From Methanomassiliicoccales archaeon (GTDB lineage: Archaea > Thermoplasmatota > Thermoplasmata > Methanomassiliicoccales > UBA472): a stretch of DNA of 64,000 nucleotides. The notes under the pieces were generated by a model. The model saw only the letters and a program-made list of their open reading frames with translations. It had not been told where the DNA came from and did not search any database. Positions 1 to 64,000 of the stretch are shown here, one piece after another (within the stretch, counting starts at the first letter, position 1; each line of letters begins with the position of its first letter). A program made the translations under genes and the position numbers. The DNA is taken from the NCBI GenBank assembly GCA_038740345.1, contig JAVYMA010000003.1, positions 1,470 to 65,469 of the forward strand, read 5' to 3'.

Positions 1-2
1 TG

Positions 3-233
3 CATTATGGCTCCTCCATAGTCTCGGTGCATGAGGGTGTGCATGAGGAAAAGACGGTAAACCATCTCATGGCCATCGCCGACGGCGTAATTGAACTGCG
101 TTTCGATGAGGAGCTCAACAAGATGCTGCGGGTGCGAAACATGCGTGGATATCCTACCTCCTCCCAATGGATACCTTTCGAAATAAAAGGTGCAGAGCAG
201 CAAAGACCCGCCAACATATTGGAATGGGTATAA
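3..233 (+). CDS. KaiC/RecA-superfamily ATPase, C-terminal end only (gene begins upstream of window)
   Basis: The frame is open from base 3, with no stop before the GTG at 27 used by the ORF track. The tail ADGVIELRFDEE..LRVRNMRGYPTSSQWIPFEIKG resembles the C-terminal K-x-RG ... F-x-I segment of archaeal KaiC-like ATPases (judged by eye). Confidence 0.5.
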   Translation, partial: HYGSSIVSVHEGVHEEKTVNHLMAIADGVIELRFDEELNKMLRVRNMRGYPTSSQWIPFEIKGAEQQRPANILEWV

Positions 234-234
234 G

Positions 235-456
235 TCAGCCTTCCTCGTCTTCTTCATAAACGCCATAGAGCGATTTGCGCAACTGCTCTTTGGCCTTCTC
301 AGTGGCTCTAGAGTATAATTCGCATGTAAACTTCGGGGATACAACACGATCCTTTCTCATGCAGTAAATTAGTCGGCCCCCTATCACACCAACCTCTGGT
401 CTCGAATCGCGATACAAGCACGTAAAGCATAACGGCTTCTTCCGTTCCTCGCTCAC
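235..456 (-). CDS. hypothetical small Cys-containing protein (73 aa)
   Basis: An ORF that fills the gap between neighbouring genes, with an acidic tail. No family recognised. Confidence 0.35.
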   Translation of the reverse strand: MSEERKKPLCFTCLYRDSRPEVGVIGGRLIYCMRKDRVVSPKFTCELYSRATEKAKEQLRKSLYGVYEEDEEG

Positions 457-497
457 AAAAGGCCAAACTCGCTACCTATATATTTTGATTTTCCAGC

Positions 498-1475
498 CTA
501 CTTCAGATGCTCATTCAGGAATGGAACGAAATCCTTGACTTCTAAACCCCCTGCGCGTCTGATGTTTATCACGCAGAAGGGGCACGGCGCCACCAACACC
601 TCGGCCTTAGCCTCCAGTGCCGACATAACCTTGGCTTTAGCTAACGTCAACGATACCTCGGGATGCCCTGCTAGCACTCCTCCCCCTCCCCCGCAACATC
701 GGTCGGGCTCCTCCATTTCAACTAGTCTCACCCCAGGAAGATTTTGCACAATCTCTGTGGCATAATCCATCACATGAGGACCGAGCGTGCGTTTTAAATG
801 GCAAGGCATGTGCAGAGCGACCCTAACTTTCTTCTTTGAAGGGGCGTATGGCAACCTATTGGCACCCACTGATTCATAAAGCAGCTCTATGGTATGCAGC
901 GCCTGCAACCCATACTTTCGATGGAAGTGCGTAGCGCAGCCAGGACATGATGTCACCAGTGTTTCGAAACGGTCGAATGCTTTCAAGTTCTCCTCACGCA
1001 ACAGGAGCAGCCTTTCCTCATCCCCCACCTTCTCTAAGGGGGCGCCGCAGCAGGACCATCTCTCAGGAACGTGGAAGGAGAGACTTACCTTCTTCAATAC
1101 AGTGGCGGTGCTTAGGGCGATATCAGGGAGCCTGCTTTCTGAAATACAGCCTGGAAAGTAAAGCAAGTCCGCTTTAGCTGGCTCGAAAGCTGGGAGTTTT
1201 TGCGACGGGGTCACGGATCGGCGATGAGAGTCTATGTTTCGCAGTATACGCCCATGCCCTTCCAATAACCATTCAGGCGAGAAAAGAGTGCTCCTGATGC
1301 TTAAAATGCGCTCGGTCAAAGGGATATTCGCTGGACACACCTCAGTGCAGCGATAGCAAGCGGTGCACTTGTAGACATTGTCGCGAACAGAGGCCAAATC
1401 CTGAGGAAAGCGCAATGCCTCTACGGCTAGACCCCTTGGTCCTGAGAAACGGGAGAGCCCTTCCCAAGCCACCAC
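498..1475 (-). CDS. glpC: anaerobic glycerol-3-phosphate dehydrogenase subunit C (Fe-S / CCG-domain protein)
   Basis: Contains CTACYRCTEVCP ferredoxin motif and two CCG-type Cys motifs (WSCCGAP, DRCCGGGGG). It lies directly downstream of glpA and glpB. The first ferredoxin motif, CIKCGSCQIACP, is encoded in frame at 1476-1511, upstream of the GTG called by the ORF track, so the true start is probably near 1526 (see findings). Confidence 0.85.
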   Translation of the reverse strand: MVAWEGLSRFSGPRGLAVEALRFPQDLASVRDNVYKCTACYRCTEVCPANIPLTERILSIRSTLFSPEWLLEGHGRILRNIDSHRRSVTPSQKLPAFEPAKADLLYFPGCISESRLPDIALSTATVLKKVSLSFHVPERWSCCGAPLEKVGDEERLLLLREENLKAFDRFETLVTSCPGCATHFHRKYGLQALHTIELLYESVGANRLPYAPSKKKVRVALHMPCHLKRTLGPHVMDYATEIVQNLPGVRLVEMEEPDRCCGGGGGVLAGHPEVSLTLAKAKVMSALEAKAEVLVAPCPFCVINIRRAGGLEVKDFVPFLNEHLK

Positions 1476-1527
1476 GGGACAGGCTATTTGGCAGCTTCCG
1501 CATTTAATGCAGCTGTTATCTGACGTC

Positions 1528-2805
1528 TCAGCTCACCTCCCCAGCGTATTTAGCTGCCACCCAAGCGGTCAGCAGTTCCCCTCCCAAGCCCACACCGGTC
1601 GGGAAAGAGAAGCTCGCTAAAGCCGCTCCTGCGCCAAATGCGTTCTCAAACGGCTTTCCGTCCTTGTCGATGAGGCGCATCTCATTCGTGACTAAGTACC
1701 CACTCTCCACCACCGAGCGCATGAAAGTATCGTATCCCGTTTGCTCAGGCAAGGATTGGATCTCTCCGAATCGGCCCACCTTAAATATCGAGAACGGATC
1801 TATGACCTCTTGTCCTCGAAGAATTAAGCCCCCACCCACCAGATTCCCCGTGGCCAGAATCATGGAGTTGAAGCTCACTCTTTGAGTCCTAGTGGGTGTT
1901 TCTATCCTCGCCGCAACAATGCGAGCACCCTCCACTTGTAGGCGGGTTACCACGCGATCGCAGAAAAGGCGGCAGCCATGATTTATGGCACTGCGTACTA
2001 GCGCCTGCTGTAGGCGCTGCCCAGGCAAGGAAAGAGGGGTGACGAGCTCGAAGACATTCCTGCCTGTCCTGGCACACAATGCTGACATGCCTCGGTGCAG
2101 ATGATGCAGGTCGAATAGCGGAGGTATGGCCACGTTATCCTCCGATAAATCAGAAATGATGGAGGAGATTTCCTCTTGGGCTTCAAGGGAGCGCATAGCC
2201 ATCGATGCCTCTGAGCAGGTCATATCGCCTGACCTGCCTGCAAGACGTAACCTCCTTTGGTGGGCCCGGACCCTTATGTCTTCGAGCCTGCTCTCGCACA
2301 TGAGCGCTACCAATCTAGAATCCAGATCCCTAAATCCTTCCAGCCCGAGGAGAGCCATCCTCTGACCCTGCATCCGATCCAAACGCCCCGAAGCGGTAAA
2401 ATAAGGCGCGATAGAGCATGAATAGATATTTCCAGCGTTGGTTAGCATGTCGAAGAAATTAAAGGCGTCGTCGGTCATCTCAAGCCCTTGATCAGAAAGA
2501 GACCTGAGGAAGAACCTACTTACCTCAGGAAGGATCTCTTCTAAGGATAATGATCCGCGTTCTATAATGTCATTAAAGGGGTGGACCGAAAGGGCTAACG
2601 CCCCAAGGTCAATCCTATTCCGCTCTTGCCTCAATATGTCCTTACGAACGTATGATATGCAACCGGTGGACAAGGATGTGGCCGTCGTCCCTCTCCCGAC
2701 TACCAGGACGTTATTGTCTTTAGCTAGTGCTGAAGCGGCCAGCAGTCCAGAGGCGCCGTGGCCAACCACAAGGATGTCGGTATGCATGGGCTTCAATTCT
2801 TTCAT
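1528..2805 (-). CDS. glpB: anaerobic glycerol-3-phosphate dehydrogenase subunit B
   Basis: FAD-binding N-terminus DILVVGHGASGLLAA and position between glpA and glpC. I place the start at ATG 2805-2803 (MKELKPMHTD...), which overlaps the glpA stop as ATGA. The ORF-track start at 2913 would overlap glpA by 112 nt. Confidence 0.8.
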   Translation of the reverse strand: MKELKPMHTDILVVGHGASGLLAASALAKDNNVLVVGRGTTATSLSTGCISYVRKDILRQERNRIDLGALALSVHPFNDIIERGSLSLEEILPEVSRFFLRSLSDQGLEMTDDAFNFFDMLTNAGNIYSCSIAPYFTASGRLDRMQGQRMALLGLEGFRDLDSRLVALMCESRLEDIRVRAHQRRLRLAGRSGDMTCSEASMAMRSLEAQEEISSIISDLSEDNVAIPPLFDLHHLHRGMSALCARTGRNVFELVTPLSLPGQRLQQALVRSAINHGCRLFCDRVVTRLQVEGARIVAARIETPTRTQRVSFNSMILATGNLVGGGLILRGQEVIDPFSIFKVGRFGEIQSLPEQTGYDTFMRSVVESGYLVTNEMRLIDKDGKPFENAFGAGAALASFSFPTGVGLGGELLTAWVAAKYAGEVS

Positions 2806-4376
2806 GCTGTTCCTTCCCTTACTATAAGGTGATAGGTCCCGGTCAGGAGATACCTCTTCATCACCTCTTGACGTAGCTGTTCCCCTTCCAGGACTGGGAA
2901 CAAACCTTTCCATCTCTCAGAAAGGAAGTCCTCCAGCAACATCTTGGGGTCCTGTTCCATCCTTCTGGCCAAGGCAGACACCATTCTTAGGGCGCACATA
3001 CCTCCTTGACAGTATCCCATGCCTGCCCGGGTTCGGCGCATCAGATCGCTTAAAGTTCTGACGTCAGGGTGTGATGCGAAATATTCCAGCTCCCCTTGCA
3101 GGACCTGCTCGCAAGAACAGGCTACCTCAATACCTTGGGGTCGCTTGAGGCAAAATTCCCCTACTTTTTTACCAGATGGCCCATACTTTCTGAGTAATCG
3201 GCGCCTATAGATTTCCAATACACCCTCCAAATGTGGTTCTCCTTCATCTGAACAGATGGGTTCTGTTCTAGTATGACATGACGATCTCTTTCCTATAGCC
3301 CTGCATACTAGATCGCTTACACGTTCCGCCATGAGGCGATAGGTGGTGAGCTTTCCTCCTACCACACTCATCATGTTCTCTACCCCTTTCTCCGAGTGGT
3401 CGATTATGCGATAACCTCTTTCTGACTTCCTTCCAGAAGGATAAAGAAGGGGCCTGATCCCTGAATAAGCCCTAATAGCTCTTGCCTCAGACACCTTAGG
3501 TATCATCAGTGAGGCTTCTTTAATGAGTAGCTGCACCTCAGCACGGGTGGCGGATACTGACATGGGATGTTCCAGCGGAATGGATGTAGTTCCAATGATG
3601 GTCGAAGAATGGTTGGGAACCAAGATGTCTCCGTCGGAAGGGGGGCGAAGGCGGTTTACAATACTGTTAGTTAACCGGCCATCTAGCACCACCATCGAGC
3701 CCTTATCTGCTCCCAGTCTCAATTCCAGACCAACCATGGCCGCTACCTCTCCAGCCCATGGCCCCGCAGCGTTGACCACCAATTCGGGTTTAACTCTAGA
3801 GCTTTCTCCTGTGAAAGCATCTCGAAAGATGATCTCTTCCACGCTCTGCCCCTTGACCCGCATCGATGTGACGATTTTGTAATTGAGTGTCTCAGCCCCT
3901 GCCTGGCGCGCCGAGTCCAGATTGCTTAGCGTGAGGGAGAAGGGATCGATCGAAGCGTCTTCGACTGCATATGCTGCCACGATGTCATTTGAAATCCATG
4001 GCGCTTTAGCTTTGGTCTCCTGGGGCGTCAAATGCTCACAGGGCACGTTTGTAACTCGGCATGCCTTTTCGAATGCCGATGCGAACCTCTGATCATCCGC
4101 CGGGAGAGAGACAAAGATGCCTCCGCATTCTTCTATGCAAAAGGAGGCCACCCTTTTCAGGATCTTGTTCTCCTCAGCGCATTCCTTGGCAGATATGGGA
4201 TCTGTCACCGCGTACCGAGCACCGCTGTGCAGCATGCCGTGATTCGCTCCAGATGCGCCGCTGCAAAAATCCCCGCGCTCCAACAACAGCACTTCCACGC
4301 CACGTAGCGCCAAGTCTCGGGCAATGCCTGCACCAGTGACACCTCCGCCGATTACGAGGACCTCAACCCTAGCCAA
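2802..4376 (-). CDS. glpA: anaerobic glycerol-3-phosphate dehydrogenase subunit A (FAD-dependent)
   Basis: N-terminal VLVIGGGVTGAGIARDLALRG dinucleotide fold, GANHGMLHSGARY motif, and a C-terminal Cys-containing BFD-like region (CSCEQV ... GYCQGGMC). Confidence 0.88.
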   Translation of the reverse strand: MARVEVLVIGGGVTGAGIARDLALRGVEVLLLERGDFCSGASGANHGMLHSGARYAVTDPISAKECAEENKILKRVASFCIEECGGIFVSLPADDQRFASAFEKACRVTNVPCEHLTPQETKAKAPWISNDIVAAYAVEDASIDPFSLTLSNLDSARQAGAETLNYKIVTSMRVKGQSVEEIIFRDAFTGESSRVKPELVVNAAGPWAGEVAAMVGLELRLGADKGSMVVLDGRLTNSIVNRLRPPSDGDILVPNHSSTIIGTTSIPLEHPMSVSATRAEVQLLIKEASLMIPKVSEARAIRAYSGIRPLLYPSGRKSERGYRIIDHSEKGVENMMSVVGGKLTTYRLMAERVSDLVCRAIGKRSSCHTRTEPICSDEGEPHLEGVLEIYRRRLLRKYGPSGKKVGEFCLKRPQGIEVACSCEQVLQGELEYFASHPDVRTLSDLMRRTRAGMGYCQGGMCALRMVSALARRMEQDPKMLLEDFLSERWKGLFPVLEGEQLRQEVMKRYLLTGTYHLIVREGTA

Positions 4377-4500
4377 ATGACGTTCCCCTCAGTTGTTAGC
4401 TGCGGATTTTCCTTGACCTTCTGCAAATAGATTAGCTTTTCGAAAAACTAGAACGGCATCAACAGCCTTTCTCCTCCTCTATATTCACTGTTGAAAAGAA

Positions 4501-4578
4501 TGGTAGCGGGGGGTCGATTTGAACGACCGATCTCCGGGTTATGAGCCCGACGGGATGTCCTGGCTACCCCACCCCGCT
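4501..4578 (-). tRNA. initiator tRNA-Met (anticodon CAT), CCA encoded
   Basis: The reverse complement AGCGGGGTGGGGTAGCCAGGACATCCCGTCGGGCTCATAACCCGGAGATCGGTCGTTCAAATCGACCCCCCGCTACCA folds as a cloverleaf. It has the A1:U72 pair and the G29-G31:C39-C41 run typical of archaeal initiators, anticodon loop CTCATAA and T-loop TTCAAAT. Confidence 0.9.
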
Positions 4579-4605
4579 CTTGTGGAGAACTCCTAACAGA
4601 GAATT

Positions 4606-4620
4606 CCTTTTTAAACCTTT
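4606..4620 (-). promoter_or_regulatory. BRE/TATA-like promoter element of tRNA-iMet
   Basis: The minus strand reads AAAGGTTTAAAAAGG, with its TATA-like part ending about 29 nt upstream of the mature tRNA 5' end. A nearly identical element precedes tRNA-Glu. Confidence 0.5.
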
Positions 4621-5062
4621 GGTATGTCAACCCTATTCTCCTTTCTTCGGACCTGGGGTTTTCTTATCTAACGTATTTACGGAGCTGTAGGGTAAGGATC
4701 GAACGATTAGAATGATTATTTTAATTAATTATCTTAGCGAGGCGAGAGAATCCCTAGATGCGTTTTGTTTGAGTTAGACGTGCAAGCTGCTATTCCCCTC
4801 TTGAAACGTGCATTTAAAAAGGTGATAAACCTAAGGCTAAAGACTAAATTTTAGAAGCAAATAGATCTGAAATTGTTTACACTTCCTTTTCTTGATTGAA
4901 CTCTTCAGGTAACAGTCAACTTCGTTTTGCATTAAAATTCAGTGAGCTTTATGATTATGTCATATTCATTAATTACATTTTTAAACTAAATTTGAAGTGA
5001 GCTCTTCACCGTTGGTCTAAGACATTCTCAAAGCGAAAAGTTGAGAAAGTTTAAGCCAGGCG

Positions 5063-5404
5063 CTAGAAAAATTTTCTCAGTTTCAGCACATCGTCGATAG
5101 AGCCTTTCACCTTAATCTTCTTCAACGCCCAGGCCTTCATTATCTTCATTTCACCTTTGAAGAGCTTCGTGACTGTATCAGGATCTGAAATGATGGTGAT
5201 ATCTGGCTCAGATATTATTCCCTCGTTCAAACTATTTACTTTTCCCGACTCTAGAGTGAAATAATAGAACTCACAACCCAAGTCCAGTTGTACTTTCTTC
5301 GTTAAGCTGGAGGTCTCTCGACTAAGCTCTGGATCCTTAGCCACCCTCTCATTGAATCGATCGATAGTCTGCTGTAGAATAGGCCTGCAAACCTGATCCG
5401 CCAT
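5063..5404 (-). CDS. SCP2 (sterol-carrier-like) domain protein
   Basis: 113 aa, with the C-terminal pattern FKGEMKIMKAWALKKIKVKGSIDDVLKLRKFF typical of SCP2 domains (judged by eye). Confidence 0.5.
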   Translation of the reverse strand: MADQVCRPILQQTIDRFNERVAKDPELSRETSSLTKKVQLDLGCEFYYFTLESGKVNSLNEGIISEPDITIISDPDTVTKLFKGEMKIMKAWALKKIKVKGSIDDVLKLRKFF

Positions 5405-5407
5405 TCA

Positions 5408-6055
5408 TTACCACTCCCATTCGGTCAGCTTCGCGTTCTTTGAGACTGATAGCCGGCTCCGAACCGTCTCCCAGCTCCTCCGCGTGTGGGGCGGTACATC
5501 CCGCTTTTCCTTTATCCATTTTTCCAAGAATGCTATACTTTTTTCGTCGTGTGAATAGCCGCTTCCAATCTCCGTACCAAGTTCTTGTTCTATCTCTCTC
5601 ATTCTCCGATCGCGTAAGGTCTTCGCGATGATGGATGCCGCAGAGACTACGGGATACTTTTCATCCGCCTTATGCTCACAGATTAAAACGGGTTTATAGG
5701 GGAGTAAGGATTCGATGTTGCGGGCAAAGCGTCGTGGGTCGACGTCGCAAGCATCAGCGAACACGTGCTCTGCTTTGAGCTCGGAGATTAAACTAGCGAA
5801 TTCCTTTACCTCTATTTGGTTTAGGTCTTCTCTTACCATCAATCGGTCCAAGACATCGGCTTCTATTATCCTTACCCTAACCTGGGAAGAGGTAAAGATC
5901 TCTTCGGCCAATCGTTCCCTTCGAGCAGGCGATAGCTGCTTTGAATCCCGAACTTTCATGGCCTTTAGAGTAACGTCATCTGGCACCATAACAGCAGCTA
6001 TCACCAACGGCCCAATGAAAGGCCCCCTACCCGCCTCATCCACGCCGCAGATCAT
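5408..6055 (-). CDS. rnhB: ribonuclease HII
   Basis: N-terminal ICGVDEAGRGPFIGPLVIAAV and downstream DSKQL and ASIIAK motifs of type 2 RNase H. Confidence 0.9.
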   Translation of the reverse strand: MICGVDEAGRGPFIGPLVIAAVMVPDDVTLKAMKVRDSKQLSPARRERLAEEIFTSSQVRVRIIEADVLDRLMVREDLNQIEVKEFASLISELKAEHVFADACDVDPRRFARNIESLLPYKPVLICEHKADEKYPVVSAASIIAKTLRDRRMREIEQELGTEIGSGYSHDEKSIAFLEKWIKEKRDVPPHTRRSWETVRSRLSVSKNAKLTEWEW

Positions 6056-6277
6056 CTGACCACAATCTCAATTGATGTGCCTTAGCCTGAGACAAAATTT
6101 ATTTTCTTTTACCATCAGCGGAACCTGAATGAGGTTTATTCATAATATTTATTGTAATGCCAACCGAAAAAAATGTCAGGAAAAAACCGCGAGGCAGAAA
6201 TATAAACACATTTTTTTGTTTGTGGTCGGCCGGTGGTTCGCAAGCTTGATTTACATATAACCCTTAGTATCAAATCG

Positions 6278-7381
6278 ATGTCAGACGTCTATTTCTCCGA
6301 TTTGCGGGCCGACAGGGAATCACGCAATGTTCCGCATAAGATTGCCAAACTGTTCAAGGCTGCAGGAATCGATAAGACATTCAATAAAGGAGATCTGGTA
6401 GCAATTAAAACTCATTTTGGGGAGCCAGGAAGCCATACTTTCTTGCGACCTCAGTTCTGCGCCAAGGTGGTCGACCTCGTCGCAAAAAAAGGTGGCAGGC
6501 CTTTCCTAACTGATGCCAACACTCTCTACAGGGGAGGTAGGGCGGACGCTGTGGACCACCTTAATTCAGCGGCGAGACACGGATTTTTCCCTCCTGTGAT
6601 CAACGCCCCGATAATAATCGCTGATGGCCTAATTGGAAAGGACCAAAAGGAGATTAGAGTTGATCTTAAACACTGTAAAACTGTTAAAGTTGGTAGCGTG
6701 GCCGTTTACGCTGATTCCATAATATGCGTTACTCATGTCAAGGGTCACATCGCGACCGGCTTCGGGGGAGCCTTGAAGAACTTAGGAATGGGTTTCGGTT
6801 CGCGGGCCGGGAAGCTGGAAATGCATAGTGAAATACATCCTAAGGTTAAGACCTCAAAATGCAGAGGATGTGGTCGTTGCGCAAGGAGCTGTCCCGCAGG
6901 CGCCATCGCTGTTAAGAAAGTCGCTAGGATAGATAAGAATAGATGCATAGGTTGCGGTGAATGCTTCATCACATGTCTCAATGATGCTATTGAAGCTGGA
7001 AAGGATTGCAGTAATGAGAAGACCATGGAGAAGATAGTGGAGTACTGTTATGGCATAATGATGTCGAAAAGGGACAAGATAGGTTTCATATCGTTCGTTA
7101 TGGACTTCACTCCCTTGTGCGACTGCCCCTCATGGAGTGACCTTCCCATAATCCCCGACGTTGGCATCCTAGCTTCTAGAGACATCGTAGCCATAGATCA
7201 AGCAGCAGCGGATCTTGTGAACGCTCAAGCGGGAATCCCTGGGAGTTGCTTGGAAGAAGAGCATTTGCCGCCGGGTAAGGATAAAATCAAAGCTTTAAAA
7301 GGAATAGATTGGACGGTGCAGTTGAGTTATGCGGAGAAGCTTGGATTAGGCTCAAGGAGCTATAACCTAATTCGGATTTGA
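6278..7381 (+). CDS. DUF362-type protein with inserted 2x[4Fe-4S] ferredoxin domain
   Basis: MSDVYFSDLRA... N-terminus and two CxxCxxCxxxC motifs (CRGCGRCARSCP, CIGCGECFITC). The ORF track starts at GTG 6233; ATG 6278 matches where family members usually begin. Confidence 0.65.
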   Translation: MSDVYFSDLRADRESRNVPHKIAKLFKAAGIDKTFNKGDLVAIKTHFGEPGSHTFLRPQFCAKVVDLVAKKGGRPFLTDANTLYRGGRADAVDHLNSAARHGFFPPVINAPIIIADGLIGKDQKEIRVDLKHCKTVKVGSVAVYADSIICVTHVKGHIATGFGGALKNLGMGFGSRAGKLEMHSEIHPKVKTSKCRGCGRCARSCPAGAIAVKKVARIDKNRCIGCGECFITCLNDAIEAGKDCSNEKTMEKIVEYCYGIMMSKRDKIGFISFVMDFTPLCDCPSWSDLPIIPDVGILASRDIVAIDQAAADLVNAQAGIPGSCLEEEHLPPGKDKIKALKGIDWTVQLSYAEKLGLGSRSYNLIRI

Positions 7382-7522
7382 CTATATTGATTACCAAAAT
7401 CTTATAGGCTACCAAAAATGTGGTTATTGGATTAGTGTTTAAGAACCAGCGATAAATCTGCTCATGGTGATAGAATCTCCCTTTCAGACGTTCAAAGCCG
7501 GCGTCTTCTGAACGGTTTCAAA

Positions 7523-8395
7523 TTGACGCGCGTAGGCGTGACCGAAGTACGAAAGCAGGTGACCGTTCAAAGATCTGGGGCAGCCTGTTGCCTGAATTGC
7601 GTCCTGGATGTATTCGTAGACCTTCCTTCGAATCTCAGGGGATCACATCTTTCAAGAAACCTTGAAGTCATAGAGGAAGTGCTGGCGTCGAGCGCGGAAG
7701 AACCTGTACCCGGCCTAGAGATCCTTGCCGCCAATATTTGTCGCGGTCTCTTAGAAAAGCATAGTTACGCATCATATGCTGAAGTGACTGTGAATGCGGA
7801 CTACTTCTTAGACCGAAAGAATCCCAGCGGCAGGCTGACTAGAGAGATGTACAAATTAGTAGCGAAGGCCAGCTCTAAAAGAGGGAATGGGCTCAAGAAG
7901 ATGATAGGAGCCCAGGCCATAGGCATGACAGCTTGCCCCTGCGCCATGGAGACCGTGAGGGAACAAGTAGGGGATAAGATACGGTTGGATGGTCGATTTC
8001 CTACCATCTCGCATAACCAAAGGAATGTATCTACCCTGATGGTCGAGGTGCCTGAGCAGTGTGATGTGGAAGCTAACGACCTAATAGAGATACTCGAGGA
8101 ATCCTTTTCATCGCCTACGTATGAGATATTGAAACGCTCGGACGAAGCTTTCGTGGTAATAAAAGCTCATTCCAACCCAAAGTTCGTTGAAGATGTGGTC
8201 CGAGATATCCTGACCAAGGTATTGAAAAGGTATTCTGATTTACCTGACGACGTAATAGTCACAGCCAGAAGCGAGAGCCTGGAATCCATCCATAAGCACA
8301 ACGCTTTCGCCGAACGCGTGACCACGTTAGGGGAGCTTAGGGGGCGCTCAACTCGAGAGGCGAGTGAACTTGAGAACCGGAGCGGATGCTCCTGA
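7523..8395 (+). CDS. mptA: GTP cyclohydrolase, FolE2/MptA family
   Basis: Family motifs present: RGSHLSRN, GMTACPCAME, SHNQRN. The conserved N-terminal DVQ...VGV segment (LSDVQSRRLLNGFKLTRVGV) is encoded in frame upstream of the TTG called at 7523, so the true start is probably near 7475 (see findings). Confidence 0.8.
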   Translation: MTRVGVTEVRKQVTVQRSGAACCLNCVLDVFVDLPSNLRGSHLSRNLEVIEEVLASSAEEPVPGLEILAANICRGLLEKHSYASYAEVTVNADYFLDRKNPSGRLTREMYKLVAKASSKRGNGLKKMIGAQAIGMTACPCAMETVREQVGDKIRLDGRFPTISHNQRNVSTLMVEVPEQCDVEANDLIEILEESFSSPTYEILKRSDEAFVVIKAHSNPKFVEDVVRDILTKVLKRYSDLPDDVIVTARSESLESIHKHNAFAERVTTLGELRGRSTREASELENRSGCS

Positions 8396-9063
8396 TTAAG
8401 GCCGCGGCCTTTGATGTTGACGGGACCCTCACCGATGGCAGGAAGTGGATACAACCTCAAGCGATAGAGGCTTTGCGCAAAGTGCAGGCAAATGGATACC
8501 ATGTCATGATCGCCAGTGGTAATGTCCTTCCCGTCGTGTTCGGTCTGGCTTCCTTCATCGGTGTGAAGGGACCCCTAATCGCTGAGAATGGAGGTATAGT
8601 ATACTATAAGGAAAAGGTATACAAACTTCAAAACGGCACCATCCCCTTGCAGGCCTGGGAGTATTTGAAGCAGAGGATGCCTGAGGCAGAGAGACTCTTT
8701 ACCGACCATTGGAGAGAAACTGAAGTAGCTTTGAAGCGGTCCTGCGATGTGGAAAAAGTTAAGAAAATCCTTCAAGACTGGCCAATAGAAGTGGAAGTAA
8801 CAGGCTTCGCCATACATATCATGGAGCCAGGGCACAGTAAGCTCAACGGCGTGCGCAAGGGTTGCGAGCTGTTGGGGATAGATTTGGAAAACGTAGTAGC
8901 ATTTGGCGATTCGGACAATGATGTGCGTATGCTCAGAGGTGTGGGATTTGGAGTCGCAGTAGCCAACGCCTCACTCATGGCCAAGCAGGCAGCTGACTTG
9001 GTGACGGAAGCAGAGCATGCTGACGGTGTAATCGAAGGTCTTCGCAAGCTAGGCATGTTATAG
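8386..9063 (+). CDS. HAD-superfamily phosphatase, archaeal phosphoglycolate phosphatase type
   Basis: DVDGTLTD (HAD motif I), SGN, and GDSDNDVRM (motif IV). Overall resemblance, as I recall it, to Thermoplasma TA0175-type PGP. The start overlaps the mptA end by 10 nt. Confidence 0.7.
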   Translation: MLLIKAAAFDVDGTLTDGRKWIQPQAIEALRKVQANGYHVMIASGNVLPVVFGLASFIGVKGPLIAENGGIVYYKEKVYKLQNGTIPLQAWEYLKQRMPEAERLFTDHWRETEVALKRSCDVEKVKKILQDWPIEVEVTGFAIHIMEPGHSKLNGVRKGCELLGIDLENVVAFGDSDNDVRMLRGVGFGVAVANASLMAKQAADLVTEAEHADGVIEGLRKLGML

Positions 9064-9189
9064 GGAGAGAAGTTGCTAACAAAGAGAATTTTCATAATCC
9101 TTCAGAACCGATTGCCCGATAATGCAATCGTATATAGCCAGTAACACCGATGCTACCCTCTCGAAACGAGCTGCAAGGAGAATCATAGC

Positions 9190-10308
9190 GTGGTTAGAGT
9201 AGCAGGAATATGCAGGGATTTGAACTGGCCAGATGGTGTGAAAGGCGAGGTCATTGAGGCTATCGAATACGAGCAACGAATTTTAGAAAGAGTCAATCGC
9301 CACGGTCGTGGCCTTACCTTTGGCTATTTAATAGCCTTTTTCCTACTCATATTAGCTGCCGCTTTGATCCTAACCATACCAGGAGGTGTCCTGGCATGGT
9401 TCATAGCTGCCTTCATCTTGTATTCATTCAATTTCATAATACTTTTCCTTCCTACGACAAAGAAAGGGCCGCGCGACGAGTCATGCAGAAGGGTAATCGG
9501 CTGGGACTCGCTTCGTCCAGTGTTCTTCTTGCTACGCCACAGGCCACGTCTAGCCATTGAAGTGGGAATTACCATATTCCTTGGAGGAATGGTTCCCCTC
9601 GCTGTGAGCTTCTTTATACTCTTCGGCACCGGCGTTTTCATGGCACTATATTTTATTTTTTTCCAAGGCGCCATGGATACGAGTCTTGGCTGGATAGTCA
9701 TCTTTCAAGCTAGCATAATCGTACTGTTCTTCATGGTAGTGGTCCTAGCCGAGCCTCAATCACAGGGATTCACGCGGATTGCGCGCGCTTTTAAGGCCAG
9801 GTATGATATAGCCAGAGAAAGGGGGTTGATTTCCCAGTCGGCCATACTTGTAGCGGCAGGTCTAGTGGCAGTAGGCATAGGTCTCCTTTTCACGGGAGCG
9901 ATTCTTCTCACAGGCTCCGTGCTCGGTCGTGTGATCGCCGTTGGCTCCACTATGGGCCTCAATATTTCCTTCATAATCCTCATACTCGTCATCCAAGTGG
10001 TGATAATGAGGCATTTCCAAGTGGTATTCAGCCGGCGTATGGCCAAGGCTCTATTGGAGTTAAGGCTTGAAGTCCTGCGCAGCGAGGTCCTCGAACCACT
10101 CAATAAAATAGTGACACAGGCCAAATACACGGCTGAATCGGCTTTCGACAAGAGAGAGCTGGAGCGCATCAAGTCCCTTTTCTTTAATGTCGTCCTTTAT
10201 GAGGTCTTTGAGCTCAATTTCTTCGGATATTCACCAGTATTCGTAATCGGCCCTAATGTGAAATATATCATTGACGAGAGGGTATTACCCTATCTGGGCA
10301 AAAGTTGA
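9190..10308 (+). CDS. polytopic membrane protein, uncharacterised
   Basis: 372 aa with about 8 hydrophobic segments and a charged C-terminal helical region. No family recognised. GTG start is uncertain. Confidence 0.5.
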   Translation: MVRVAGICRDLNWPDGVKGEVIEAIEYEQRILERVNRHGRGLTFGYLIAFFLLILAAALILTIPGGVLAWFIAAFILYSFNFIILFLPTTKKGPRDESCRRVIGWDSLRPVFFLLRHRPRLAIEVGITIFLGGMVPLAVSFFILFGTGVFMALYFIFFQGAMDTSLGWIVIFQASIIVLFFMVVVLAEPQSQGFTRIARAFKARYDIARERGLISQSAILVAAGLVAVGIGLLFTGAILLTGSVLGRVIAVGSTMGLNISFIILILVIQVVIMRHFQVVFSRRMAKALLELRLEVLRSEVLEPLNKIVTQAKYTAESAFDKRELERIKSLFFNVVLYEVFELNFFGYSPVFVIGPNVKYIIDERVLPYLGKS

Positions 10309-10358
10309 TTCGAACGCTACGTAAGGTGATTTGAAAAGGATAATATGGGATTCATAAG

Positions 10359-10574
10359 ATGGAGAGAGGATTGCATATGGACCAAAAGATGCAGGCATCC
10401 TCGATTATAAAGATGATTGGAGGAGATGGAGAGCAGGCGGAGAAGATAGTGGAGGAATTGGATCGCTTCTTTGAGCGCTTGAATGCAGAAGTAGAGGATT
10501 GGAAGATATCAATGGAAGAGTTCAAAGATGGGACTCGGATTTATGCCAGAGTGCAGATTTTAATCAAGAAGTAG
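10359..10574 (+). CDS. small charged protein, Trp-centred family (paralog A)
   Basis: 71 aa. The C-terminal half, VEDWKISMEEFKDGTRIYARVQILIKK, is paralogous to the unlisted 57-aa gene at 12335-12508. An alternative start is ATG 10377, behind GAGAGGA. Confidence 0.55.
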   Translation: MERGLHMDQKMQASSIIKMIGGDGEQAEKIVEELDRFFERLNAEVEDWKISMEEFKDGTRIYARVQILIKK

Positions 10575-10581
10575 GTGAAAA

Positions 10582-11475
10582 ATGAAAGAAGACAAAAGAG
10601 CCAAAGAGAGGGATGATGTCTGCTCTCATCCCTTGCTATGTGCAGAAGATTGGAAGGACCCTCCTGGCGCCAAAGTATTGGGGGAATACCACAAAGACGG
10701 AGGTGATGTCGATGAGGCCCTCATCGAGGCAGACCTGGATGCGTTTGAGCGCTATTGGCACAGAAAACAGGGCATCAACTTCTCCAGTCAATATCATAAA
10801 GAAGGGGCTCCTTATCTAGAAGAGCCTTATGGATGGGAAGGGCATGGCCCCCGACCGAAGGCCTCAATTAAGGAAGCAAATGAGTCAAAGCCTGCAAAAA
10901 TCATGACCCATGAGGTCGGGGCGAATGAAAAAAGAAATTATGATATAGCCCGAGTTACGAACGCCCAGATAAATATAGCATCAGAGTCGAAAGCACATGA
11001 TGAAAAGAGTTTAAATGATAAGGGTCCAGTCCTTGAGCAAAAGAGCAAGGAGGAAAAAAGGAGCAAGAACATACCCCTCAAGGACGTTCTTGACTTGAAC
11101 ACTCTCGAGGTGCTTTCCTATTGGATGTTCCGATTGGCCTTTGGCAAGCATCTGCATATACCGATTAGAAAGGAGGGATTGGCCGACCTGGACATCCAAG
11201 TGAATAACAGAGATATTACTATTAACACCAACCAACTCTACTTCGCCTTCCCCGAACTCGTAGTCTGGCATATCACATACTCTCACAAGGGTCGTCCCAT
11301 AATCGAGTTGGGCAGAGGTGTGAAGAACGGCATCAAGGTGCATAGGCTGAACGCCCTGCGATTGGGGCTCGAGATTTGGCTCGGAGCACGTAAATCCAAT
11401 CTTGATAAAAGCGTGACCGACATCAAGACAAATAGGGATAGATTGGATTTGGAGGATAAGGGGGACATAACCTGA
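10582..11475 (+). CDS. hypothetical protein (297 aa)
   Basis: A long ORF in an operon-like arrangement, with an acidic/Lys-rich middle. No family recognised. Confidence 0.5.
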   Translation: MKEDKRAKERDDVCSHPLLCAEDWKDPPGAKVLGEYHKDGGDVDEALIEADLDAFERYWHRKQGINFSSQYHKEGAPYLEEPYGWEGHGPRPKASIKEANESKPAKIMTHEVGANEKRNYDIARVTNAQINIASESKAHDEKSLNDKGPVLEQKSKEEKRSKNIPLKDVLDLNTLEVLSYWMFRLAFGKHLHIPIRKEGLADLDIQVNNRDITINTNQLYFAFPELVVWHITYSHKGRPIIELGRGVKNGIKVHRLNALRLGLEIWLGARKSNLDKSVTDIKTNRDRLDLEDKGDIT

Positions 11476-11558
11476 CAAACAAGAATGATAGTGAGCAGGA
11501 ACATCTTCATGAGCACCGAGAATACTTCCGCGATGTCATAAGAACCCTGCACCGCATT

Positions 11559-12314
11559 ATGGCCAAAGAGTACGGCCTGAGCAAAGTTTCAGTGCGGCCT
11601 TTAGGAGTTGGTGGGTCTCGTCTTTCCATACCCGTGCGAATAACGGGATTTGATTCTAACGGCAACCTTCACAAATTGTTTGGCAAGATCCTTGGCGGCG
11701 CCGATATCCTTACGGCACGCACCATTCAAATCGCAAAGAACCTTTACCTGGAAGTCAACGCTCTAGATCCGCTCTTTGGCTTCCCTCTGGACGCAGCGAG
11801 CATGGCCAAGCATCAATTCCAGACCATGAAGGCCATCTATGAGCTAGGAATTCCTACGGCCAAGCCTTACGGCTATCATCAATTGAATGACGCCATGTAC
11901 GTTGTGATCTACGAATATCTTGATGCCAAACCGGTTACCGAAGTCGGTGCCATGAGCCTGGAACAGATGGATATGGTGTTCGGATACCTAAGAAAGATGC
12001 ACGATAATGACTTATTTCATGGTGATATAAAACCGGATAATGTAATGGTAAATGATCATCTCTACATCCTCGATGTAGGGCATTATCTAGAAGAGGCCCC
12101 TTCCTCCCTGAAGAGATCTTACGATCTCGCATGCCAAATAGCTTCATTCCTACAATTCCAGGAGGCGAGGGATATAGTGAAGGTGGCGAGGAAGCATTAC
12201 TCCGCGGAAGATCTCAGATTGGCTTCTGAATATCTTGAACTGATACAGAAGAGACCTGATATTAATTTGAGTGAGGATAAGAAAAGGGAATTGCTGCGAC
12301 TCATGAGCGATTAG
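11559..12314 (+). CDS. protein-kinase-like fold protein (ePK/Kdo-like)
   Basis: Gly-rich loop LGVGGS, Lys in LFGKI, catalytic loop HGDIKPDNVMV and a DVG (DFG-like) motif. The frame is open for 99 nt upstream of the ATG (see findings). Confidence 0.65.
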   Translation: MAKEYGLSKVSVRPLGVGGSRLSIPVRITGFDSNGNLHKLFGKILGGADILTARTIQIAKNLYLEVNALDPLFGFPLDAASMAKHQFQTMKAIYELGIPTAKPYGYHQLNDAMYVVIYEYLDAKPVTEVGAMSLEQMDMVFGYLRKMHDNDLFHGDIKPDNVMVNDHLYILDVGHYLEEAPSSLKRSYDLACQIASFLQFQEARDIVKVARKHYSAEDLRLASEYLELIQKRPDINLSEDKKRELLRLMSD

Positions 12315-12334
12315 GCTTGCCGCAGCCAACGAAA

Positions 12335-12508
12335 TCATTTGCTTTTGCTTTTAATAAGCGCTACAGCATGTATTTCCACCCTAAGGCCTTCTTTGGATTC
12401 CTCCACTGAAAATTTCCAGGTCTCCAAATTAGCCTTCAAGTCCTTCAGCATCTCCTTAAATTCCTTACTCTTCTCGCTGATCTCGGCTGCAATATCCTCA
12501 TTCGCCAT
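12335..12508 (-). CDS. small charged protein, Trp-centred family (paralog B), not in ORF track (57 aa)
   Basis: My translation: MANEDIAAEISEKSKEFKEMLKDLKANLETWKFSVEESKEGLRVEIHAVALIKSKSK. ATG at 12508-12506 is preceded by GGTGGTTGATGG. 10 of the 23 residues after the Trp are identical to paralog A. Confidence 0.6.
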   Translation of the reverse strand: MANEDIAAEISEKSKEFKEMLKDLKANLETWKFSVEESKEGLRVEIHAVALIKSKSK

Positions 12509-12679
12509 CCATCAACCACCTTTTTTTAGGATTCCATGACCTCTCCTTCTTAAAAACCCTTGCCAATCATCCTGCGCTCGAGACGAAGGCTTGACCTGCA
12601 TTCTTATGGTTCTTTCTTTCTGTGAAATGGTAAGTTTGATGAGTTAAGCGCGTCAATCTTTCATCGAGGGGGGGTATGA

Positions 12680-13009
12680 ATGAAGCATAAGCTCTCAGTG
12701 GGCAAGATTGATAGCATAAGAGAAGGAGATATGAGAATGATTCGAGCAGGAGGGAAGGAAATCCTGGTGGTCAAGGTCGATGGGAAATTTTTCGCCATAG
12801 ACGGTTGGTGCTCACATATGCGCGCGCCTTTGGACAGAGGACAATTAGTGGATCATGCCATTAGATGCAGAGTTCATGGAGCGGTTTTCGACCTGCAGAC
12901 GGGAAAGGTTCTCATGAATGCGCAAGCGAAGGATCTGCGCACCTATCCAATATTGCTTGAAAACGGAGATGCTTTCGTAATCTATGAGGAAAATGAATCA
13001 ACTCTTTGA
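12680..13009 (+). CDS. Rieske [2Fe-2S] ferredoxin-like protein
   Basis: CSHMRAPL ... CRVHGAVF (CxH...CxxH Rieske ligands) in a 109-aa protein. Confidence 0.75.
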   Translation: MKHKLSVGKIDSIREGDMRMIRAGGKEILVVKVDGKFFAIDGWCSHMRAPLDRGQLVDHAIRCRVHGAVFDLQTGKVLMNAQAKDLRTYPILLENGDAFVIYEENESTL

Positions 13010-13054
13010 TGGGCAAGATTTTTTGACCCCGTCTAGAAATGAGAGGTTGATTGC

Positions 13055-13240
13055 ATGGAGATATTAGGCCCCTGCATGATATGTAGTGCGCCTGCGAGGT
13101 TCACCTGCACCATATGCGGAAGATTGGTCTGCGCGGACCATTACTATCCCAAAGCAGGGATGTGCTCGCACTGCATTCCTATAGAAGATAGGAAAAATAG
13201 GCATAGGAATGAGCAGGATGGACTATGGCCAAGAAGATGA
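13055..13240 (+). CDS. small zinc-ribbon protein
   Basis: CMIC...CTIC...C..H...CSHC Cys pairs in 61 aa. Confidence 0.4.
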   Translation: MEILGPCMICSAPARFTCTICGRLVCADHYYPKAGMCSHCIPIEDRKNRHRNEQDGLWPRR

Positions 13241-13246
13241 GAGCAA

Positions 13247-13783
13247 TTAGAGCAATTTTTTTGCCCTCTCTTCATCAAGGCCTATGGATTTCAATGCATA
13301 TCTCAGGGCTTTTTTGGCGATCATTCCGCGAGTATTGTCATCAAGATATTGCTCCATGACGATAGGCGCCTTGCGACTGTACTCCACCGCGAACTCTGAA
13401 TAATAATATGGAGCGTTCTCGGCATCGAGTTCAGCCGCTTTGTTATATGCCGCTTCTGCTTCATTCAAGCGCCCGACATCCACGCAAAAGGCACCCATGG
13501 ACGAATAATAGAAAGGGTTCTTAGGATCGAGCTCGATGGCTTTGTTATATAACGCCAGGATTTCTTCTACACTAACCTTAGGAACCACTACAGCCGCTTC
13601 AGCCTTGAGATAATAGGCTTCGGCATTCTTGGGATCGGCTTTGATCGCTTTATCGAATTTCTGAAGCGCCTGCTGGTATTCACCCTGGCTCATGAGTTGC
13701 TGTCCCTGCTGAATCAACTTCTCAGCATCGTCCATCATCGCACCGCCCCAATGTAAGTGGGAGCGCCTCATAAACATTTTCAT
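13247..13783 (-). CDS. TPR-repeat protein
   Basis: Repeated A-x-x-Y-x-x-A/KAIELDPKN 34-residue repeats. The start is probably at an internal Met (MMDDAEK). Confidence 0.65.
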   Translation of the reverse strand: MKMFMRRSHLHWGGAMMDDAEKLIQQGQQLMSQGEYQQALQKFDKAIKADPKNAEAYYLKAEAAVVVPKVSVEEILALYNKAIELDPKNPFYYSSMGAFCVDVGRLNEAEAAYNKAAELDAENAPYYYSEFAVEYSRKAPIVMEQYLDDNTRGMIAKKALRYALKSIGLDEERAKKLL

Positions 13784-14066
13784 CCAAATCTTATGATGTG
13801 AATTTGGGGAAAAGCTGGTAGAACTGTCTGATTCTCAGTTTGAAATCTTAATTTGTCATTGAGGGGGGAGCCATTGTTTTTCCATTCTTATTTCACTGGC
13901 AATAATAGATTCTTTTTAAATTCTCGTTGCCCGTTCTTTCCTTTCAGACTCATTCCTTCCCGCATCAGTTGTTGGTTTTTACTCTAACCCCCTCAAATCA
14001 CCAATTGTTTTATACCCAGTTTTCACAATCATCCATCGCTCCATTTCTGATGAAGGACGTGATCGC

Positions 14067-14339
14067 TTGGAAATCGAGACGGTGCGCAGGGTTGCCAAGA
14101 TTGCAAGGCTCCATCTTTCTTCGTCTGAAGAAGAGGCTTTGGCCCAAGAGCTGGAAGAAGTTCTAGCCTACCTATCCTTATTAGACGAAGCACCCCCCAT
14201 GGAGACACATGAATTCAATCCTGTGAGAATAGCTAACATTATGCGAGAAGATGAACCAATACAGAATCCACGTGCTCTAGAGATTCGTGACTCCATGGAC
14301 ACTTACGAGGATTTAGTAAGGGGGCCGAGGTTGTCATGA
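14067..14339 (+). CDS. gatC: Asp-tRNA(Asn)/Glu-tRNA(Gln) amidotransferase subunit C
   Basis: 90 aa with VAKIARLHLSSSEEEALAQELEEVLAYLSLLDE, typical of GatC. Immediately upstream of gatA with a 4-nt overlap. TTG start. Confidence 0.8.
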   Translation: MEIETVRRVAKIARLHLSSSEEEALAQELEEVLAYLSLLDEAPPMETHEFNPVRIANIMREDEPIQNPRALEIRDSMDTYEDLVRGPRLS

Positions 14340-15673
14340 GCCATTCAATGAGCCTTAGCGAGCTCCAAGCCTTAAATCAGAGATATCAGGCATTCACTGA
14401 GCTCTCGAATGATTTTACATGTCTGCAGGATCTATCAAATAGGACACATTTCTCCGCCAAGGACAACCTATGCGCTCTAGGCTTTCAGGCCCGAGCCGGC
14501 TCAAAGATATTAGAAGGATATAGACCGCCTTTCGACGCCACCGCTGTACGTCGGATGAAAGAAGAAGGGGCGATTCTAATCGGCAAGACCAACATGGACG
14601 AGTTCGGTTTTGGAACCTTTTCTACCAATTCTGCCTATGGAATACCTCGTAACCCTTTCGATGAAAGTAGATCCTGTGGTGGAAGCAGCGGTGGAGCAGC
14701 GGCAGCCGCTTGCTTATTACCTGGACACGTTTCTTTGGGGGTATCAACAGGAGGTTCGATATCATGTCCCGCATGCTTCTGTGGGGTTATTGGTCTCACC
14801 CCAACGTATGGTAGAGTGTCAAGGTATGGCCTTATCGATTACGCCAACTCCCTAGATAAGATAGGGCTTTTAGTGCGCGAAGCGGCGTCTTTGCAAAGAT
14901 GGCTCCCAGTGATATCTGGCCGCGATTCCAATGATCCTACTTCTTGCGCACAGCCACCATTGACCCTATCAGGTCGTGGCATCGAAAGTGTTGCCATTCC
15001 TCGAGAGGCTCTTAACCATCTTGATCCAGATGTGCATAGAACGTTCAATAAGGCACTGGCCTCATTGATAGGAGAGCATGGAATCAGGATAGAGGAGGTA
15101 TCCATGCCCTCTCTTAGATACGCCCTCTCTGCTTATTATGTGCTGGCTACTTCTGAGGCTTCCACCAATCTCGCGCGTTACTGCGGCATGCGATTTGGTG
15201 TGAGGAATCCGGATATCACAAAGCATTTCAACGAATTCTTCGCAGAGACGCGCAGCGCATACTTCGGCACCGAAGCCAAGAGAAGGATACTTCTAGGCAC
15301 TTATGCCCGTATGGTCGGTTTCCGAGAGAGATATTACATGAAAGCTTTGGCCGTCCGCCAATTAATAATATCAGAATATCAAAGAATCTTTCATGATTTC
15401 GATGCTGTCCTTACCCCGACCATGCCGTTTTTGGCACCAAAATTAGATGATGTTAAAAAGATGCGTCCGCTAGAGGTATACCAAGCTGATTTCCTTACAG
15501 TACCTCCCAATCTAGCTGGATTGCCCCATATCTCCCTACCATGTGGTTATATTCAAAGTCTTCCTGTGGGCATGCAACTGGTGGCTCCCCATTGGGAAGA
15601 GAGGGTGTTGCTCGATGCGGCAAGAAAATGGACTTCCACCTTCACTTTAAAATTCCCGGAGGTGAGCTTTTGA
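14336..15673 (+). CDS. gatA: amidotransferase subunit A (amidase family)
   Basis: Amidase signature GGSSGGAAAA with KDN..., GKTNMDEFG. Confidence 0.9.
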   Translation: MSHSMSLSELQALNQRYQAFTELSNDFTCLQDLSNRTHFSAKDNLCALGFQARAGSKILEGYRPPFDATAVRRMKEEGAILIGKTNMDEFGFGTFSTNSAYGIPRNPFDESRSCGGSSGGAAAAACLLPGHVSLGVSTGGSISCPACFCGVIGLTPTYGRVSRYGLIDYANSLDKIGLLVREAASLQRWLPVISGRDSNDPTSCAQPPLTLSGRGIESVAIPREALNHLDPDVHRTFNKALASLIGEHGIRIEEVSMPSLRYALSAYYVLATSEASTNLARYCGMRFGVRNPDITKHFNEFFAETRSAYFGTEAKRRILLGTYARMVGFRERYYMKALAVRQLIISEYQRIFHDFDAVLTPTMPFLAPKLDDVKKMRPLEVYQADFLTVPPNLAGLPHISLPCGYIQSLPVGMQLVAPHWEERVLLDAARKWTSTFTLKFPEVSF

Positions 15674-17025
15674 GGATTGGGCTTGAGGTACATGTTCAAT
15701 TGCCCACACGCTCCAAGCTATTCTGTCCTTGCCCTACGAACGCATTAGAGCCGAATTCCTCCATCTGCCCTACCTGCCTTGGATTCCCAGGATCAAGACC
15801 AGTCCTAAATCGCAAAGCTTTGGAGATGGCGGTAAGCATTGCTCGCTTTTTACAATGCAGAATCTCACCTCAAGTTTGGTTCTCCAGAAAGACCTATTTC
15901 TATCCTGATCTCCCAAAGCATTTCCAAATAACTCAATATGACTCTCCCATCGGGACGGATGGCCTATTCCCCGTGGAAGGTAAAAATATAGGTATATGGC
16001 GCGTTCATTTGGAGGAGGATCCAGGAAGAATCAAACGTGTAGGTAAAGCGGGGGAGGAGGTGTCCCTAATTGATTACAACAGATCTGGGATACCTTTGGT
16101 GGAAATAGTCACTGCTCCAGATCTATCATCTCCGGACGAGGCTCGGAGGTTTTTGGCCGAATTGATGGTAGAGCTGAAGCACATGATTGGAACAAGTGGT
16201 GATGATGAGCAGAGCATTCGCGCTGATGCTAATATCTCTGTAGGCGAAGAAAGGGTGGAAATAAAAAATATACAAGGATTGAGGAACCTAGAGAGGGCTC
16301 TTAGATTCGAAGCTGGCCGACAGCAGAAGTTGCTTGAGGCGGGAATGAAGGTGATGCGCGAAACCAGGCGTTACGATGAGGAAAGGAAGGTCACCGTTTC
16401 TGCCAGAGAGAAAGAGTTCGAGGAAGATTATGGCTATATCGGAGAACCAGACCTTGGGGTATATGATTTGACTTCTCTCTTAAACGCACTTCCTGAGGTG
16501 GAGACACCTTTGCGTAGGGCTCAGCGTATTTCCACTGTTTACATGGTCGATTATGATAAGGCGAGGCAAATGGTATTGACTTCCATGGCCTTGGCTGACC
16601 TCTTTGAGGAGATGGCGAAAAGGGTACATCCTGAGATGGCAATGAATTGGACATTGGGACCGATCTCGAATTCCTGGCCGCAGATTCTGCCTCGCATCAA
16701 TGAGCAGGTAACGAGGGATATAATGGAAACCGTTAAGTTGGTCGCGGATAGGAGCATCACCGATTCTGAGGGCAGAAGGAGAATCGCGGCCATTGCTGCT
16801 GGCGAGTGCCCTGAAGATATCTCCTGTGCAATACAGGATGAGGTCCTAGAATCCTTTATATCAGATTATTTAGATAAACACCCGCAGATAATAAAAGACT
16901 ATTCCTCGAATCCAAAGGCAGCAAACGCCGTCATAGGTCATGTGATGAAGCTGGCTAAAGGAAAATACAGCTCCCAAGAAATCGTCGATGCCGTGGTGAA
17001 GGAAATAAACAAAAGGAAGGGATGA
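15670..17025 (+). CDS. gatB: amidotransferase subunit B
   Basis: IGLEVHVQL...SKLFC...CPTC motifs. I place the start at TTG 15670, which lies 4 nt after a perfect GGAGGTGA and overlaps the gatA stop (TTGA). The ORF-track start at 15541 lies inside gatA. Confidence 0.88.
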   Translation: MRIGLEVHVQLPTRSKLFCPCPTNALEPNSSICPTCLGFPGSRPVLNRKALEMAVSIARFLQCRISPQVWFSRKTYFYPDLPKHFQITQYDSPIGTDGLFPVEGKNIGIWRVHLEEDPGRIKRVGKAGEEVSLIDYNRSGIPLVEIVTAPDLSSPDEARRFLAELMVELKHMIGTSGDDEQSIRADANISVGEERVEIKNIQGLRNLERALRFEAGRQQKLLEAGMKVMRETRRYDEERKVTVSAREKEFEEDYGYIGEPDLGVYDLTSLLNALPEVETPLRRAQRISTVYMVDYDKARQMVLTSMALADLFEEMAKRVHPEMAMNWTLGPISNSWPQILPRINEQVTRDIMETVKLVADRSITDSEGRRRIAAIAAGECPEDISCAIQDEVLESFISDYLDKHPQIIKDYSSNPKAANAVIGHVMKLAKGKYSSQEIVDAVVKEINKRKG

Positions 17026-18858
17026 TCACTTCTCCTCCTTGCTTTCCTCCGCGATGCTGATAAGCATCAGCTCTTGAAGCTTGGCCGGATCAACCCTGGT
17101 GGGAGAGCCGTCCACTAGGGACACGAACTTTTTGTTCTTGGGAAATGCTATAACTTCCCTGATGCTCTCACAGCCTAACAATATTGATACCAATCTGTCC
17201 ATACCAAGCGCGATGCCTCCGTGAGGAGGGGCACCGAATTCTAAAGCCTCGAGGAAGAATCCGAACTCCTTTTCTATGGTCTCATCGCTCATGCCTAACT
17301 TCCTGAATATCTTCCTTTGGACCTTAGCATCATGAATCCGTATGCTTCCTGAGCCAATTTCATTTCCATCCAAGACCAGATCATATGACAACCCTTTGAT
17401 CTGAGTTGCGTCCTCTGAGTCCAGGATATCGCCTAGCGAGGGCCTCACAAAGGGATGGTGAAAGGCTGAGAGCTTGCCCGTAACAGGATCAGCTTGGAAC
17501 AAAGGACAGTCCACGATCCATACGAATTGGTGCCCCTTACCCTCTAAAAGACCCTGATCCTTGGCGAGCTTCATCCTCAAGGCTCCTCCCGCTTTGAGTG
17601 TCTGCAATCGAGGACCAGCGAGGAAAAGCAGCAGGTCGCCTATTTCCGCTCCCATCCTTTCCTGGAGTTTTTCCTTCACACCTTCAGGGAAGTATTTAAC
17701 GATGTTCGATTCCAGGCCATTTTGTGTACAGCGCATCCAGGTAAGTCCACCCATTCCCTGTGACTTGGCCCATTCGATGAGACGATCCACTTCTTTCCTG
17801 CCTAGATTTTGCAACTCTACGTCCTTCTCGCGTATGCAAGAGGATTTTAGATTTAGGCAAATCACTGTTGTCCCTTTCTTAGACAAGACCTTCTTGAAGA
17901 TGTCATAATCGGAATCACGGACTATGTCCGTGACCTCCACTAGCTCAAGACCGAATCTGATGTCAGGAGCGTCCGTCCCGAATCGGGCCATTGCTTCCTT
18001 GTAAGGTAGGCGAGGGAAAGGCGTGGCAAGCTCCTCGTCATAAATCGTCTTCCAAACACTCTTGAGTACTGCTTCCACCACCTGAAAAACATCCTCCTGC
18101 TCGATGAACGACATCTCGATGTCCATCTGTGTAAATTCCGGTTGGCGGTCAGCCCTCGAGTCTTCATCACGGAAGCAGCGCGCAAATTGGAAGTAGCGCT
18201 CTACACCCCCTACCATTAACATCTGCTTGAACAATTGCGGGCTCTGTGGCAGTGCATAGAAATGTCCAGGCTTGATTCTTGAGGGTACGAGAAAGTCTCT
18301 AGCTCCTTCAGCTGTTGACCGCGTGAGCATAGGCGTTTCGACTTCCATGAAGCCAAGTGAAACGAGAGCTGCTCTTGCAGCAGCGAAAAGTTGGGCCCGG
18401 AATTTCAGATTCGAGATCATTTGCGGTCTTCTCAGGTCAAGATAGCGGTATCGTATACGCAGATCTTCATTGGGAAGGAGTGAATTCTTCTGCTCTGCCA
18501 CCTCGAACGGTAAAGGTTTGGAGGTGTTCAAGATCTCAGCATCCTCTATGAGCACTTCCACAGTACCAGTGGGATTTCGCGGATCCTCTGTCCCCGGAAC
18601 CCTCTCTCTAATAAGGCCAGTTACTTTCAGCACATATTCTCGACCCACGTCCCTAAGCAACTCCGAAAGGCGCTGCTTATCCACTTGTGGTCCTAGAGCC
18701 TCAGGATCCATAACCAGCTGGCTTATGCCATGGCAATCCGCCAGGTCGAAGAACATAACGCCTCCGTGATCGCGACGGAATCTTACCCAACCTGCTAATG
18801 TGACCCTCTTTCCGAGGTCCTCTAGTCTAATCTCACCACAATGATGCGTACGCAACAT
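17026..18858 (-). CDS. aspS: aspartyl-tRNA synthetase, long bacterial type
   Basis: 610 aa, collinear by eye with E. coli AspRS: MLRTHHCGEIR, QSPQLFKQ, FRDEDSRADRQPEFTQ, GGIALGMDR, plus the inserted GAD-like region. Its stop abuts the gatB stop with no spacer. Confidence 0.9.
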   Translation of the reverse strand: MLRTHHCGEIRLEDLGKRVTLAGWVRFRRDHGGVMFFDLADCHGISQLVMDPEALGPQVDKQRLSELLRDVGREYVLKVTGLIRERVPGTEDPRNPTGTVEVLIEDAEILNTSKPLPFEVAEQKNSLLPNEDLRIRYRYLDLRRPQMISNLKFRAQLFAAARAALVSLGFMEVETPMLTRSTAEGARDFLVPSRIKPGHFYALPQSPQLFKQMLMVGGVERYFQFARCFRDEDSRADRQPEFTQMDIEMSFIEQEDVFQVVEAVLKSVWKTIYDEELATPFPRLPYKEAMARFGTDAPDIRFGLELVEVTDIVRDSDYDIFKKVLSKKGTTVICLNLKSSCIREKDVELQNLGRKEVDRLIEWAKSQGMGGLTWMRCTQNGLESNIVKYFPEGVKEKLQERMGAEIGDLLLFLAGPRLQTLKAGGALRMKLAKDQGLLEGKGHQFVWIVDCPLFQADPVTGKLSAFHHPFVRPSLGDILDSEDATQIKGLSYDLVLDGNEIGSGSIRIHDAKVQRKIFRKLGMSDETIEKEFGFFLEALEFGAPPHGGIALGMDRLVSILLGCESIREVIAFPKNKKFVSLVDGSPTRVDPAKLQELMLISIAEESKEEK

Positions 18859-19061
18859 CTCTCCAGGCCTCTAGAACTGATGTCGGGCGTGAATGACAGG
18901 CTTATTATAAACACTTTCCTAATGAGGTTGTTGACGTTTTCTCACTAAGAGAGGTTCTGTGCGCATACGGTATCATAATGTCATCATAATCGCACCAAAT
19001 ACTGCAAAATCTTAAATGGTTAACTCTTGAATCGACATTGTGCATCACATTAACCCTAGTT

Positions 19062-19523
19062 CTACTCGAAGGTTGGCATGAATTGAAAAGGATCTTTTAT
19101 CATGTTTAAAACAACGTAAGTGTTGGTTTTCTTTACTCCCTTTATCTGCAGCATGGATTTGATGACTGCGCTGAACTCCTCGCGATTCTTGCAAGCCACC
19201 CACGCAATAGAATCGCATTCCCCAGTAACATCGAAAACAGCCACCACATCCTTGAGCGATTTTATTCTTTGCTGAATATCCAAGAGGTCGCCTTCCACAT
19301 ATATATGAACGATAGCCATGAATTCGTACCCCAGTTTTAAATAATCCACATGGGCACGATAGCCATGAATTATTCCTGATTCCTCCAGGCTCTTTACTCT
19401 CTGGATTAAAGTCGTGGGATGAATATTAAGGCGCTTGGCTATTTGCCTGTAGGAGCCTTGGCTCGAGGTGCATAATTCCTTGATTATGCGCTTGTCTAAT
19501 TCGTCAAGGTCTTTACTGGACAT
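19062..19523 (-). CDS. Lrp/AsnC-family transcriptional regulator
   Basis: N-terminal HTH LDELDKRIIKEL....SYRQIAKRLNIHPTTLIQRVKSLEESGII plus a C-terminal RAM-like domain. Confidence 0.8.
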   Translation of the reverse strand: MSSKDLDELDKRIIKELCTSSQGSYRQIAKRLNIHPTTLIQRVKSLEESGIIHGYRAHVDYLKLGYEFMAIVHIYVEGDLLDIQQRIKSLKDVVAVFDVTGECDSIAWVACKNREEFSAVIKSMLQIKGVKKTNTYVVLNMIKDPFQFMPTFE

Positions 19524-19688
19524 CGCAATACTCTTCCTTTTGGCTGCGCCTGAGAATGCCGCTATGTATATTTGTCTGTTTTCCTAAAGTACTCTCGTTA
19601 CATTTGTCGATTTTATGGTCCTTCTATTAAAAATTCAGTCAGTGAGAAATCAATCTATTCTTAGGACATTTTTAAGAATCGAATACAT

Positions 19689-20909
19689 ATGAGCATCGAT
19701 ATGACACGTCTGCTCTATGAAGTGGATCCATATTTGAAAACTTTCGATGCCATAGTTACAACTGTTCGGGGAGAATGGTTATCCTTGGACAGGACTGCTT
19801 TCTTCCCAGGAGGAGGAGGCCAGGATGCTGATACAGGATGGTTGGCTGGCCTTGAGGTAAAATCTGTGAAGATGGAAGGAGGAGAGGTCTTTCATCATGT
19901 TCCTGGACATGCATTAAGGCCGGGGGCTAGGGTGGATTGCCAAATAGATTGGGAGCGTAGGCTTGATTTGATGAGGGGACACACTGGTGAACATCTTCTC
20001 TACTCCATTTTGAGCAAGATTCATCCTGAGATCGAATTGGTGAAGATATCCATAACACCATCTAAAAAAAGTCTCATAGTCAAGGGAGACCTTAGCTGGC
20101 CGTTATTGTCAATGGCACAATCGGAAGCAAATGAGGCGATTGCTTCTCAACTTCCCGTTAGTGAGGTCTGGACTTCCAAAGATTCAGACCTATTGAAGCA
20201 GGTGCGCATTAAGGCTGATAAAATACATGGTGATAGAGTCAGGATAGTCAAGATAGGAGAAATCGATAAGGCAGCATGCGCAGGAATACATGTCCAGAAT
20301 ACCAGAGAGATAAAGATGATTGTCATCACAAGGCTGGTCTCGGCTAGACCCATGGGAGATTATGAAATACAATTCGAGGTGGGTCGAAAAGCGATAGATA
20401 CAGCCCTTCGTCTTTCCTCTCTTGCTCTTCAGGCTTCTGAAGCTGCGGGTTCTCGACCAGATGATCTGATCAATGCTATAGCCAATCTCAAGAATGATGT
20501 GAGCGTAAAAAGTGCGCTGCTAAAAACCTATGCGAAAGCGGCCCTGGCTAATTTGATGCCTGAAAAGATAGAAGGTGCCCGAGTCTATTCCGGCGTATTC
20601 GAAGGTCTAGATAAGAAAACGCTAATAGATACGGTAAACAAGATCACAAATGAAGAACGAACAGCAGCCATTTTAGCCGCTTTGGACGATAAGTTGATGC
20701 TTATCGTGGCAACTAGCAATGACTTGGAGGTGGACAGCAGAAAGATTCTTGCAGAGGCCTTGGAACCTTTAGGTGGAAAAGGGGGAGGTAAGATGCATTT
20801 CGCCTCCGGTGGGGCTTCGGATCCAAGCAAGGGAACAATTGCAGTGAGGATGGCCAAAGAGGCGCTTAAAAAGGCTTTGAGCGAAGGAGATGGAAATAGC
20901 CATGATTAG
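19689..20909 (+). CDS. alaX: alanyl-tRNA editing protein AlaX (long form)
   Basis: HTGEHLL and CAGIHV zinc/editing motifs and a C-terminal GGKGGGK DHHA1-like region. Confidence 0.8.
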   Translation: MSIDMTRLLYEVDPYLKTFDAIVTTVRGEWLSLDRTAFFPGGGGQDADTGWLAGLEVKSVKMEGGEVFHHVPGHALRPGARVDCQIDWERRLDLMRGHTGEHLLYSILSKIHPEIELVKISITPSKKSLIVKGDLSWPLLSMAQSEANEAIASQLPVSEVWTSKDSDLLKQVRIKADKIHGDRVRIVKIGEIDKAACAGIHVQNTREIKMIVITRLVSARPMGDYEIQFEVGRKAIDTALRLSSLALQASEAAGSRPDDLINAIANLKNDVSVKSALLKTYAKAALANLMPEKIEGARVYSGVFEGLDKKTLIDTVNKITNEERTAAILAALDDKLMLIVATSNDLEVDSRKILAEALEPLGGKGGGKMHFASGGASDPSKGTIAVRMAKEALKKALSEGDGNSHD

Positions 20910-21000
20910 CGATTTTACCTTTCAAAATGATAAAATGTCTAATCATCTGCCTTAAGACTCGACAGAAAGATATTTGTTCTAGCGATTTATAGCCATCCTT

Positions 21001-22353
21001 ATGTCTCCAACGAGAACCATGAGTGAAGCCAAGGATGCAATTCTCAAAAAGGTAAAGGATGAAGATGTGCGTTTCATTGAAATGCAATTCTCAGACATTC
21101 TCGGCGTGGTAAAGAGCGTGTCCATACCCGTAACCAAGCTGGAACGCGCTATGGATGAGGGCGTGTTCATAGATGGATCCTCCATTCTGGGGTATGCCAC
21201 GATAGAAGAGAGCGATATGCGCGCACAACCCATCCTTGAAACTTTCCAAATCTATCCCTGGACTTCCGATTCTCCGATGAAAACAGCGCGCTTCATGTGT
21301 AATATATATGATCATAGTGGTAACCGTTTCAAAGGTGACCCGAGATGGGTCCTAGAAAAAATGATAGACAAGGCCAAAGAAAAAGGTTGGACGTTTAACG
21401 TCGGCCCAGAATTCGAGTTCTTTCTTTTGAATATGGATGATAGGGGCAGTCCCATATTAGAGCCCGCCGATTCTGGTGGATATTTCGATCTGATGCCCTT
21501 GGACATCGGAGAGATGGTCCGGAAAGATATTGTACTGGCCTTCGACGCAATGCATTTTGACATGGAAGCTTCCCACCATGAGGTCGCACCTGGCCAATTA
21601 GAGGTGGATTTGCGCTATCAGAATGCGCTCACCATGGCGGACCGTATGATGACTCTAAAGTTCGGGGTGAAGACTATCGCGGCCAAATATGGGCTATACG
21701 CCACCTTCATGCCTAAACCGATTTTTGGGGTGAATGGATCCGGAATGCACGTTCACCAGAGTTTGGCCACGGTTGATGGGCGTAACGCCTTCGATGACCC
21801 TGATGGAAAATATGGACTCTCTGATGTGGCCATGAGATATCTTGGCGGTTTATTGCATCATTCCAAGGAAATTTGTGCCATCTTAGCATCATATGTCAAT
21901 TCTTACAAGCGCCTAGTACCTGGATACGAGGCACCTTGCTATATATCTTGGGCGAATATGAACCGTTCAGCTTTGATAAGGGTCCCTGCTGGCAGAGGAG
22001 GAAGGACCAGAATAGAACTTCGTAATCCAGATCCAGCTGGGAATCCTTACCTGCAATTTGCCGCAATGCTCGCCGCCGGTCTAGATGGGATCGAAAAGAA
22101 GATATATCCTCCGGAACCAGTGGAAAAGGACATATATCATATGAGTAAGGAAGAGAGGAAACGCCTGGGTATCGAATCGCTTCCCGAGTCTCTGGGTCAA
22201 GCACTGGAAATATTCTCTGGCAGCAAGCTCATGAAAGAAGTCTTGGGGGACCATATCTTCTCGCATTTCCTACATATAAAGGGGAAAGAGTGGGATGATT
22301 ATCGAACCTGGGTAACGGACTGGGAGCACAAGAAATACCTAAGAGTTCTCTAA
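21001..22353 (+). CDS. glnA: glutamine synthetase type I
   Basis: 450 aa with the MPKPIFGVNGSGMHVHQS and NRSALIR(V)P motifs. Confidence 0.92.
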   Translation: MSPTRTMSEAKDAILKKVKDEDVRFIEMQFSDILGVVKSVSIPVTKLERAMDEGVFIDGSSILGYATIEESDMRAQPILETFQIYPWTSDSPMKTARFMCNIYDHSGNRFKGDPRWVLEKMIDKAKEKGWTFNVGPEFEFFLLNMDDRGSPILEPADSGGYFDLMPLDIGEMVRKDIVLAFDAMHFDMEASHHEVAPGQLEVDLRYQNALTMADRMMTLKFGVKTIAAKYGLYATFMPKPIFGVNGSGMHVHQSLATVDGRNAFDDPDGKYGLSDVAMRYLGGLLHHSKEICAILASYVNSYKRLVPGYEAPCYISWANMNRSALIRVPAGRGGRTRIELRNPDPAGNPYLQFAAMLAAGLDGIEKKIYPPEPVEKDIYHMSKEERKRLGIESLPESLGQALEIFSGSKLMKEVLGDHIFSHFLHIKGKEWDDYRTWVTDWEHKKYLRVL

Positions 22354-22372
22354 ACATCGTCGAACCCGCCTA

Positions 22373-22399
22373 TTTCTTTTTTATTCTTTTCTAATTTTT
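22373..22399 (+). terminator. oligo-T tract downstream of glnA (archaeal-type terminator candidate)
   Basis: tttcttttttattcttttctaattttt begins about 20 nt after the glnA stop. Confidence 0.35.
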
Positions 22400-22440
22400 A
22401 CAAAGTTTTATGATAGACTTCTGAGTTCGTCATTGTCTGT

Positions 22441-22821
22441 ATGATTCCAGGGATGAGGGGTGTGAACCCGCGCCAGGTCAAGCAAGCCATGAAGCGTATG
22501 GGCATTGAAACCGAGGAGTTGAAAGGAGTCACAGAGGTCATCATCCGTACCAAAGATGCGGAATATCGCATTCAAAATGCTGAGGTCACCATCATGAAGG
22601 TTCAGGGACAAAAAACCTTCCAGATAATCGGCGAGGAGAAGATGACTCCTCTCACCCAAAAACAGGAGACCAAGAGCGATGATAAGCAGAAGGTAGACAT
22701 TCCTGAAGAAGATATCGAGTTGGTGATGTCACAAACTGGTGCATCAAGAGAGAAAGCTATCGCAGCCCTTAAAGCATGTGATGGACAGCCAGCGGAGGCC
22801 ATAATTAAGCTTCTTTCCTGA
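22441..22821 (+). CDS. nac: nascent polypeptide-associated complex protein (NAC + UBA)
   Basis: NPRQVKQAMKRMGI...IQNAEVTIMKVQGQKTFQI NAC domain and a C-terminal UBA-like EKAIAALKACDGQPAEAI. Confidence 0.88.
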   Translation: MIPGMRGVNPRQVKQAMKRMGIETEELKGVTEVIIRTKDAEYRIQNAEVTIMKVQGQKTFQIIGEEKMTPLTQKQETKSDDKQKVDIPEEDIELVMSQTGASREKAIAALKACDGQPAEAIIKLLS

Positions 22822-22833
22822 GGTGGAAATCAC

Positions 22834-23064
22834 ATGTGCTTAGCAGTTCCAGGTAAAGTTGTGTCAATAAATGGCCAAAATGCGAGTGTTGATTTTGGAG
22901 GCGTGATAAGAGAGGCGAACATATCTTTGGTGGACACAAAAGTAGGAGATTATGTAGTAGTTCATGCTGGATTCGCTATTCAAGTAGTAGATGAAGAAGA
23001 AGCTCTAGAGACCCTAAAGCTATGGGAAGAGCTCATAGCCTCTCAAGAGGAATCCAACCAATAA
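22834..23064 (+). CDS. hypC: HypC/HybG-family hydrogenase maturation chaperone
   Basis: MCLAVPGKVVSI N-terminus, with the essential Cys2, in a 76-aa protein. Confidence 0.8.
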   Translation: MCLAVPGKVVSINGQNASVDFGGVIREANISLVDTKVGDYVVVHAGFAIQVVDEEEALETLKLWEELIASQEESNQ

Positions 23065-23213
23065 ACGACCGCCGGAGATAGATTTTGTTAAGAATAAAAA
23101 ATAAATTAATTATTATTATTTAAATGAATAAAAATATCATGCGATGCACTATGATGCGGCATCTGAAATAGTGATAAAAAAAAGTGATGAATTCTAAAGA
23201 AAAAATTAAAAAG

Positions 23214-24113
23214 TTAGAGCTTGCAAAGCTTCAATAATTCCTCCCATTTGCGATCCACATTCTGCTGTATCTCCTCAGCTATGAAGCTCCATTTCTCTTT
23301 AGCGAGGTGGGAGAAGCGCCCTTGAGACTTCAGCCATTCAGAAACTGGTAGCTTAGGTTTCGAGCCTTCGGCGATTCGCAGGGATTCACCCGTCAGCCTC
23401 CATGTTCCCTTTTCAAATTCATAAAGGGGCCATATGCATGTCTCAACCGCTAATTTTGCCATGTCAATGGTCTTAGAGGAGTCATGCCTCCACCCTCTGG
23501 GACAAGGCGATATCACATTCAAAAAGGCTGGTCCGTTGGCCTCGAAACCTTTCGCCGCCTTCTCTATGAGGTCCTTATAATTATGAGGTGATGCCTGCGC
23601 TGCATAAGGTAGATCATGCGCGATAATGATCTTTGTCAGATCCTTGGGGAACTCCTTCTTGCCGGGAATGCAAGTCCCTGCCGGGCAAGTCGTGGTCTGA
23701 GCCCCTTTGCTTGTCGCTCCTGAACGCTGAATCCCCGTATTCATATAGGCCTCATTATTGAGACAGACATACAAGAAACGATGTCCTCGCTCTATAGCTC
23801 CAGAGAGTGCCTGAAAGCCAATATCATAAGTCGCTCCATCTCCTCCGAAGCTAACGAACCTTATGTCCTCTGTCACTTTTCCTCTTCTTTTTAAGGCTAA
23901 ATATGCCGCCTCTACCCCAGAAATAGTTGATGCGGCGTTTTCGAAAGCGCTATGTATCCAAGGCACGTTCCAAGAGGTAAATGGATATATGCTAGAGGAG
24001 ACTTCGAAGCAGCCAGTTGCATTCGACACCACAACCGGCTTCTCAGTGGCCATAAGGACTTGCCGAGCTATGATCGGTTCAGCGCATCCGGCACATAGCC
24101 TGTGACCCTCCAC
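23214..24113 (-). CDS. porB: pyruvate:ferredoxin oxidoreductase beta subunit (TPP-binding)
   Basis: GHRLCAGCAE, GGDGATYDIG, PCPRGW motifs. The called GTG start leaves only 2 residues before the GH. The frame is open back to a CTG at 24164 that overlaps the porA stop (see findings). Confidence 0.88.
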   Translation of the reverse strand: MEGHRLCAGCAEPIIARQVLMATEKPVVVSNATGCFEVSSSIYPFTSWNVPWIHSAFENAASTISGVEAAYLALKRRGKVTEDIRFVSFGGDGATYDIGFQALSGAIERGHRFLYVCLNNEAYMNTGIQRSGATSKGAQTTTCPAGTCIPGKKEFPKDLTKIIIAHDLPYAAQASPHNYKDLIEKAAKGFEANGPAFLNVISPCPRGWRHDSSKTIDMAKLAVETCIWPLYEFEKGTWRLTGESLRIAEGSKPKLPVSEWLKSQGRFSHLAKEKWSFIAEEIQQNVDRKWEELLKLCKL

Positions 24114-24160
24114 ATATCGGTCCTCCCTTCCAGAGAGAACTTTTAGATTGGTGGTTATGG

Positions 24161-25321
24161 TCAGATTCTCACCCCCAAGAAGTTGACGGTTTCGCCCTCA
24201 TCGTATATGAGCTGCTTATAAACGTGCTTGATCTCCTCTGGCCTGATATCCCTCCCTCCTAGACCATATATGTAATTCTTCACATTTGGCCGCTCTTTCC
24301 TTTCATATAATGCACTTCTAACTTCTGGGAAAAGCGGACCCGTGGCGCCCATACTAATTGCCCTATCCATCACTCCAACTCCCTTAAGGCCTTCCAAGAT
24401 GTCCGCTAGCTCTTTCGAGGGGAAAGGTCTGAATAATCTCAGTTTAATGCTTCCTACCTTCTTCCCTTCAGAGCGCAGCTCATCCACAATTTCCTTGAGG
24501 GTTCCTGCGGTCGATCCCATCGCTATCACGGCATAATCTGCGTCTTCCATGCGATAAGGTTCGATTATGTCGTACTTTCGACCGGAAATCTTAGCATACT
24601 CCTCTTGCACTTGTTTTACTATCGGTATGACATGGCGCATGGCATCTACTTGCTGATACTTGTGTTCAAAATAATAATCAGTCCAATCAAAGGGGCCAAA
24701 GGTTGTGGGATTCTTCACATCCAGCAAAGATCTCTTGTATCTGAATTCACCTACGAATTTCTTCACTTCATCATCGAGAATAGGCTCAAATCTTTCCAGA
24801 GAGTGCGTGATTATGAAGCCATCTAAGCATGTCATGGTTGGAAGCCGAATATCCATATGCTCCGCTATCCTGAACGCCATAATGGCATTGTCATAGGCTT
24901 CTTGCACATTCTCCCCGAATATCTGTATCCACCCCGAATCCCTCGCGCCCATGGCATCACTGTGATCACAGTGAATATTAATTGGGCCAGATAGTGCTCG
25001 ATTTGCCACTGCCATGATTATAGGTAATCTCATCCCAGAAGCAATGTAGAGCATTTCCCACATGAAAGCTAAGCCTGCAGAAGCGGTTGCCGTCGCAGTT
25101 CTCGCCCCCGCCGCTGATGCTCCAATGCACATGGACATGGCGCTGTGCTCCGATTCAGCGCATACATACTCAGTGTCCACAAGACCATCCGCTACGTATT
25201 CGGAGAAGGCCTCAACGATAATAGTCTGCGGGGTTATGGGATACGCGGCCACAACATCTGGATTTATTTGCTTCCAAGCCAGGGCAATAGCTTGGTCTCC
25301 ATTCATAGCTACCCTTTCCAT
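24161..25321 (-). CDS. porA: pyruvate:ferredoxin oxidoreductase alpha subunit
   Basis: MNGDQAIALAW...YPITPQT motifs. I place the start at ATG 25321-25319 (MERVAMNG), which overlaps the porD stop by 1 nt. The ORF-track start at 25351 lies inside porD. Confidence 0.88.
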   Translation of the reverse strand: MERVAMNGDQAIALAWKQINPDVVAAYPITPQTIIVEAFSEYVADGLVDTEYVCAESEHSAMSMCIGASAAGARTATATASAGLAFMWEMLYIASGMRLPIIMAVANRALSGPINIHCDHSDAMGARDSGWIQIFGENVQEAYDNAIMAFRIAEHMDIRLPTMTCLDGFIITHSLERFEPILDDEVKKFVGEFRYKRSLLDVKNPTTFGPFDWTDYYFEHKYQQVDAMRHVIPIVKQVQEEYAKISGRKYDIIEPYRMEDADYAVIAMGSTAGTLKEIVDELRSEGKKVGSIKLRLFRPFPSKELADILEGLKGVGVMDRAISMGATGPLFPEVRSALYERKERPNVKNYIYGLGGRDIRPEEIKHVYKQLIYDEGETVNFLGVRI

Positions 25322-25602
25322 CAGACTCCCTCCTCTACCATTTTTATACACTTAACTGGGCATTGATTGGCACAGATCCCGCAACCCTTGCAATGAGTGA
25401 GCTTAAAGCCGACTCTCTTCCCATCCTTTACTATAACACTGTTATCTGGACAATATATCCAACACAATAAACAATTAGTGCATTTGCTCTCGTCGCATAC
25501 CGGCCTCTTGGACCTCCAATCGCCAGTTAGATATTTTCTAGAAGATCCAGCCTCTAGGATCATTCCCCCTTCCGGCAGTTCTCCTGCCTTCTCTCCAGCC
25601 AA
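25321..25602 (-). CDS. porD: pyruvate:ferredoxin oxidoreductase delta subunit (2x[4Fe-4S])
   Basis: CTNCLLCWIYCP and CKGCGICANQCP motifs in 93 aa. Confidence 0.88.
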   Translation of the reverse strand: MAGEKAGELPEGGMILEAGSSRKYLTGDWRSKRPVCDESKCTNCLLCWIYCPDNSVIVKDGKRVGFKLTHCKGCGICANQCPVKCIKMVEEGV

Positions 25603-26175
25603 TCACTGCACCTCCTCGTAAGCGCGCACCACGGCTCTGATGTTCTTGTTGATTATCTCCTGATTGAATTTGCCAGCAAATTTTGCAGCCAATTCTGCAG
25701 TCACTGTGTTGATGTTAACCAGTTTAGAAACCTTCACCAGAGCGCCTAACATAGCAGTGTTGGCCATGGGCCTTCCTATCTCCTCCATGGAGATTTTATT
25801 GGCGTTCACGATGTGCAGGTCATAGTTGCCAAATATCGCTTTTAACTTCTCTTTGGAATCAGGATAATTTGCAATCACGGTGCTCTTCTCGCTGAGTCCT
25901 TCCTTAATAGATGGGGATGATAAGAGTGTGTGGTCCAGCACAACCACATAATTTGGATAATATACCTGACTGTGAACTTTAATAGGTTTGTCCGAGATAC
26001 GCGCGAAAGCGCGGATAGGTGCACCCATCCTTTCTGGACCGAACTCAGGGAATGCTTTTATGTATTTTCCCTCCCTGAGAGCTGCGCCAGCAAGAATCTC
26101 GTTCGCAGTCACGACACCTTGCCCACCTCTACCATGCCATCTAATCTCGATCGTACTCACGTGAAACCCTCTCAC
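25603..26175 (-). CDS. porG: pyruvate:ferredoxin oxidoreductase gamma subunit
   Basis: IRWHGRGGQGVVTA motif. First gene of the porGDAB order. Confidence 0.88.
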   Translation of the reverse strand: MRGFHVSTIEIRWHGRGGQGVVTANEILAGAALREGKYIKAFPEFGPERMGAPIRAFARISDKPIKVHSQVYYPNYVVVLDHTLLSSPSIKEGLSEKSTVIANYPDSKEKLKAIFGNYDLHIVNANKISMEEIGRPMANTAMLGALVKVSKLVNINTVTAELAAKFAGKFNQEIINKNIRAVVRAYEEVQ

Positions 26176-26664
26176 GTATGCCTTCCCTGAATTTAATCTT
26201 ATTATTTAACCATATCATTGATTCCTTACGAAAGACATAGGACAGCTACGATTCATCGAAATTCATTTAAAAAACTACGATTCTCAAACATTATTTCTAT
26301 GCCGAAAAAAATAGTTAAACAATGAAATGAAGTAGATAATTATTCTAATATTTTACGAAACTATATTCAAATATTCAGCTTTCCCTTTTGCGATTTTAAC
26401 ATTGCTCTAAATTTCATTAAAAAAAATAATCATAGAACGCGCATAATTTAAGTCCTATAGACCTATTATGGCCCTTTCATTAACAAATCTGGATGAAAAA
26501 CATGATTTCAATTTTCCGCATAATTTTATGCGCTGCATTTTTCTTTAATTTTCCCATAAAGTTAATAGCAATGAGTTTATTCAACCAATAGGTCATGATG
26601 TTTAAGGATTGCAAAAGCTTGCGATTCTTATGGCCAAACCCCTTCGGAACACAAGGGTGAGCCG

Positions 26665-28968
26665 ATGAAGAGAATAATGAAAATCTCAGAATTGGGAGCG
26701 AGTGATATAAACGTGGCCGGGGGGAAGGCCGCGAACCTGGGGGAGTTGACCTCTGCTGGATTTAACGTCCCTGAAGGGTTCGTTCTGACCACTGCGGCCT
26801 ATGATTACTTCCTAAATAAAAATGAACTGACAAGTAAAATTGAGAATACATTGAGAAGCGTAGATGTCACCTCAGAAAATTCGCTCCAGGAATGCTCTCA
26901 AAAGATAAGGAAGATGTTCGATGATGCGACAATCCCTAATGACCTTAGGGATGAAATACTAAGGGAATTTCATTCATTATTCGAAGGTGAGAAAAGAACT
27001 GGCCTTGTTGCAGTAAGATCGAGCGCCACCGCCGAAGATTTGCCGACCGCTTCTTTCGCTGGTCAACAGGATACCTTCCTGAATGTCTCAGAACCTGAGG
27101 ATTTGATAGATAAAGTGAAGAAATGCTGGTCATCCCTTTTCACGCCCCGTGCCATCTCTTACCGTAGCAGTAAAGGTTTCGACCACAACAAGGTAAAGCT
27201 GGCTGTGGTTGTGCAAAAAATGGTAAATTCGGATGTCGCAGGGATCATGTTCACCGTGGACCCCAATTCTGAACTCCCCCACATCATAATTGAAGCCGGC
27301 TATGGTCTAGGAGAGTCCATAGTAGGCGGTAAGGTTACTCCAGATACGTATGTGGTGGACAAGTTCCACACCAAGATAATCAACAAGAGAGTGGCCAGGC
27401 AGACTTGGAAGCTGGTACGAGGAAAGACCGGAGATACCATTAGAGAAGAGATACCACCAGACCTGATGGAAAAGCAAAAATTGACCGATGAGCAGATTTT
27501 GGAGATAGCTGACATAGGCAATCAAATAGAATTACATTACAACAAGCCTATGGATGTCGAATGGTGCTTGGAAAATGGGAAGTTTTATATCGTACAAGCA
27601 AGACCTGTAACGACTTTGAGTAGCAACGGCGGGAAAAAGACAAACGAGAAAGGTAAGGATCAAAAAGAGGGTAAAATCCTTCTAAAAGGTTTGGCTGCTA
27701 GTCCTGGCATAGCTTCAGGTCCGGTTCGCATCTACGTTGAAGGAGAGAGCCTTGATGTAGTGAAGAAAGGTGATATCCTGGTTACAGTGATGACCTCGCC
27801 CGACATGGTCCCCGCCATGACGCGTGCTGCAGCGATAATTACGGATGAGGGGGGTATGACCTGTCATGCTGCCATTGTGGCTAGAGAACTTGGTACCCCA
27901 TGCATAGTGGGCTCCAAAGAGGCCACAAAGCTGCTAAAGGATGGAATGGTGGTAACTGTTGATGGGACAAGGGGCGTGGTAATCGAGGGCGCGGAGGAGA
28001 AAAAGGAGGAGGAAAAGGCTGCGGCACCCGTGGCCATGAGCGTCCCGGTCACGGCGACTAAGATTATGGTCAACGTTGCCATCCCTCACAAAGCGGATGA
28101 GTATTCCAAGCTGCCAGTGTCTGGTGTCGGACTAATGCGTATAGAATTCTTATTCACTTCGTACATAGGAGAACACCCCTCACATATGGTAGAACATGGT
28201 AGGCAGAAGGAGTTGATAGATAAGCTGGCAGAGGGTATTGGAATCGTTGGCAAGGCCTTCTTCCCTCGTCCCATCATCCTAAGGCTTAGTGATTTTAAAA
28301 CCAACGAGTACAAGGACATGCCAGGCGGAGAGAAATACGAGCCTCCAGAGCAGAATCCGATGATAGGATGGCGCGGTTGTTCACGTTATGTCAGTCCCTC
28401 CTATCGAGAAGCATTCAAATGCGAGCTGCTAGCGGTGAAAAAAGTTCGGGAAGAGATGAATCTGAAGAATGTTTGGGTGATGCTTCCTTTCGTTCGTACG
28501 GTCAGCGAGGTTCAAGAAATCACAAGAATGATGGAGGAGATTGGCCTAAAACGTGGCCCCGACTTCAAGCTTTACCTCATGGCAGAGGTGCCAGTGATAA
28601 TATTCATGGCTGAGGAGTTCGCGGAAGTCTGTGATGGCTTCTCCATTGGCTCCAATGATCTTACCCAACTAATCATGGGTGCGGATAGAGATTCGGACAT
28701 TCTGGCCAAGATGGGATATTTCGATGAGCGCCAAGAAGCTATCAAGCGTGCTATAGCCATTCTGATTGAGAAGGCGCATAAGAAAGGGGTACCAGTGGGA
28801 ATTTGTGGACAGGCACCGAGCGTTTATCCTGAATTCACGGAGTTCCTCGTGCGTTGCGGCATCGATTCCATCTCTTTGAACCCTGATACCGTGGTGAAGA
28901 CTATCGGCATGGTGGCATCGGTGGAACAAAGAATCATATTGGAGTCCTTAAGGAACCTCCAGAAATAA
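26665..28968 (+). CDS. ppsA: phosphoenolpyruvate synthase
   Basis: 767 aa: GGKAANLGEL ATP-grasp N-terminus, phosphohistidine segment GGMTCHAAIVAREL, C-terminal PEP-utilising domain GSNDLTQ. Confidence 0.92.
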   Translation: MKRIMKISELGASDINVAGGKAANLGELTSAGFNVPEGFVLTTAAYDYFLNKNELTSKIENTLRSVDVTSENSLQECSQKIRKMFDDATIPNDLRDEILREFHSLFEGEKRTGLVAVRSSATAEDLPTASFAGQQDTFLNVSEPEDLIDKVKKCWSSLFTPRAISYRSSKGFDHNKVKLAVVVQKMVNSDVAGIMFTVDPNSELPHIIIEAGYGLGESIVGGKVTPDTYVVDKFHTKIINKRVARQTWKLVRGKTGDTIREEIPPDLMEKQKLTDEQILEIADIGNQIELHYNKPMDVEWCLENGKFYIVQARPVTTLSSNGGKKTNEKGKDQKEGKILLKGLAASPGIASGPVRIYVEGESLDVVKKGDILVTVMTSPDMVPAMTRAAAIITDEGGMTCHAAIVARELGTPCIVGSKEATKLLKDGMVVTVDGTRGVVIEGAEEKKEEEKAAAPVAMSVPVTATKIMVNVAIPHKADEYSKLPVSGVGLMRIEFLFTSYIGEHPSHMVEHGRQKELIDKLAEGIGIVGKAFFPRPIILRLSDFKTNEYKDMPGGEKYEPPEQNPMIGWRGCSRYVSPSYREAFKCELLAVKKVREEMNLKNVWVMLPFVRTVSEVQEITRMMEEIGLKRGPDFKLYLMAEVPVIIFMAEEFAEVCDGFSIGSNDLTQLIMGADRDSDILAKMGYFDERQEAIKRAIAILIEKAHKKGVPVGICGQAPSVYPEFTEFLVRCGIDSISLNPDTVVKTIGMVASVEQRIILESLRNLQK

Positions 28969-29016
28969 GCGAATAGGGATGACTGGAGAAAAATGGAAGA
29001 AAAGAGGATAAAAAAG

Positions 29017-29835
29017 TCATTTGCTCTCATCTTTCAATAGACGGGTGGTGATCTCCACCAAAGGATGGTGCGAACCATCTATGATCTTAACATCATCAAG
29101 ACTGTTTAGGCCGTGCTCGCGAGCCGTTTTTTCCATGCCCAGTTCGATGTCCCTATCGGGCTGTAATACAACGGCAGAAAATTGTTTGACGCCCATCTGC
29201 TTGGCCGCCAAGACCCTATGATGACCGTCCACCAGGAGATAATGGTCATTCTTCTGCACCACGATAATCGGTTCCACCAGTCCGCGTCTTATCTCCTCTT
29301 GGCGACCTAGAAGTTCATCTGCGAAGACTTCCCACTGCGTGGGCTTTAATTGCTCTATCGGTATCACTCGTCGTTTGACGTTGATGTTTATCCCGTGTTT
29401 CTTTTCGAGGAAGGTCTTGACCATAAGGACCTTATTAGGGGTGGCTCGCTCGATGTGAGATCTTACGATATCCAAATTCGAGATTATGCCTATGAGCATA
29501 CCTTTCTCGTTAACTACAGGAACGTTCCTTAGCCCATATCTAAATAATACCCTAGCGGCGTCGTCCAAATCCATATCGGGAGTAACTGAATAAGTTCCCC
29601 GTCGAATGATATTCCTTATTTTGGCATCAGGCTTGCTGATATTCCGTAGAAGCTCCTTGGCCGTCACGAACCCAATCAGCTTGCCCTTATCAGTTACAGG
29701 TAGACCATGAAATTCAGTATTGATCAATTTTTCTATAGCTTGCTCTACGGTAAAGTCACCAGGTATGGAGATGACATCTCTGATCATGTAATCTTCGACT
29801 TTGAGCTTTCTTTCTTCCATTCTATCGTATCTCAA
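29017..29835 (-). CDS. CBS-pair domain fused to a ParB/sulfiredoxin-like domain
   Basis: Two CBS repeats (DYMIRDVISI...HGLPVTD; ...LRNVPVVNEKGMLIGIIS), then IPIEQLKPTQ ... LLVDGHHRVLAAKQMG, typical of the ParB N-terminal-like fold. Confidence 0.65.
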   Translation of the reverse strand: MRYDRMEERKLKVEDYMIRDVISIPGDFTVEQAIEKLINTEFHGLPVTDKGKLIGFVTAKELLRNISKPDAKIRNIIRRGTYSVTPDMDLDDAARVLFRYGLRNVPVVNEKGMLIGIISNLDIVRSHIERATPNKVLMVKTFLEKKHGININVKRRVIPIEQLKPTQWEVFADELLGRQEEIRRGLVEPIIVVQKNDHYLLVDGHHRVLAAKQMGVKQFSAVVLQPDRDIELGMEKTAREHGLNSLDDVKIIDGSHHPLVEITTRLLKDESK

Positions 29836-29947
29836 TCGTATTTTTAATTAAAGAACTTGCAGGGGACAGTGAACGTAGCTAGAGCATTAAAACATGAGAA
29901 TTTGATTCCACCCCAGAATAATGTAGAATCTCCCTTTAACCTCAAGT

Positions 29948-29957
29948 GATATATAGG
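29948..29957 (+). promoter_or_regulatory. TATA-like box upstream of tRNA-Asp
   Basis: gatatatagg ends 28 nt before the tRNA 5' end. Confidence 0.3.
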
Positions 29958-29984
29958 ACTAATTTATTCTCGAGACAGCCGGAA

Positions 29985-30060
29985 GCCCTGGTAGTGTAGC
30001 GGCCTATCATGAAGCCCTGTCGAGGCTTCGACTCGGGTTCAAATCCCGACCAGGGCGCCA
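29985..30060 (+). tRNA. tRNA-Asp (anticodon GTC), CCA encoded
   Basis: GCCCTGG...CCAGGGC acceptor stem, anticodon stem-loop AAGCC-CTGTCGA-GGCTT, T-arm TCGGG-TTCAAAT-CCCGA, 3' GCCA. Confidence 0.9.
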
Positions 30061-30199
30061 TCCTTTTCCGTTAGAAAATTAGATGCTGAGTTGTGTTTGA
30101 TTCGGTAAACATTATAGTCGAGATAATAGTATTAGTTTTTATAATACAATATTAGGAAATGAATTCATGTAAATCATAGATTGTATCAAAGGTGAGCAT

Positions 30200-30835
30200 A
30201 TGGTCGCAATTCTAGGGACCTTGGGCTTCCGTCCGCAGTCTCTCATCCCCACTATTAAATCCACGCCCGGAGTAGATCATGTCGTGGTCTTCATCAGCCC
30301 AGCGAAGAAGTCAAAAGAAGCAGTCGCTGCGGTGGTGGATTATTGCCGCACTATGCAGATAAAATGCGATGTGGTCGAACTTGACGATGCTTTCGACCTC
30401 ATGATGGTGGCAGAGAAGGTTCAAGATCAAGTTTTAGCCTTGCGAAGCGCAGGTGAAGATATAGCCGTATTTAACATCGCGGGTGGAACTAGATTGATGA
30501 GTGGAGCAGCCTTGCTGGTATGTATCTTCGAAGGTCTGAACGCTGTATATGTTCATGACGATACATACGAAGAGATAGCCCTTCCTTTTCTGCACATGAA
30601 ATACTCGAACGCCCTTACCCCAGTAGAAAAGGATATTCTTAAGCAGATTCTGAAGCATGAAGATGGCATATCCCAGATAGAATTAGCCAAAGAAATGGGC
30701 CTGCACAAGGCCACTGTGAATCACCACATAAAATTGTTATTAGAAAAAGGAGCTGTGGAGCTGATAACTAAGCCTGACGATAGGAGAAAGAAAATAGTGC
30801 GCGTGCAGGAATCTATGCGCCTTTTATTAAGGTGA
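30200..30835 (+). CDS. Csa3-like regulator: CARF-type Rossmann domain + winged HTH (paralog 1)
   Basis: N-terminus MVAILGTLGF, central NIAGGTRLM (CARF G-G-T motif), C-terminal MarR-like wHTH ISQIELAKEMGLHKATVNHHIKLLLEKGAV. The architecture matches Sulfolobus Csa3 as I recall it. ATG lies 4 nt after GGTGA. Confidence 0.65.
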   Translation: MVAILGTLGFRPQSLIPTIKSTPGVDHVVVFISPAKKSKEAVAAVVDYCRTMQIKCDVVELDDAFDLMMVAEKVQDQVLALRSAGEDIAVFNIAGGTRLMSGAALLVCIFEGLNAVYVHDDTYEEIALPFLHMKYSNALTPVEKDILKQILKHEDGISQIELAKEMGLHKATVNHHIKLLLEKGAVELITKPDDRRKKIVRVQESMRLLLR

Positions 30836-30840
30836 CCATT

Positions 30841-31464
30841 TTGCGTGTACTCATCACCACATTTGGTTATGACCATTCTAAAATAATACAAGCCATGAAG
30901 GCGGTCCCGCATGACGCCTTAATAGTCGTCACCAGCGAAGAGAATTCGCGCACAGAACAATACAAAAAAATATTGGAAGCAGCAAACATGGCCAATGTGC
31001 CAGTGGAGTTGCTTTTAGTGGACAAATTCGATTTCCTTTCTACCTTCCATAGAATTGTTGATTGTATATCAACTCATAGGAAACGAGGAGATAAGGTCGC
31101 ATTGAATGTTAGCGGAGGGACAAGAATATTAGCTGATGCTGCTCTCATCGCTGCCTTCAATACTGGTGTAGAATGTTATCATATAGCCGATACCGTGCGC
31201 CGGCTCCCTGTTCTACATGGCGTTACAATCATGGAACCGTTGACACGTGAGCAGAAATCTATTTTACTAAACCTTGAAGATGGAATAGAGGTTAAGGAGG
31301 CTATAAAACTCGCCAAAGACGATCCGAGGTTCATGGACGAGCTATTGAAATTAAAGAAAGCCGGCGTCGTGGAGACTAGAAGTGATTCTGAAAAGGTGCG
31401 CTTATTCCTCACCGACAAAGGACAAAGAGTTTTAAGATCTATGAGGAAAAAACGAGATTCCTGA
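30841..31464 (+). CDS. Csa3-like CARF + wHTH protein (divergent paralog 2)
   Basis: MRVLITTFGY, NVSGGTRIL and a C-terminal wHTH-like segment. I prefer TTG 30841 (5 nt after GGTGA), which aligns residue-for-residue with the paralog 1 N-terminus. The ORF-track start GTG 30832 overlaps the paralog 1 stop (GTGA). Confidence 0.6.
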   Translation: MRVLITTFGYDHSKIIQAMKAVPHDALIVVTSEENSRTEQYKKILEAANMANVPVELLLVDKFDFLSTFHRIVDCISTHRKRGDKVALNVSGGTRILADAALIAAFNTGVECYHIADTVRRLPVLHGVTIMEPLTREQKSILLNLEDGIEVKEAIKLAKDDPRFMDELLKLKKAGVVETRSDSEKVRLFLTDKGQRVLRSMRKKRDS

Positions 31465-31466
31465 TG

Positions 31467-32558
31467 TCACTTGATCAGCGGAATGATTTCAGCCTTAATT
31501 CTTGAAATCGTTCTTTCCACCTCTTCAGCGACACCTTCTGGCTCAGGAGGAGATTCTTTGTCATGCAAAGCATCCCAAGCCGCAGATTCCTTTGGATATA
31601 CACCTGAGATGGTGCAAAACATTATCGCCCAGCAACGTGGAACGGTTTCGATGTTGTAGCCCCCTCCCCCAACCACTAAGTAATGTCCATTACAAAGATC
31701 GTGCGCTGCCTTATGCGTGACATTTGCTATTTCCTCATAAGCATGTGTGGTTAGCCCTAATCCAACTAATGGATCCAGGAAATGCGCATCCACCCCGAAC
31801 TGATGGATGATGAAATCTGGCCGATACTCCTTCAGTGCGGTAATAACGACCTCATTATAGGCCTTCAAATACGTCCTGTCACCCGTCCTGAACGGCAGCG
31901 GTACATTTATGGCGTAGCCTTTTCCATAGCCTTCTCCTATCTCCCTCGTCCCCCCGCTGCCTGGGAAAAATCCCAGGCTAAAGTGGTGCAAGGAAATGGT
32001 CAGCACCTTCTCACTATAGAAAACGGATTGTGTTCCATCGCCATGATGTCCATCGATATCGATTATAGCTATTCGCTCCTTTTTGAACCGCCTTTGAAGT
32101 GCCCTGACCGCCACGGCGATGTCATTGAAAACACAGAATCCTGAGGAGCATTCGGAGCGCGCGTGATGCAGACCGCCTGCAGGATTGAAGGCATGAAGGA
32201 ATTTGCCATTCATGATTCCCTCTGCTCCGTCTATAGTAGCGCCTACCGCCGCGAGCGCACCTTCTAACAAGGTTTTGGTGGCGGGCGTATCTCCTCTGTC
32301 TAGGAGACCATATCCAGACTCACAGCGGTTGCGCACAAAGTCTATATGTTCTTTGCTATGCACCATGCACAGGTCCTCAATAGAGGCTGGATATGTCTTA
32401 TATACGATCGCTTTATCACCAAAGATTCCCAATTTTTCCAACAATTCCAAGGTCGCCTTTTCCCTATACGGCTGGAAGGGATGGTTCTCCCCGAAGTAGT
32501 ACTTCAGGAAGTCTTCATTGTAGAGGAATGCGCAATGATCGCCGGTCACGAAATCCAC
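31467..32558 (-). CDS. histone-deacetylase-family amidohydrolase (AcuC/HDAC-like)
   Basis: GGLHHARSECSSGFCVFND and IDIDGHHGDGTQ metal/catalytic motifs. Confidence 0.85.
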   Translation of the reverse strand: MDFVTGDHCAFLYNEDFLKYYFGENHPFQPYREKATLELLEKLGIFGDKAIVYKTYPASIEDLCMVHSKEHIDFVRNRCESGYGLLDRGDTPATKTLLEGALAAVGATIDGAEGIMNGKFLHAFNPAGGLHHARSECSSGFCVFNDIAVAVRALQRRFKKERIAIIDIDGHHGDGTQSVFYSEKVLTISLHHFSLGFFPGSGGTREIGEGYGKGYAINVPLPFRTGDRTYLKAYNEVVITALKEYRPDFIIHQFGVDAHFLDPLVGLGLTTHAYEEIANVTHKAAHDLCNGHYLVVGGGGYNIETVPRCWAIMFCTISGVYPKESAAWDALHDKESPPEPEGVAEEVERTISRIKAEIIPLIK

Positions 32559-32611
32559 CGAATGAAAGGGAGATATAAATCAGCTCTCTGAATTTCAAAA
32601 TATCGCTAACG

Positions 32612-32941
32612 TCATTCGACGAAGTGGATGCACAAAGGCCCTTTCTCCCTCACTAAACTCTTAGACATCATGCCAAGTTCTATAAAGGCACAGTTAAAGA
32701 TAGCAGTTGGAACAAGACAAGTGGTAGTTAGACCTGCCTTTCCAGCAAGTTCGAGAATTCGATTTCCTTCCCATTCGGTCAAATCCTTGACGTCAGCGTG
32801 TTGCAGCATATCCGCATAAGTAGCGACGTTAGGACAGTCAGACCTGATCTCGATGGAAACTCTATCCTCACCTATCCTTTTCGCAAGAACTTCGGTATAG
32901 TGACTGCAAATCGCTGCTTCCACAACAGCTTTGGATGGCAT
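32612..32941 (-). CDS. hypothetical Cys-rich protein (109 aa)
   Basis: An ORF with 5 Cys (SDCPNV, TTCLVP, FNCAF, LCIHF), lying between the ABC ATPase gene and the HDAC-like gene on the same strand. No family recognised. Confidence 0.45.
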   Translation of the reverse strand: MPSKAVVEAAICSHYTEVLAKRIGEDRVSIEIRSDCPNVATYADMLQHADVKDLTEWEGNRILELAGKAGLTTTCLVPTAIFNCAFIELGMMSKSLVREKGPLCIHFVE

Positions 32942-32989
32942 TCTTTTTCCTCATAAGGGAATTATTTTTGCATTAGAAATATTCGAAGG

Positions 32990-33781
32990 TCATTGCACAG
33001 TGCCTAACACAATCATGCTGTATGATTGGATTCGCTCATCGTACTGCACCACAGAGCGGATTTTGAAGACTTTAAGCACATTTTCCTGTGTCAGAACTTC
33101 AGGAATAGACCCAGCGGCGAGTATCCTTCCCGATTCGAGCAATATGGCCTTATCGCAATATCGCGCTGCGAGATTCAAATCATGAGAGACCATTATAACA
33201 GTCAATTTCTCTTTTCGGGCCAGGTCTCTCACGAGTTCCATTATTTCCATCTGATGGTTTATGTCGAGGTGCAAAGTCGGTTCGTCCAACAGCATTATTT
33301 TTGGCTTTTGGGCCAAGGCGCGAGCGATTATTACTCTTTGCCTCTCACCGCCTGAGAGCTGATTCATCGTGCGATTGGCAAGAGAAGTAACATTGGTGGC
33401 TTCCATAGCTTCGCGGATTATTTCGATGTCTTCCCTCGTTTCTCTTGCAAGTCGATCCATGGATGGATTTCGACCCATCATGACCACTTCTAAAGCTGTG
33501 AAGGGGAACGTGATGACGCAGTTCTGAGGTACCACTGCCATCTCCCTGGCGATCTCTCGGCGAGAAAGGGCACCAAGATCCCTGCCCTCGACCAGCACCG
33601 TACCTTTGGAAGGGGAGAGGGCGCGATTCATACAACGTAGCAGTGTGGTCTTTCCAGAACCATTAGGTCCGAGCACTGCTACCATCTCACCCTCATTTGC
33701 CTCGAATTCTATGTCCTTTAGAACCGGCGATGAATCGTAGCTGAATTCAATGCCCTGGACCCGCAATCTAGCAACTACCAT
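32990..33781 (-). CDS. ABC transporter ATP-binding protein (FepC/BtuD-like)
   Basis: Walker A GPNGSGKTT, signature LSGGERQR, Walker B MLLDEPT. Confidence 0.88.
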   Translation of the reverse strand: MVVARLRVQGIEFSYDSSPVLKDIEFEANEGEMVAVLGPNGSGKTTLLRCMNRALSPSKGTVLVEGRDLGALSRREIAREMAVVPQNCVITFPFTALEVVMMGRNPSMDRLARETREDIEIIREAMEATNVTSLANRTMNQLSGGERQRVIIARALAQKPKIMLLDEPTLHLDINHQMEIMELVRDLARKEKLTVIMVSHDLNLAARYCDKAILLESGRILAAGSIPEVLTQENVLKVFKIRSVVQYDERIQSYSMIVLGTVQ

Positions 33782-34842
33782 TCCGTGGCCTCCCTCTTCC
33801 GTCTTAGGAGATAAAGGAAAAAAGGTCCTCCCATTATGGCAGTGATTATGCCCACAGGAAGTTCCTGAGGTGCCATAACTGTGCGGGCGACAGTATCGGT
33901 TATTATAAGAAATATAGCCCCTCCCAATAATGAGGCAGGGAATAGTATGCGATTGTCTGGCCCAATGACCATGCGCATTATATGAGGCACGATGAGCCCT
34001 ACGAATGCGATTATGCCGGTAAAAGCCACGGCGGCGCCCGTGACCAAAGCTGATCCAATCAACATGACCTTGGTGGTGGTCTTGGGGTCGACCCCTAGGC
34101 TAGTGGCATGCGCCTCTCCCACTATGACAGCATTAAGATCTCTTGAAAATAGCATCAAGAGCAGAAAGCCTGGAATGAGGAACGCAAAAACTATCCAAAA
34201 CTGATCCCAATTGGCCCGATTGAGGCCCCCCATAAGCCAGAAAACAACCTGGGACATGGTCTCAGTGGAGCCCTGGGCGGCAAGAATCTGCAATAATGAT
34301 GTGAGGGCTGAGAAGAAGGCTCCTACAGCAATACCAGCAAGTAGGAGAGTTGTAGTGGGAAGATAGCCATCCACTCTTCCCAACATATACACGATGAATA
34401 ACGTTATCATGGCGAGCAGGAAGGCGGTGACCGGAATCGCCAGGTCGCCCGATGCGAAGCTGAAGCCGAACACCAAGGTGATCGATGCGCCGAAAGCAGC
34501 GCCTTGAGAAATTCCTATCACTGACGGCGAGGCCATAGGATTCTTGAAAATGCCTTGCAACGCCACCCCGGCAATTGATAAACAAGATCCCACCACCCCA
34601 GCAAGCATTATTCGCGGCAGCCTTACCTTCTGGATGATAGTTATCTCAGTGCTTGTGGCATCAGTCTTAAAGCCCAGGAGAATGCCCAACGCTTTTTCAT
34701 ATGAGATATTTACTGTTCCGACGCAAAGACCGATGATGATAGCGACGAAAAGAGCCAAAGACAACAAAATAATCGCCAGCGACCATCTTGCAATCCTTCC
34801 ACGGTGCAGTTCGAAAAGGTCCTGGCTCTCCTTCGCTTTCAT
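33775..34842 (-). CDS. ABC transporter permease, FecCD/BtuC family
   Basis: Polytopic, with the family-typical LPRI(M)LAG and ...AIMGGPFFLYLLRR C-terminus. I place the start at ATG 34842, 1 nt after the radical SAM stop. Confidence 0.85.
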   Translation of the reverse strand: MKAKESQDLFELHRGRIARWSLAIILLSLALFVAIIIGLCVGTVNISYEKALGILLGFKTDATSTEITIIQKVRLPRIMLAGVVGSCLSIAGVALQGIFKNPMASPSVIGISQGAAFGASITLVFGFSFASGDLAIPVTAFLLAMITLFIVYMLGRVDGYLPTTTLLLAGIAVGAFFSALTSLLQILAAQGSTETMSQVVFWLMGGLNRANWDQFWIVFAFLIPGFLLLMLFSRDLNAVIVGEAHATSLGVDPKTTTKVMLIGSALVTGAAVAFTGIIAFVGLIVPHIMRMVIGPDNRILFPASLLGGAIFLIITDTVARTVMAPQELPVGIITAIMGGPFFLYLLRRKREATEW

Positions 34843-34843
34843 A

Positions 34844-35554
34844 TCAATCCACCAGACCAACACTATGTAATGAATTGCGCGCTGATGCTTCCAAGTACTC
34901 CCTTACGGTCAATATGGAGCAGGTCACCCTAGGAATGTGTCTTTTGGCTACGATAACCGCATCGGCCATTTCGTCTCTAGTGGGTCGACGCCAAGGAAGA
35001 CCCGGGACGGGGATGTATCCAGTTATGTGTAACGGAACGTCGCTTCCAACTGAGGCTATGAATTCTGCGATTTTCTCAACCTCTTCTACATCTATCAGCT
35101 CAGGTATGAGGATAGTACTGACACGCATCTTGATACCCATATCATGAATGCGGAAGATGTTGCCCAGTACCTTGGTGTTCTGAGCTCCTGTTAATTGCAG
35201 ATGCTTGCGTTTGCTCACAGCACGCAAGCTGACACCTATTTCATCCACTTCAAGAGGAGGAAGCATAGAGGCGTTGGTATGAGCTATTTTGACCTTGGCT
35301 TTCTTCTCATTTTTTGCAAAAGCTACGATCTCATTAATCCCCTTGATGGTCAGTGGCTCTCCCCCTACAAAATTCAAGGTATCCATACGGAATGAAGAGA
35401 GCTTCTCCAAGATGGCGTCCAAGCTGAGGAAGTTCGTAGGTGCCATTTCCTCGCGCAATCTATAGGAGCAAATGCTGCAGTTCCAGTTGCATCCATAATT
35501 GCATATGGTAGCGGAACAATCCTCTTCATGGAACGCTATCCTGAAGACGGGCAT
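34844..35554 (-). CDS. small radical SAM protein (activase-like, 236 aa)
   Basis: C22-x3-C26-x2-C29 within ICNYGCNWNCSICSY, and GGEPL. ATG lies 3 nt after AGGTGA at the end of the upstream binding-protein gene. Confidence 0.7.
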   Translation of the reverse strand: MPVFRIAFHEEDCSATICNYGCNWNCSICSYRLREEMAPTNFLSLDAILEKLSSFRMDTLNFVGGEPLTIKGINEIVAFAKNEKKAKVKIAHTNASMLPPLEVDEIGVSLRAVSKRKHLQLTGAQNTKVLGNIFRIHDMGIKMRVSTILIPELIDVEEVEKIAEFIASVGSDVPLHITGYIPVPGLPWRRPTRDEMADAVIVAKRHIPRVTCSILTVREYLEASARNSLHSVGLVD

Positions 35555-35557
35555 AGA

Positions 35558-37000
35558 TCACCTAGGGAAGAAGAATTCCGCCATTTGCTCAACAGCATCG
35601 ACCAGACGCGGAGTAGATGATACCAGCTCACCGTTAATTCTCAGGATGCGATCCTGCTTCACGGCGGTGATTTCGCTCCATCCCGCAGTGGACTTGATTT
35701 GTTCTGTGGTCTTGGTGCTTTGGTCCTCGATGATGATGACATCAGGATTAGCATTGATGATATACTCACTGTTGAAGAGCGGATATTTCACAGTAGATGT
35801 CGAGTAGATGTTTCTTCCTCCAGCTAAGGTTATGAGTTCGTTTGCTATGGTACCAGGACCAACCGATTTTGTGCTGCGAAGCTCGAAATAAACAGTAGGC
35901 CTTTGATCTACTGGTACAGATGCCACTCTAGCCTTAACTGCTTCCAAGCGAGAATTCATGTTGTCGATCAAAGCCTTGGCATCGTTCTTGTGGCCGGTTA
36001 GCTCACCTAACGATTGAATCACGTCCATTACCTGACTCACGCTGCCCGGATTGTAACATACCACCTTGAGCCCATAGGATTCTAAAGTTGCCACAGAAGT
36101 AGTGGCGAAGCTCCAGGTGATGATGCAGTCCGGGTTCGTCGCTAAAATAGCCTCTATGTTGATCGTGAAGAAGCTCCCCACATTGATCTTCTGGCTAACC
36201 TGAGCCGGATATTTCGAGCTGCTATCCACACCCACGATGAGATCATCGGCTCCGATCGCATACAATACCTCAGTGAAAGAGCTGCCCATGGAAAGGATGC
36301 GCTGAGGTACCCCTTCGAAATGTATGAGCTTTCCTCTCTCATCGATAATGGAAAAAGGATTGCTAACCCAGATGGTGGTTGATGCAGAAGCTGTAACTCC
36401 TAGTTCATCGCACGCCACCGCCATTAAGGAGTGTTCTCCATTATCCATCGTCCTGCTATCCAGCCTAAAAGTAAATGGTGCAGCAGTCAAATTCCCTACA
36501 GGCTGTCCATCAAGATCAAGTCTGACGTAGGCTAATCCTCTCGGGCTAACAGCATCCACCACGACCTCGAAATCTGCAGAGATGCTAGAGCCATCCGTTG
36601 GAGAACGTATAATTACATTAGTACCCCCATTATTGATTATAATATCGGAATTCGCGACACCTATCCTCCCTTTCTCGTTTCTTATCATGACCATAATTGC
36701 GTGTTCGCCATCAAGATAGTCGGTGGTGTCGATCTCCCAATGGAAAGGAGCTTCATGGCTCACTCCGATAATCTTGTCATCTATCTTCAATACCGCAAGT
36801 ATAGCGGGACTGTTGCTCTCGAATGTGGCCTTCACAGTGATTACCCCTGCTATCATTGCATTTTCCTCAGGTTCCACGATCTCTACTTTTACCTTGAATC
36901 GATCGTCATGCTGACTGCTGATGCTAACTGCCCCGAAAATCCCTGCCATTACAATTAAGGCGACAACTGCAAAGGCGAGCAAAATCCCAGTTCTTTCCAT
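35558..37000 (-). CDS. ABC substrate-binding protein (BtuF/FhuD-type) with N-terminal anchor and two Ig-like repeats
   Basis: N-terminal TM helix; two repeats of about 90 aa sharing APF...D(G/N)GEH; a C-terminal periplasmic-binding-protein domain (RILSMGSSFTEVLYAIGADDLIVGVD...). Confidence 0.75.
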   Translation of the reverse strand: MERTGILLAFAVVALIVMAGIFGAVSISSQHDDRFKVKVEIVEPEENAMIAGVITVKATFESNSPAILAVLKIDDKIIGVSHEAPFHWEIDTTDYLDGEHAIMVMIRNEKGRIGVANSDIIINNGGTNVIIRSPTDGSSISADFEVVVDAVSPRGLAYVRLDLDGQPVGNLTAAPFTFRLDSRTMDNGEHSLMAVACDELGVTASASTTIWVSNPFSIIDERGKLIHFEGVPQRILSMGSSFTEVLYAIGADDLIVGVDSSSKYPAQVSQKINVGSFFTINIEAILATNPDCIITWSFATTSVATLESYGLKVVCYNPGSVSQVMDVIQSLGELTGHKNDAKALIDNMNSRLEAVKARVASVPVDQRPTVYFELRSTKSVGPGTIANELITLAGGRNIYSTSTVKYPLFNSEYIINANPDVIIIEDQSTKTTEQIKSTAGWSEITAVKQDRILRINGELVSSTPRLVDAVEQMAEFFFPR

Positions 37001-37155
37001 CCCTCAACCCCCTCTATGTCGATTTGACTGGATAACACAATATTCAATTTCGTGCTATCAAATTTATCGAAGTCTCATCGCTTCCCAAGTTTATCTATTC
37101 TTCGGAAGATGACCAGAAAATTAGGTCCAATTATTGGAGTTGATTCGTTCGACAT

Positions 37156-37178
37156 ATTGGATGGATTATCCATCCAAT
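37156..37178. promoter_or_regulatory. perfect 10-bp inverted repeat (operator or hairpin candidate)
   Basis: ATTGGATGGA-tta-TCCATCCAAT, in the divergent spacer between the ABC operon start (37000) and panD (37259). Confidence 0.45.
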
Positions 37179-37258
37179 TTAATCATTGAATTTATCTTTT
37201 CCTGCGCCTGTCATATTAAAGAGAAAGGTTCATGAAGGGGACATTCATGCATTAGACG

Positions 37259-37609
37259 ATGAGATGCGTACTTCGTTCAAAGATCCATCGGGCTACGATC
37301 ACCGATGCGGATCCTGAATATGTTGGTAGCATCACCATTGATGAGGACCTTTTGGTAAGAGCAGATATTTGGCCAGGAGAAAGGGTATTGGTGGCAGATG
37401 TAGACAATGGCGCTCGCTTCGAGACTTATGCGGTCAAGGGTGAAAGGTGCTCAGGGATAATTTGTGTTAACGGTGGGGCTGCGAGGTTGGTCAAGAAAGG
37501 AGATAAGGTGATAATCATGGCCTTCGAATACACAGATACGCCCCTCGAGCCAAGAGTAGTATATGTGGATGATAAAAACAGGTACCTTGATAAATCGATG
37601 CAGACATAA
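37259..37609 (+). CDS. panD: aspartate 1-decarboxylase, pyruvoyl-dependent
   Basis: [15 protein letters not shown]|ITID self-cleavage site and collinearity by eye with E. coli PanD. Confidence 0.88.
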
Positions 37610-37658
37610 TTGAATGAAATATTGTAAATGATGATTGGTTGTTTGCTGGGGTTAAAAG

Positions 37659-38087
37659 GTGAGGTTGAAAATTTTTACCGACGCCGGTTCTCGAGGAAAT
37701 CCGGGCCCTTCTGCCTTCGCAGTGGTCATATGCTCGGAAACTGGTGAGAAGATTTTAGAGTTCTCCAGGTTCCTGGGGGAACGAACAAATAACGAAGCTG
37801 AATATCACGGCCTACTAGCTGCGCTGGAAGAGGCAAAAAAAATGGGCGCAGATGAAGTGGAAATAATTTCAGATAGCGAGTTAATGATCAAGCAGTTAAC
37901 CGGTAAATATCGCATAAAGTCTGAAAATCTTCTGCCATTGGCAAAAAGGGCCAAAGATTTGATGAGTGAATTCAAGAGTGTCGAACTATCACATTCTCGC
38001 CGTGACCACCCTCTAATCCGAAAAGCTGACCGTTTGGTAAACGAAGAGCTGGATGCGATGCAGTTCGCCCATCGTCTCAGAAGCTGA
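37659..38087 (+). CDS. rnhA: ribonuclease HI (type 1 RNase H)
   Basis: FTDAGSRGNPGPSA, NNEAEYHGLLAALE and SDSELMIKQL motifs. Confidence 0.8.
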   Translation: MRLKIFTDAGSRGNPGPSAFAVVICSETGEKILEFSRFLGERTNNEAEYHGLLAALEEAKKMGADEVEIISDSELMIKQLTGKYRIKSENLLPLAKRAKDLMSEFKSVELSHSRRDHPLIRKADRLVNEELDAMQFAHRLRS

Positions 38088-38153
38088 GTAAAAACACTCC
38101 ACGCGGAAATGATATATACTGATTTCTTTCAATTCATTAATTGGGGTAAGAAT

Positions 38154-38354
38154 ATGGTGCAAAAGGTGATTGATATTTTAGGGATGAGTGAGAAAAGTTT
38201 CTCTGATGCTGCAGACAACGCCATTCAGGTGGCGTCGCAAACGGTTAGGAACATAATCTCTGCCAGGGTGGATGAGATGGATTGCATAGTTGAGAATGGC
38301 CGAATTAAAAAATATCGTACTTTAATGCGAATATATTTCGAAGTTGAACGCTGA
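38154..38354 (+). CDS. dodecin-family flavin-binding protein
   Basis: MVQKVIDILGMSEKSFSDAADNAI...YRTLMRIYFEV resembles haloarchaeal dodecin. The start is moved to ATG 38154 from the ORF-track 38109. Confidence 0.65.
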   Translation: MVQKVIDILGMSEKSFSDAADNAIQVASQTVRNIISARVDEMDCIVENGRIKKYRTLMRIYFEVER

Positions 38355-38540
38355 ATCTAACCGAAGAATTAAGCCGGGTTGATTCGGATTTTCTTTATCA
38401 ATGACGAACTTTGTATGTATAGATTAATATAGTTCAAACTCAGAAATCATTACAGGTGTCCGAGGTCGGTGGCTCAACTCTCCTCCTGAGCCAGAGATTG
38501 ACCTAATTTTCCCATCACATCGACCTGGGACACCAAAACA

Positions 38541-39788
38541 TCAACACTTGAGCTCTTTTACGATCTCCTTCACCGGGATTACAGATTGAAGCCCAGTGGC
38601 CAAATCGCGTATGGTAACGCATGATTGAGCGGCTTCTTTTTCTCCAACAATGACCACCTTTTTGGCACCTATGGCATCGGCGTGTTTCAAATTCTTAGCG
38701 ATGTTACGGCGCATCAAGTCCACGTCGGCCGAGATCCCTTCCCTCCGCAATTTTGCAGTGATTTCGAAAGCCGTGTGCCTCATTTTTTCTGATGTGGGAA
38801 TGATGTAAGCATCCAGCCTCTTGACAGGGATGTTAAGACCTTCCTTTTCCAGAGCCAGCAGCGTCCGGTCGAAACCTATGGCAAAGCCGGTGGAGAACAC
38901 TTTCTCACCACCGAAAAGCTCTGTCAAGGAGTAAGATCCACCTCCACAAATCTGCTTCTCAGCGCCTAGGCAGGGCGCGTCCATCTCGAAAACTATTCCG
39001 GTGTAATAGTCAAGCCCTCTGACAACACCTAGATCAACTTGAACTCCTTCGATACCATAATCGCGCAATATGGAGATTACTTCTTTAAGATAATCGCAGG
39101 CTTCTCCCGGAGCGGAGTCTAGCACATGGGGTGGACCTACAATTTTGGTAATACCAATTATTTCCTCTATGCTTGAATCCCTCATACCTTGCTCAAGCAT
39201 CAAAGCCCTAGCCTCGTCGAACATCTTCTTGTCCAATTTTTGCAGTATCTGAGACATGGATTCTGTTTCTACGCCAGCATCCTTGAGCTTCGCTCGCAAT
39301 ATACCTATGTGGCCCATCCTAATTCCATAATTCCTCAAACCGCTCCGCCTTATCATTTCAACTGCAAGCCCTATAACTTCCGCGTCCGACTCTGGATGGG
39401 GAGCCCCTATAAGCTCGGCTCCGAATTGGAAGAACTCTCGATAACGACCGCTTTGTGGCCTTTCGTACCTGAAACACTGACCAAAGTAGAACAATTTCAG
39501 CGGACGGGGATAATTACTGAGGTCGTTGACAAAGAAACGCATTGTGGGGGCTGTGAGCTCTGGTCGTAAGGCTATCTGCCTTCCCCCCTTATCCTCGAAG
39601 GCGTAAATTTCTTCAATGATGTTAGGACCAGATTTCAACGTGAATAGCTCAGTGTGCTCGAAGATGGGTGTAGCGATCTCCCTAAAACCGTGGAGTTCGG
39701 CCTCCCTCCGGAATTCTGATTCGAGGAATCGTCGTTTTTCCATTTCCTCAGGGGTAAAATCCCTGGTTCCCCTAGGACGCTGAATCAT
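38541..39788 (-). CDS. hisS: histidyl-tRNA synthetase
   Basis: RPRGTRDF, the class II motifs (FRYERPQ.GRYREF) and a C-terminal anticodon-binding domain. Confidence 0.92.
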   Translation of the reverse strand: MIQRPRGTRDFTPEEMEKRRFLESEFRREAELHGFREIATPIFEHTELFTLKSGPNIIEEIYAFEDKGGRQIALRPELTAPTMRFFVNDLSNYPRPLKLFYFGQCFRYERPQSGRYREFFQFGAELIGAPHPESDAEVIGLAVEMIRRSGLRNYGIRMGHIGILRAKLKDAGVETESMSQILQKLDKKMFDEARALMLEQGMRDSSIEEIIGITKIVGPPHVLDSAPGEACDYLKEVISILRDYGIEGVQVDLGVVRGLDYYTGIVFEMDAPCLGAEKQICGGGSYSLTELFGGEKVFSTGFAIGFDRTLLALEKEGLNIPVKRLDAYIIPTSEKMRHTAFEITAKLRREGISADVDLMRRNIAKNLKHADAIGAKKVVIVGEKEAAQSCVTIRDLATGLQSVIPVKEIVKELKC

Positions 39789-39885
39789 GGGTGAGCAATA
39801 TTATACCTTTAAATAAGCTTTACTTGTTCAAATGATCAAGCCAGTTGCTATTCGCCTCTGATTCTGAAATCCGTGTATCATAAGT

Positions 39886-41082
39886 TTATGTTTTCTCCAC
39901 ACCTGATAGGGCGAGATGGAGATCTTCCTCCAGATCTTCCGCATCCTCAATCCCAAGAGACAATCGAATGAGATTATCTCTTATTCCTAAGCGCTCTCGC
40001 TCGTCCTTAGTCAATGAGGAATGAGAAGAATTTAGCGGCATGCTGGCTAAGGACTCCACCCCTCCTAGACTAGTCGCTCTCTTTACGATCTTCAAAGATC
40101 TCAGGACGTTCTCTGCCGCCTTTCTCCCTCCTTTCACCTCAAAGCTCACCATACCCCCGAAACCAGACATCTGCTTGAGGGCCAAATCATGTTGAGGATG
40201 GCTGGTCAGACCTGGATAATACACTCTTTGCACGCAATCATGCCGCTCAAGAAATCTCGCAATCCTGAGACCATTTTTATTGTGGCGTTCCATCCTCACC
40301 GCTAAGGTCTTCAATCCCCTTATCAAAAGGAAAGCGCCAAAGGGATCCATCGCTCCTCCAAAGAGTACCCTCCTGCGCGATATTATCTCCATATCCTCCT
40401 CATTACCCAGAACGGCCCCAGATATGATATCCGAGTGACCATTGAGATATTTCGTACACGAATGCACTACTATATCCACACCCATTTCCAGAGGTCGCTG
40501 GTTTATGGGAGTGGCGAAAGTGGAGTCGATAACACTCTTGATACCTCTCTTCCTTGCCACTTCTGCGGCGCCTCGGATGTCAACCAGCTTGAGCAATGGA
40601 TTGGTGGGCGATTCCAGGTAAATCAGTTTGGTGTTAGGCGTTATGGCGCGCTCCATGGCGTCGATGTCATAAGAATTCACCAGGGCCACTTCAACCCCAA
40701 AACGAGGAAGCTCCTTGCGCAAGAAGGAATAAGTCCCTCCGTACAGATCCTCCACCGCAACAATATGGTCTCCCTTGCTCACAAATGACAAGATAGTTGA
40801 AGTAATGGCTGCCATGCCCGAGCTGAATAGTAGACCGCTCTCCGCACCCTCCAATCCTACTAGTTTATCCTCAGCGGCGCGTATGGTTGGATTTCCCCAT
40901 CTCGAATATATGTACGAGCCTTCAGGGACCTTACCCTCCCATGTCTCAGGGTCCTCGGTAGGGAAATAAAAAGTAGAGGTCTGGTAGATCGGCGGGATAA
41001 TCTCTCCTCTCGTTGATGGGGGTTCCCCACAATGGACAGCGGTCGTGGACAGACCCTTGAATCTCTTCTTCTGGTAATTCAT
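39886..41082 (-). CDS. Cys/Met-metabolism PLP enzyme (cystathionine gamma-synthase / methionine gamma-lyase family)
   Basis: SCTKYLNGHSD PLP-lysine motif and family-wide collinearity by eye. Confidence 0.8.
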   Translation of the reverse strand: MNYQKKRFKGLSTTAVHCGEPPSTRGEIIPPIYQTSTFYFPTEDPETWEGKVPEGSYIYSRWGNPTIRAAEDKLVGLEGAESGLLFSSGMAAITSTILSFVSKGDHIVAVEDLYGGTYSFLRKELPRFGVEVALVNSYDIDAMERAITPNTKLIYLESPTNPLLKLVDIRGAAEVARKRGIKSVIDSTFATPINQRPLEMGVDIVVHSCTKYLNGHSDIISGAVLGNEEDMEIISRRRVLFGGAMDPFGAFLLIRGLKTLAVRMERHNKNGLRIARFLERHDCVQRVYYPGLTSHPQHDLALKQMSGFGGMVSFEVKGGRKAAENVLRSLKIVKRATSLGGVESLASMPLNSSHSSLTKDERERLGIRDNLIRLSLGIEDAEDLEEDLHLALSGVEKT

Positions 41083-41139
41083 GACGCTTGAGCATAATAT
41101 GGGAAGAGTAAAGAAAAATACTTTCCACTAATGAGCGAC

Positions 41140-42255
41140 CTATCCACCTCGCTTTTTGATTATGCTCAATATGTCTCCATCCATTAGGATATGATCCATG
41201 CCCACTGTCTGTCCAGGAAATTTAGCGCTTTTCCCCCAAACAACTGCGTATCGAAAATTGGCGCGCATGGAACGATGGAGCGTGTCACATACATCTCCCA
41301 CCGTTGCACCCTTGCGGACTATTAGCGGGACCTCTAGATCGGCTTCCTTCCCTTGAGGCTTCAAATATACTCTTATCAATTCCAGATTACGGTAAATGGT
41401 CTCTTTCAATTCCTCGATACCCTGACCCTTCTCCGCTGATATGAAGACCACATCATAGCCATGGAACTTGTGTCTCAATTCTTCCAAATAAGCATCGTCG
41501 TGAACCAGATCGATCTTGTTCACTGCTATCATAGCCTTTATGTAGACCCTATTCCCCGCTAGGACATCTATCAACTGGTCCACATCAATGTCTTCTCGGA
41601 TGACCACGTCAGCATTTATATATCCATATTCCGCAACCACGCTACGTGCCATCTCCTCATCCATCTTGGTCATCTCAACAGTGGAACGGACTGTCACCCC
41701 TCCAGAGTCGGTCCTGGTTATCACAACATCGGCGGGATGTGAGTTAATGCGAATCCCCACCTGCTCTAGCTCTCCTATCAAAACATGAATGTTGGTATCA
41801 TAAGCATCGATCACAAAAAGAATGAGGTCTGCCGATCTTACCACGGATAGTACTTCTCTTCCGCGCCCTTTTCCTTTAGAGGCGTCTTTGATAAGGCCGG
41901 GTAGATCTAAAATCTGAATTTTGGCAAATTTATAATCCATCACACCTGGGATGACGTCTAAGGTGGTGAAGTCATAGGCCCCTACTTCGCTCTTGGCATC
42001 GGTAAGCCTGTTGAGGATAGTAGATTTCCCCACCGAAGGGAAGCCCACCAGCGCCACTGTGGCATTGCCTGATTTCCTTACGGCATAAGAGGCACCAGAT
42101 TTACCTCCACTGGTGCGACGTCTCTCCTGCTCCTCCTTCAATCTGGCGATCTTGGCCTTTAACTTGCCTATGTGGTATTCCGTCTTTTTGTTCTTCTGCG
42201 TTTTGAGGATCTCCTCCTCAAGCGCTTTTATTTGCTCTTCTAAAGAGGAACTCAC
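41140..42255 (-). CDS. DRG/Obg-family GTP-binding protein with TGS domain
   Basis: GFPSVGKST G1 motif, DLPG G3 motif, NKID G4 motif, and a C-terminal TGS-like segment. Confidence 0.85.
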   Translation of the reverse strand: MSSSLEEQIKALEEEILKTQKNKKTEYHIGKLKAKIARLKEEQERRRTSGGKSGASYAVRKSGNATVALVGFPSVGKSTILNRLTDAKSEVGAYDFTTLDVIPGVMDYKFAKIQILDLPGLIKDASKGKGRGREVLSVVRSADLILFVIDAYDTNIHVLIGELEQVGIRINSHPADVVITRTDSGGVTVRSTVEMTKMDEEMARSVVAEYGYINADVVIREDIDVDQLIDVLAGNRVYIKAMIAVNKIDLVHDDAYLEELRHKFHGYDVVFISAEKGQGIEELKETIYRNLELIRVYLKPQGKEADLEVPLIVRKGATVGDVCDTLHRSMRANFRYAVVWGKSAKFPGQTVGMDHILMDGDILSIIKKRGG

Positions 42256-42265
42256 TTCTCCACAC

Positions 42266-43258
42266 CTACCTGATGATCTGTGTGCCCACCAGTCCTTCCA
42301 AAGCCGCTTCTATGTTATCCGCTGAAGTTATGATCGCTCTCTCGCCTCCCTTTTCCAAGAAATACAGTCCTGCCTCAACTTTCGGGCCCATGCTGCCTGG
42401 AGCAAAATGCCCTTCCTCCAGGTAATCTCGCATCCTCCTTGCCTCGACCAAACCTAAAGGCCTCTGATCCTCCTTGCCAAAGTTGAGATAGGCGCAATCG
42501 ATGTCAGTGAGCATGATGAGGAGCTTTTCTCCTATTCCCACGGCCATCACCGCCGCGGCCAGGTCTTTATCTACCACGGCCTCCACGCCCTCATAGCAAC
42601 CCTCTCTTTCCACCACAGGTATGCCCCCTCCTCCTGAGGCCACTACCACCTCCGCCTGTTCATCACCTCCAAAGACCAATCTTCGGATGCTGCTGCACTC
42701 TACAATCCTTAGCGGCTTGGGCGAAGGGACGACGCGCCGATAGCCTCCTCTATTCTTATCGTAGGCGAAGTCCCAACCCTGCGTTCGCCTAAGTTCCTCC
42801 TTCTCCCCCTCGTCATAATAAGGGCCCACTGGCTTGGTAGGCATCTCGAATGCGGGGTCGTCTATGTCTACTACCACTCTGGTCAAGAGGCAGGTGACTA
42901 CTTTCCTTACCCCTTGCCTGATCAAGGCTTCCGTCAATGCCTGTTGTATCATATACCCAAGCTGCCCCTGTGATTCGGCCACACATACGTCCAAAGGCAT
43001 AGGCGGCACCTTGCTCTTTGCGACCTCATTCTGAATCAGGATGTTCCCGACCTGCGGTCCATTGCCATGCGTAAGAACGATATCATAGCCCGAGGCGATC
43101 ATCTTGGCAAGGTGAGCACAAGTATTCCTTAAATTTCGCATCTGGTTCTCGTAAGTCGCTTCTTCACCGACCTTAATGAGGGCATTCCCTCCGATGGCCA
43201 CAAGTGCAGTTTTCATTCTCCTTATATCTCCAGGGGATTTTGACACAAGATTGGCCAT
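42266..43258 (-). CDS. arcC: carbamate kinase
   Basis: ALVAIGGNAL, THGNGPQVG motifs. An alternative start is Met15 (ATG 43216). Confidence 0.88.
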   Translation of the reverse strand: MANLVSKSPGDIRRMKTALVAIGGNALIKVGEEATYENQMRNLRNTCAHLAKMIASGYDIVLTHGNGPQVGNILIQNEVAKSKVPPMPLDVCVAESQGQLGYMIQQALTEALIRQGVRKVVTCLLTRVVVDIDDPAFEMPTKPVGPYYDEGEKEELRRTQGWDFAYDKNRGGYRRVVPSPKPLRIVECSSIRRLVFGGDEQAEVVVASGGGGIPVVEREGCYEGVEAVVDKDLAAAVMAVGIGEKLLIMLTDIDCAYLNFGKEDQRPLGLVEARRMRDYLEEGHFAPGSMGPKVEAGLYFLEKGGERAIITSADNIEAALEGLVGTQIIR

Positions 43259-43483
43259 ATTTTATCTTTACGCCTTTTGGAATCGACTCATCAATTTTCC
43301 TGGCGCTGGTTATACAACTAATTCCCCGAGTTGCGAGAAGACTTGAAAGGTGAATTACATTGGGAATCCACAGTTATTGGATGAGCGAAAACATGTGAGT
43401 CTGCGTCTCTAGATTTCCTGCCCCATCGAGCTTTTACAGCCGAGGTGAAAACATTTAAACGATGAAGCCCTGATTCCCCGGCA

Positions 43484-44359
43484 ATGGCCGAGTCAGGTGC
43501 CAAGGATAAATGGCAGGAGTTCCGAAATAGCAAGTTGGGTCTGGCGTTCGGCCTGGTGCTGACTGTGCTTTTGACCCTAGTGCTGATGCTGTATGGCGGT
43601 CATGTTTTCTGCTTTGCACCATTATTGGCCGCGATCTTGCTGTATCTTGTGCCCAAATATTTCGGTCTAAAAGGGATGAAAAAGATAGCCATTTTCGGCA
43701 TCCTTGTGCTTTTTGCCGTGGGCCTTATCATCGGTTTCACATTCTTCACCATTTTGAGAGAGGTTCAGCCTGAACCAGTGTCCTCCAACGATGGTATTTT
43801 GACGCAAGGCCAGGTAATCCCATTCAGAGGTAATGAGTTGAGTAAATTCAACTACTCCGTGATCCTCACGGGAGGGAACGATACCCCTGACCTATGGCTC
43901 ACCACGTACGACTACTTCGCTTCCAATCAGGCTAGGACCTTCAATCTTTCCAATTCGTTCGCTTTGGGTGACAGTAAGAGAGTATTTTTCGTAGAGGTGG
44001 AAGTGCCCAAGAGCCTCTACCGGTATTCCTTTTCATATAGAATGCCACAGAGCGATGAAATCGTAAGAACAGGAGTGGCCTGGGGACCCATAATGGTGAG
44101 CGATGGAGATATCCTTTCGCATGAGTTGTACTTCAACGTAATCTATGTAGTGGTGAATGGAGGCCTTTGGTTTGCCTTCGTGCTCCTGACCGTGTGGTGG
44201 ATGGGTTCGTCGAAGAAACGCATGGAGGAGCTGCAAAAGAGGAAGATGGAGCAGAGCAAGGAGGAGACCAAGGAGAAATTCGTTTGCTCAGAGTGTGGCG
44301 CTGATGTCCCAGCCGAGGCCCAGGAATGTCCTCAATGCGGGGAGAAATTTGAGGACTGA
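43484..44359 (+). CDS. membrane protein with C-terminal zinc ribbon
   Basis: Several TM helices, an extracytoplasmic middle, and a C-terminal CSECG...CPQCG. Confidence 0.5.
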   Translation: MAESGAKDKWQEFRNSKLGLAFGLVLTVLLTLVLMLYGGHVFCFAPLLAAILLYLVPKYFGLKGMKKIAIFGILVLFAVGLIIGFTFFTILREVQPEPVSSNDGILTQGQVIPFRGNELSKFNYSVILTGGNDTPDLWLTTYDYFASNQARTFNLSNSFALGDSKRVFFVEVEVPKSLYRYSFSYRMPQSDEIVRTGVAWGPIMVSDGDILSHELYFNVIYVVVNGGLWFAFVLLTVWWMGSSKKRMEELQKRKMEQSKEETKEKFVCSECGADVPAEAQECPQCGEKFED

Positions 44360-44467
44360 GCGAGTTCAAGCGTGCTCGTGGCTGGCAAGCACCAACATTA
44401 TTAATAAGATTTGCACGGATACGTAGCCGGGATGCACTTATAATCCAATAAGAGGTGAAAGGTCGAG

Positions 44468-46468
44468 ATGGCCTCCATCGCTGAGCATTTGGCCAAGAAG
44501 CAGAAAGAGATATCGGTCTCGGAATTCTTTGAGAGGAATCGCCAGATACTTGGCTTCGATTCACCGACTAAGGCTCTGATCATGGCGGTCAAGGAGGCGG
44601 TGGATAATGCCCTCGACGCTTGTGAAGAAGCAGGGATACTGCCTGAGATCCTTGTGAAGATCGAGAGGGTGGATGAGAAAGAGTTCCGCATGACCGTGGA
44701 GGACAACGGTCCCGGCATCGTCCCCCATATGATACCCAATGTCTTCGGTAGGCTGCTTTTCGGTTCGCGCTTTCACGCCATACGACAATCGAGAGGGCAA
44801 CAGGGCATCGGGATATCGGCCACGGTGATGTACGGCCAAATCACCACTGGGAAACCTGCCCGCATAACCTCCAAGACCGAACCAGATAAGCCTGCCGCGG
44901 TAAAGCATATAATGATCAATACCAAGAACAATACGCCTGAGGTGGTCGGTCCTCCACCTCCCAATGATTATATTATGTGGGAGGGGAAGGAACATGGCAC
45001 GAGAGTGGAGATTAATCTCAACGGCCGGTATATCGCCTCCAAGCAATCAGTCTTCGAATATCTTAGACAAACTGCCATAGTGAATCCCCATGCCAGCATA
45101 ACCTTTATCGACCCCGAGGGACGAGCCTACAACTTTCCCAGGGCTCATGATAGGCTTCCCCCTCCAACTAGAGAAATCAAGCCGCATCCTGAAGGGTTGG
45201 AGCTAGGGACGTTGATGAATCTAGCCCGCGCGACCAAGGCTAAGACTCTCAAGGATTTCTTGCAGAACGATTTCTCAAGGGTCTCGGAGCGCCTATCAAG
45301 AGAGATAATAGAAAAGGCTGGTTTGAAGGAGGGAGATAAGCCTTCAACCCTGGATTTGGATCAGTATAAATCATTATTGAAGGCGATGCAGTCGGTCAAA
45401 TATCTCGCTCCGCCCACTGATTGCCTCTCTCCTATCGGAGAAGCTTTGATCAAGAAGGGGCTGAAGAACGTCTTGGAGGAGTATAAACCTGAATTCTACG
45501 CTCCTCCGGTCACCAGGGCCCCTAAAGTCTTCAGTGGGAATCCTTTCCAAGTGGAAGTAGGCATAGTCTACGGGGGCAATATACCCGCAGATCAGCCAGT
45601 GACCATACTTCGTTTCGCCAACCGCGTCCCTCTGCTCTATCAGCAGGGTGCTTGCGTGCTAACTAAAGCCGTGGAGAGTGTGGACTGGAGACGCTATGGC
45701 CTGGAACAAAGAGGAGGAGCTGGCATCCCCTATGGTCCGGCGATAATACTGCTTCATCTGGCCTCCACCAAGGTACCCTTCACCTCCGAGGCTAAAGAGG
45801 CCGTGGCTGCGATACCCGAGATACAATCAGAGCTGGAGCTGGCCCTTAGAGAGTGCGGACGACGACTGAAGGTTCATCTAAACAAGAAGGAGACCAAAAG
45901 CCGTACTAAGGCCAAGTTCGAGATCGTCCAGGAGATACTCCCCTTGATCGCGCAGAAGAGCGCCAAGATCGTGAATAAGCCCGTACCCCCATTGGCGGGC
46001 ACCATAACCAAGATAATGAATGTGGTGTGGATAAACGACGAAGTGGTCTATGAGAAAGGAAGGCACAAGGTTCGAGTGGAGATATTCAACTACACTCCCA
46101 AAGTCATGCGTTTCAACCTTCATGCTGTCATCCCTCCCCAGGCTACCACCTTGCTCAAAGCCGAGCCCCGACCTATACAAGTGAAGGACGATGGCAAGGT
46201 GACCTGGGAACTAAAGCCCATACGCTCCACGGATAAGATCACGGTGCAGATGGAGCTGGAAGGGCTGGATCCAGAGATGTATGAGGAGAATGAGCTCTAT
46301 GTCAGCGGCATAGACCCTTCCATGATCATCGGCGCTGATCCTCTTCCCGGCGACTGGGATGTGGCCAAGCTACAGGTGACCGAAATACCTGTTCAACCCT
46401 CGGATGAGTCGAGTGAGGAAGAGGAAGTGGACTACGACGAGCAGACGGAGGCTCTCAGCGATGACTGA
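44468..46468 (+). CDS. top6B: DNA topoisomerase VI subunit B
   Basis: GHKL ATPase motifs ([23 protein letters not shown]), a transducer domain and an acidic tail. Confidence 0.92.
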
Positions 46469-47555
46469 CTACTCCAAAGAGGCGGTGCAGAAGCTGTATG
46501 AGATAGCGGAGTCCATCTACGAGCAGATAGAGTCAGGCAAAGTGCCCAAGATGGTGATTCCCCTCCGCACCAAGTCCAATATCAGGTTTGACCCTAAACA
46601 TTCCGTTTGGAAGTACGGCAACGCCAAAGGCGCTCGCACGGCCAAGAAGACTCAGGGCGCCTTGATGCTTCTGCGCACCATGTGCGTCATGGAACTCATT
46701 GAAGAAATGATCAGAGAGCGGAAATCCTCGACCCTCAGAGAGATGTATTACATATCTGAAGGTTGGGGCAAAGGGAAATTCAATTCCCAGGACGAGAGCA
46801 ATCTCTTGGCTGAGGACCTGGAGATAGTGACAGGGTTGATGCGCGAGGACTTTAAGCTCAGGCCAGAAGAGAATGGGGCTAGCGTTTTCGGCGATATAAC
46901 CATCGAGGAAACGGATAGGAAGGGCAAGGTGAAGCGCATCAACTGCCTTGATGATGTGGGCGATTCAGGATATGGAATTCCTTACAACGTGGAGAGCGAT
47001 AAGGTAAAACTGCTGGAGACGGGTGCAGAGTTCGTCATCGCCATCGAGACGGGCGGTATGTTCGATAGATTGGTGGAGAATGGGTTCGCAGAGGAATACA
47101 AGAGCATCCTAGTGCATCTGAAAGGGCAGCCTGCGCGCTCTACCCGAAGGTTCATCAAGAGAGTACACGAAGAAATGGGTCTTCCTGTGGTGGTCTTCAC
47201 TGACGGTGACCCTTGGTCATTCCGCATCTTCGCCTCTGTGGCCTATGGCGCCATAAAGACAGCGCACATATCCGAGTTCCTCGCCACGCCCAGCGCCGAA
47301 TATGTGGGGATCACCGCCTCGGACATAGTGAATTACGCTCTACCCACGGATAAGCTGAGCGAGCGAGACATAAAGGCCTTGGAAGCCGAGCTCAAGGACC
47401 CCCGCTTCAATGATGAGTTCTGGCGCAATGAGATCGAGTTGATGCTTAAGATCAATAAGAAAGCGGAGCAGCAGGCTTTGGCCAAATACGGCCTGGATTT
47501 CGTCACCGATAGGTATCTGCCGGAGAAGTTGGGGGAGATGGGCGTATTGAAATGA
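46461..47555 (+). CDS. top6A: DNA topoisomerase VI subunit A (Spo11-like)
   Basis: REMYY(I)SE catalytic-Tyr region and Toprim [13 protein letters not shown] ... TDGDPWS. I place the start at ATG 46461, overlapping the top6B end by 8 nt. Confidence 0.9.
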
Positions 47556-47907
47556 TTCTTAGCGTATGGCCTAAGAAATCTATTATCGGTCTGCAACCGC
47601 CGTCAAAATTTTAGCCTTATGGGGCCGGGATTTGAGTTATGGAAAAGTTAGTTCCTCGGCCTCCTTTAGGCCGATTCCAAGATTTTGTTAATACGATATT
47701 CTTTATGGAAGATGGCAAGAGGGAGTTTAATGTCGCTGCATATTCTAAGTCTTTCACTTCTTGCAGCGGGAACGACCGAATTCCTCACCAAATTTCAAAA
47801 AAAGGCTATCAACACCGACCATATCATAATCTCACCAGAACTTGAGACGGTCGTAGCTCTCATAAATCTTTATTAAATCATCTCTGGCATTAGCTCTATG
47901 GCGTAAG

Positions 47908-49251
47908 GTGGGAATAATGGATATCGATGAGATCATAAATGAGACCATAGAGAAGAATCCCGGGGAGAAGGAATTTCATCAGGCCGTCAGCGAGGTGTTG
48001 AGGTCCCTAGAACCTGTGCTGAAGGCTAAGCCAGAATACGCCAAGGCCAACATACTCCGGAGAATAGTAGAGCCTGAGCGCAGCATCATATTCAGGGTGA
48101 CTTGGACTGATGATAATGGAGAGGTGCAGGTGAATAGAGGCTATAGGGTGCAGTTCAACAGCGCCATCGGCCCTTACAAGGGAGGACTGCGTTTCCATCC
48201 CTCTGTCAACCTAGGGATCCTTAAATTCTTGGGGTTCGAGCAGGTCTTCAAGAACGCCCTAACCAGCCTTCCCCTAGGAGGAGGAAAAGGGGGTTCCGAC
48301 TTCAACCCCAAGGGAAGGAGTGATGGCGAGGTCATGAGATTCTGCCAGAGCTTCATGAACGAAATGTATCGCTTCTTAGGACCGAACACCGATGTTCCAG
48401 CGGGCGATATTGGCGTGGGTATGAGGGAGATAGGTTACCTCTTCGGACAATATCGAAAAATAACCAATCGCTTCGAGTCGGTGTTCACGGGCAAGGGCTT
48501 CAATTGGGGGGGCTCGCTGATGCGGCCCCAAGCCACTGGCTACGGATGTTGTTATTTCTTGGAGGAGATGCTGAGAGCCAATGGGGATAGTTTAAGAGGT
48601 AAGACTGTGGCGATCTCAGGATCTGGGAATGTGGCGCAATATGCCGCGCAGAAGGTGATTCAACTTGGAGGGAAAGTTGTGACCATGTCGGATTCTGACG
48701 GCACCGTCTATGATCCTGAGGGGATAGATGCCAAGAAATGGGAATTCGTGATGGAACTCAAGAACGTTAAGCGCGGCAGGATCAAGGAATATGCAGAAAG
48801 ATACGGTTGCGAGTATTGGAAAGGAGAGCGACCTTGGAGAGCTCCCTGCGACGTGGCCATGCCCTGCGCCACCCAGAATGAGCTGGATGAGAATGATGCT
48901 CGAGCCCTTCTGAACAATGGAGTGAGGGCTGTGGTAGAGGGGGCCAACATGCCCTGCACCCCTGCAGCTATTTCTCTCTTCATCGACAATAAAGTGCTGT
49001 TCGGTCCGGCCAAAGCGGCCAACGCGGGAGGTGTGGCAACCTCGGGGCTGGAGATGTCCCAGAATCACCTGGGGATACAATGGACCGCCGAGGAGGTGGA
49101 GCAGCAGCTGAGAAGGATCATGATTAACATACATAAGAATGTGGCGCAAGCGGCAGCGGATTACGGCCATGCTGGCAATTATGTCGTGGGGGCCAATATT
49201 GTAGGATTCATAAAGGTGGCGGATTCGATGATAGACCAAGGGGTGCTGTGA
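47908..49251 (+). CDS. gdhA: glutamate dehydrogenase
   Basis: GPYKGGLRFHP, LPLGGGKGG, GSGNVAQYAA motifs. The start may instead be ATG 47917. Confidence 0.92.
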   Translation: MGIMDIDEIINETIEKNPGEKEFHQAVSEVLRSLEPVLKAKPEYAKANILRRIVEPERSIIFRVTWTDDNGEVQVNRGYRVQFNSAIGPYKGGLRFHPSVNLGILKFLGFEQVFKNALTSLPLGGGKGGSDFNPKGRSDGEVMRFCQSFMNEMYRFLGPNTDVPAGDIGVGMREIGYLFGQYRKITNRFESVFTGKGFNWGGSLMRPQATGYGCCYFLEEMLRANGDSLRGKTVAISGSGNVAQYAAQKVIQLGGKVVTMSDSDGTVYDPEGIDAKKWEFVMELKNVKRGRIKEYAERYGCEYWKGERPWRAPCDVAMPCATQNELDENDARALLNNGVRAVVEGANMPCTPAAISLFIDNKVLFGPAKAANAGGVATSGLEMSQNHLGIQWTAEEVEQQLRRIMINIHKNVAQAAADYGHAGNYVVGANIVGFIKVADSMIDQGVL

Positions 49252-49298
49252 AACCTCGCCTAGACTCAACATCAATTAGATCTTGATGTTCTAGGCTA

Positions 49299-50858
49299 TC
49301 ATGCCACGCGACATGCAGGATCGAAAGCCTCTTCTATCCTCTTGAGTACGAATTCCCGGTCGAGCGTGGAAAGGAAATAGCCAAGCCGAGGCCCTTGGCG
49401 CTTATTAATGAATATGGCATACAGTGTCTGGAATGCTGCCTTGGCACCGAGACCTGAAGACTTAGCGCATTCGTAGACTAGGTCGTGGATCTTGTCTCCG
49501 CTCCATTCCGCATCTATCAGCTTGGCATGCACCTCCCTAAGGAAGCGAAGCTCCAAGTCAGAGAGTTCGCATGTGGGGAGAGCAGGGGCCACTTTGAATT
49601 TTACCTCCTCAGGGGCGAAGTGATCAAGCCAATACCGCACGCATCTGGCCCTTTCCCGCAGCAGCTCCACGTCTTCCTCTTTGATCTCAGAGATATGCTC
49701 AGAGCGCTTCAGGATCTCCAGCATCAGGTCGAAGTTGTTGGTTATCTGTACCACCTGGACGAGGTGACGATATGGTACCTGAAGGGGCATGTGCCTGCGG
49801 ACGCCTTTGGGCTGGGCCAATTCATAGGCGCGCAGAAGATCCTTATCCCTTTCCTCTGCCCCCCCTTTGTAATACCAATACTCCACCTTGTCGTACTCGT
49901 CCACCACATCCAGCACGCCCAAGCCCGAGTCGTAATCGATATGACGATCGACATTGTATCGCAAGAAGGAGTAATTGAAGACTGGAGCAGGCGTTATCGC
50001 CAGCGCATCCAGGCCAGTCACCTCCACACCCTTCGACTTGTGCATCTGGCCTTTCCCCTTCAATTGAACGAACTCGTAGGGAATGGGATACGGGGGCTCG
50101 TTTACGAAAACCTCTCGCGCGAAGCGAACCCCGGTGTCATAAGAGCCTCCGGCCGCAGCATGGTCTTTGCCAAAAGGCTCGCAAGTCACCCCGAAGAGCT
50201 TCCATTTCGCAGCCCATTCCACCCTCCAAGGCATCTTTCCATCGGCCTTACGTACGTCCGCTTTGCCTTCATGTCCGCAATGGCATCTATATGTCACATA
50301 GGGGAATTCATAGCCTAAGACCTCGCCCGCGGAGTACTTGCCGCATGCCGAGCACTTGGCAGTATAGGGGAAAAAGTTCTCCCCTACAGCCCGTCCCGTG
50401 ACCTCTCGGAGTATTTTTGCTATGGTATCCCTTTTCCTTATGGCAATGTCCGTTATCTGCGCGAATTTTCCCTGCTGGTAGAGCTCATGCGTCCAATACA
50501 ATCTCGGTTCCAGACCTATCTTCTCCAAGGCTTGCAAAAAGGGCTCGGCGAAATGATGCACATAGCTCGAGTGCTCGCCACAAGGGCATGGTATCTCGGA
50601 TAATGGCTTCTGGACCTCCGCCTCGTAGCTCTCATCCAGGAAAGGGTAACGCTTGCGTAGGGGGTCGAAGGAATCTATGATGTAGATTAGGTCCACATCG
50701 GCTCCTGAATCCTTCAAGGCCTGATAGACCCCACGAGCGGTTACGGCCTCCCTTAGGCTCCCCACATGTATGAATCCAGAGGGGGTTATTCCAGTAGAGA
50801 TTAGGTTTCTGGCGTTCTTTGCCATCAGCTCTTTCGCGATGACATCGGCCCAATGCAT
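49299..50858 (-). CDS. lysK: lysyl-tRNA synthetase, class I
   Basis: MHWAD...GITPSGFIHVGSLRE (HIGH-like) and KMHKSKG (KMSKS-like). Confidence 0.9.
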   Translation of the reverse strand: MHWADVIAKELMAKNARNLISTGITPSGFIHVGSLREAVTARGVYQALKDSGADVDLIYIIDSFDPLRKRYPFLDESYEAEVQKPLSEIPCPCGEHSSYVHHFAEPFLQALEKIGLEPRLYWTHELYQQGKFAQITDIAIRKRDTIAKILREVTGRAVGENFFPYTAKCSACGKYSAGEVLGYEFPYVTYRCHCGHEGKADVRKADGKMPWRVEWAAKWKLFGVTCEPFGKDHAAAGGSYDTGVRFAREVFVNEPPYPIPYEFVQLKGKGQMHKSKGVEVTGLDALAITPAPVFNYSFLRYNVDRHIDYDSGLGVLDVVDEYDKVEYWYYKGGAEERDKDLLRAYELAQPKGVRRHMPLQVPYRHLVQVVQITNNFDLMLEILKRSEHISEIKEEDVELLRERARCVRYWLDHFAPEEVKFKVAPALPTCELSDLELRFLREVHAKLIDAEWSGDKIHDLVYECAKSSGLGAKAAFQTLYAIFINKRQGPRLGYFLSTLDREFVLKRIEEAFDPACRVA

Positions 50859-51018
50859 GCTGATCAGGGCGCCTCAAGGCGATGCTGAATATTAATCTTG
50901 CTAGACGCGATAGCCCATCCACTCGCGGCCTGCACGTCTATGACCAAAAGATATCAACATATAGTTGATAACTATTCTTCGATATGATTAAATAGCAAGG
51001 GCATAGTCGAAAAAATGA

Positions 51019-51528
51019 ATGAATGCGCAGGAATTCCAAGAGAGGTTGGAAAGGGCTCGGGACATCCCTGAGATATTCGAACTGGTCAAGCTGGCAGTGA
51101 GGAAGACATGGGGAAAGGAGAGGTCAGGGCTCATGCTCGGTCTCTCAGATCTTGGTGGAGGCCCAGAAGGATTCGTAGGGGCATATTATCCAGTGGCCAC
51201 GAATATCATTGTGATGAATAGAATGCCCCTGCTCAGAATAAAGCAGAAAGAACCCCATCTCTATCGTTCTTACATCTTCCACATATTACTTCATGAGTAC
51301 ATCCACTCGCTAGGGATCATGGATGAGGCGGAAACGCGCAACAGGGTGAGGGAGATCAGCGAGAAGGTACTCGGACCAGAGCACCCTGCCTCCCAATTGG
51401 CCGCGGATATAAGCAGGTTCATGCCCAGCCTGGTATATCCCATAGGAAGTTGGAATCCGAAGGAAGGGCAGACATTGGAGCTTATTCGGGGCTTCGATCG
51501 TTCCGCATCCGACAATTACATCCGCTGA
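51019..51528 (+). CDS. hypothetical protein with HExxH motif (putative minimal zinc metallopeptidase)
   Basis: HILLHEYIHSLG in a 169-aa soluble protein. No family recognised. Confidence 0.4.
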   Translation: MNAQEFQERLERARDIPEIFELVKLAVRKTWGKERSGLMLGLSDLGGGPEGFVGAYYPVATNIIVMNRMPLLRIKQKEPHLYRSYIFHILLHEYIHSLGIMDEAETRNRVREISEKVLGPEHPASQLAADISRFMPSLVYPIGSWNPKEGQTLELIRGFDRSASDNYIR

Positions 51529-51602
51529 AGATCGCGCGGTGAGATAATCATGGTGGTGCCAAAGGTTTTTTAAAGGCACGGAGGATTCGAGCTTCGATAG
51601 AG

Positions 51603-51773
51603 ATGGTGAAAGAGGGCAAGAAAGGTTCAGGGTTCCAATCAGCCGCGGGGCTTATACGCTATTTCGACTCCGAGGACGAGAAAGCCTTGAAGATAAACCC
51701 CTATTTCGTGCTCATTTTCGCCGCCTTCTTGATCCTTATCGTGGAGCTTGCCAAGATTATCTGGCCATACTAG
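51603..51773 (+). CDS. secG: preprotein translocase subunit SecG (Sec61-beta), not in ORF track (56 aa)
   Basis: My translation: MVKEGKKGSGFQSAAGLIRYFDSEDEKALKINPYFVLIFAAFLILIVELAKIIWPY. It shows the SAAGLxRYFD motif plus a single C-terminal TM helix. Confidence 0.8.
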   Translation: MVKEGKKGSGFQSAAGLIRYFDSEDEKALKINPYFVLIFAAFLILIVELAKIIWPY

Positions 51774-51793
51774 CTGCCTTGTTTAAAGCGGCA

Positions 51794-53038
51794 TTATAGT
51801 TTGGCTTCTGCGGTCCCGAAATGCTTGTGACGCATCTTCCTTTTGACGGCCCAGCCAAGGAGACTGGGTGTCATTATCGTGGTCAATAAGGACATGAACA
51901 CCACCACAGCATAGAGGCTTTCGCTCAGCACTCCTGCCATCAATCCGATGGAGGCCACGATTATCCCTACTTCTCCTCGAGGTATCATCCCCACCCCAAT
52001 TATGTTGGCGGAGCCTTTGCCCAATTTCAGGGAGCCGAGGAATGCCCCTGCGAATTTGGTCAGTGCCGCGAGGATGGTCACTACCACCACCAGGAATATG
52101 GTCTCCATGGTGGAGATGGCCGACAGGTTCACCAGGAAGCCTATCTGAAGGAAGAAGAATGGCACCAGGAACTCGTTGATGGGATTGAATTTCTCCTCGG
52201 CGGGCCATATGTCCCTAAGCTCTGCGAAGAGCATACCGGCCAAGAAAGCTCCCACGATCGCGGCCAGGTTGAGATACGAAGCCAAGGCGGACAGGCCGAA
52301 GCAGACTACGAGCGCGAAGGGCAGTGGACTGATATGCTTGTGCAGACCTTTACGATGGCTCTCCGGCCTCTGATTCAGGCGGGAACGGGCCTTGGGGACC
52401 ATGGCCGTGATGAACATTATAAGGAGCACGAATGCCACCGCGAGCGCCGCCACCACCGCTATGTCGATTATGTTCAAACTGCCTCCGATAGCTATGCCGC
52501 TAACCATAGAGAGCACTATCAAGCCCAGAACGTCATCGATGACCGCAGCGCCCAAGATAACCTTAGCCTCGATGGTTTCCATCATCCCCAGGTCCTTGAG
52601 TACATATGCGGTTATGCCCACACTGGTGGCCACCATGGCCGCTCCTACGAACAGAGCCTCCAGAACGCTATGTTGGAGGATCAACATGAGCGCAAGCCCC
52701 ACGAAGAAGGGCACGATCACGCCCAGCACAGCAACTAGAGCCGCCGTCCTTCCCACTCTTCTCAACTCGTGAAGGGGCGTTTCAAGGCCCACAGTGAAAA
52801 GGAGGAATATCACTCCCAACTCAGCAAATACATCGAAAACCGCTCGATTCTCCTCCTCGCTTAGCTTGAGCATAGAGAACAACGACTGGCCGTCCAGGGT
52901 GATGTTGGAAAGCAGTATCCCCACCAGGACCACGCCCACGATCACCGGGACCTCGAAGCGCCTGCATAGCACAGTGGCCATGTTGGCCAGTAGGACGAGC
53001 ACAAAGAGCTCGACTAAGATTATCTCGAGGTCTATCAA
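51794..53038 (-). CDS. cation:proton antiporter (CPA2/Kef-type)
   Basis: 414 aa, about 12 TM, with Na+/H+-exchanger-family patterns (FLLFTVGLE, GMIPRGEVG). Confidence 0.8.
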   Translation of the reverse strand: MIDLEIILVELFVLVLLANMATVLCRRFEVPVIVGVVLVGILLSNITLDGQSLFSMLKLSEEENRAVFDVFAELGVIFLLFTVGLETPLHELRRVGRTAALVAVLGVIVPFFVGLALMLILQHSVLEALFVGAAMVATSVGITAYVLKDLGMMETIEAKVILGAAVIDDVLGLIVLSMVSGIAIGGSLNIIDIAVVAALAVAFVLLIMFITAMVPKARSRLNQRPESHRKGLHKHISPLPFALVVCFGLSALASYLNLAAIVGAFLAGMLFAELRDIWPAEEKFNPINEFLVPFFFLQIGFLVNLSAISTMETIFLVVVVTILAALTKFAGAFLGSLKLGKGSANIIGVGMIPRGEVGIIVASIGLMAGVLSESLYAVVVFMSLLTTIMTPSLLGWAVKRKMRHKHFGTAEAKL

Positions 53039-53178
53039 GCTAAGCCCCAGCAGCGTATCCGCTATGGCTTATATAATCTGTGGTCAGCCTGTGGTCTGCC
53101 GTCGGCCACCTCCTTTCCTCTCCACGGCATGCCAAAAAAGATAAGTAAGGCTTTCAATGCCGGGGCGAGTGAATTAAG

Positions 53179-53715
53179 ATGTCGCTGTGGAAGAAAGTGC
53201 CTTCAGGGAGAAGCCCACCAGACATAATCAACGTGATCATAGAGACCCCAAAAGGCAGTAAGAACAAATATGAGGTCTCCAAGGAGCATGACTTCATCCT
53301 CTTGGATCGGGTGCTGCATTCCAGCGTGGTATTCCCTCATTCCTATGGCCTCATCCCTCGCACTTGGTACGATGACGATGATCCTATGGACATCATGGTG
53401 ATGCTTTCCGAGACCACATTCCCTGGCTGCGTGGTCGAGGCGAGGCCCATAGGCATGCTGAAGATAAATGATGAGAAAGGCAAGGATGATAAGGTCTTGG
53501 CCGTGGCCACCAATGACCCCCGCATGAAGGAGTATCATGAGCTGGAGGACGTGCCGAGGCATTATCTGAACGAGATAGCCGAGTTCTTCAAGACTTACAA
53601 GACCCTGGAGGAAGGAAAGCACACATTGGTAGAAGGTTGGGTGGGACGTGAGGAGGCCATATCCGCTATATCCTACGGCCTCGGATTATTCCGTGAGAAG
53701 TTCGCTTACAAGTGA
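53179..53715 (+). CDS. ppa: inorganic pyrophosphatase, family I
   Basis: VIIETPKGSKNKYE, DDDPMDIMV, DKVLAV motifs. Confidence 0.9.
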   Translation: MSLWKKVPSGRSPPDIINVIIETPKGSKNKYEVSKEHDFILLDRVLHSSVVFPHSYGLIPRTWYDDDDPMDIMVMLSETTFPGCVVEARPIGMLKINDEKGKDDKVLAVATNDPRMKEYHELEDVPRHYLNEIAEFFKTYKTLEEGKHTLVEGWVGREEAISAISYGLGLFREKFAYK

Positions 53716-53861
53716 GCAAGGCGGAAGGAATAGATTCCTGCCTTGAAAGCTCTCCAACCCAAAAGCGACTGTATCGCCCAGGACCGATGCTGCTGGTATA
53801 GGGCAAAGAACAAAGAGTATAAAGTGCAGAATTGGCGGTCGCTATAATCTGATTTGACATG

Positions 53862-54245
53862 TCATGAGGGGACGAACTTCACGTAGCTTATAGCATCGTC
53901 TCTCTGGAACGACGAGATCAACTCCTGAACCAGGGTTGCGTCTCCTCGAACGATGAAGACCTCCAAGCACTTCTGATCTTTCAGATGCGAATGGATCTGC
54001 GTCTTCACCACCTCCTGATGCGCATGGCTGAGCTGACCCAGACCGGGGGAGCCATGGGAAGAGTGGACGACGATCAGCACGCCCTCCACTTCTCCTTTAA
54101 GTCTTTCCTTGTCACGGACCTCGGCCTCTGCCGACCTCAGGGCCACCCTTATGACTTCGCTGCGACTGCTCAGGCCATGAGACCTCTGGAGCTTCTCCAG
54201 GGCCTTGATGTTCTCATCGCTGAGGGAGATGGATATTATGGGCAT
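53862..54245 (-). CDS. nikR: NikR-like nickel-responsive regulator (RHH + ACT-like domain)
   Basis: N-terminal ribbon-helix-helix ISISLSDENIKALEKL...SRSEVIRVALR and a His-rich C-terminal domain (VVHSSHG..HAHQ..HSHL). Confidence 0.75.
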   Translation of the reverse strand: MPIISISLSDENIKALEKLQRSHGLSSRSEVIRVALRSAEAEVRDKERLKGEVEGVLIVVHSSHGSPGLGQLSHAHQEVVKTQIHSHLKDQKCLEVFIVRGDATLVQELISSFQRDDAISYVKFVPS

Positions 54246-54278
54246 GAGGATGCATATGGCTTATATGTCTAAGGCACT

Positions 54279-55661
54279 TTGCGTCGCAAGACTTTTAGCA
54301 TGGGAGAGGATTCCTGGCCTTCAAAAGGGATGGGGATGTTCAGCCAGGGCGCGTCAGCTTTCGAGAGAGTGACAGAGCTCTTCTTATCGCGGTACGCTCT
54401 GAGGCCAGTCCCTCATGAAGCATGTATGGCTTTTCTCCTTAGGTACGCCGTCGACCCGGAGATGAGATGCGCCATCTCAAGGAAAATCTGCCAAGATAAG
54501 GAGTTGGCGGAGCGCCGGGAGGAGTTGGGTTTCGTATTGGCCTTAGAATTGGTGCTGGAGGAGAAGGGGCGCAGGCTGTTCCAGCACATCATCTCCGAGG
54601 CGCGCATCGCTGAGTTGCAAGCAGAATACCCTGAGGTGTTCGGCAAGGACTTCTCCCAGAAGAACAGTAAGAGCTTTCAGGAATTGCTAGAGGAAGCTTG
54701 TCGCCTGGACACTAATCAGGCAGGAGTAGTGCTTTGGCTTTCCAAGGCCATCGATAATATCTTCCCCGAAGGTGCCGAGACAAAAGCCATTCTTGACATG
54801 ATCAAGAGGCATGCGGCTATCCTGCTTTTGGAGAAGAATTGGATGAGAGACTTGACTGCTTTCCAAGAAGCCCTCAAAGAGGATGTCACGAAGATCCTCA
54901 ACGCCTTGGGCGAGAGACCGGAGATCGATGAAGGCCAGGCTAAGAGGGTCCTCAGCAGGTCCCAAGAAGTGGAGCTTATATTCTGCGTCGCCACCCAAGC
55001 CATCGCGCTCAGGCATTACCAGGCCTTGGATGAGGATGAGAAGAAGCGGATCGAATCCTCCTCCGAGGAGCTGTCGTGGGACGAGAACTCCCTCAAGGAA
55101 GGGATGGAGAGGAGACTTTCCTGGTCGGAGGATGCTTCGGAGGCGATAAGGTCAATGATATCGGCAGCAGAAGCGCTGAGGCAATACGGTGAGGTCGAGG
55201 CAGCATTAAGACTGTATTCGCTGCTCTTGGAACGAGTCGATGCGGAAACGCGCCTGAGAGCAGAGCTGCACAATCGCATGGCTGTGATCCATCGAGAGAT
55301 GAGCCGATGGAAGGAAGCGCTCCTCGACTTCCAGCAAGCAGGCATGCTGTGGGAAGAGGCGGGGGCGATGTATGAGGAGGCAGTGACCTCAAGCCTCATA
55401 GCTGAAGCATATGGCAAACTAGGGAAGAGGGAGAAGGCGATGAGATATCTTGAGGAATCCTTCTCCCACTTGGAGAAAGCAGGTGCGAATGACGAGAGGA
55501 TGGCCAGAGGATATTTCTATCTGGCTGCTTGTTCCAATGGTCTAGGTCGCTTAGACTTGGAGAAAAAGGCGCTGGAGCGAGGAATCGAGTTCGCCCAACG
55601 CTTGGAAGATAGCGAGCTGTTCTTGGAGTTCAACCATAGGCTGATGTCGCTCGGCAGCTAA
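54279..55661 (+). CDS. TPR-like helical-repeat protein (460 aa)
   Basis: The C-terminal third has TPR-like repeats (EEAVTSSLIAEAYGKLGKREKAMRYLEES...). The start is uncertain. Confidence 0.5.
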   Translation: MRRKTFSMGEDSWPSKGMGMFSQGASAFERVTELFLSRYALRPVPHEACMAFLLRYAVDPEMRCAISRKICQDKELAERREELGFVLALELVLEEKGRRLFQHIISEARIAELQAEYPEVFGKDFSQKNSKSFQELLEEACRLDTNQAGVVLWLSKAIDNIFPEGAETKAILDMIKRHAAILLLEKNWMRDLTAFQEALKEDVTKILNALGERPEIDEGQAKRVLSRSQEVELIFCVATQAIALRHYQALDEDEKKRIESSSEELSWDENSLKEGMERRLSWSEDASEAIRSMISAAEALRQYGEVEAALRLYSLLLERVDAETRLRAELHNRMAVIHREMSRWKEALLDFQQAGMLWEEAGAMYEEAVTSSLIAEAYGKLGKREKAMRYLEESFSHLEKAGANDERMARGYFYLAACSNGLGRLDLEKKALERGIEFAQRLEDSELFLEFNHRLMSLGS

Positions 55662-55709
55662 GGACATCTATTATAAGCGACGTAAGCGTTCTTTCGCATT
55701 GGGAGAGAG

Positions 55710-56627
55710 ATGCAGTTCGGAGCGGGCGCAGAGAAGATCATTGAGAGGGTCAGAGTAAAGCCGGGCAGCAAGGTAAGCCTGAAGGACTATCCTTCCGAGT
55801 GGGATGGGCCAGAGCAATTCTCAGTGAACGGGATGGAGCTGACGAAGGCCAATTCTGAAAAGCTGCTGGAGATGACCAGGAAGGAACTGACCAAGATGCA
55901 GGATATGCTTTGGGCCGATAACAGCCATTCCGCGCTAATCATCCTCCAGGGCATGGACGCTGCAGGCAAGGACGGCCTTATCAAGCACGTCATGTCAGGT
56001 TTGAATCCTCAGGGCTGCCGCGTGACACCGTTTCGAGCGCCTACGCATGAAGAGCTTGATCATGATTTTTTGTGGCGCTGCATGAAGGCGTTACCAGGTA
56101 GAGGTGAGATCGGGATCTTCAACCGCTCATATTACGAGGAGGTCTTGATAGTGAAGGTGAACCCCAGCTATCTGGTGCCGCAGAGGCTTCCCTACGAGAA
56201 GTTCGATAGGACATTCTGGGAGGAGAGGTATCAAAGCATCAACGATATGGAACGGCATCTGGTAAGGAACGGGACCTTGATTATCAAGTTCTTCCTCAAC
56301 ATTTCCAAGAAGGAGCAGAGGATAAGGCTTCTGGAGAGGATGGGGACGCCAGAGAAGAGATGGAAATTCAATCCCAACGACATACTGGAAAGGGAGAAAT
56401 GGAATGAATATATGGAGGCGTATCGCCAGATGCTCGAGGCCACCAGCACCAAATACGCCCCCTGGTACGTCCTGCCAGCGGACCAGAAATGGCTGACCAG
56501 GGTGCTGGGCGCACTCATAATCACCACTCAGATCGCCAGCTTAGACCTCAAATATCCCGAATTGCCCAAGGAGCAGCTTCTTGCGATGGAGGAGATGAAG
56601 AGACTACTCCAGAAGGAGAAGGGTTGA
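55710..56627 (+). CDS. ppk2: polyphosphate kinase 2 family protein
   Basis: ILQGMDAAGKDG Walker-A-like motif, FNRSYYE, and the RW.FNP..ILERE lid region. Confidence 0.85.
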   Translation: MQFGAGAEKIIERVRVKPGSKVSLKDYPSEWDGPEQFSVNGMELTKANSEKLLEMTRKELTKMQDMLWADNSHSALIILQGMDAAGKDGLIKHVMSGLNPQGCRVTPFRAPTHEELDHDFLWRCMKALPGRGEIGIFNRSYYEEVLIVKVNPSYLVPQRLPYEKFDRTFWEERYQSINDMERHLVRNGTLIIKFFLNISKKEQRIRLLERMGTPEKRWKFNPNDILEREKWNEYMEAYRQMLEATSTKYAPWYVLPADQKWLTRVLGALIITTQIASLDLKYPELPKEQLLAMEEMKRLLQKEKG

Positions 56628-57191
56628 GCTTAATTTCATCATAGGATTCTCGAAATGACAAACTCGAGGCCAATTGCTTAAGGATTGGAATATAGAATAT
56701 CGAACTGCTCATACAGGATGTTATCAGGTTGGTTTTATATTCTAACGTGCACCTTGAATTTCCACGACCTTATTGGAAGACCACTGCACCGTGATTTATG
56801 AATTCACCTGTACTGTTTAACTGCTCCGTTTGCCTGACACCCATAAAATGGTACAAGTCATGCTCTCTTTACCGCTTTGGAGAAGATAGGGAGCGAGACG
56901 CAAGGGATCGCTCTTTTTATGAGACAGACCTAACTCCATCTATGCGATTGGAGAAGACGTTTCAAGAAGAGTTCATGGAAAGCATATCCATTTTCGTAAA
57001 GCCAGGGTTCAATCAAGGATATATTCAACTTCAACGATCAGTCTGAAAATAGAGTCGATGGCGTCTCAAATATGTCCAGGCATCACACATTTCTTCACAT
57101 GCGTGAATAAGTGTATCGATAGACAATCTAATTAACCACTGATGCCAATCTTTCCAATGAAGGGGTATATCTAAGGTGACAACTTCTCGTT

Positions 57192-58975
57192 TTGATTGTC
57201 ATCGCGATGGTAGCTGTCGCCTCCTTCGCCAGCGCTCTCATCCTGCTAGGTCAGGATAAGGATGATGGCTCCGATTAGACGAAGGGATTCCTGGTCGGGC
57301 CAGACGGTAGTGAGATAAACGCCTTCGACCCCCAAGTGAATATAATCATTCCCAGCGGATCCCTGGAATCCCAGCAGAAGATTATCCTCAGGAGGGTCTC
57401 ACTTTCAAACACCTCTTACATCGCGGAGACCGCTTTCGAGTTAAGGCCTGATGACATCTCCTTCAAGAGACCGATCCAGATCAGAATAATGTATGATTCC
57501 TCAAAAGTACCTAACGAGAGGAGCGAGAGCGACCTCTGTCTAGGTAGGCTTGAGTAGGGGAAATGAAGAACGATAGTGGCAAGCGGTGTGAATGTGACAA
57601 CGAAAGCGGTATGCGGCCTTACCACCAGCTTTAGCACCTATGCGGTGATAGCGAACTCGACGAGGGTCTCGATCAATGGCCCGAATCACGCCTATCCCAA
57701 CGGGATGATGGAGATGACCTATTTCATATCCACTCCCATACCGCAGTACGTCATGGGGTATAGGGCTAGCTGGTCTAAAGAATCTGATGATGGAGCGCTC
57801 TACGAAAGAAGGGATGACGGTAGTGGTCTATATTCGACCTTGGTCGTCCAATATGTGAACAATCTGCCTGTAGCTGGTTCGAGGGTATACTTCTTACCAT
57901 ATCAGGAGCCCATCTCGGAGTGCTGGCAAGAGTGGCTTTGGAGTTGTCTATCACATTCGATATGGACGTATTCAACGGGCCATATTATCTATTCGGCCAT
58001 GCCTCGACCGATGTGGAGATAACCTATCCTGAGGCCATCATCTCTCCGCAGCAAGCTTCTTGCACTCCAGGAGGACAGGTCATATTGCTCCCAGAAGCGC
58101 GAAAGACACCTTCAGACTTTAAGCCATATTGGCATTGGGAGACCGATGCCAACAAGGGCAAGCTATTCGACGCCGGCCAGGACCCCTCCAGCGCGAGCGG
58201 TTCTGCCAACATAGAGAAGACTGACGGCAGTTACGCGATCTTCAAGGCCTCAGAAAGTGCGGAGGTCGGTTCAATCGCGCAGGTCCGTCTGGGGGTATGG
58301 GTGAATGACCCTTATGGCACAGGCAATATCACCCAAGGCCATGGGATGTCGAATATCACGATCATGGACACGCCAATTAGGATTGTATTCGACTACCAGC
58401 CTCAGATAGATTATTGGCATGAGAACTCTGCGAGCTTGTCAGCGGTAGTCTCAGGAGCCCCTGCGGGAACCAAGCGATATGTTTGGAACACTACGGGACT
58501 CTATGGCGGCTTCGGACAGGTTTGGCCCTCATATCAGAGGTCATTCATCAGTTCGGCTCCCTTCGCCTATTATTCCGGCAACGGTAACGGCAGCGACGGG
58601 GACAGAGATGTGATTTCGGTGTCCGTATAAGTTTGGCAGGATGCTTCATGAAAGTTGATAGGGAATGCCTCGGCCAGCATCGAAGTTTGGTATCCACTGA
58701 CGACCTATGCCCTGCTTGATCAAGAGAAGTCCACGGCCTTCTTGGGCTTAGGCAGCAGTTGGGCCATCTACGTGGTGAATCATGGGGCGATAACCGATCT
58801 GTCGAGCTTCCATGCGCGTAAGGGTGATTTCATCAGAGTCATGATATTCTATAGAGGGACCCCGTACTATGAGCCAAGAGACCTCTATCTTTGGAAAGGA
58901 GACAATAATAGATTGTTGCTATCTTCTTCGGAAATGGTTACTGGATCGGATAGGATATTTGTGATAAATTTGTAA
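57192..58975 (+). pseudogene. multiply disrupted gene for a membrane-anchored/secreted protein
   Basis: One reading frame carries a signal-anchor (LIVIAMVAVASFASALILLG) and continues through in-frame TAG 57276, TAG 57555 and TGA 57564. It then needs a frame change between about 57920 and 58022, and crosses TAA 58628 and TGA 58649. The ORF track shows the pieces as 57336.., 57576.., 57920.. and 58655... Confidence 0.55.
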
Positions 58976-59356
58976 GAATTTTTTTATTAAATTTTGATTA
59001 CATTATATTTATTTTTATTTTTTAATTAAGAAAAATATTTTTATTTAAAATGTCTGAAATATTTATATGATGGGAAAATATAAAACAATTTTTTCGTAAA
59101 TATTCAAATCTCAAACAACATTTATAAAATATAAAAAAATATTTATTTTAATTCAATTATAAGTATTAATTGAAAATGGATTCTAAATATTTTGATAAAA
59201 ATTATTACAATATTTGATTTATATATTAAAAAAACAATTTAGCCCGCAAAAATAAATTGTATAAGAAAAACATTATTAGAAAAGCATACTGTTGAGAAAG
59301 TCGTATTGAATCGAGTGCTCTCCAAGTTTAAATGCTTAAAATCATAAACTAAGTGG

Positions 59357-60208
59357 ATGATTTGGGGTATGTATATGAAACCATATTTTTCAATTCCGGG
59401 ATTCGAACTTTATCTTCAAGATTGTCTTGTTGCTCTAGACGAACTTGAGCCAGAATCGGTAGATATGATTTTTGCAGATCCACCATATAACCTTTCCAAT
59501 GGTGGTTTCACTTGTCATTCTGGAAAACGTGCTCCCGTCAACAAAGGAGAATGGGATATTAGTAGAGGTATTGAGAATGATTTTGAATTTCATAAACAAT
59601 GGATATCAAAGTGTAAACGTTTACTGAAAGAAAATGCCACTATTTGGATCAGTGGAACATATCACTCAATTTATGCCTGCGGGTTCGCTCTTCAATTATG
59701 TGGTTACCAAATATTGAATGATATATGCTGGTTCAAACCAAACGCGGCTCCAAATATCAGTACAAGATATTTTACGGCGAGCCACGAGACATTGATTTGG
59801 GCCAAAAAAAGTGCCGATTCCAAACATTATTTCAATTATGAATTAATGAAAAATGGCGTGTGGAAAAAAGACCCCCTAAAGAAACCTGGCAAGCAAATGA
59901 GATCAGTATGGAGTATACCAACTCCATCGCCAAGTGAAAAAAAATTGGGAAAACACCCCACCCAAAAACCAATTGAATTATTAATGAGGATAATTTTGTC
60001 TAGTACAAAGGAAGGAGATACGATCCTTGATCCATTTACTGGAAGTTCAACAACTGGTCTTGTTGCTTATGCGACTAATAGAAAATTCATAGGAATTGAT
60101 AATAATAAAGAATATTTAGATTTATCAATTAAAAGACTTAACGCACTTCAGGATGACATGAGTAAAGTAAAAAAATTTATCACGTGCAAGTTAGGAAATT
60201 TTGAGTGA
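59357..60208 (+). CDS. beta-class exocyclic-amino (N6A/N4C) DNA methyltransferase
   Basis: FADPPYNL (motif IV) is N-terminal and ILDPFTGSSTTG (motif I) C-terminal, with a CcrM/M.HinfI-like middle (WISGTYHSIY...NDICWFKPNAAPN...SHETLIWAKK). The start could be ATG 59375. Confidence 0.85.
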   Translation: MIWGMYMKPYFSIPGFELYLQDCLVALDELEPESVDMIFADPPYNLSNGGFTCHSGKRAPVNKGEWDISRGIENDFEFHKQWISKCKRLLKENATIWISGTYHSIYACGFALQLCGYQILNDICWFKPNAAPNISTRYFTASHETLIWAKKSADSKHYFNYELMKNGVWKKDPLKKPGKQMRSVWSIPTPSPSEKKLGKHPTQKPIELLMRIILSSTKEGDTILDPFTGSSTTGLVAYATNRKFIGIDNNKEYLDLSIKRLNALQDDMSKVKKFITCKLGNFE

Positions 60209-60220
60209 GGGAGGGTTAAT

Positions 60221-61429
60221 TTGTCAGAATTTATAAAATTTTTAGAGAGAATTGCCAACGTTTGCGGAATAAAATTAACTCAAGAACATTTCATGGGAAT
60301 TGACGAGTACCACGTTGCATCTAAAATATTACATGAAATAAACTCATTTTTTTATCAAAAAAAACAGTCAATTCCGGGTGACTATATATCCGAATTTCAT
60401 ATATATTGGAAGAATAACCATAAAAAAATTCTAAGGCCGACTGTAGGACCAAATGGGGAATGTTTAGAGGTCGCTAAAATATTTGAGGGTATATATTCAA
60501 AAACAAGAGTGAAAGTGCATGTAGATACATTGGATTTAACAGCAGAAGAAATAGCAAATGTTCGTTTTTTTACTTCGATTCAAGATTTTAATATCGATAT
60601 CCATGCAAGGGGTAATCCTTTTGAATTATACAAACGAATCCCAGAAAGTTTCTCCCCAAAAAAAATCGTAAATAACGAACTTCTGATTGATACGTTTCTA
60701 AATATGATTGGTGCAGATTCACAAAGAGATAAAAGAAAAAAATGGATGGAAAATGCTGCGAGACTTTTAGTTGAACGTTATGATGGATCCGCGCTCAATA
60801 TTTGTAATGTACATAATGGTGATGTTTTAGAGATTATAAAGGCACTCACTGAAAACGAAAGAAATGGTCTTTCTATCAAAAAGGCCCATATGCTTCTTCG
60901 GGATATGGCTGATCTAGGTATTTGGTCATATTCTAAAAATTCAGACAAACTTGATGTAATGAGTGATAAAAATACCATGAGGGTAGCATTAAGAACCGGC
61001 ATCGTTCAATTTAGTATACCCTTACTGGCAAGTTATCTAGATGTTTATTGCTACCAATACTCTTTAGTCGATCAAGTCTGCAGAGATGCTTGGAGAAAAG
61101 TATGGGAAGATTGGGGTAGTTTGCCAAATAACCATAGACCCCCAACGCCAGCATCAATGGATTATCTGATATATAGATTGGGTAAAATTGTTTGTAAAAA
61201 TCAGAAAAGGATATGTTTTCCATCACCACCTGCGGACTTCAAGCAAATTGAAAGTATGTTCCCTCAAGATAGATTGGCATTCGACAAAGATGGATATTGC
61301 ATCTTCAATAGACTTTGTAAACCTGAAAGAAAGATATTGAATCCACCAAATAGCATATCAATTAAAGGAATGACTGGATGGGATCGAGGTAAGACAAACG
61401 AGGGTGGAGGTGGAGGAATTTCTTCTTAA
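60221..61429 (+). CDS. endonuclease III-like HhH-GPD protein with split 4-Cys Fe-S loop and a long novel N-terminal extension (402 aa)
   Basis: TTG start 5 nt after GGGAGGG. Contains NGLSIKKAHMLLRDM (HhH with Lys), DVMSDKNTMRVALRTG (Asp region), CKNQKRIC...CIFNRLC (C-x6-C ... C-x5-C). See the first finding. Confidence 0.6.
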   Translation: MSEFIKFLERIANVCGIKLTQEHFMGIDEYHVASKILHEINSFFYQKKQSIPGDYISEFHIYWKNNHKKILRPTVGPNGECLEVAKIFEGIYSKTRVKVHVDTLDLTAEEIANVRFFTSIQDFNIDIHARGNPFELYKRIPESFSPKKIVNNELLIDTFLNMIGADSQRDKRKKWMENAARLLVERYDGSALNICNVHNGDVLEIIKALTENERNGLSIKKAHMLLRDMADLGIWSYSKNSDKLDVMSDKNTMRVALRTGIVQFSIPLLASYLDVYCYQYSLVDQVCRDAWRKVWEDWGSLPNNHRPPTPASMDYLIYRLGKIVCKNQKRICFPSPPADFKQIESMFPQDRLAFDKDGYCIFNRLCKPERKILNPPNSISIKGMTGWDRGKTNEGGGGGISS

Positions 61430-61613
61430 TTACAAAATAAAATATTTTTAAATTAATTTTAAAATTTGTTAATCAATTTCATTATTTTTTATAACTTAGA
61501 ATAATATCTATGCAAATCCCATTGAAATATTTATCAACTTTTCATCTTTAGAGAGAATAATTATAAATAAAGCTTTGTTTTAAAAATATTATTTGCTGGA
61601 TATTATTAAGGAG

Positions 61614-61686
61614 TGCTCCCGTCGGGATTTGAACCCGAGTCGAAGCCTCGAGAGGGCTTCATGATTGGCCACTACACTACGGGAGC
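61614..61686 (-). tRNA. tRNA-Glu (anticodon CTC), CCA not encoded
   Basis: The reverse complement GCTCCCGTAGTGTAGTGGCCAATCATGAAGCCCTCTCGAGGCTTCGACTCGGGTTCAAATCCCGACGGGAGCA has acceptor GCTCCCG/CGGGAGC and anticodon loop CTCTCGA. Confidence 0.88.
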
Positions 61687-61709
61687 GCGGTAAGGCCACA
61701 ATCAAAACG

Positions 61710-61725
61710 CCTTTATTAAACCTTT
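61710..61725 (-). promoter_or_regulatory. BRE/TATA-like promoter element of tRNA-Glu
   Basis: The minus strand reads AAAGGTTTAATAAAGG, ending about 24-26 nt upstream of the tRNA 5' end. It is nearly identical to the element upstream of tRNA-iMet. Confidence 0.5.
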
Positions 61726-61819
61726 CTCCTTTCCCTTGGATTCTTTTAAGCTAACATTGGCCACGTGGATAATTCATTTAACCGCAATCATAATGTGAGC
61801 CCACAATGTTCTTTCATTT

Positions 61820-62347
61820 ATGGCCTCAGTGAGGTTGCGCTATAGGCGATCCACCTTTATCCCGACCGTATTGTTGCTCGGCCTGGCGCTCGTATTTTTG
61901 AACGCTTTCTTCGCCCTCTTGGTCAACGATGTGCTGTCAGTCTTTTTGGCCGTGCTCGTCTCGCTCGTGCTCTTCTCCGTCATAGGCCTCTCACCCCTCC
62001 TGACAACTCATCTCCTGGATGACGATCATTTGGAGCTCCGCCAAGGTTGGTATTTTCGAGGAAGGATACCCATTGACAATATCACATCCTTGGAATGCAT
62101 AGATAAGGGTCCATTCCGCACTGGTGTGTTCTTCAGATTGAGCGGGAACGCATTATTCGTCACCACTCAGCGTCATGGACTTTTTAAGATTTCTTTACGG
62201 GAAGCTCAGCGCTTTGGCTTCGCTCTGGGAAAGCGCGCGCATGAAGTATATTTCGATACCCTCGACCGAGATCTTTTGATGAAGAAGCTCAAAGAGAGAG
62301 GGATCACTCCCTCCAATCAAGTCCAACCGTCCTCAGTCCTAGCTTAG
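61820..62347 (+). CDS. membrane protein with possible bacterial-PH-like domain
   Basis: Two N-terminal TM helices, then a soluble domain of about 100 aa (LELRQGWYFRGRIPIDNITSLE...). The family assignment is tentative. Its 3' end overlaps nadE by 44 nt, convergently. Confidence 0.4.
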   Translation: MASVRLRYRRSTFIPTVLLLGLALVFLNAFFALLVNDVLSVFLAVLVSLVLFSVIGLSPLLTTHLLDDDHLELRQGWYFRGRIPIDNITSLECIDKGPFRTGVFFRLSGNALFVTTQRHGLFKISLREAQRFGFALGKRAHEVYFDTLDRDLLMKKLKERGITPSNQVQPSSVLA

Positions 62348-63101
62348 GTATGAGCGGCATCTTTCTCTTATGCACCGAATCCCTATGCATGGACCATATC
62401 CTCTCCACCTTATGCATCGGGATCCCCGTGCGCTTCGATATCTCCTCGTTGGACAGACTCAGCTCGAATCCTATCAGTATCTGGTCGAGCTCATCATAGC
62501 TGATTCCGATCTCGCCCTCATCTGTCTGCCCTTTCCATAAACCTGCGCTAGGGATCTTGTTCCTGATGCGCTCCGGTACCCCCAGGACCTTGGCCAGCTC
62601 CCTTACTTCGGATTTATATAAGTCCCCTATAGGGCAGAAATCGGCACCCCCGTCCCCGAACTTGGTGAAGTACCCTATGAGCAGTTCGGACTTATTGCTC
62701 GTGCCCATGACCACGCATCGATTCAGCCTCGCATAGTGATAGAGCACCATCATCCTTACCCTGGCTTTGGCGTTGCCAAGAAGGCATCGGTCGGTCGCAT
62801 TTGGAAGAATGCTTGAGATCTGGCTCAAGATGGGTGAGATATCCACCACTTCCAGCTTTGTGCCGAGCCCTTTGCACAACGCCTTCACGTCCTCAAAATC
62901 CTCTTCCGGCGTGCTCTCGGTAGGCATGAAGATGTTCATCACCTTCTCCGGCCCAAGCGCTCTGACGCACAAAGTCGACACCGCTGCCGAATCGATGCCT
63001 CCGCTGACCCCGACAACAACCCCTCTCGCCCCGCTCTCCTTTACTGAGGTGGATATGAATTCCAAGATCGTCTCTATAGTAAGCTCGCGCAAAGGGGGCA
63101 T
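62304..63101 (-). CDS. nadE: NH3-dependent NAD+ synthetase
   Basis: PP-loop GVSGGIDSA and the family pattern GTSNKSE...GYFTKFGDG. Confidence 0.9.
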   Translation of the reverse strand: MPPLRELTIETILEFISTSVKESGARGVVVGVSGGIDSAAVSTLCVRALGPEKVMNIFMPTESTPEEDFEDVKALCKGLGTKLEVVDISPILSQISSILPNATDRCLLGNAKARVRMMVLYHYARLNRCVVMGTSNKSELLIGYFTKFGDGGADFCPIGDLYKSEVRELAKVLGVPERIRNKIPSAGLWKGQTDEGEIGISYDELDQILIGFELSLSNEEISKRTGIPMHKVERIWSMHRDSVHKRKMPLIPKLGLRTVGLDWRE

Positions 63102-63182
63102 GCTTTCGCATATATGCTTTCAGACTTTATTTTTTTCCCGTGGCTTAATATATACCCCTGAGGGTTCGAGTTCCATAGTGGA

Positions 63183-63968
63183 ATGATGAGGATCGCCGTC
63201 GCTCAGACACCTAATCGGTTGGGGGATAAGGAAGAAAACTTGCGAAGAATGCAGACGTGCGTAGCCAAAAAGGAGGCGGACATCTACGTGTTCGGCGAGA
63301 TGTTCCTTACGGGCTACATGTGCCGTGACCTGATACCCAAACTAGCAGAGGACGTTGATGGACGATCGATAAAGCGCGTGCAGGCTTTGGCTCAGGAGCA
63401 CGAGTGCTACGTTGTCTTCGGCATGCCCTTGTGGTCTAAGGAGGTGCCAGGGCTGTTGCATAACTGCTGCGTTTGCATCGGCCCCGAAGGGGAGGTGCAG
63501 ACATATGAAAAGCTGAATCTGGCCAATTTCGGTCCTTTCGAGGAGCGCTTCTACTTCACCCCCGGCCAGCAGCCAGTCATGTTCGATATCCTTGGCTCGC
63601 GCTTTGGAGTGTGCATCTGCTATGACATCTTCTTCCCTGAGCTCATAAAGAGCTATGCCTTGCAAGGGGCCAAGGGTCTGATATGCATCTCCGCCTCGCC
63701 CATCACATCCCGCGAGCAGTTCGAGAGGGTGCTTCCTGCTAGGGCCGCGGAGAATACCATGTATGTGCTCTATTCCAATCTGGTGGGGACGCAGCTAAAT
63801 ATGGTCTTCTTCGGAGGAGGACAGGCCTACAGCCCCAAGGGGGAAAGGCTGGTCAAGAACGATTATCTTAAGGAGGACATCAGGGTCGTGGAATTCGATC
63901 CCAAGGAGATCGCCATCGCAAGGCACATGAGGCCCACCATCAGGGACACTCTAGGCGGAGGGATCTAG
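63183..63968 (+). CDS. carbon-nitrogen hydrolase (nitrilase superfamily)
   Basis: MRIAVAQ..., a catalytic-triad context (FGE, K in YEKLN, CICYDIFFPE). Confidence 0.8.
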   Translation: MMRIAVAQTPNRLGDKEENLRRMQTCVAKKEADIYVFGEMFLTGYMCRDLIPKLAEDVDGRSIKRVQALAQEHECYVVFGMPLWSKEVPGLLHNCCVCIGPEGEVQTYEKLNLANFGPFEERFYFTPGQQPVMFDILGSRFGVCICYDIFFPELIKSYALQGAKGLICISASPITSREQFERVLPARAAENTMYVLYSNLVGTQLNMVFFGGGQAYSPKGERLVKNDYLKEDIRVVEFDPKEIAIARHMRPTIRDTLGGGI

Positions 63969-64000
63969 GGGGCAGGGCAACTTTTAAATTCGTTGAGACG

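Follow-up and report, generated by a model that had tools for sequence, protein, structure and literature searches.

A coupled pair of Csa3-like CARF-wHTH genes with an operator-like promoter element and no linked CRISPR locus in Methanomassiliicoccales

In the stretch of Methanomassiliicoccales DNA analyzed here (the window, 64,000 nucleotides), two adjacent open reading frames of about 210 aa follow each other on the forward strand, as the first-pass annotation had claimed: ORF-A (hereafter A) encodes 211 aa, and ORF-B (hereafter B) encodes 210 or 207 aa, depending on the start codon. The gene pair and its junction are located as follows.

30200-30835, + strand: ORF-A, 211 aa from an ATG start, encoding a Csa3-like CARF + MarR-type wHTH regulator
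30841-31464 (TTG start, 207 aa) or 30832-31464 (GTG start, 210 aa), + strand: ORF-B, encoding a Csa3-like/DUF6293-type CARF + wHTH paralog
30831-30843, + strand: coupling junction, with GGTGA, an overlapping GTG at 30832, and TTG at 30841

The motifs quoted in that annotation are present in the translations, namely, MVAILGTLGF in A and (L)RVLITTFGY in B, followed by NIAGGTR (30473-30493) and NVSGGTR (31105-31125), respectively. Its view of the two proteins as paralogs of low identity also held, as BLASTP aligned them with 27% identity over 166 aa (E = 3e-10). The stop codon of A (TGA, 30833-30835) sits within AGGTGA, of which GGTGA is Shine-Dalgarno-like, and both candidate B starts were found where they had been placed, within or behind this GGTGA: GTG 30832 overlaps the A stop by 4 nt, and TTG 30841 lies 5 nt past it. 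Since the family consensus N-terminus reads MRxLxSTFG and the NCBI gene call is 207 aa long, TTG 30841 is the likely start of B. Of 55 related loci with a cleanly readable junction, 41 have a start codon for B, chosen by inference, that shares bases with the stop of A (NTGA or TGATG), and the other 14 leave a gap of at most 11 nt between the genes. The proposed translational coupling is thus borne out by an overlap or short gap that has been maintained across related loci.

Both proteins had been proposed to be Csa3-like regulators composed of CARF and wHTH domains, with a CARF/Csa3 profile search suggested as a check. In this search, A and B both scored above the Pfam Csa3_N cut-off, and Pfam, PADLOC, and AF2 models searched with Foldseek agree on a Csa3-like CARF + wHTH identity for each. 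Both also match the Csa3 and CasR profiles of PADLOC. Against TIGR01884 (cas_HTH, NCBIfam), A reached 54.0 bits and B reached 44.2 bits, both under 60.2; by these scores, A and B fall outside this curated subfamily but are related to it. The features of A are listed below.

30200-30583, + strand: CARF domain of A, aa 1-128
30215-30229, + strand: pocket motif 1 of A, G6-T7-L8-G9-F10
30470-30493, + strand: pocket motif 2 of A, F91-N-I-A-G-G-T-R98
30602-30832, + strand: wHTH domain of A, aa 135-211, with MarR_2, MarR, and HTH_24 matches at aa 139-197
30704-30727, + strand: predicted recognition helix of A, H169-K-A-T-V-N-H-H176

A matches Csa3_N at 35.7 bits (cut-off 27, E = 1e-8) and MarR_2 at 40.7 bits (cut-off 27, E = 2.6e-10), and its score against HFX_2341_N, 22.6 bits, is below the cut-off of 30. 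In PADLOC, it matches PDLC01853 ('CARF3--CARF') over its full length (E = 1.4e-83), and its AF2 model (pLDDT 93.5) has the Csa3 structures 6wxq, 2wte, and 6w11 as top Foldseek matches (E 1e-10). The CARF3 subfamily naming used here follows the PADLOC model names. A search for A homologs returned 372 sequences. Within the CARF domain, G6, L8, G9, F91, N92, G95, G96, and T97 are invariant, as are Y117, H119, D120, and E125; T7 is kept in 52 of 53 sequences, position 10 is aromatic or His throughout, and position 98 is R or K throughout. Motif 1 contains the core T7-L-G-F10, with the Glu-X4-Arg tail of Csa3 unmatched (R11-P12...P17), and the motif 2 core I93-A-G-G96-T-R98 is present. Residues H169, K170, A171, T172, N174, H175, and H176 of the recognition helix are invariant across 53 database homologs; the exceptions are three sequences derived from related loci (L054, L056, and L057), which carry T169 and Y175. 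The NCBI name assigns A to the MarR family, a reading that we rejected: only the wHTH at aa 139-197 matches MarR profiles and structures (about 75 columns), and in place of the MarR layout, in which N- and C-terminal dimerization helices flank the wHTH, the N-terminal 130 aa of A form a CARF domain.

B has the same overall arrangement, with the following features.

30844-31206, + strand: CARF domain of B, aa 5-125 (numbered from the GTG start)
30859-30873, + strand: motif 1 of B, T10-F-G-Y-D14
31105-31125, + strand: motif 2 of B, N92-V-S-G-G-T-R98
31246-31458, + strand: C-terminal wHTH-like domain of B, aa 139-209, from the AF2 model (H-H-H-strand-strand-H) and Foldseek

Named 'DUF6293 family protein' by NCBI, B scores 57.1 bits against HFX_2341_N (PF19810; cut-off 30, E = 3e-15) and 38.0 bits against Csa3_N (cut-off 27, E = 2e-9), and it matches PDLC01856 ('CARF3--CARF', E = 3.9e-37). 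Its AF2 model (pLDDT 90.0) aligns over the full length with Csa3, the top Foldseek matches being again 6wxq, 2wte, and 6w11 (E 7e-10). Pfam matches to its wHTH are subthreshold (F-93_WHD, 19.5 versus 28; DUF6293_C [PF22665], 12.2 versus 27). A word-index homolog search with B alone recovered only B itself, and the B alignment was built from translations of related loci. In this alignment, T10, G95, G96, and G112 are invariant, and the alpha4 helix (D102-A-A-x-x-A-A108) has D102, A103, A104, A107, and A108 conserved at 91% or more. Position 13, which corresponds to the adenine-stacking F10 of Csa3, is variable, and K/R98 is retained in 43 of 56 sequences and lost in at least four clades. The cores T10-F-G-Y-D14 and V93-S-G-G96-T-R98 are present, with only a loose match of motif 1 to the Glu-X4-Arg tail of Csa3. 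Most helices of the B family at the putative recognition position carry RxxRxL[KR]; in the source genome this helix is non-basic (RFMDELLKLKK), with D, L, and K at those positions.

We then compared the pair across related genomes. In 63 of 64 related Thermoplasmata/Methanomassiliicoccales loci (species representatives), B directly follows A, and since the pair was found in 64 species representatives, it is clade-restricted, not universal in Thermoplasmata. Three complete chromosomes (OY970070.1, OY968769.1, and OW818644.1) are among the sequences with the pair. Across these loci, identity is 44-75% for A, with the exception of one poorly assembled locus (L063, 32%), and 22-52% for B; by this measure, A is the slowly evolving paralog and B the faster one. 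The neighbors are housekeeping genes that vary by clade, including PEP synthase, a CBS protein, tRNA-Asp, and an HDAC-like gene in Methanomassiliicoccales and HAD, MBL, GPN-GTPase, and MTTB genes in other Thermoplasmata. Synteny with housekeeping genes is conserved across the Methanomassiliicoccales loci, consistent with vertical inheritance. Among 254 B-family representatives, no fused A-B 'Rosetta stone' protein was found, and longer matches were Csm6-like CARF-HEPN proteins or unrelated.

The reported lack of CRISPR repeats, cas genes, and a cyclase in the 64 kb was confirmed by repeat scans and Pfam. Tandem Repeats Finder and a custom spaced-repeat scan detected no CRISPR array in the window, and a Pfam search of its 54 ORFs yielded no cas gene or cyclase, only housekeeping genes and one DNA methyltransferase. 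Likewise, for 68 related loci the scan turned up no array within 10 kb (1.06 Mb scanned, window plus loci), and no cas genes were seen in four annotated related contexts. The search of the source genome covered 64 kb of a 96.8-kb contig, and a distal CRISPR-Cas (type III) locus in that genome is possible. Among Methanomassiliicoccales, environmental members tend to have a larger number of cas genes (PMC10804542). In this order, CRISPR-Cas is described as not vertically inherited and as belonging to the flexible gene pool (PMC4153887, PMC10804542), and the types reported for cultured members are I-C, I-A/B, and V, type III being absent from these reports (PMC4153887).

Upstream of A, an operator-like element was identified.

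30129-30154, + strand: operator-like element, 26 bp, consisting of a palindrome and a third half-site
30129-30147, + strand: palindrome GTATTA-N7-TAATAC
30149-30154, + strand: third, slightly degenerate half-site ATATTA, 1 nt past the palindrome

The spacer of the palindrome, TTTTTATAATA, is A/T-rich and TATA-box-like. In the 64-kb window, the pattern GTATNA-N7-TNATAC has one exact match, which is the element at 30129, and GTATNA-N14-RTATNA also matches once, at the same promoter element. Of 61 related loci, 55 have this architecture equally far from the A start, with positions fixed at about −72/−52 relative to the A ATG. Altogether, 61 operator matches fall in 12.2 kb upstream of A versus 7 in 901 kb elsewhere, an enrichment of about 640-fold. 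A search for a local regulon with the operator pattern revealed no second site in the window and no enrichment in the other 901 kb of the loci, and conserved operators of another type were not seen around the locus. In divergent clades, the direct half-sites change in concert, to GTTTGA/GTTTGA in L024 and L043 and to GGTTAG/GGTTAG in L059. The clade with the A helix changes H169T/H175Y (L054, L056, and L057) has GGTYnA-type sites; in L059, the half-sites are altered and the A helix is not. The operator was assigned to A by two features only, the invariance of the helix and this partial co-variation, and its near-symmetric palindrome would be as expected for two identical A recognition helices. 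For the 139-nt leader region, Rfam gave neither a riboswitch nor any other RNA element, its sole match being tRNA-Asp. Bacterial promoter and terminator scans are uninformative for archaeal DNA.

The novelty of the pair had been overstated in the first-pass annotation, as CARF3 profiles exist for both subfamilies and the CRISPR-independent HFX_2341 has been described (PMC11434293). Csa3/Csa3a (Sso1445 of Saccharolobus solfataricus; 2WTE, 6W11, and 6WXQ) has the same two domains in about 210 aa and is the closest structure for both A and B in Foldseek, yet identity is just 16-19%. Csa3a binds cA4 across the dimer axis via Gly9-Phe10 and Gly96/Arg98 and has been linked to an 18-bp palindrome (PMC8699464). 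Its pocket motifs, T-h-G-aromatic and h-x2-G-h-R, recur in A with identical residue numbers (G9-F10, G96, and R98), and Csa3 and the A-B pair are each associated with a palindromic promoter element of about 18 to 19 bp (PMC8699464). However, the csa3 gene lies in or beside type I-A cas loci, whereas the A-B pair is near no cas gene or array; Csa3 is a homodimer encoded by a single gene, whereas two divergent paralogs form a coupled pair here; and motif 1 continues with R-P in A versus (N/D)-E in Csa3. HFX_2341 of Haloferax mediterranei is a Csa3-like, vertically inherited global repressor that is unlinked to CRISPR and also found in CRISPR-less species (PMC11434293). B resembles it in scoring above the PF19810 cut-off and in its DUF6293 family name, and the apparent vertical inheritance and absence of CRISPR linkage are shared as well. 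Nonetheless, HFX_2341 has 308 aa and was described as a lone gene without a partner paralog, while A and B form a pair; B, unlike DUF6293 regulators, is under the DUF6293_C cut-off, and A differs from HFX_2341 in belonging to another CARF3 subfamily (PDLC01853) and in its MarR-type wHTH. MM_0565 of Methanosarcina mazei, also a euryarchaeal CARF-wHTH regulator, is a homodimer that binds its own promoter and affects more than cas genes (PMC7465815), but unlike the A-B pair it adjoins a type I-B CRISPR locus and has no paired paralog. The Crn1-type proteins Sso1393 and Sis0811 also combine CARF and wHTH domains and gave the highest TM-scores for A (0.64-0.68), but they are cas-locus-associated enzymes of about 270 aa, and their G-T-S pattern is missing from A and B. 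Two CARF units that have diverged work jointly or next to each other in Can1, which has two CARF domains in one chain, and in Csm6/Csm6' of S. thermophilus, adjacent CARF paralogs that are each homodimeric; asymmetric pockets are known in single-chain pseudo-dimers. Unlike the A-B pair, Can1 and Csm6/Csm6' are nucleases encoded within type III loci. The literature searched yielded no coupled two-gene CARF-wHTH pair.

We give about an even chance to the explanation that A and B are a vertically inherited, autoregulated, ligand-gated regulator pair without a linked CRISPR locus, in which A binds DNA and B is its partner. The pair would then be an old two-gene operon of Csa3-type (CARF3 clade) ligand-sensing transcription factor paralogs. 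The half-sites GTATnA-N7-TnATAC, together with the third GTATnA, are placed at the predicted core promoter of the operon, and the A helix HKATVNHH most likely recognizes such GTATnA half-sites; as they lie at the operon's own promoter, the pair would be autoregulated. The A pocket, made up of T-L-G-aromatic, FNIAGGT-R/K, YVHD, and E125, most likely accommodates a small nucleotide ligand of roughly two-fold symmetry, either cA4-like or another one, and binding would shift the wHTH domains as in Csa3. It is from these patterns of conservation that we infer binding of the operator and of a ligand by A. B would be the co-translated partner, with the CARF fold and alpha4 helix retained and with constraint apparently relaxed at the base-stacking residue, the pocket K/R (in several clades), and the DNA-reading helix. 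Because its pocket and reading helix are relaxed, B probably acts in concert with A and not as another canonical sensor; it could complete a hetero-oligomer whose pocket is asymmetric, as its second subunit, or titrate A as a modulator. Physical interaction between A and B is plausible, with a likelihood somewhat short of even.

CARF domains have been studied almost solely as receivers of type III CRISPR cyclic oligoadenylates. If an archaeal order has long kept a CARF-wHTH pair in its core genome, this would extend the HFX_2341 result, and the two together would suggest a general regulatory role for Csa3-like sensors. With a 26-bp operator, one partner whose pocket and reading helix are frozen, and one whose pocket drifts, the pair could also serve as a test system for asking whether a CARF pocket can be built from two different subunits and which non-CRISPR ligand it would bind.

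A different account of the locus is that A and B are independent homodimeric Csa3-like regulators that are merely co-transcribed, each with its own dimer, its own or the same ligand, and its own promoters, so that they would resemble Csa3a/Csa3b of Sulfolobales or Csm6/Csm6' of S. thermophilus. All characterized CARF-wHTH proteins are homodimeric, including Csa3 (2wte and 6wxq; PMC8699464) and MM_0565 (PMC7465815), the operator is a near-symmetric palindrome, and the Csm6' homodimer structure 8pe3 is among the fold matches of B. Moreover, in most lineages B carries T10, G95-G96, K98, and the basic helix RxxRxLK, and there it may be an independent sensor and DNA binder. Nonetheless, the pair is unsplit in all but one of the related loci, with the stop/start overlap retained over deep divergence; the B gene has been kept despite the repeated loss of K/R98 and a variable adenine-stacking position; and its reading helix is not conserved, with no second operator type seen nearby. 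On balance, we consider independent homodimers possible but rather doubtful. Somewhat less likely still is an obligate heteromer, A:B or A2B2, that senses an endogenous non-CRISPR nucleotide signal in an asymmetric composite pocket, to which A would contribute the conserved aromatic and basic residues and B a degenerate half; candidate signals would be c-di-AMP or a messenger related to it, or an oligonucleotide that is linear or non-symmetric. Strict co-occurrence with coupling, and the contrast between a B that varies at the stacking position and has lost K/R98 and an A with a near-invariant pocket, would be in keeping with such a heteromer. On the other hand, a near-symmetric operator would fit an A2 homodimer without B, and adjacent homodimeric CARF paralogs are known. 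If true, an archaeal order would have a housekeeping CARF signaling module, and the complex would be the first CARF transcription factor to be heteromeric. Clade-wise co-variation of the A and B pockets was also considered as evidence and set aside as uninformative, each pattern being a single phylogenetic event.

Two further accounts assign the pair to cyclic nucleotide signaling. A and B could be ordinary CRISPR-associated Csa3 proteins acting at a distance, with cA4 from a remote type III (Cas10) system leading them to switch cas, CRISPR, or repair genes. The pocket motifs of A and B match the cA4-binding ones of Csa3a (PMC8699464), both proteins have PADLOC Csa3 and CasR matches, HFX_2341 is encoded far from cas genes and represses them when overexpressed (PMC11434293), and cas genes are frequent in environmental Methanomassiliicoccales (PMC10804542). 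However, neither the array search around the 68 loci nor the cas gene searches in the window and the four annotated contexts gave a hit, and the operator was found only at the pair's own promoter in the sequence examined. The pair also sits in syntenic housekeeping surroundings, in contrast to the non-vertical CRISPR-Cas of Methanomassiliicoccales (PMC4153887, PMC10804542), and type III is absent from reports on cultured members (PMC4153887), which may or may not carry the pair. We regard a distal CRISPR role as improbable. The other account, in which B is a Crn1-like ring nuclease (like Sso1393/Sis0811) that degrades the cyclic nucleotide sensed by A and so resets the system, is highly improbable and was rejected on motif grounds, although a sensor with a signal-degrading enzyme would be a logical design and Sis0811, Sso1393 (both CARF + wHTH), and Sso2081 are among the fold or sequence matches of both proteins. 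The Crn1/Sso2081 signature consists of Gly9-Thr10-Ser11 (G-T-S), which positions the phosphate and in which Ser11 is important, and G-R-K in the beta4-alpha4 loop (PMC10018336). When motif positions are compared, rather than superposed structures, A shows G-T-L-G and G-G-T-R and B shows T-T-F-G and G-G-T-R, with no Ser after Thr; T7-L8-G9 of A and T10-F11-G12 of B instead follow the T-h-G-aromatic pattern of Csa3. Furthermore, the basic pocket residue of B is dispensable in several clades, and Csa3 outranks the ring nucleases by Foldseek E-value for both proteins.

The A and B genes lie on a 96,787-bp contig of a Methanomassiliicoccales MAG, arranged with their neighbors and the putative A-B operator as follows.

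29017-29835, − strand: CBS-domain protein, 272 aa, with two CBS domains, the only domain type reported by Pfam
29985-30060, same strand as A: tRNA-Asp gene, 139 nt upstream of A
30129-30154: operator element, GTATTAGTTTTTATAATACAATATTA
30200-30835, same strand as B: ORF-A, 211 aa
30832-31464, same strand as A: ORF-B, 210 aa counted from GTG
31467-32941, − strand: HDAC-family deacetylase gene, convergent with B, stop codons 2 nt apart

The tight A-B junction described in the first-pass annotation was borne out: the A stop codon (TGA, 30833-30835) sits within AGGTGA and is overlapped by 4 nt by the GTG, with an in-frame TTG shortly downstream at 30841. The family N terminus MRxLxSTFG and a 207-aa NCBI gene call favor TTG as the probable B start, which would place GGTGA at Shine-Dalgarno distance.

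Profile and structure searches agreed with the proposal that A and B are Csa3-like CARF-wHTH proteins. Both passed Pfam Csa3_N, with HFX_2341_N passed also by B and MarR_2 by A, while the NCBIfam Csa3 model TIGR01884 gave 54 bits for A and 44 bits for B, each under the cut-off of 60.2. In PADLOC, full-length A matched PDLC01853 ("CARF3--CARF", 1.4e-83) and B matched PDLC01856 (also "CARF3--CARF", 3.9e-37), so both subfamilies had already been profiled in the published CARF census; the PADLOC Csa3 and CasR models also matched both proteins. AF2 models were confident (A, pLDDT 93.5 and pTM 0.86; B, pLDDT 90.0 and pTM 0.63), and the best PDB matches of either were cA4-bound and cA4-free structures of Csa3 from Saccharolobus solfataricus (6wxq, 2wte, 6w11), followed by CARF + wHTH ring nucleases, Cam1, Cami1, Can2, and Csm6. 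Thus, A and B are Csa3-like. Over 166 aa the paralogs share 27% identity (E=3e-10), a similarity as low as had been noted. The B family is small, with 254 clusters at 50% identity among 1.84 billion representatives, and most members lack a Pfam annotation.

A pattern scan with the A-family alignment, taking one genome per GTDB species, returned 64 loci, all from Thermoplasmata/Methanomassiliicoccales MAGs. A B-like ORF directly followed A in 63 of them, and the remaining contig ended 4 nt past A. Identity to the window protein ranged from 44 to 75% for A (except for 32% in L063, a poor assembly), compared with only 22 to 52% for B. With start codons chosen by us, the B start overlapped the A stop (NTGA or TGATG) in 41 of 55 cleanly readable loci, and the gap was ≤11 nt in the other 14; the suggested coupling is conserved among related loci. 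In the closest relative, L001 (A 75%, B 52% identical), the B reading frame has no ATG, GTG, or TTG around the end of A (1905-1915), and the first aligned codon, CTG, reflects non-canonical initiation or else an error in the sequence. Four long-read "MFD" MAG assemblies (L004, L060, L062, and L063) have A, B, or both in apparently frameshifted or fused form. The neighboring PEP synthase and HDAC-like genes are likewise broken in L035, L060, L062, and L063, a pattern more indicative of indels introduced during assembly than of pseudogenes.

The flanks were less constant. Methanomassiliicoccales loci share the order PEP synthase, CBS protein, tRNA-Asp, A, B, HDAC-like gene, and DUF6951, whereas in other Thermoplasmata the pair adjoins different housekeeping genes (HAD, MBL, GPN-GTPase, MTTB); the conserved unit is the A-B pair alone. 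The HDAC-family gene and the DUF6951 gene that follows it in the window are absent from the other Thermoplasmata loci and probably lie outside the functional unit.

Conservation within the pair is asymmetric, the A pocket and helix being largely invariant and the B pocket decayed. In A, G6, L8, and G9 are invariant, T7 is present in 52 of 53 sequences, and position 10 is restricted to F, Y, W, and H. F91-N-I-A-G-G-T-[R/K]98 shows no substitution at F91, N92, G95, G96, or T97, hardly any at I93 and A94, and R or K without exception at position 98; Y117, H119, and D120 of Y117-V-H-D120 and E125 are invariant, V118 nearly so. These pocket positions match by number the residues that hold cA4 in Csa3a, Gly9-Phe10, Gly96, and Arg98 (PMC8699464). 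The seven named residues of the A recognition helix, H169-K-A-T-x-N-H-H176, are invariant in 53 database homologs and deviate in three locus-derived sequences. In B, T10 and G95-G96 are invariant and the best-conserved stretch is helix alpha4 (D102-A-A-x-x-A-A108), but the equivalent of Phe10 varies freely and at least four clades have V, S, W, P, or H in place of K/R98. Most lineages have a basic B "recognition" helix (RxxRxL[KR]), but its sequence is not conserved and reads DELLKLK in the window.

Aligned across loci, the 200 nt upstream of A contain two direct half-sites, [A/C/G]GTAT[T/C/G]A, spaced 20 bp apart (about −72 and −52 relative to the ATG) and enclosing an inverted one, T(a)AT(A)c. 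The architecture is GTATnA-N7-TnATAC with a third GTATnA directly behind it and a TATA-like A/T run thereafter. With one mismatch allowed, 61 copies of the palindrome fell in the 12.2 kb upstream of A (55 of 61 loci) and 7 in the remaining 901 kb, a ~640-fold upstream enrichment; the element at 30129-30154 is the sole match to either operator pattern in the 64 kb. The direct half-site copies change alike (GTTTGA/GTTTGA in L024/L043, GGTTAG/GGTTAG in L059), and the clade with H169T and H175Y in the A helix (L054, L056, and L057) has GGTYnA-type sites. At the sequence level, this is the pattern expected of autoregulation through a site that a single conserved helix recognizes, and from the matched changes and that helix we infer that A is the probable operator reader, with L059 fitting imperfectly. 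Many non-Methanomassiliicoccales loci carry a second palindrome, GTAT[C/G]A-N7-TGATAC, at about −140 to −118 (L016, L033, L044, L021, L014, and L049), which suggests that regulation there involves two sites, through looping or cooperativity; the second palindrome is absent from the window's lineage, where the tRNA-Asp gene fills that space.

We favor a reading in which A and B would form a ligand-gated, autoregulated transcription-factor pair. The Csa3-like pocket of A would sense a nucleotide ligand, and A would recognize the GTATnA half-sites in the core promoter of the A-B operon and presumably further targets outside our view. B, produced in step with A, would act together with it, as the second subunit of an asymmetric-pocket heteromer or as a modulator. 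Physical partnership of A and B is a tentative proposal. The near-palindromic form of the operator favors a pair of identical A helices at each site, which an A2 (or A2B2) assembly fits better than a simple A:B dimer. Independent A and B homodimers seem to us a little less likely than partnership. B acting as a ring nuclease is highly improbable, since the Thr-Ser pattern carried by Crn1 ring nucleases (PMC10018336) is found in neither protein.

The pair might also be ordinary cas regulators acting at a distance, as its Csa3 likeness would allow, and we consider this improbable. In keeping with the first-pass annotation, neither Tandem Repeats Finder nor a spaced-repeat scan detected a CRISPR array in the window, and Pfam scans of 54 window ORFs detected no cas gene or cyclase. 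These ORFs include aminoacyl-tRNA synthetases, GatA/B, glutamine synthetase, pyruvate:ferredoxin oxidoreductase, PEP synthase, topoisomerase VI, an ABC transporter, similar genes, and one N6/N4 DNA methyltransferase. The same spaced-repeat scan found no array in 68 related loci (1.06 Mb total). Csa3a is the closest solved relative, and the euryarchaeal CARF-wHTH protein MM_0565 binds its own promoter (PMC7465815). B falls by Pfam and NCBI naming into DUF6293, the family of HFX_2341, a vertically inherited Csa3-like global regulator present even in CRISPR-less haloarchaea, for which c-di-AMP or cAMP was raised as a possible ligand (PMC11434293). A CRISPR-independent Csa3-like regulator is thus already known, and both subfamilies are catalogued. 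In the literature searched, we found no report of two divergent subfamilies kept together as a strictly conserved, translationally coupled pair, of asymmetric decay of one pocket, or of a conserved three-half-site operator.

Several minor features were observed. In non-methanogen Thermoplasmata (L065 to L068), an MBL-fold gene lying ~5 kb downstream (e.g., L065 15682-16455), a few genes from the pair and past two MTTB methyltransferase genes, matches Pfam Anti-Pycsar_Apyc1, which takes its name from a cyclic-nucleotide phosphodiesterase. The gene may encode a ligand-turnover enzyme, or its position may be coincidental. The only defense-like feature of the window is this region:

59357-61429: N6/N4 DNA methyltransferase gene (PF01555 5.6e-59, PADLOC MTase_II 1e-96) and 402-aa ORF

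The 402-aa ORF, without a Pfam match, begins 12 nt after the methyltransferase gene, and the two may be a type II restriction-modification pair. Short A/T-rich tandem repeats flank the region (59106-59146 and 61438-61479) and a tRNA-Glu gene adjoins it (61613-61686), features that may mark a small inserted island. Between an ABC-transporter cluster and the histidyl-tRNA synthetase gene lies a short ORF for a stand-alone RNase H-like protein (37659-38087, 142 aa; RVT_3/RNase_H). The CBS gene, divergently transcribed, is 70-92% conserved and syntenic upstream of A-B in all Methanomassiliicoccales loci, and the C-terminal region of its product contains a DGHHR motif reminiscent of ParB/sulfiredoxin-like domains.

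Follow-up and report, generated by a model that had tools for sequence, protein, structure and literature searches.

How could a restriction-modification module work if the only gene beside its DNA methyltransferase encodes no recognisable nuclease? The question is raised by two genes in the 64,000-nt stretch of DNA analysed here (the window). ORF1 (59357-60208, forward strand, 283 aa) encodes a beta-class N6-adenine/N4-cytosine DNA methyltransferase of the DpnA/M.LlaDCHIB type, and ORF2 (60221-61429, forward strand, 402 aa) a protein with a helix-hairpin-helix (HhH) glycosylase fold, a candidate restriction glycosylase/AP-lyase. The first-pass annotation, made from the letters of the DNA, had read the pair as a candidate restriction module in which a glycosylase replaces the endonuclease, and its description of the layout is accurate: the ORFs are co-oriented, ORF1 lies upstream at a spacing of 12 nt, and the TTG start of ORF2 at 60221 follows a Shine-Dalgarno-like GGGAGGG (60209-60215, forward strand) by five nucleotides. 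The TTG start is supported because the N-termini of homologs (MSxF...) match residue for residue. For ORF1 a minor correction is needed; the open reading frame stands as delimited, but translation probably starts at Met7 (ATG 59375), since the alignment with the nearest homolog starts there. A sigma-70 promoter and terminator scan of the locus gave no information, the sigma-70 model being unsuited to an archaeal host.

ORF1 is an intact methyltransferase. It matches PF01555 (E=5.6e-59) and PADLOC MTase_II (E=1e-96), has DPPY and FxGxG-type motifs, and shows the beta-class motif order that had been claimed for it, FADPPYNL followed by ILDPFTGSSTTG. It is most closely related to second methylases of the DpnA type from GATC cassettes (DpnII/LlaDCHI); in LlaDCHI of pSRQ700, a GATC system, the second methylase is 52% identical. 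Identity is 56% to the beta methylase of locus L047 and 55% to that of L045, each of which adjoins a D12 methylase (L047 also has R.DpnII), 47.5% to Staphylococcus cassette methylases and about 44% to CcrM-type enzymes; of the relatives with a solved structure, CcrM (GANTC) is the best match.

The assignment of ORF2 was harder. Neither Pfam nor NCBIfam gave any match at E<=1, PADLOC gave none, and no nuclease family appeared at E<=1 in any of the three, in agreement with the earlier reading that ORF2 has no recognised nuclease. PDB sequences searched with the single sequence and with the family profile also gave nothing, and the profile search against PF00730 (HhH-GPD) that had been suggested as a check returned no match; PF09171 (AGOG) and PF10343 (Q_salvage) were likewise not reached by ORF2 itself. 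The structure prediction was more informative. The AlphaFold2 model (pLDDT 81.9, pTM 0.82) is all-alpha, without beta sheet, and its top Foldseek match in the PDB is the Qng1/DUF2419 N-glycosidase (E=5e-4, about 300 columns). The MUTYH catalytic domain also matches with probability 1.0, and in the viral library the sole real match is an endonuclease III (target-normalised TM 0.67); TM-scores normalised to the ORF2 query are moderate, at 0.4-0.5. The check by structure prediction that had been proposed came out positive, in that the folds matched (Qng1, MUTYH, viral EndoIII) are those of HhH glycosylases. A phage 5-PmdU glycinyltransferase, gp46, matches weakly (E=0.27).

Profile comparisons point to the same relatives. 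An exhaustive search with the family profile reaches proteins that lie above the Pfam Q_salvage threshold and match AGOG and HhH-GPD more weakly, so that the link of ORF2 to curated HhH families is a transitive one, through P0224, P0235 and P0227. In hhalign, the family profile aligns with such Q_salvage/HhH-GPD-like proteins at probabilities of 95.5% and 93%, and K220 falls on the HhH lysine and D249 on the catalytic aspartate. The likeness to E. coli Nth, proposed by eye, fared less well: the HhH register in the hhalign comparison is the one that had been proposed, but the comparison is not significant (probability 0.9%, E=0.063). The model gives ORF2 a two-lobed all-alpha HhH-glycosylase fold, and its nearest relatives are Qng1/AGOG-like rather than Nth. 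A lysine and an aspartate at equivalent positions form the catalytic pair of AGOG, OGG1 and Qng1 (PMC9638937, PMC9881137).

The sequence features of ORF2 (all on the forward strand) are consistent with this assignment. The HhH motif NGLSIKKAHMLLR (aa 215-227, 60863-60901) aligns with GVGPKIGAMILR of P0227 and GVGRKTANVVL of Nth and contains K220 (codon 60878-60880), the predicted Schiff-base/AP-lyase lysine. The putative catalytic aspartate, D249 (codon 60965-60967), lies in the segment VMSDKNTMRVALRTG (aa 246-260, 60956-61000), which aligns with PVDVHDTRILMRTG and PVDNHLMRISLRSG; the Lys-to-Asp spacing is 29 in ORF2, 32 in AGOG and Qng1, and 18 in Nth. G216, K220, R227 and D228 are invariant across 33 divergent family members, and D249, like K220, is kept in 33/33, down to 27% identity. 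This absolute conservation of the pair and its surrounding motif argues for catalysis. The cluster C325-x6-C332-x27-C360-x5-C366 (61193-61318), a candidate [4Fe-4S] or Zn site, lies where Nth and MutY have their iron-sulfur loop, and each of its four cysteines is kept in 29-31 of the 33 members; the cysteine pattern quoted in the first-pass annotation is exact, and the other motifs quoted there are present. One distant family member shows weak Zn-ribbon matches.

The two ends of the protein are less easily placed. The N-terminal helical extension (aa 1-140, 60221-60640) is kept across the family, with the invariants F7, L37, N41, Y45, Q46, S57, F59, H60 and W63. When these 140 residues were modelled on their own, pLDDT fell to 69.9 and Foldseek matched nothing, in keeping with the remark that the first ~160 residues resembled nothing recognised; the extension might, as the first-pass annotation suggested, supply sequence recognition. 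The C-terminal tail TGW...EGGGGGISS (61343-61426) is predicted to be disordered (residues 375-402 have pLDDT below 50 in the AlphaFold2 model) and yet in the family alignment is conserved through the final residue. ORF2 is basic overall, with a pI of 8.8.

The family is small and widely spread. We found about 300 full-length homologs (about 120 clusters at 50% identity) in more than 12 bacterial phyla as well as in archaea, all annotated "hypothetical"; their number and the conservation of K220, D249 and the four cysteines lift the likeness noticed by eye above chance. The survey for methyltransferase linkage that had been proposed gave a clear answer: a DNA methyltransferase adjoins the ORF2 homolog in 37 of 38 informative loci, usually immediately upstream or overlapping, and branches at 27-42% identity are linked in the same way. 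The partners fall into three mutually unrelated families, one DpnA-like and beta-class, one of a long motif I-to-IV type and one D12/DpnM-like, and are all N6A/N4C or Dam-type amino-methyltransferases, with no C5-cytosine methylase among them. Three features of individual loci proved misleading. The 511-546 aa partner is not a fused double methyltransferase, as its Pfam and PADLOC matches cover residues ~60-320 only and its C-terminal ~190 aa are without catalytic motifs; the apparently split methylase of L024 is a run of Ns; and in L001 and L025 the DUF6997 gene 3' of ORF2 is a piece of another Type II endonuclease, which belongs to a neighbouring restriction-modification remnant and not to the module.

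Most modules of the family have no further gene and no nuclease domain, and there are several informative departures from this pattern. About a third of loci have further, unannotated genes alongside ORF2 (acc190, acc178, acc96), and in some a MutH-like gene lies between methylase and ORF2 homolog. In the clostridial homologs translation is coupled to that of a MutH-like gene, the C. grantii homolog adjoins R.DpnII and a MutH-like gene, and that of L047 sits beside a complete DpnII system, endonuclease included. Where extra genes or R.DpnII are present, ORF2 may not be the sole effector. At L038 ORF2 is broken and the methylase absent, and at L020 and L027 ORF2 is intact and the adjoining methylase deleted or frameshifted. 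A restriction enzyme that is toxic would not be expected to persist intact once its methylase has decayed; the L027 host flank is, however, almost devoid of GATC (see below), and errors in metagenome-assembled genomes may lie behind these two cases.

In the window the two genes are the sole gene content of a low-GC island (58976-61800; composition profile and ORF list) with AT-rich non-coding flanks, so the claim that ORF2 is the methyltransferase's only partner holds there. The island measures ~2.8 kb and has ~33% GC against ~52% for the host (0.23-0.37 in the profile inside it), and its neighbours, PPK2, NAD synthase and CN hydrolase, are host genes of an ordinary kind. A tRNA-Glu(CTC) gene (61613-61686, reverse strand; ARAGORN) at its downstream edge is a likely integration landmark. 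At the borders, 12 nt are repeated exactly in direct orientation, at 59055 and 61523, and there is an inverted repeat of 23 nt; all flanking repeats are short and AT-rich, and are compatible with chance. Given the GC contrast, the adjoining tRNA gene and homologs 60-69% identical to ORF2 in unrelated phyla, the island is horizontally acquired. The closest relative of ORF2 (69% identity) sits in a defence-island context. PLSDB plasmids, INPHARED phages and IMG/VR viral contigs contained no ORF2, which is therefore no obvious plasmid or phage gene.

The hosts point to the target site. In all 31 host flanks tested, each from a genome with an ORF2 homolog, GATC is below expectation (observed/expected <1), and in 24 of them it ranks with the three least frequent palindromes; some hosts are nearly GATC-free, the L027 flank having one GATC against 21.6 expected. 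In the window itself the depletion is mild (O/E 0.75). The D12 partner methylases are closest to DpnM and next to Dam; E. coli Dam methylates GATC. GATC is thus the most likely target of ORF1, and its predicted product is m6A in this site, G(m6A)TC. GANTC, prompted by the CcrM match, is less likely because ORF1 is more similar to the DpnA-type enzymes and because GATC is depleted in the hosts.

A GATC-type methylase paired with a protein whose fold and catalytic residues are those of a base-excision DNA repair enzyme is probably a restriction system that takes out bases and does not itself cut the backbone directly. We therefore favour, with a little better than even confidence, a mobile, Type II-like module for restriction and modification in which restriction falls to a candidate HhH glycosylase/AP-lyase, in place of a phosphodiesterase, acting on unmethylated GATC; the candidate interpretation of the first-pass annotation is supported by both fold and linkage. 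For ORF2 we infer glycosylase/lyase activity, the base excised and a block by methylation, and for the pair the GATC specificity, and the scheme would run as follows. ORF1 would methylate the adenine of the target site on host DNA. ORF2 would bind unmethylated sites on incoming DNA and flip out the base it targets, which is probably the adenine otherwise methylated by ORF1; K220 would then form a Schiff base with C1', and beta-elimination would nick the strand. The site being a palindrome, both strands would be attacked, with clustered abasic sites or a double-strand break as the outcome, and N6-methylation would keep the base of host DNA out of the ORF2 pocket.

The same fold and catalytic residues are those of repair glycosylases, and ORF2 could instead serve base-excision repair or DNA processing, as a glycosylase that accompanies GATC methyltransferases without restricting, for example a methyl-directed strand-discriminating factor working with MutH-like nickases, or an enzyme removing lesions at methylated sites. 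The clostridial coupling to a MutH-like gene, the presence at L047 of a DpnII system that already has its endonuclease, and the survival of ORF2 beside decayed methylases at L020 and L027 would suit such a role. We nonetheless consider it unlikely: a MutH-like gene is absent from most modules, and a tiny low-GC island, a patchy spread over phyla and the swapping of partners are not expected of a housekeeping repair gene. The earlier reading had named a methylation-damage repair pair as its alternative, and this is weakened because no partner methylase is a C5-cytosine enzyme. Vsr and Mig are found with C5-cytosine methylases, where they put right deamination mismatches; the partners here are amino-methyltransferases, and for these (N6A/N4C, Dam type) we know of no lesion equivalent to C5 deamination.

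The best structural and profile matches, Qng1 and Q_salvage, are to a nucleotide N-glycosidase, and the Qng1 active site uses a C-terminal tail and carboxylate, which the conservation of the ORF2 tail to its end recalls. An N-glycosidase of this kind, acting on free nucleotides or nucleosides and, for instance, clearing N6-methyl-dAMP from the turnover of methylated DNA, is in our judgement very improbable, as it leaves both the strict methylase adjacency in selfish-looking islands and the strong host GATC depletion unexplained. Moreover, the Cys4 cluster sits where the DNA-binding iron-sulfur loop of Nth/MutY does, ORF2 also matches EndoIII and MUTYH, its pI is 8.8, and we know of no need for an m6-nucleotide-clearing enzyme in Dam-methylating bacteria. 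Slightly less probable again is an action on modified DNA, either in hypermodification or demethylation of m6A or in a Type IV-like attack on hypermodified phage bases, 7-deazaguanines for example. The structural matches to a queuine-specific enzyme and to gp46, an enzyme acting on modified DNA bases, suggest it, and partner swapping would fit, since any GATC methylase could supply the upstream step; however, the gp46 match is weak, for the host, excising m6A from its own DNA would be self-destructive, and Type IV-like enzymes need no linked methylase, whereas linkage here is nearly universal. Least probable of all is a catalytically inert ORF2 that lends DNA-binding specificity, regulation or a scaffold to an effector encoded elsewhere or in the variable small genes. 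The extra genes in about a third of loci would allow for this, but the Lys/Asp pair and its neighbouring motif are absolutely conserved to 27% identity and most modules, the one in the window included, contain no other gene.

The preferred reading, a restriction glycosylase, carries a further and more tentative proposal, to which we give somewhat less than even weight: ORF2 would represent a second, structurally independent class of restriction glycosylase, with an HhH fold, which would cut out unmethylated adenine, stand in for endonucleases of the R.DpnII type and spread horizontally. To our knowledge, base-excision restriction is known only for the PabI family, which is unrelated to ORF2, and the reviews we know of, up to 2025, class all other restriction enzymes as phosphodiesterases; a search of the literature found no published description of an HhH restriction system of the ORF2 type. 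If the proposal is correct, the unique fold of PabI is no longer the sole base-excision restriction fold, and restriction glycosylases are a recurrent evolutionary solution for which the HhH fold was independently recruited. The enzymology of DNA repair and of defence would be linked, an unannotated family would gain a function, and a metal-independent, GATC-specific, m6A-sensitive glycosylase/nickase might serve as a reagent for epigenetic mapping.

Among known systems, Mig.MthI and Vsr also place a repair-fold enzyme beside a restriction-modification methylase, and Mig is an HhH-GPD member. They act on T:G mismatches beside C5-cytosine methylases and a separate endonuclease, whereas the ORF2 module has an amino-methylase and no endonuclease. 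Nth and MutY share with ORF2 the HhH fold and four C-terminal cysteines with outer C-x6-C and C-x5-C spacings, and the hairpin lysine is as in the bifunctional Nth. ORF2 differs in being ~190 aa longer than Nth, in having 27 residues between Cys2 and Cys3 where Nth has two and 29 from Lys to Asp where Nth has 18, and in being a methylase-island gene where Nth is a housekeeping repair enzyme. The AGOG/OGG and Qng1 (DUF2419, Pfam Q_salvage) branch has the same two-lobed all-alpha fold and a closer spacing of the catalytic pair (AGOG K140/D172 and Qng1 K199/D231, 32; ORF2 K220/D249, 29). ORF2 adds an N-terminal region, the Cys4 cluster and the Gly-rich tail, and unlike these enzymes is linked to methyltransferases; the substrate is 8-oxoG for the repair enzymes AGOG and OGG and a free nucleotide, not DNA, for the hydrolase Qng1.

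The closest match in gene content is with the DpnII/LlaDCHI/MboI cassettes, whose DpnA-type second methylase is 52-56% identical to ORF1. ORF2-family loci use DpnM-like D12 methylases too, sometimes both types as in DpnII, and one ORF2 homolog lies within a DpnII-type cassette. The PD-(D/E)XK endonuclease R.DpnII (PF04556) is missing from the window and from most loci, and ORF2 takes the partner position. In proposed logic the closest match is with R.PabI, with R.HpyAXII and with R.CcoLI, likewise Type II-like pairs with an N6-adenine methylase. R.PabI excises the unmethylated adenine of a short palindrome, GTAC, acts as an AP-lyase through a lysine Schiff base and is blocked by m6A. Searches of PDB sequences and with Foldseek found no sequence or fold match between ORF2 and PabI or CcoLI. 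The PabI fold is a beta-sheet half-pipe homodimer that reads GTAC, whereas ORF2 is modelled as an all-alpha, HhH-type protein whose likely target is GATC.

Two genes, ORF1 (59357-60208, 283 aa), which encodes a DNA methyltransferase, and ORF2 (60221-61429, 402 aa), lie on the same strand 12 nt apart, and ORF2 begins at a TTG codon five nt after the end of GGGAGGG. This arrangement, reported in the first-pass annotation, is present in full in the window sequence, as is every sequence motif quoted there. The N-termini of ORF2 homologs (MSxF...) line up with the TTG start; the true start of ORF1 is probably Met7 (59375), because the alignment of its closest homolog starts at that residue. The pair sits in a low-GC island (~58976-61800; 0.23-0.37 GC compared to ~0.52 in the surrounding genome) flanked by ordinary host genes (PPK2, NAD synthase, CN hydrolase). 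The island holds just these two genes, in agreement with the description of ORF2 as the only partner of the methyltransferase. A tRNA-Glu(CTC) gene (61613-61686, minus strand) within the AT-rich downstream edge suggests tRNA-associated integration; no integrase is present at the island. A protein identical to ORF2 is known from the metagenome-assembled genome (MAG) of a Methanomassiliicoccales archaeon.

The module is bracketed by a 12-nt exact direct repeat (TGAAATATTTAT; 59055-59066 and 61523-61534) and by a 23-nt inverted repeat with 91% complementarity (59013-59035 and 61420-61442), which could be either traces of insertion or coincidental matches in AT-rich sequence. Three successive ORFs of 148, 236, and 106 aa (57576-58975, plus strand) adjoin the island on its upstream side. 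They occupy different frames, have no Pfam hits, and may represent one frameshifted or disrupted host gene beside the insertion point.

The family to which ORF2 belongs is small: when 1.84 billion representative proteins were searched exhaustively by HMM, only about 120 clusters came up. At E<=1, ORF2 matches nothing in Pfam, NCBIfam, or PADLOC, and at E<=10 it matches no PDB sequence; a profile of 41 homologs found nothing among PDB sequences either. The Pfam search for HhH-GPD (HhH, helix-hairpin-helix) that had been proposed as a check was thus negative, but structure prediction did match HhH-glycosylase folds. The AlphaFold2 model, built on the alignment of the 41 homologs, has good confidence (pLDDT 81.9, pTM 0.82) and is all-alpha with a disordered tail. 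Against the PDB, Foldseek matched it to the queuine-salvage N-glycosidase Qng1/DUF2419 (E=5e-4, ~300 aligned columns, TM 0.41-0.50), to the catalytic domain of human MUTYH (probability 1.0), and weakly to a phage 5-PmdU glycinyltransferase, everything lower being noise. In a viral structure library, the only real match was an endonuclease III (probability 1.0, target-normalised TM 0.67, 259 columns). The N-terminal 140 residues modelled alone gave no fold match. The C-terminal tail (residues 375-402, 61343-61426; TGW...EGGGGGISS) is predicted to be disordered, and is conserved up to the very last residue even in members that are ~30% identical. In Qng1, the C-terminal tail and its carboxylate enter the active site, and by analogy the ORF2 tail may cover the active site like a lid or belong to it.

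The most distant proteins reached by the HMM search themselves match Pfam Q_salvage, above threshold, and, more weakly, AGOG and HhH-GPD. Profile-profile alignments to two of these proteins reach significance (probability 95.5%, E=1.5e-8; probability 93%, E=3.6e-7) and pair GLSIKKAHMLLR of ORF2 with GVGPKIGAMILR, and MSDKNTMRVALRTG with PVDVHDTRILMRTG. These alignments put K220 and D249 at the positions of the hairpin Lys and the catalytic Asp, the roles predicted for them at the outset. Both are invariant across 33 family members, down to 27% identity, together with R172, G216, R227, D228, Q279, Y280, P310, and D314. The cysteine pattern C-x6-C-x27-C-x5-C (C325, C332, C360, C366), a candidate [4Fe-4S] or Zn site, is real, each Cys being kept in 29-31 of the 33. 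The by-eye alignment with Escherichia coli Nth fared less well: comparison of the ORF2 profile with the actual Nth sequence recovered the same HhH register, but the similarity is not significant (probability 0.9%). The Lys and Asp are separated by 29 residues in ORF2 and by 18 in Nth. The spacing is 32 residues both in AGOG (K140/D172; PMC9638937) and in Qng1, which has an HhH DNA-glycosylase fold (K199, D231; PMC9881137), and this places ORF2 closer to the AGOG/Qng1 branch than to Nth. By predicted fold and aligned active site, ORF2 qualifies as a member of the HhH superfamily that falls in no curated family.

ORF1 belongs to the beta-class amino-methyltransferases (PF01555, E=5.6e-59; PADLOC MTase_II, E=1e-96). 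Among enzymes of solved structure its best match is CcrM, with GANTC as target, but the second (DpnA-type) methylases of DpnII/LlaDCHI cassettes are nearer to ORF1 than the CcrM-type alpha-proteobacterial enzymes (about 44% identity) and are its closest relatives overall. The beta methylase of Clostridium grantii, whose neighbours are a D12 methylase and R.DpnII (PF04556, E=1e-102), is 56% identical over the full length, the equivalent enzyme of locus L045 55%, the second methylase of Lactococcus plasmid pSRQ700 52%, and the methylases of Staphylococcus plasmid cassettes, which share this three-gene layout and have PF04556 endonucleases, 47.5%. LlaDCHI, the system carried by pSRQ700, is an isoschizomer of DpnII with GATC as its site (PMC6458302, PMC4190342). 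In the host part of the window, no 4-bp palindrome is more strongly depleted than GATC (263 observed, 350 expected), and the same holds in the pooled host flanks of every architecture group (O/E 0.37, 0.35, 0.61, and 0.29). Locus by locus, O/E is below 1 in 31 of 31 host flanks; GATC ranks scarcest of the 16 palindromes in 10 and among the top three in 24, and some hosts are almost free of it (for example, 0 observed against 26.6 expected). The depletion, a statistic drawn from ORF2-carrying hosts only, is supportive rather than decisive for GATC as the target.

Linkage to a methyltransferase extends across the family. We examined 38 genome loci from a pattern search, together with contigs from an exact protein look-up, and classified their ORFs with HMMs made from partner genes. 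Upstream sequence was usable at 38 distinct loci, and in 37 of them a DNA methyltransferase lies beside the ORF2 homolog. In most cases it immediately precedes ORF2, often with a 1-8 nt overlap, and branches of 27-42% identity are linked too; at the sole exception (L038), ORF2 is disrupted. The partners come from three unrelated families. A DpnA-like beta enzyme (283-287 aa) is found in the window as well as in L051, the closest relative (ORF2 69% and methylase 70% identical), where DUF4411, DUF559, and HATPase_c_3 genes are neighbours. The majority layout has an enzyme of 511-546 aa with a motif I-to-IV core at residues ~60-320 and, by eye, a helix-turn-helix-like N-terminus. In a third layout the partner is a D12 enzyme whose nearest match is DpnM (E=7e-54), followed by Dam; it occurs alone or with a short enzyme of the majority type flanking ORF2. 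In Clostridia, D12 and beta methylases are accompanied by a MutH-like protein (PF02976) encoded just before ORF2, and in C. grantii these genes sit within a full DpnII cassette.

The majority enzyme is the commonest partner (L010:3437-5008 and ~20 similar loci) and has a circularly permuted core, motif I then HPPY; its C-terminal ~190 residues match no family and in part resemble a degenerate copy of the core. No member of the ORF2 family turned up in collections of plasmids, phages, or viral contigs. At L007:1-11218, a D12 methylase and ORF2 pair lies in a prophage-like region (small ORFs, HTH_17, Terminase_2). Remains of a second restriction-modification (R-M) system lie directly downstream of ORF2 at L001:7206-8438 and L025:6262-7440. 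They comprise a 291-aa beta methylase and a DUF6997 fragment with a PADLOC match to a Type II endonuclease, and they show that R-M systems cluster.

The pair is most economically read as a Type II-like R-M module in which ORF2, as an HhH glycosylase/AP-lyase, would attack unmethylated sites, probably at the adenine of GATC, and ORF1, as a DpnA-type methylase, would shield the host. This base-excision interpretation, put forward in the first-pass annotation, was supported in every computational test run (fold, active-site alignment, and methylase linkage), and we consider the odds on a restriction-glycosylase mechanism for the pair to be slightly better than even. Counting against DNA restriction, the best structural match, Qng1, acts on a free nucleotide. 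Further evidence against it comes from two loci at which an intact ORF2 with all catalytic residues adjoins a decayed methylase, one with an internal deletion in the core (L020:100-1138) and one with two frameshifts and a deletion (L027:3569-5059). The host flank of the latter contains 1 GATC against 21.6 expected, a near-absence that could have made methylase loss tolerable, and it is possible that both cases are MAG assembly errors.

Nothing besides the methylase and the ORF2 homolog is present in most modules. In about a third, small genes without annotation lie between the two, from families of ~190 aa (8 loci, e.g. L023:4430-5008), ~178 aa (3 loci, e.g. L019:2133-2669; a weak NucS_N hint), and 96 aa (3 loci, e.g. 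L002:5703-5993), for which Pfam and PADLOC gave no match. The MutH-like gene lies 8 nt upstream of ORF2 in Tissierella creatinini (L044:4258-4905) and overlaps it by 17 nt in C. grantii (L047:4322-4999), where the pair comes after all three genes of the DpnII cassette (beta methylase, D12 methylase, R.DpnII); this arrangement suggests that a nickase is paired with a glycosylase at GATC. A further point against the reading is that, as the accessory genes and the MutH-like coupling show, proteins other than ORF2 could be the effector at some loci.

For base-excision restriction, reviews from 2023 and 2025 name no family but PabI (PMC10273834, PMC12707154), and our literature search, which covered few subscription-journal papers, turned up no account of a restriction glycosylase of HhH type. 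The mode of action proposed for ORF2 is like that of the PabI restriction glycosylases, but ORF2 fails the fold test for that family and so lies outside it. If our reading is true, the module would be a variant of base-excision restriction built on the HhH fold in place of that of PabI.
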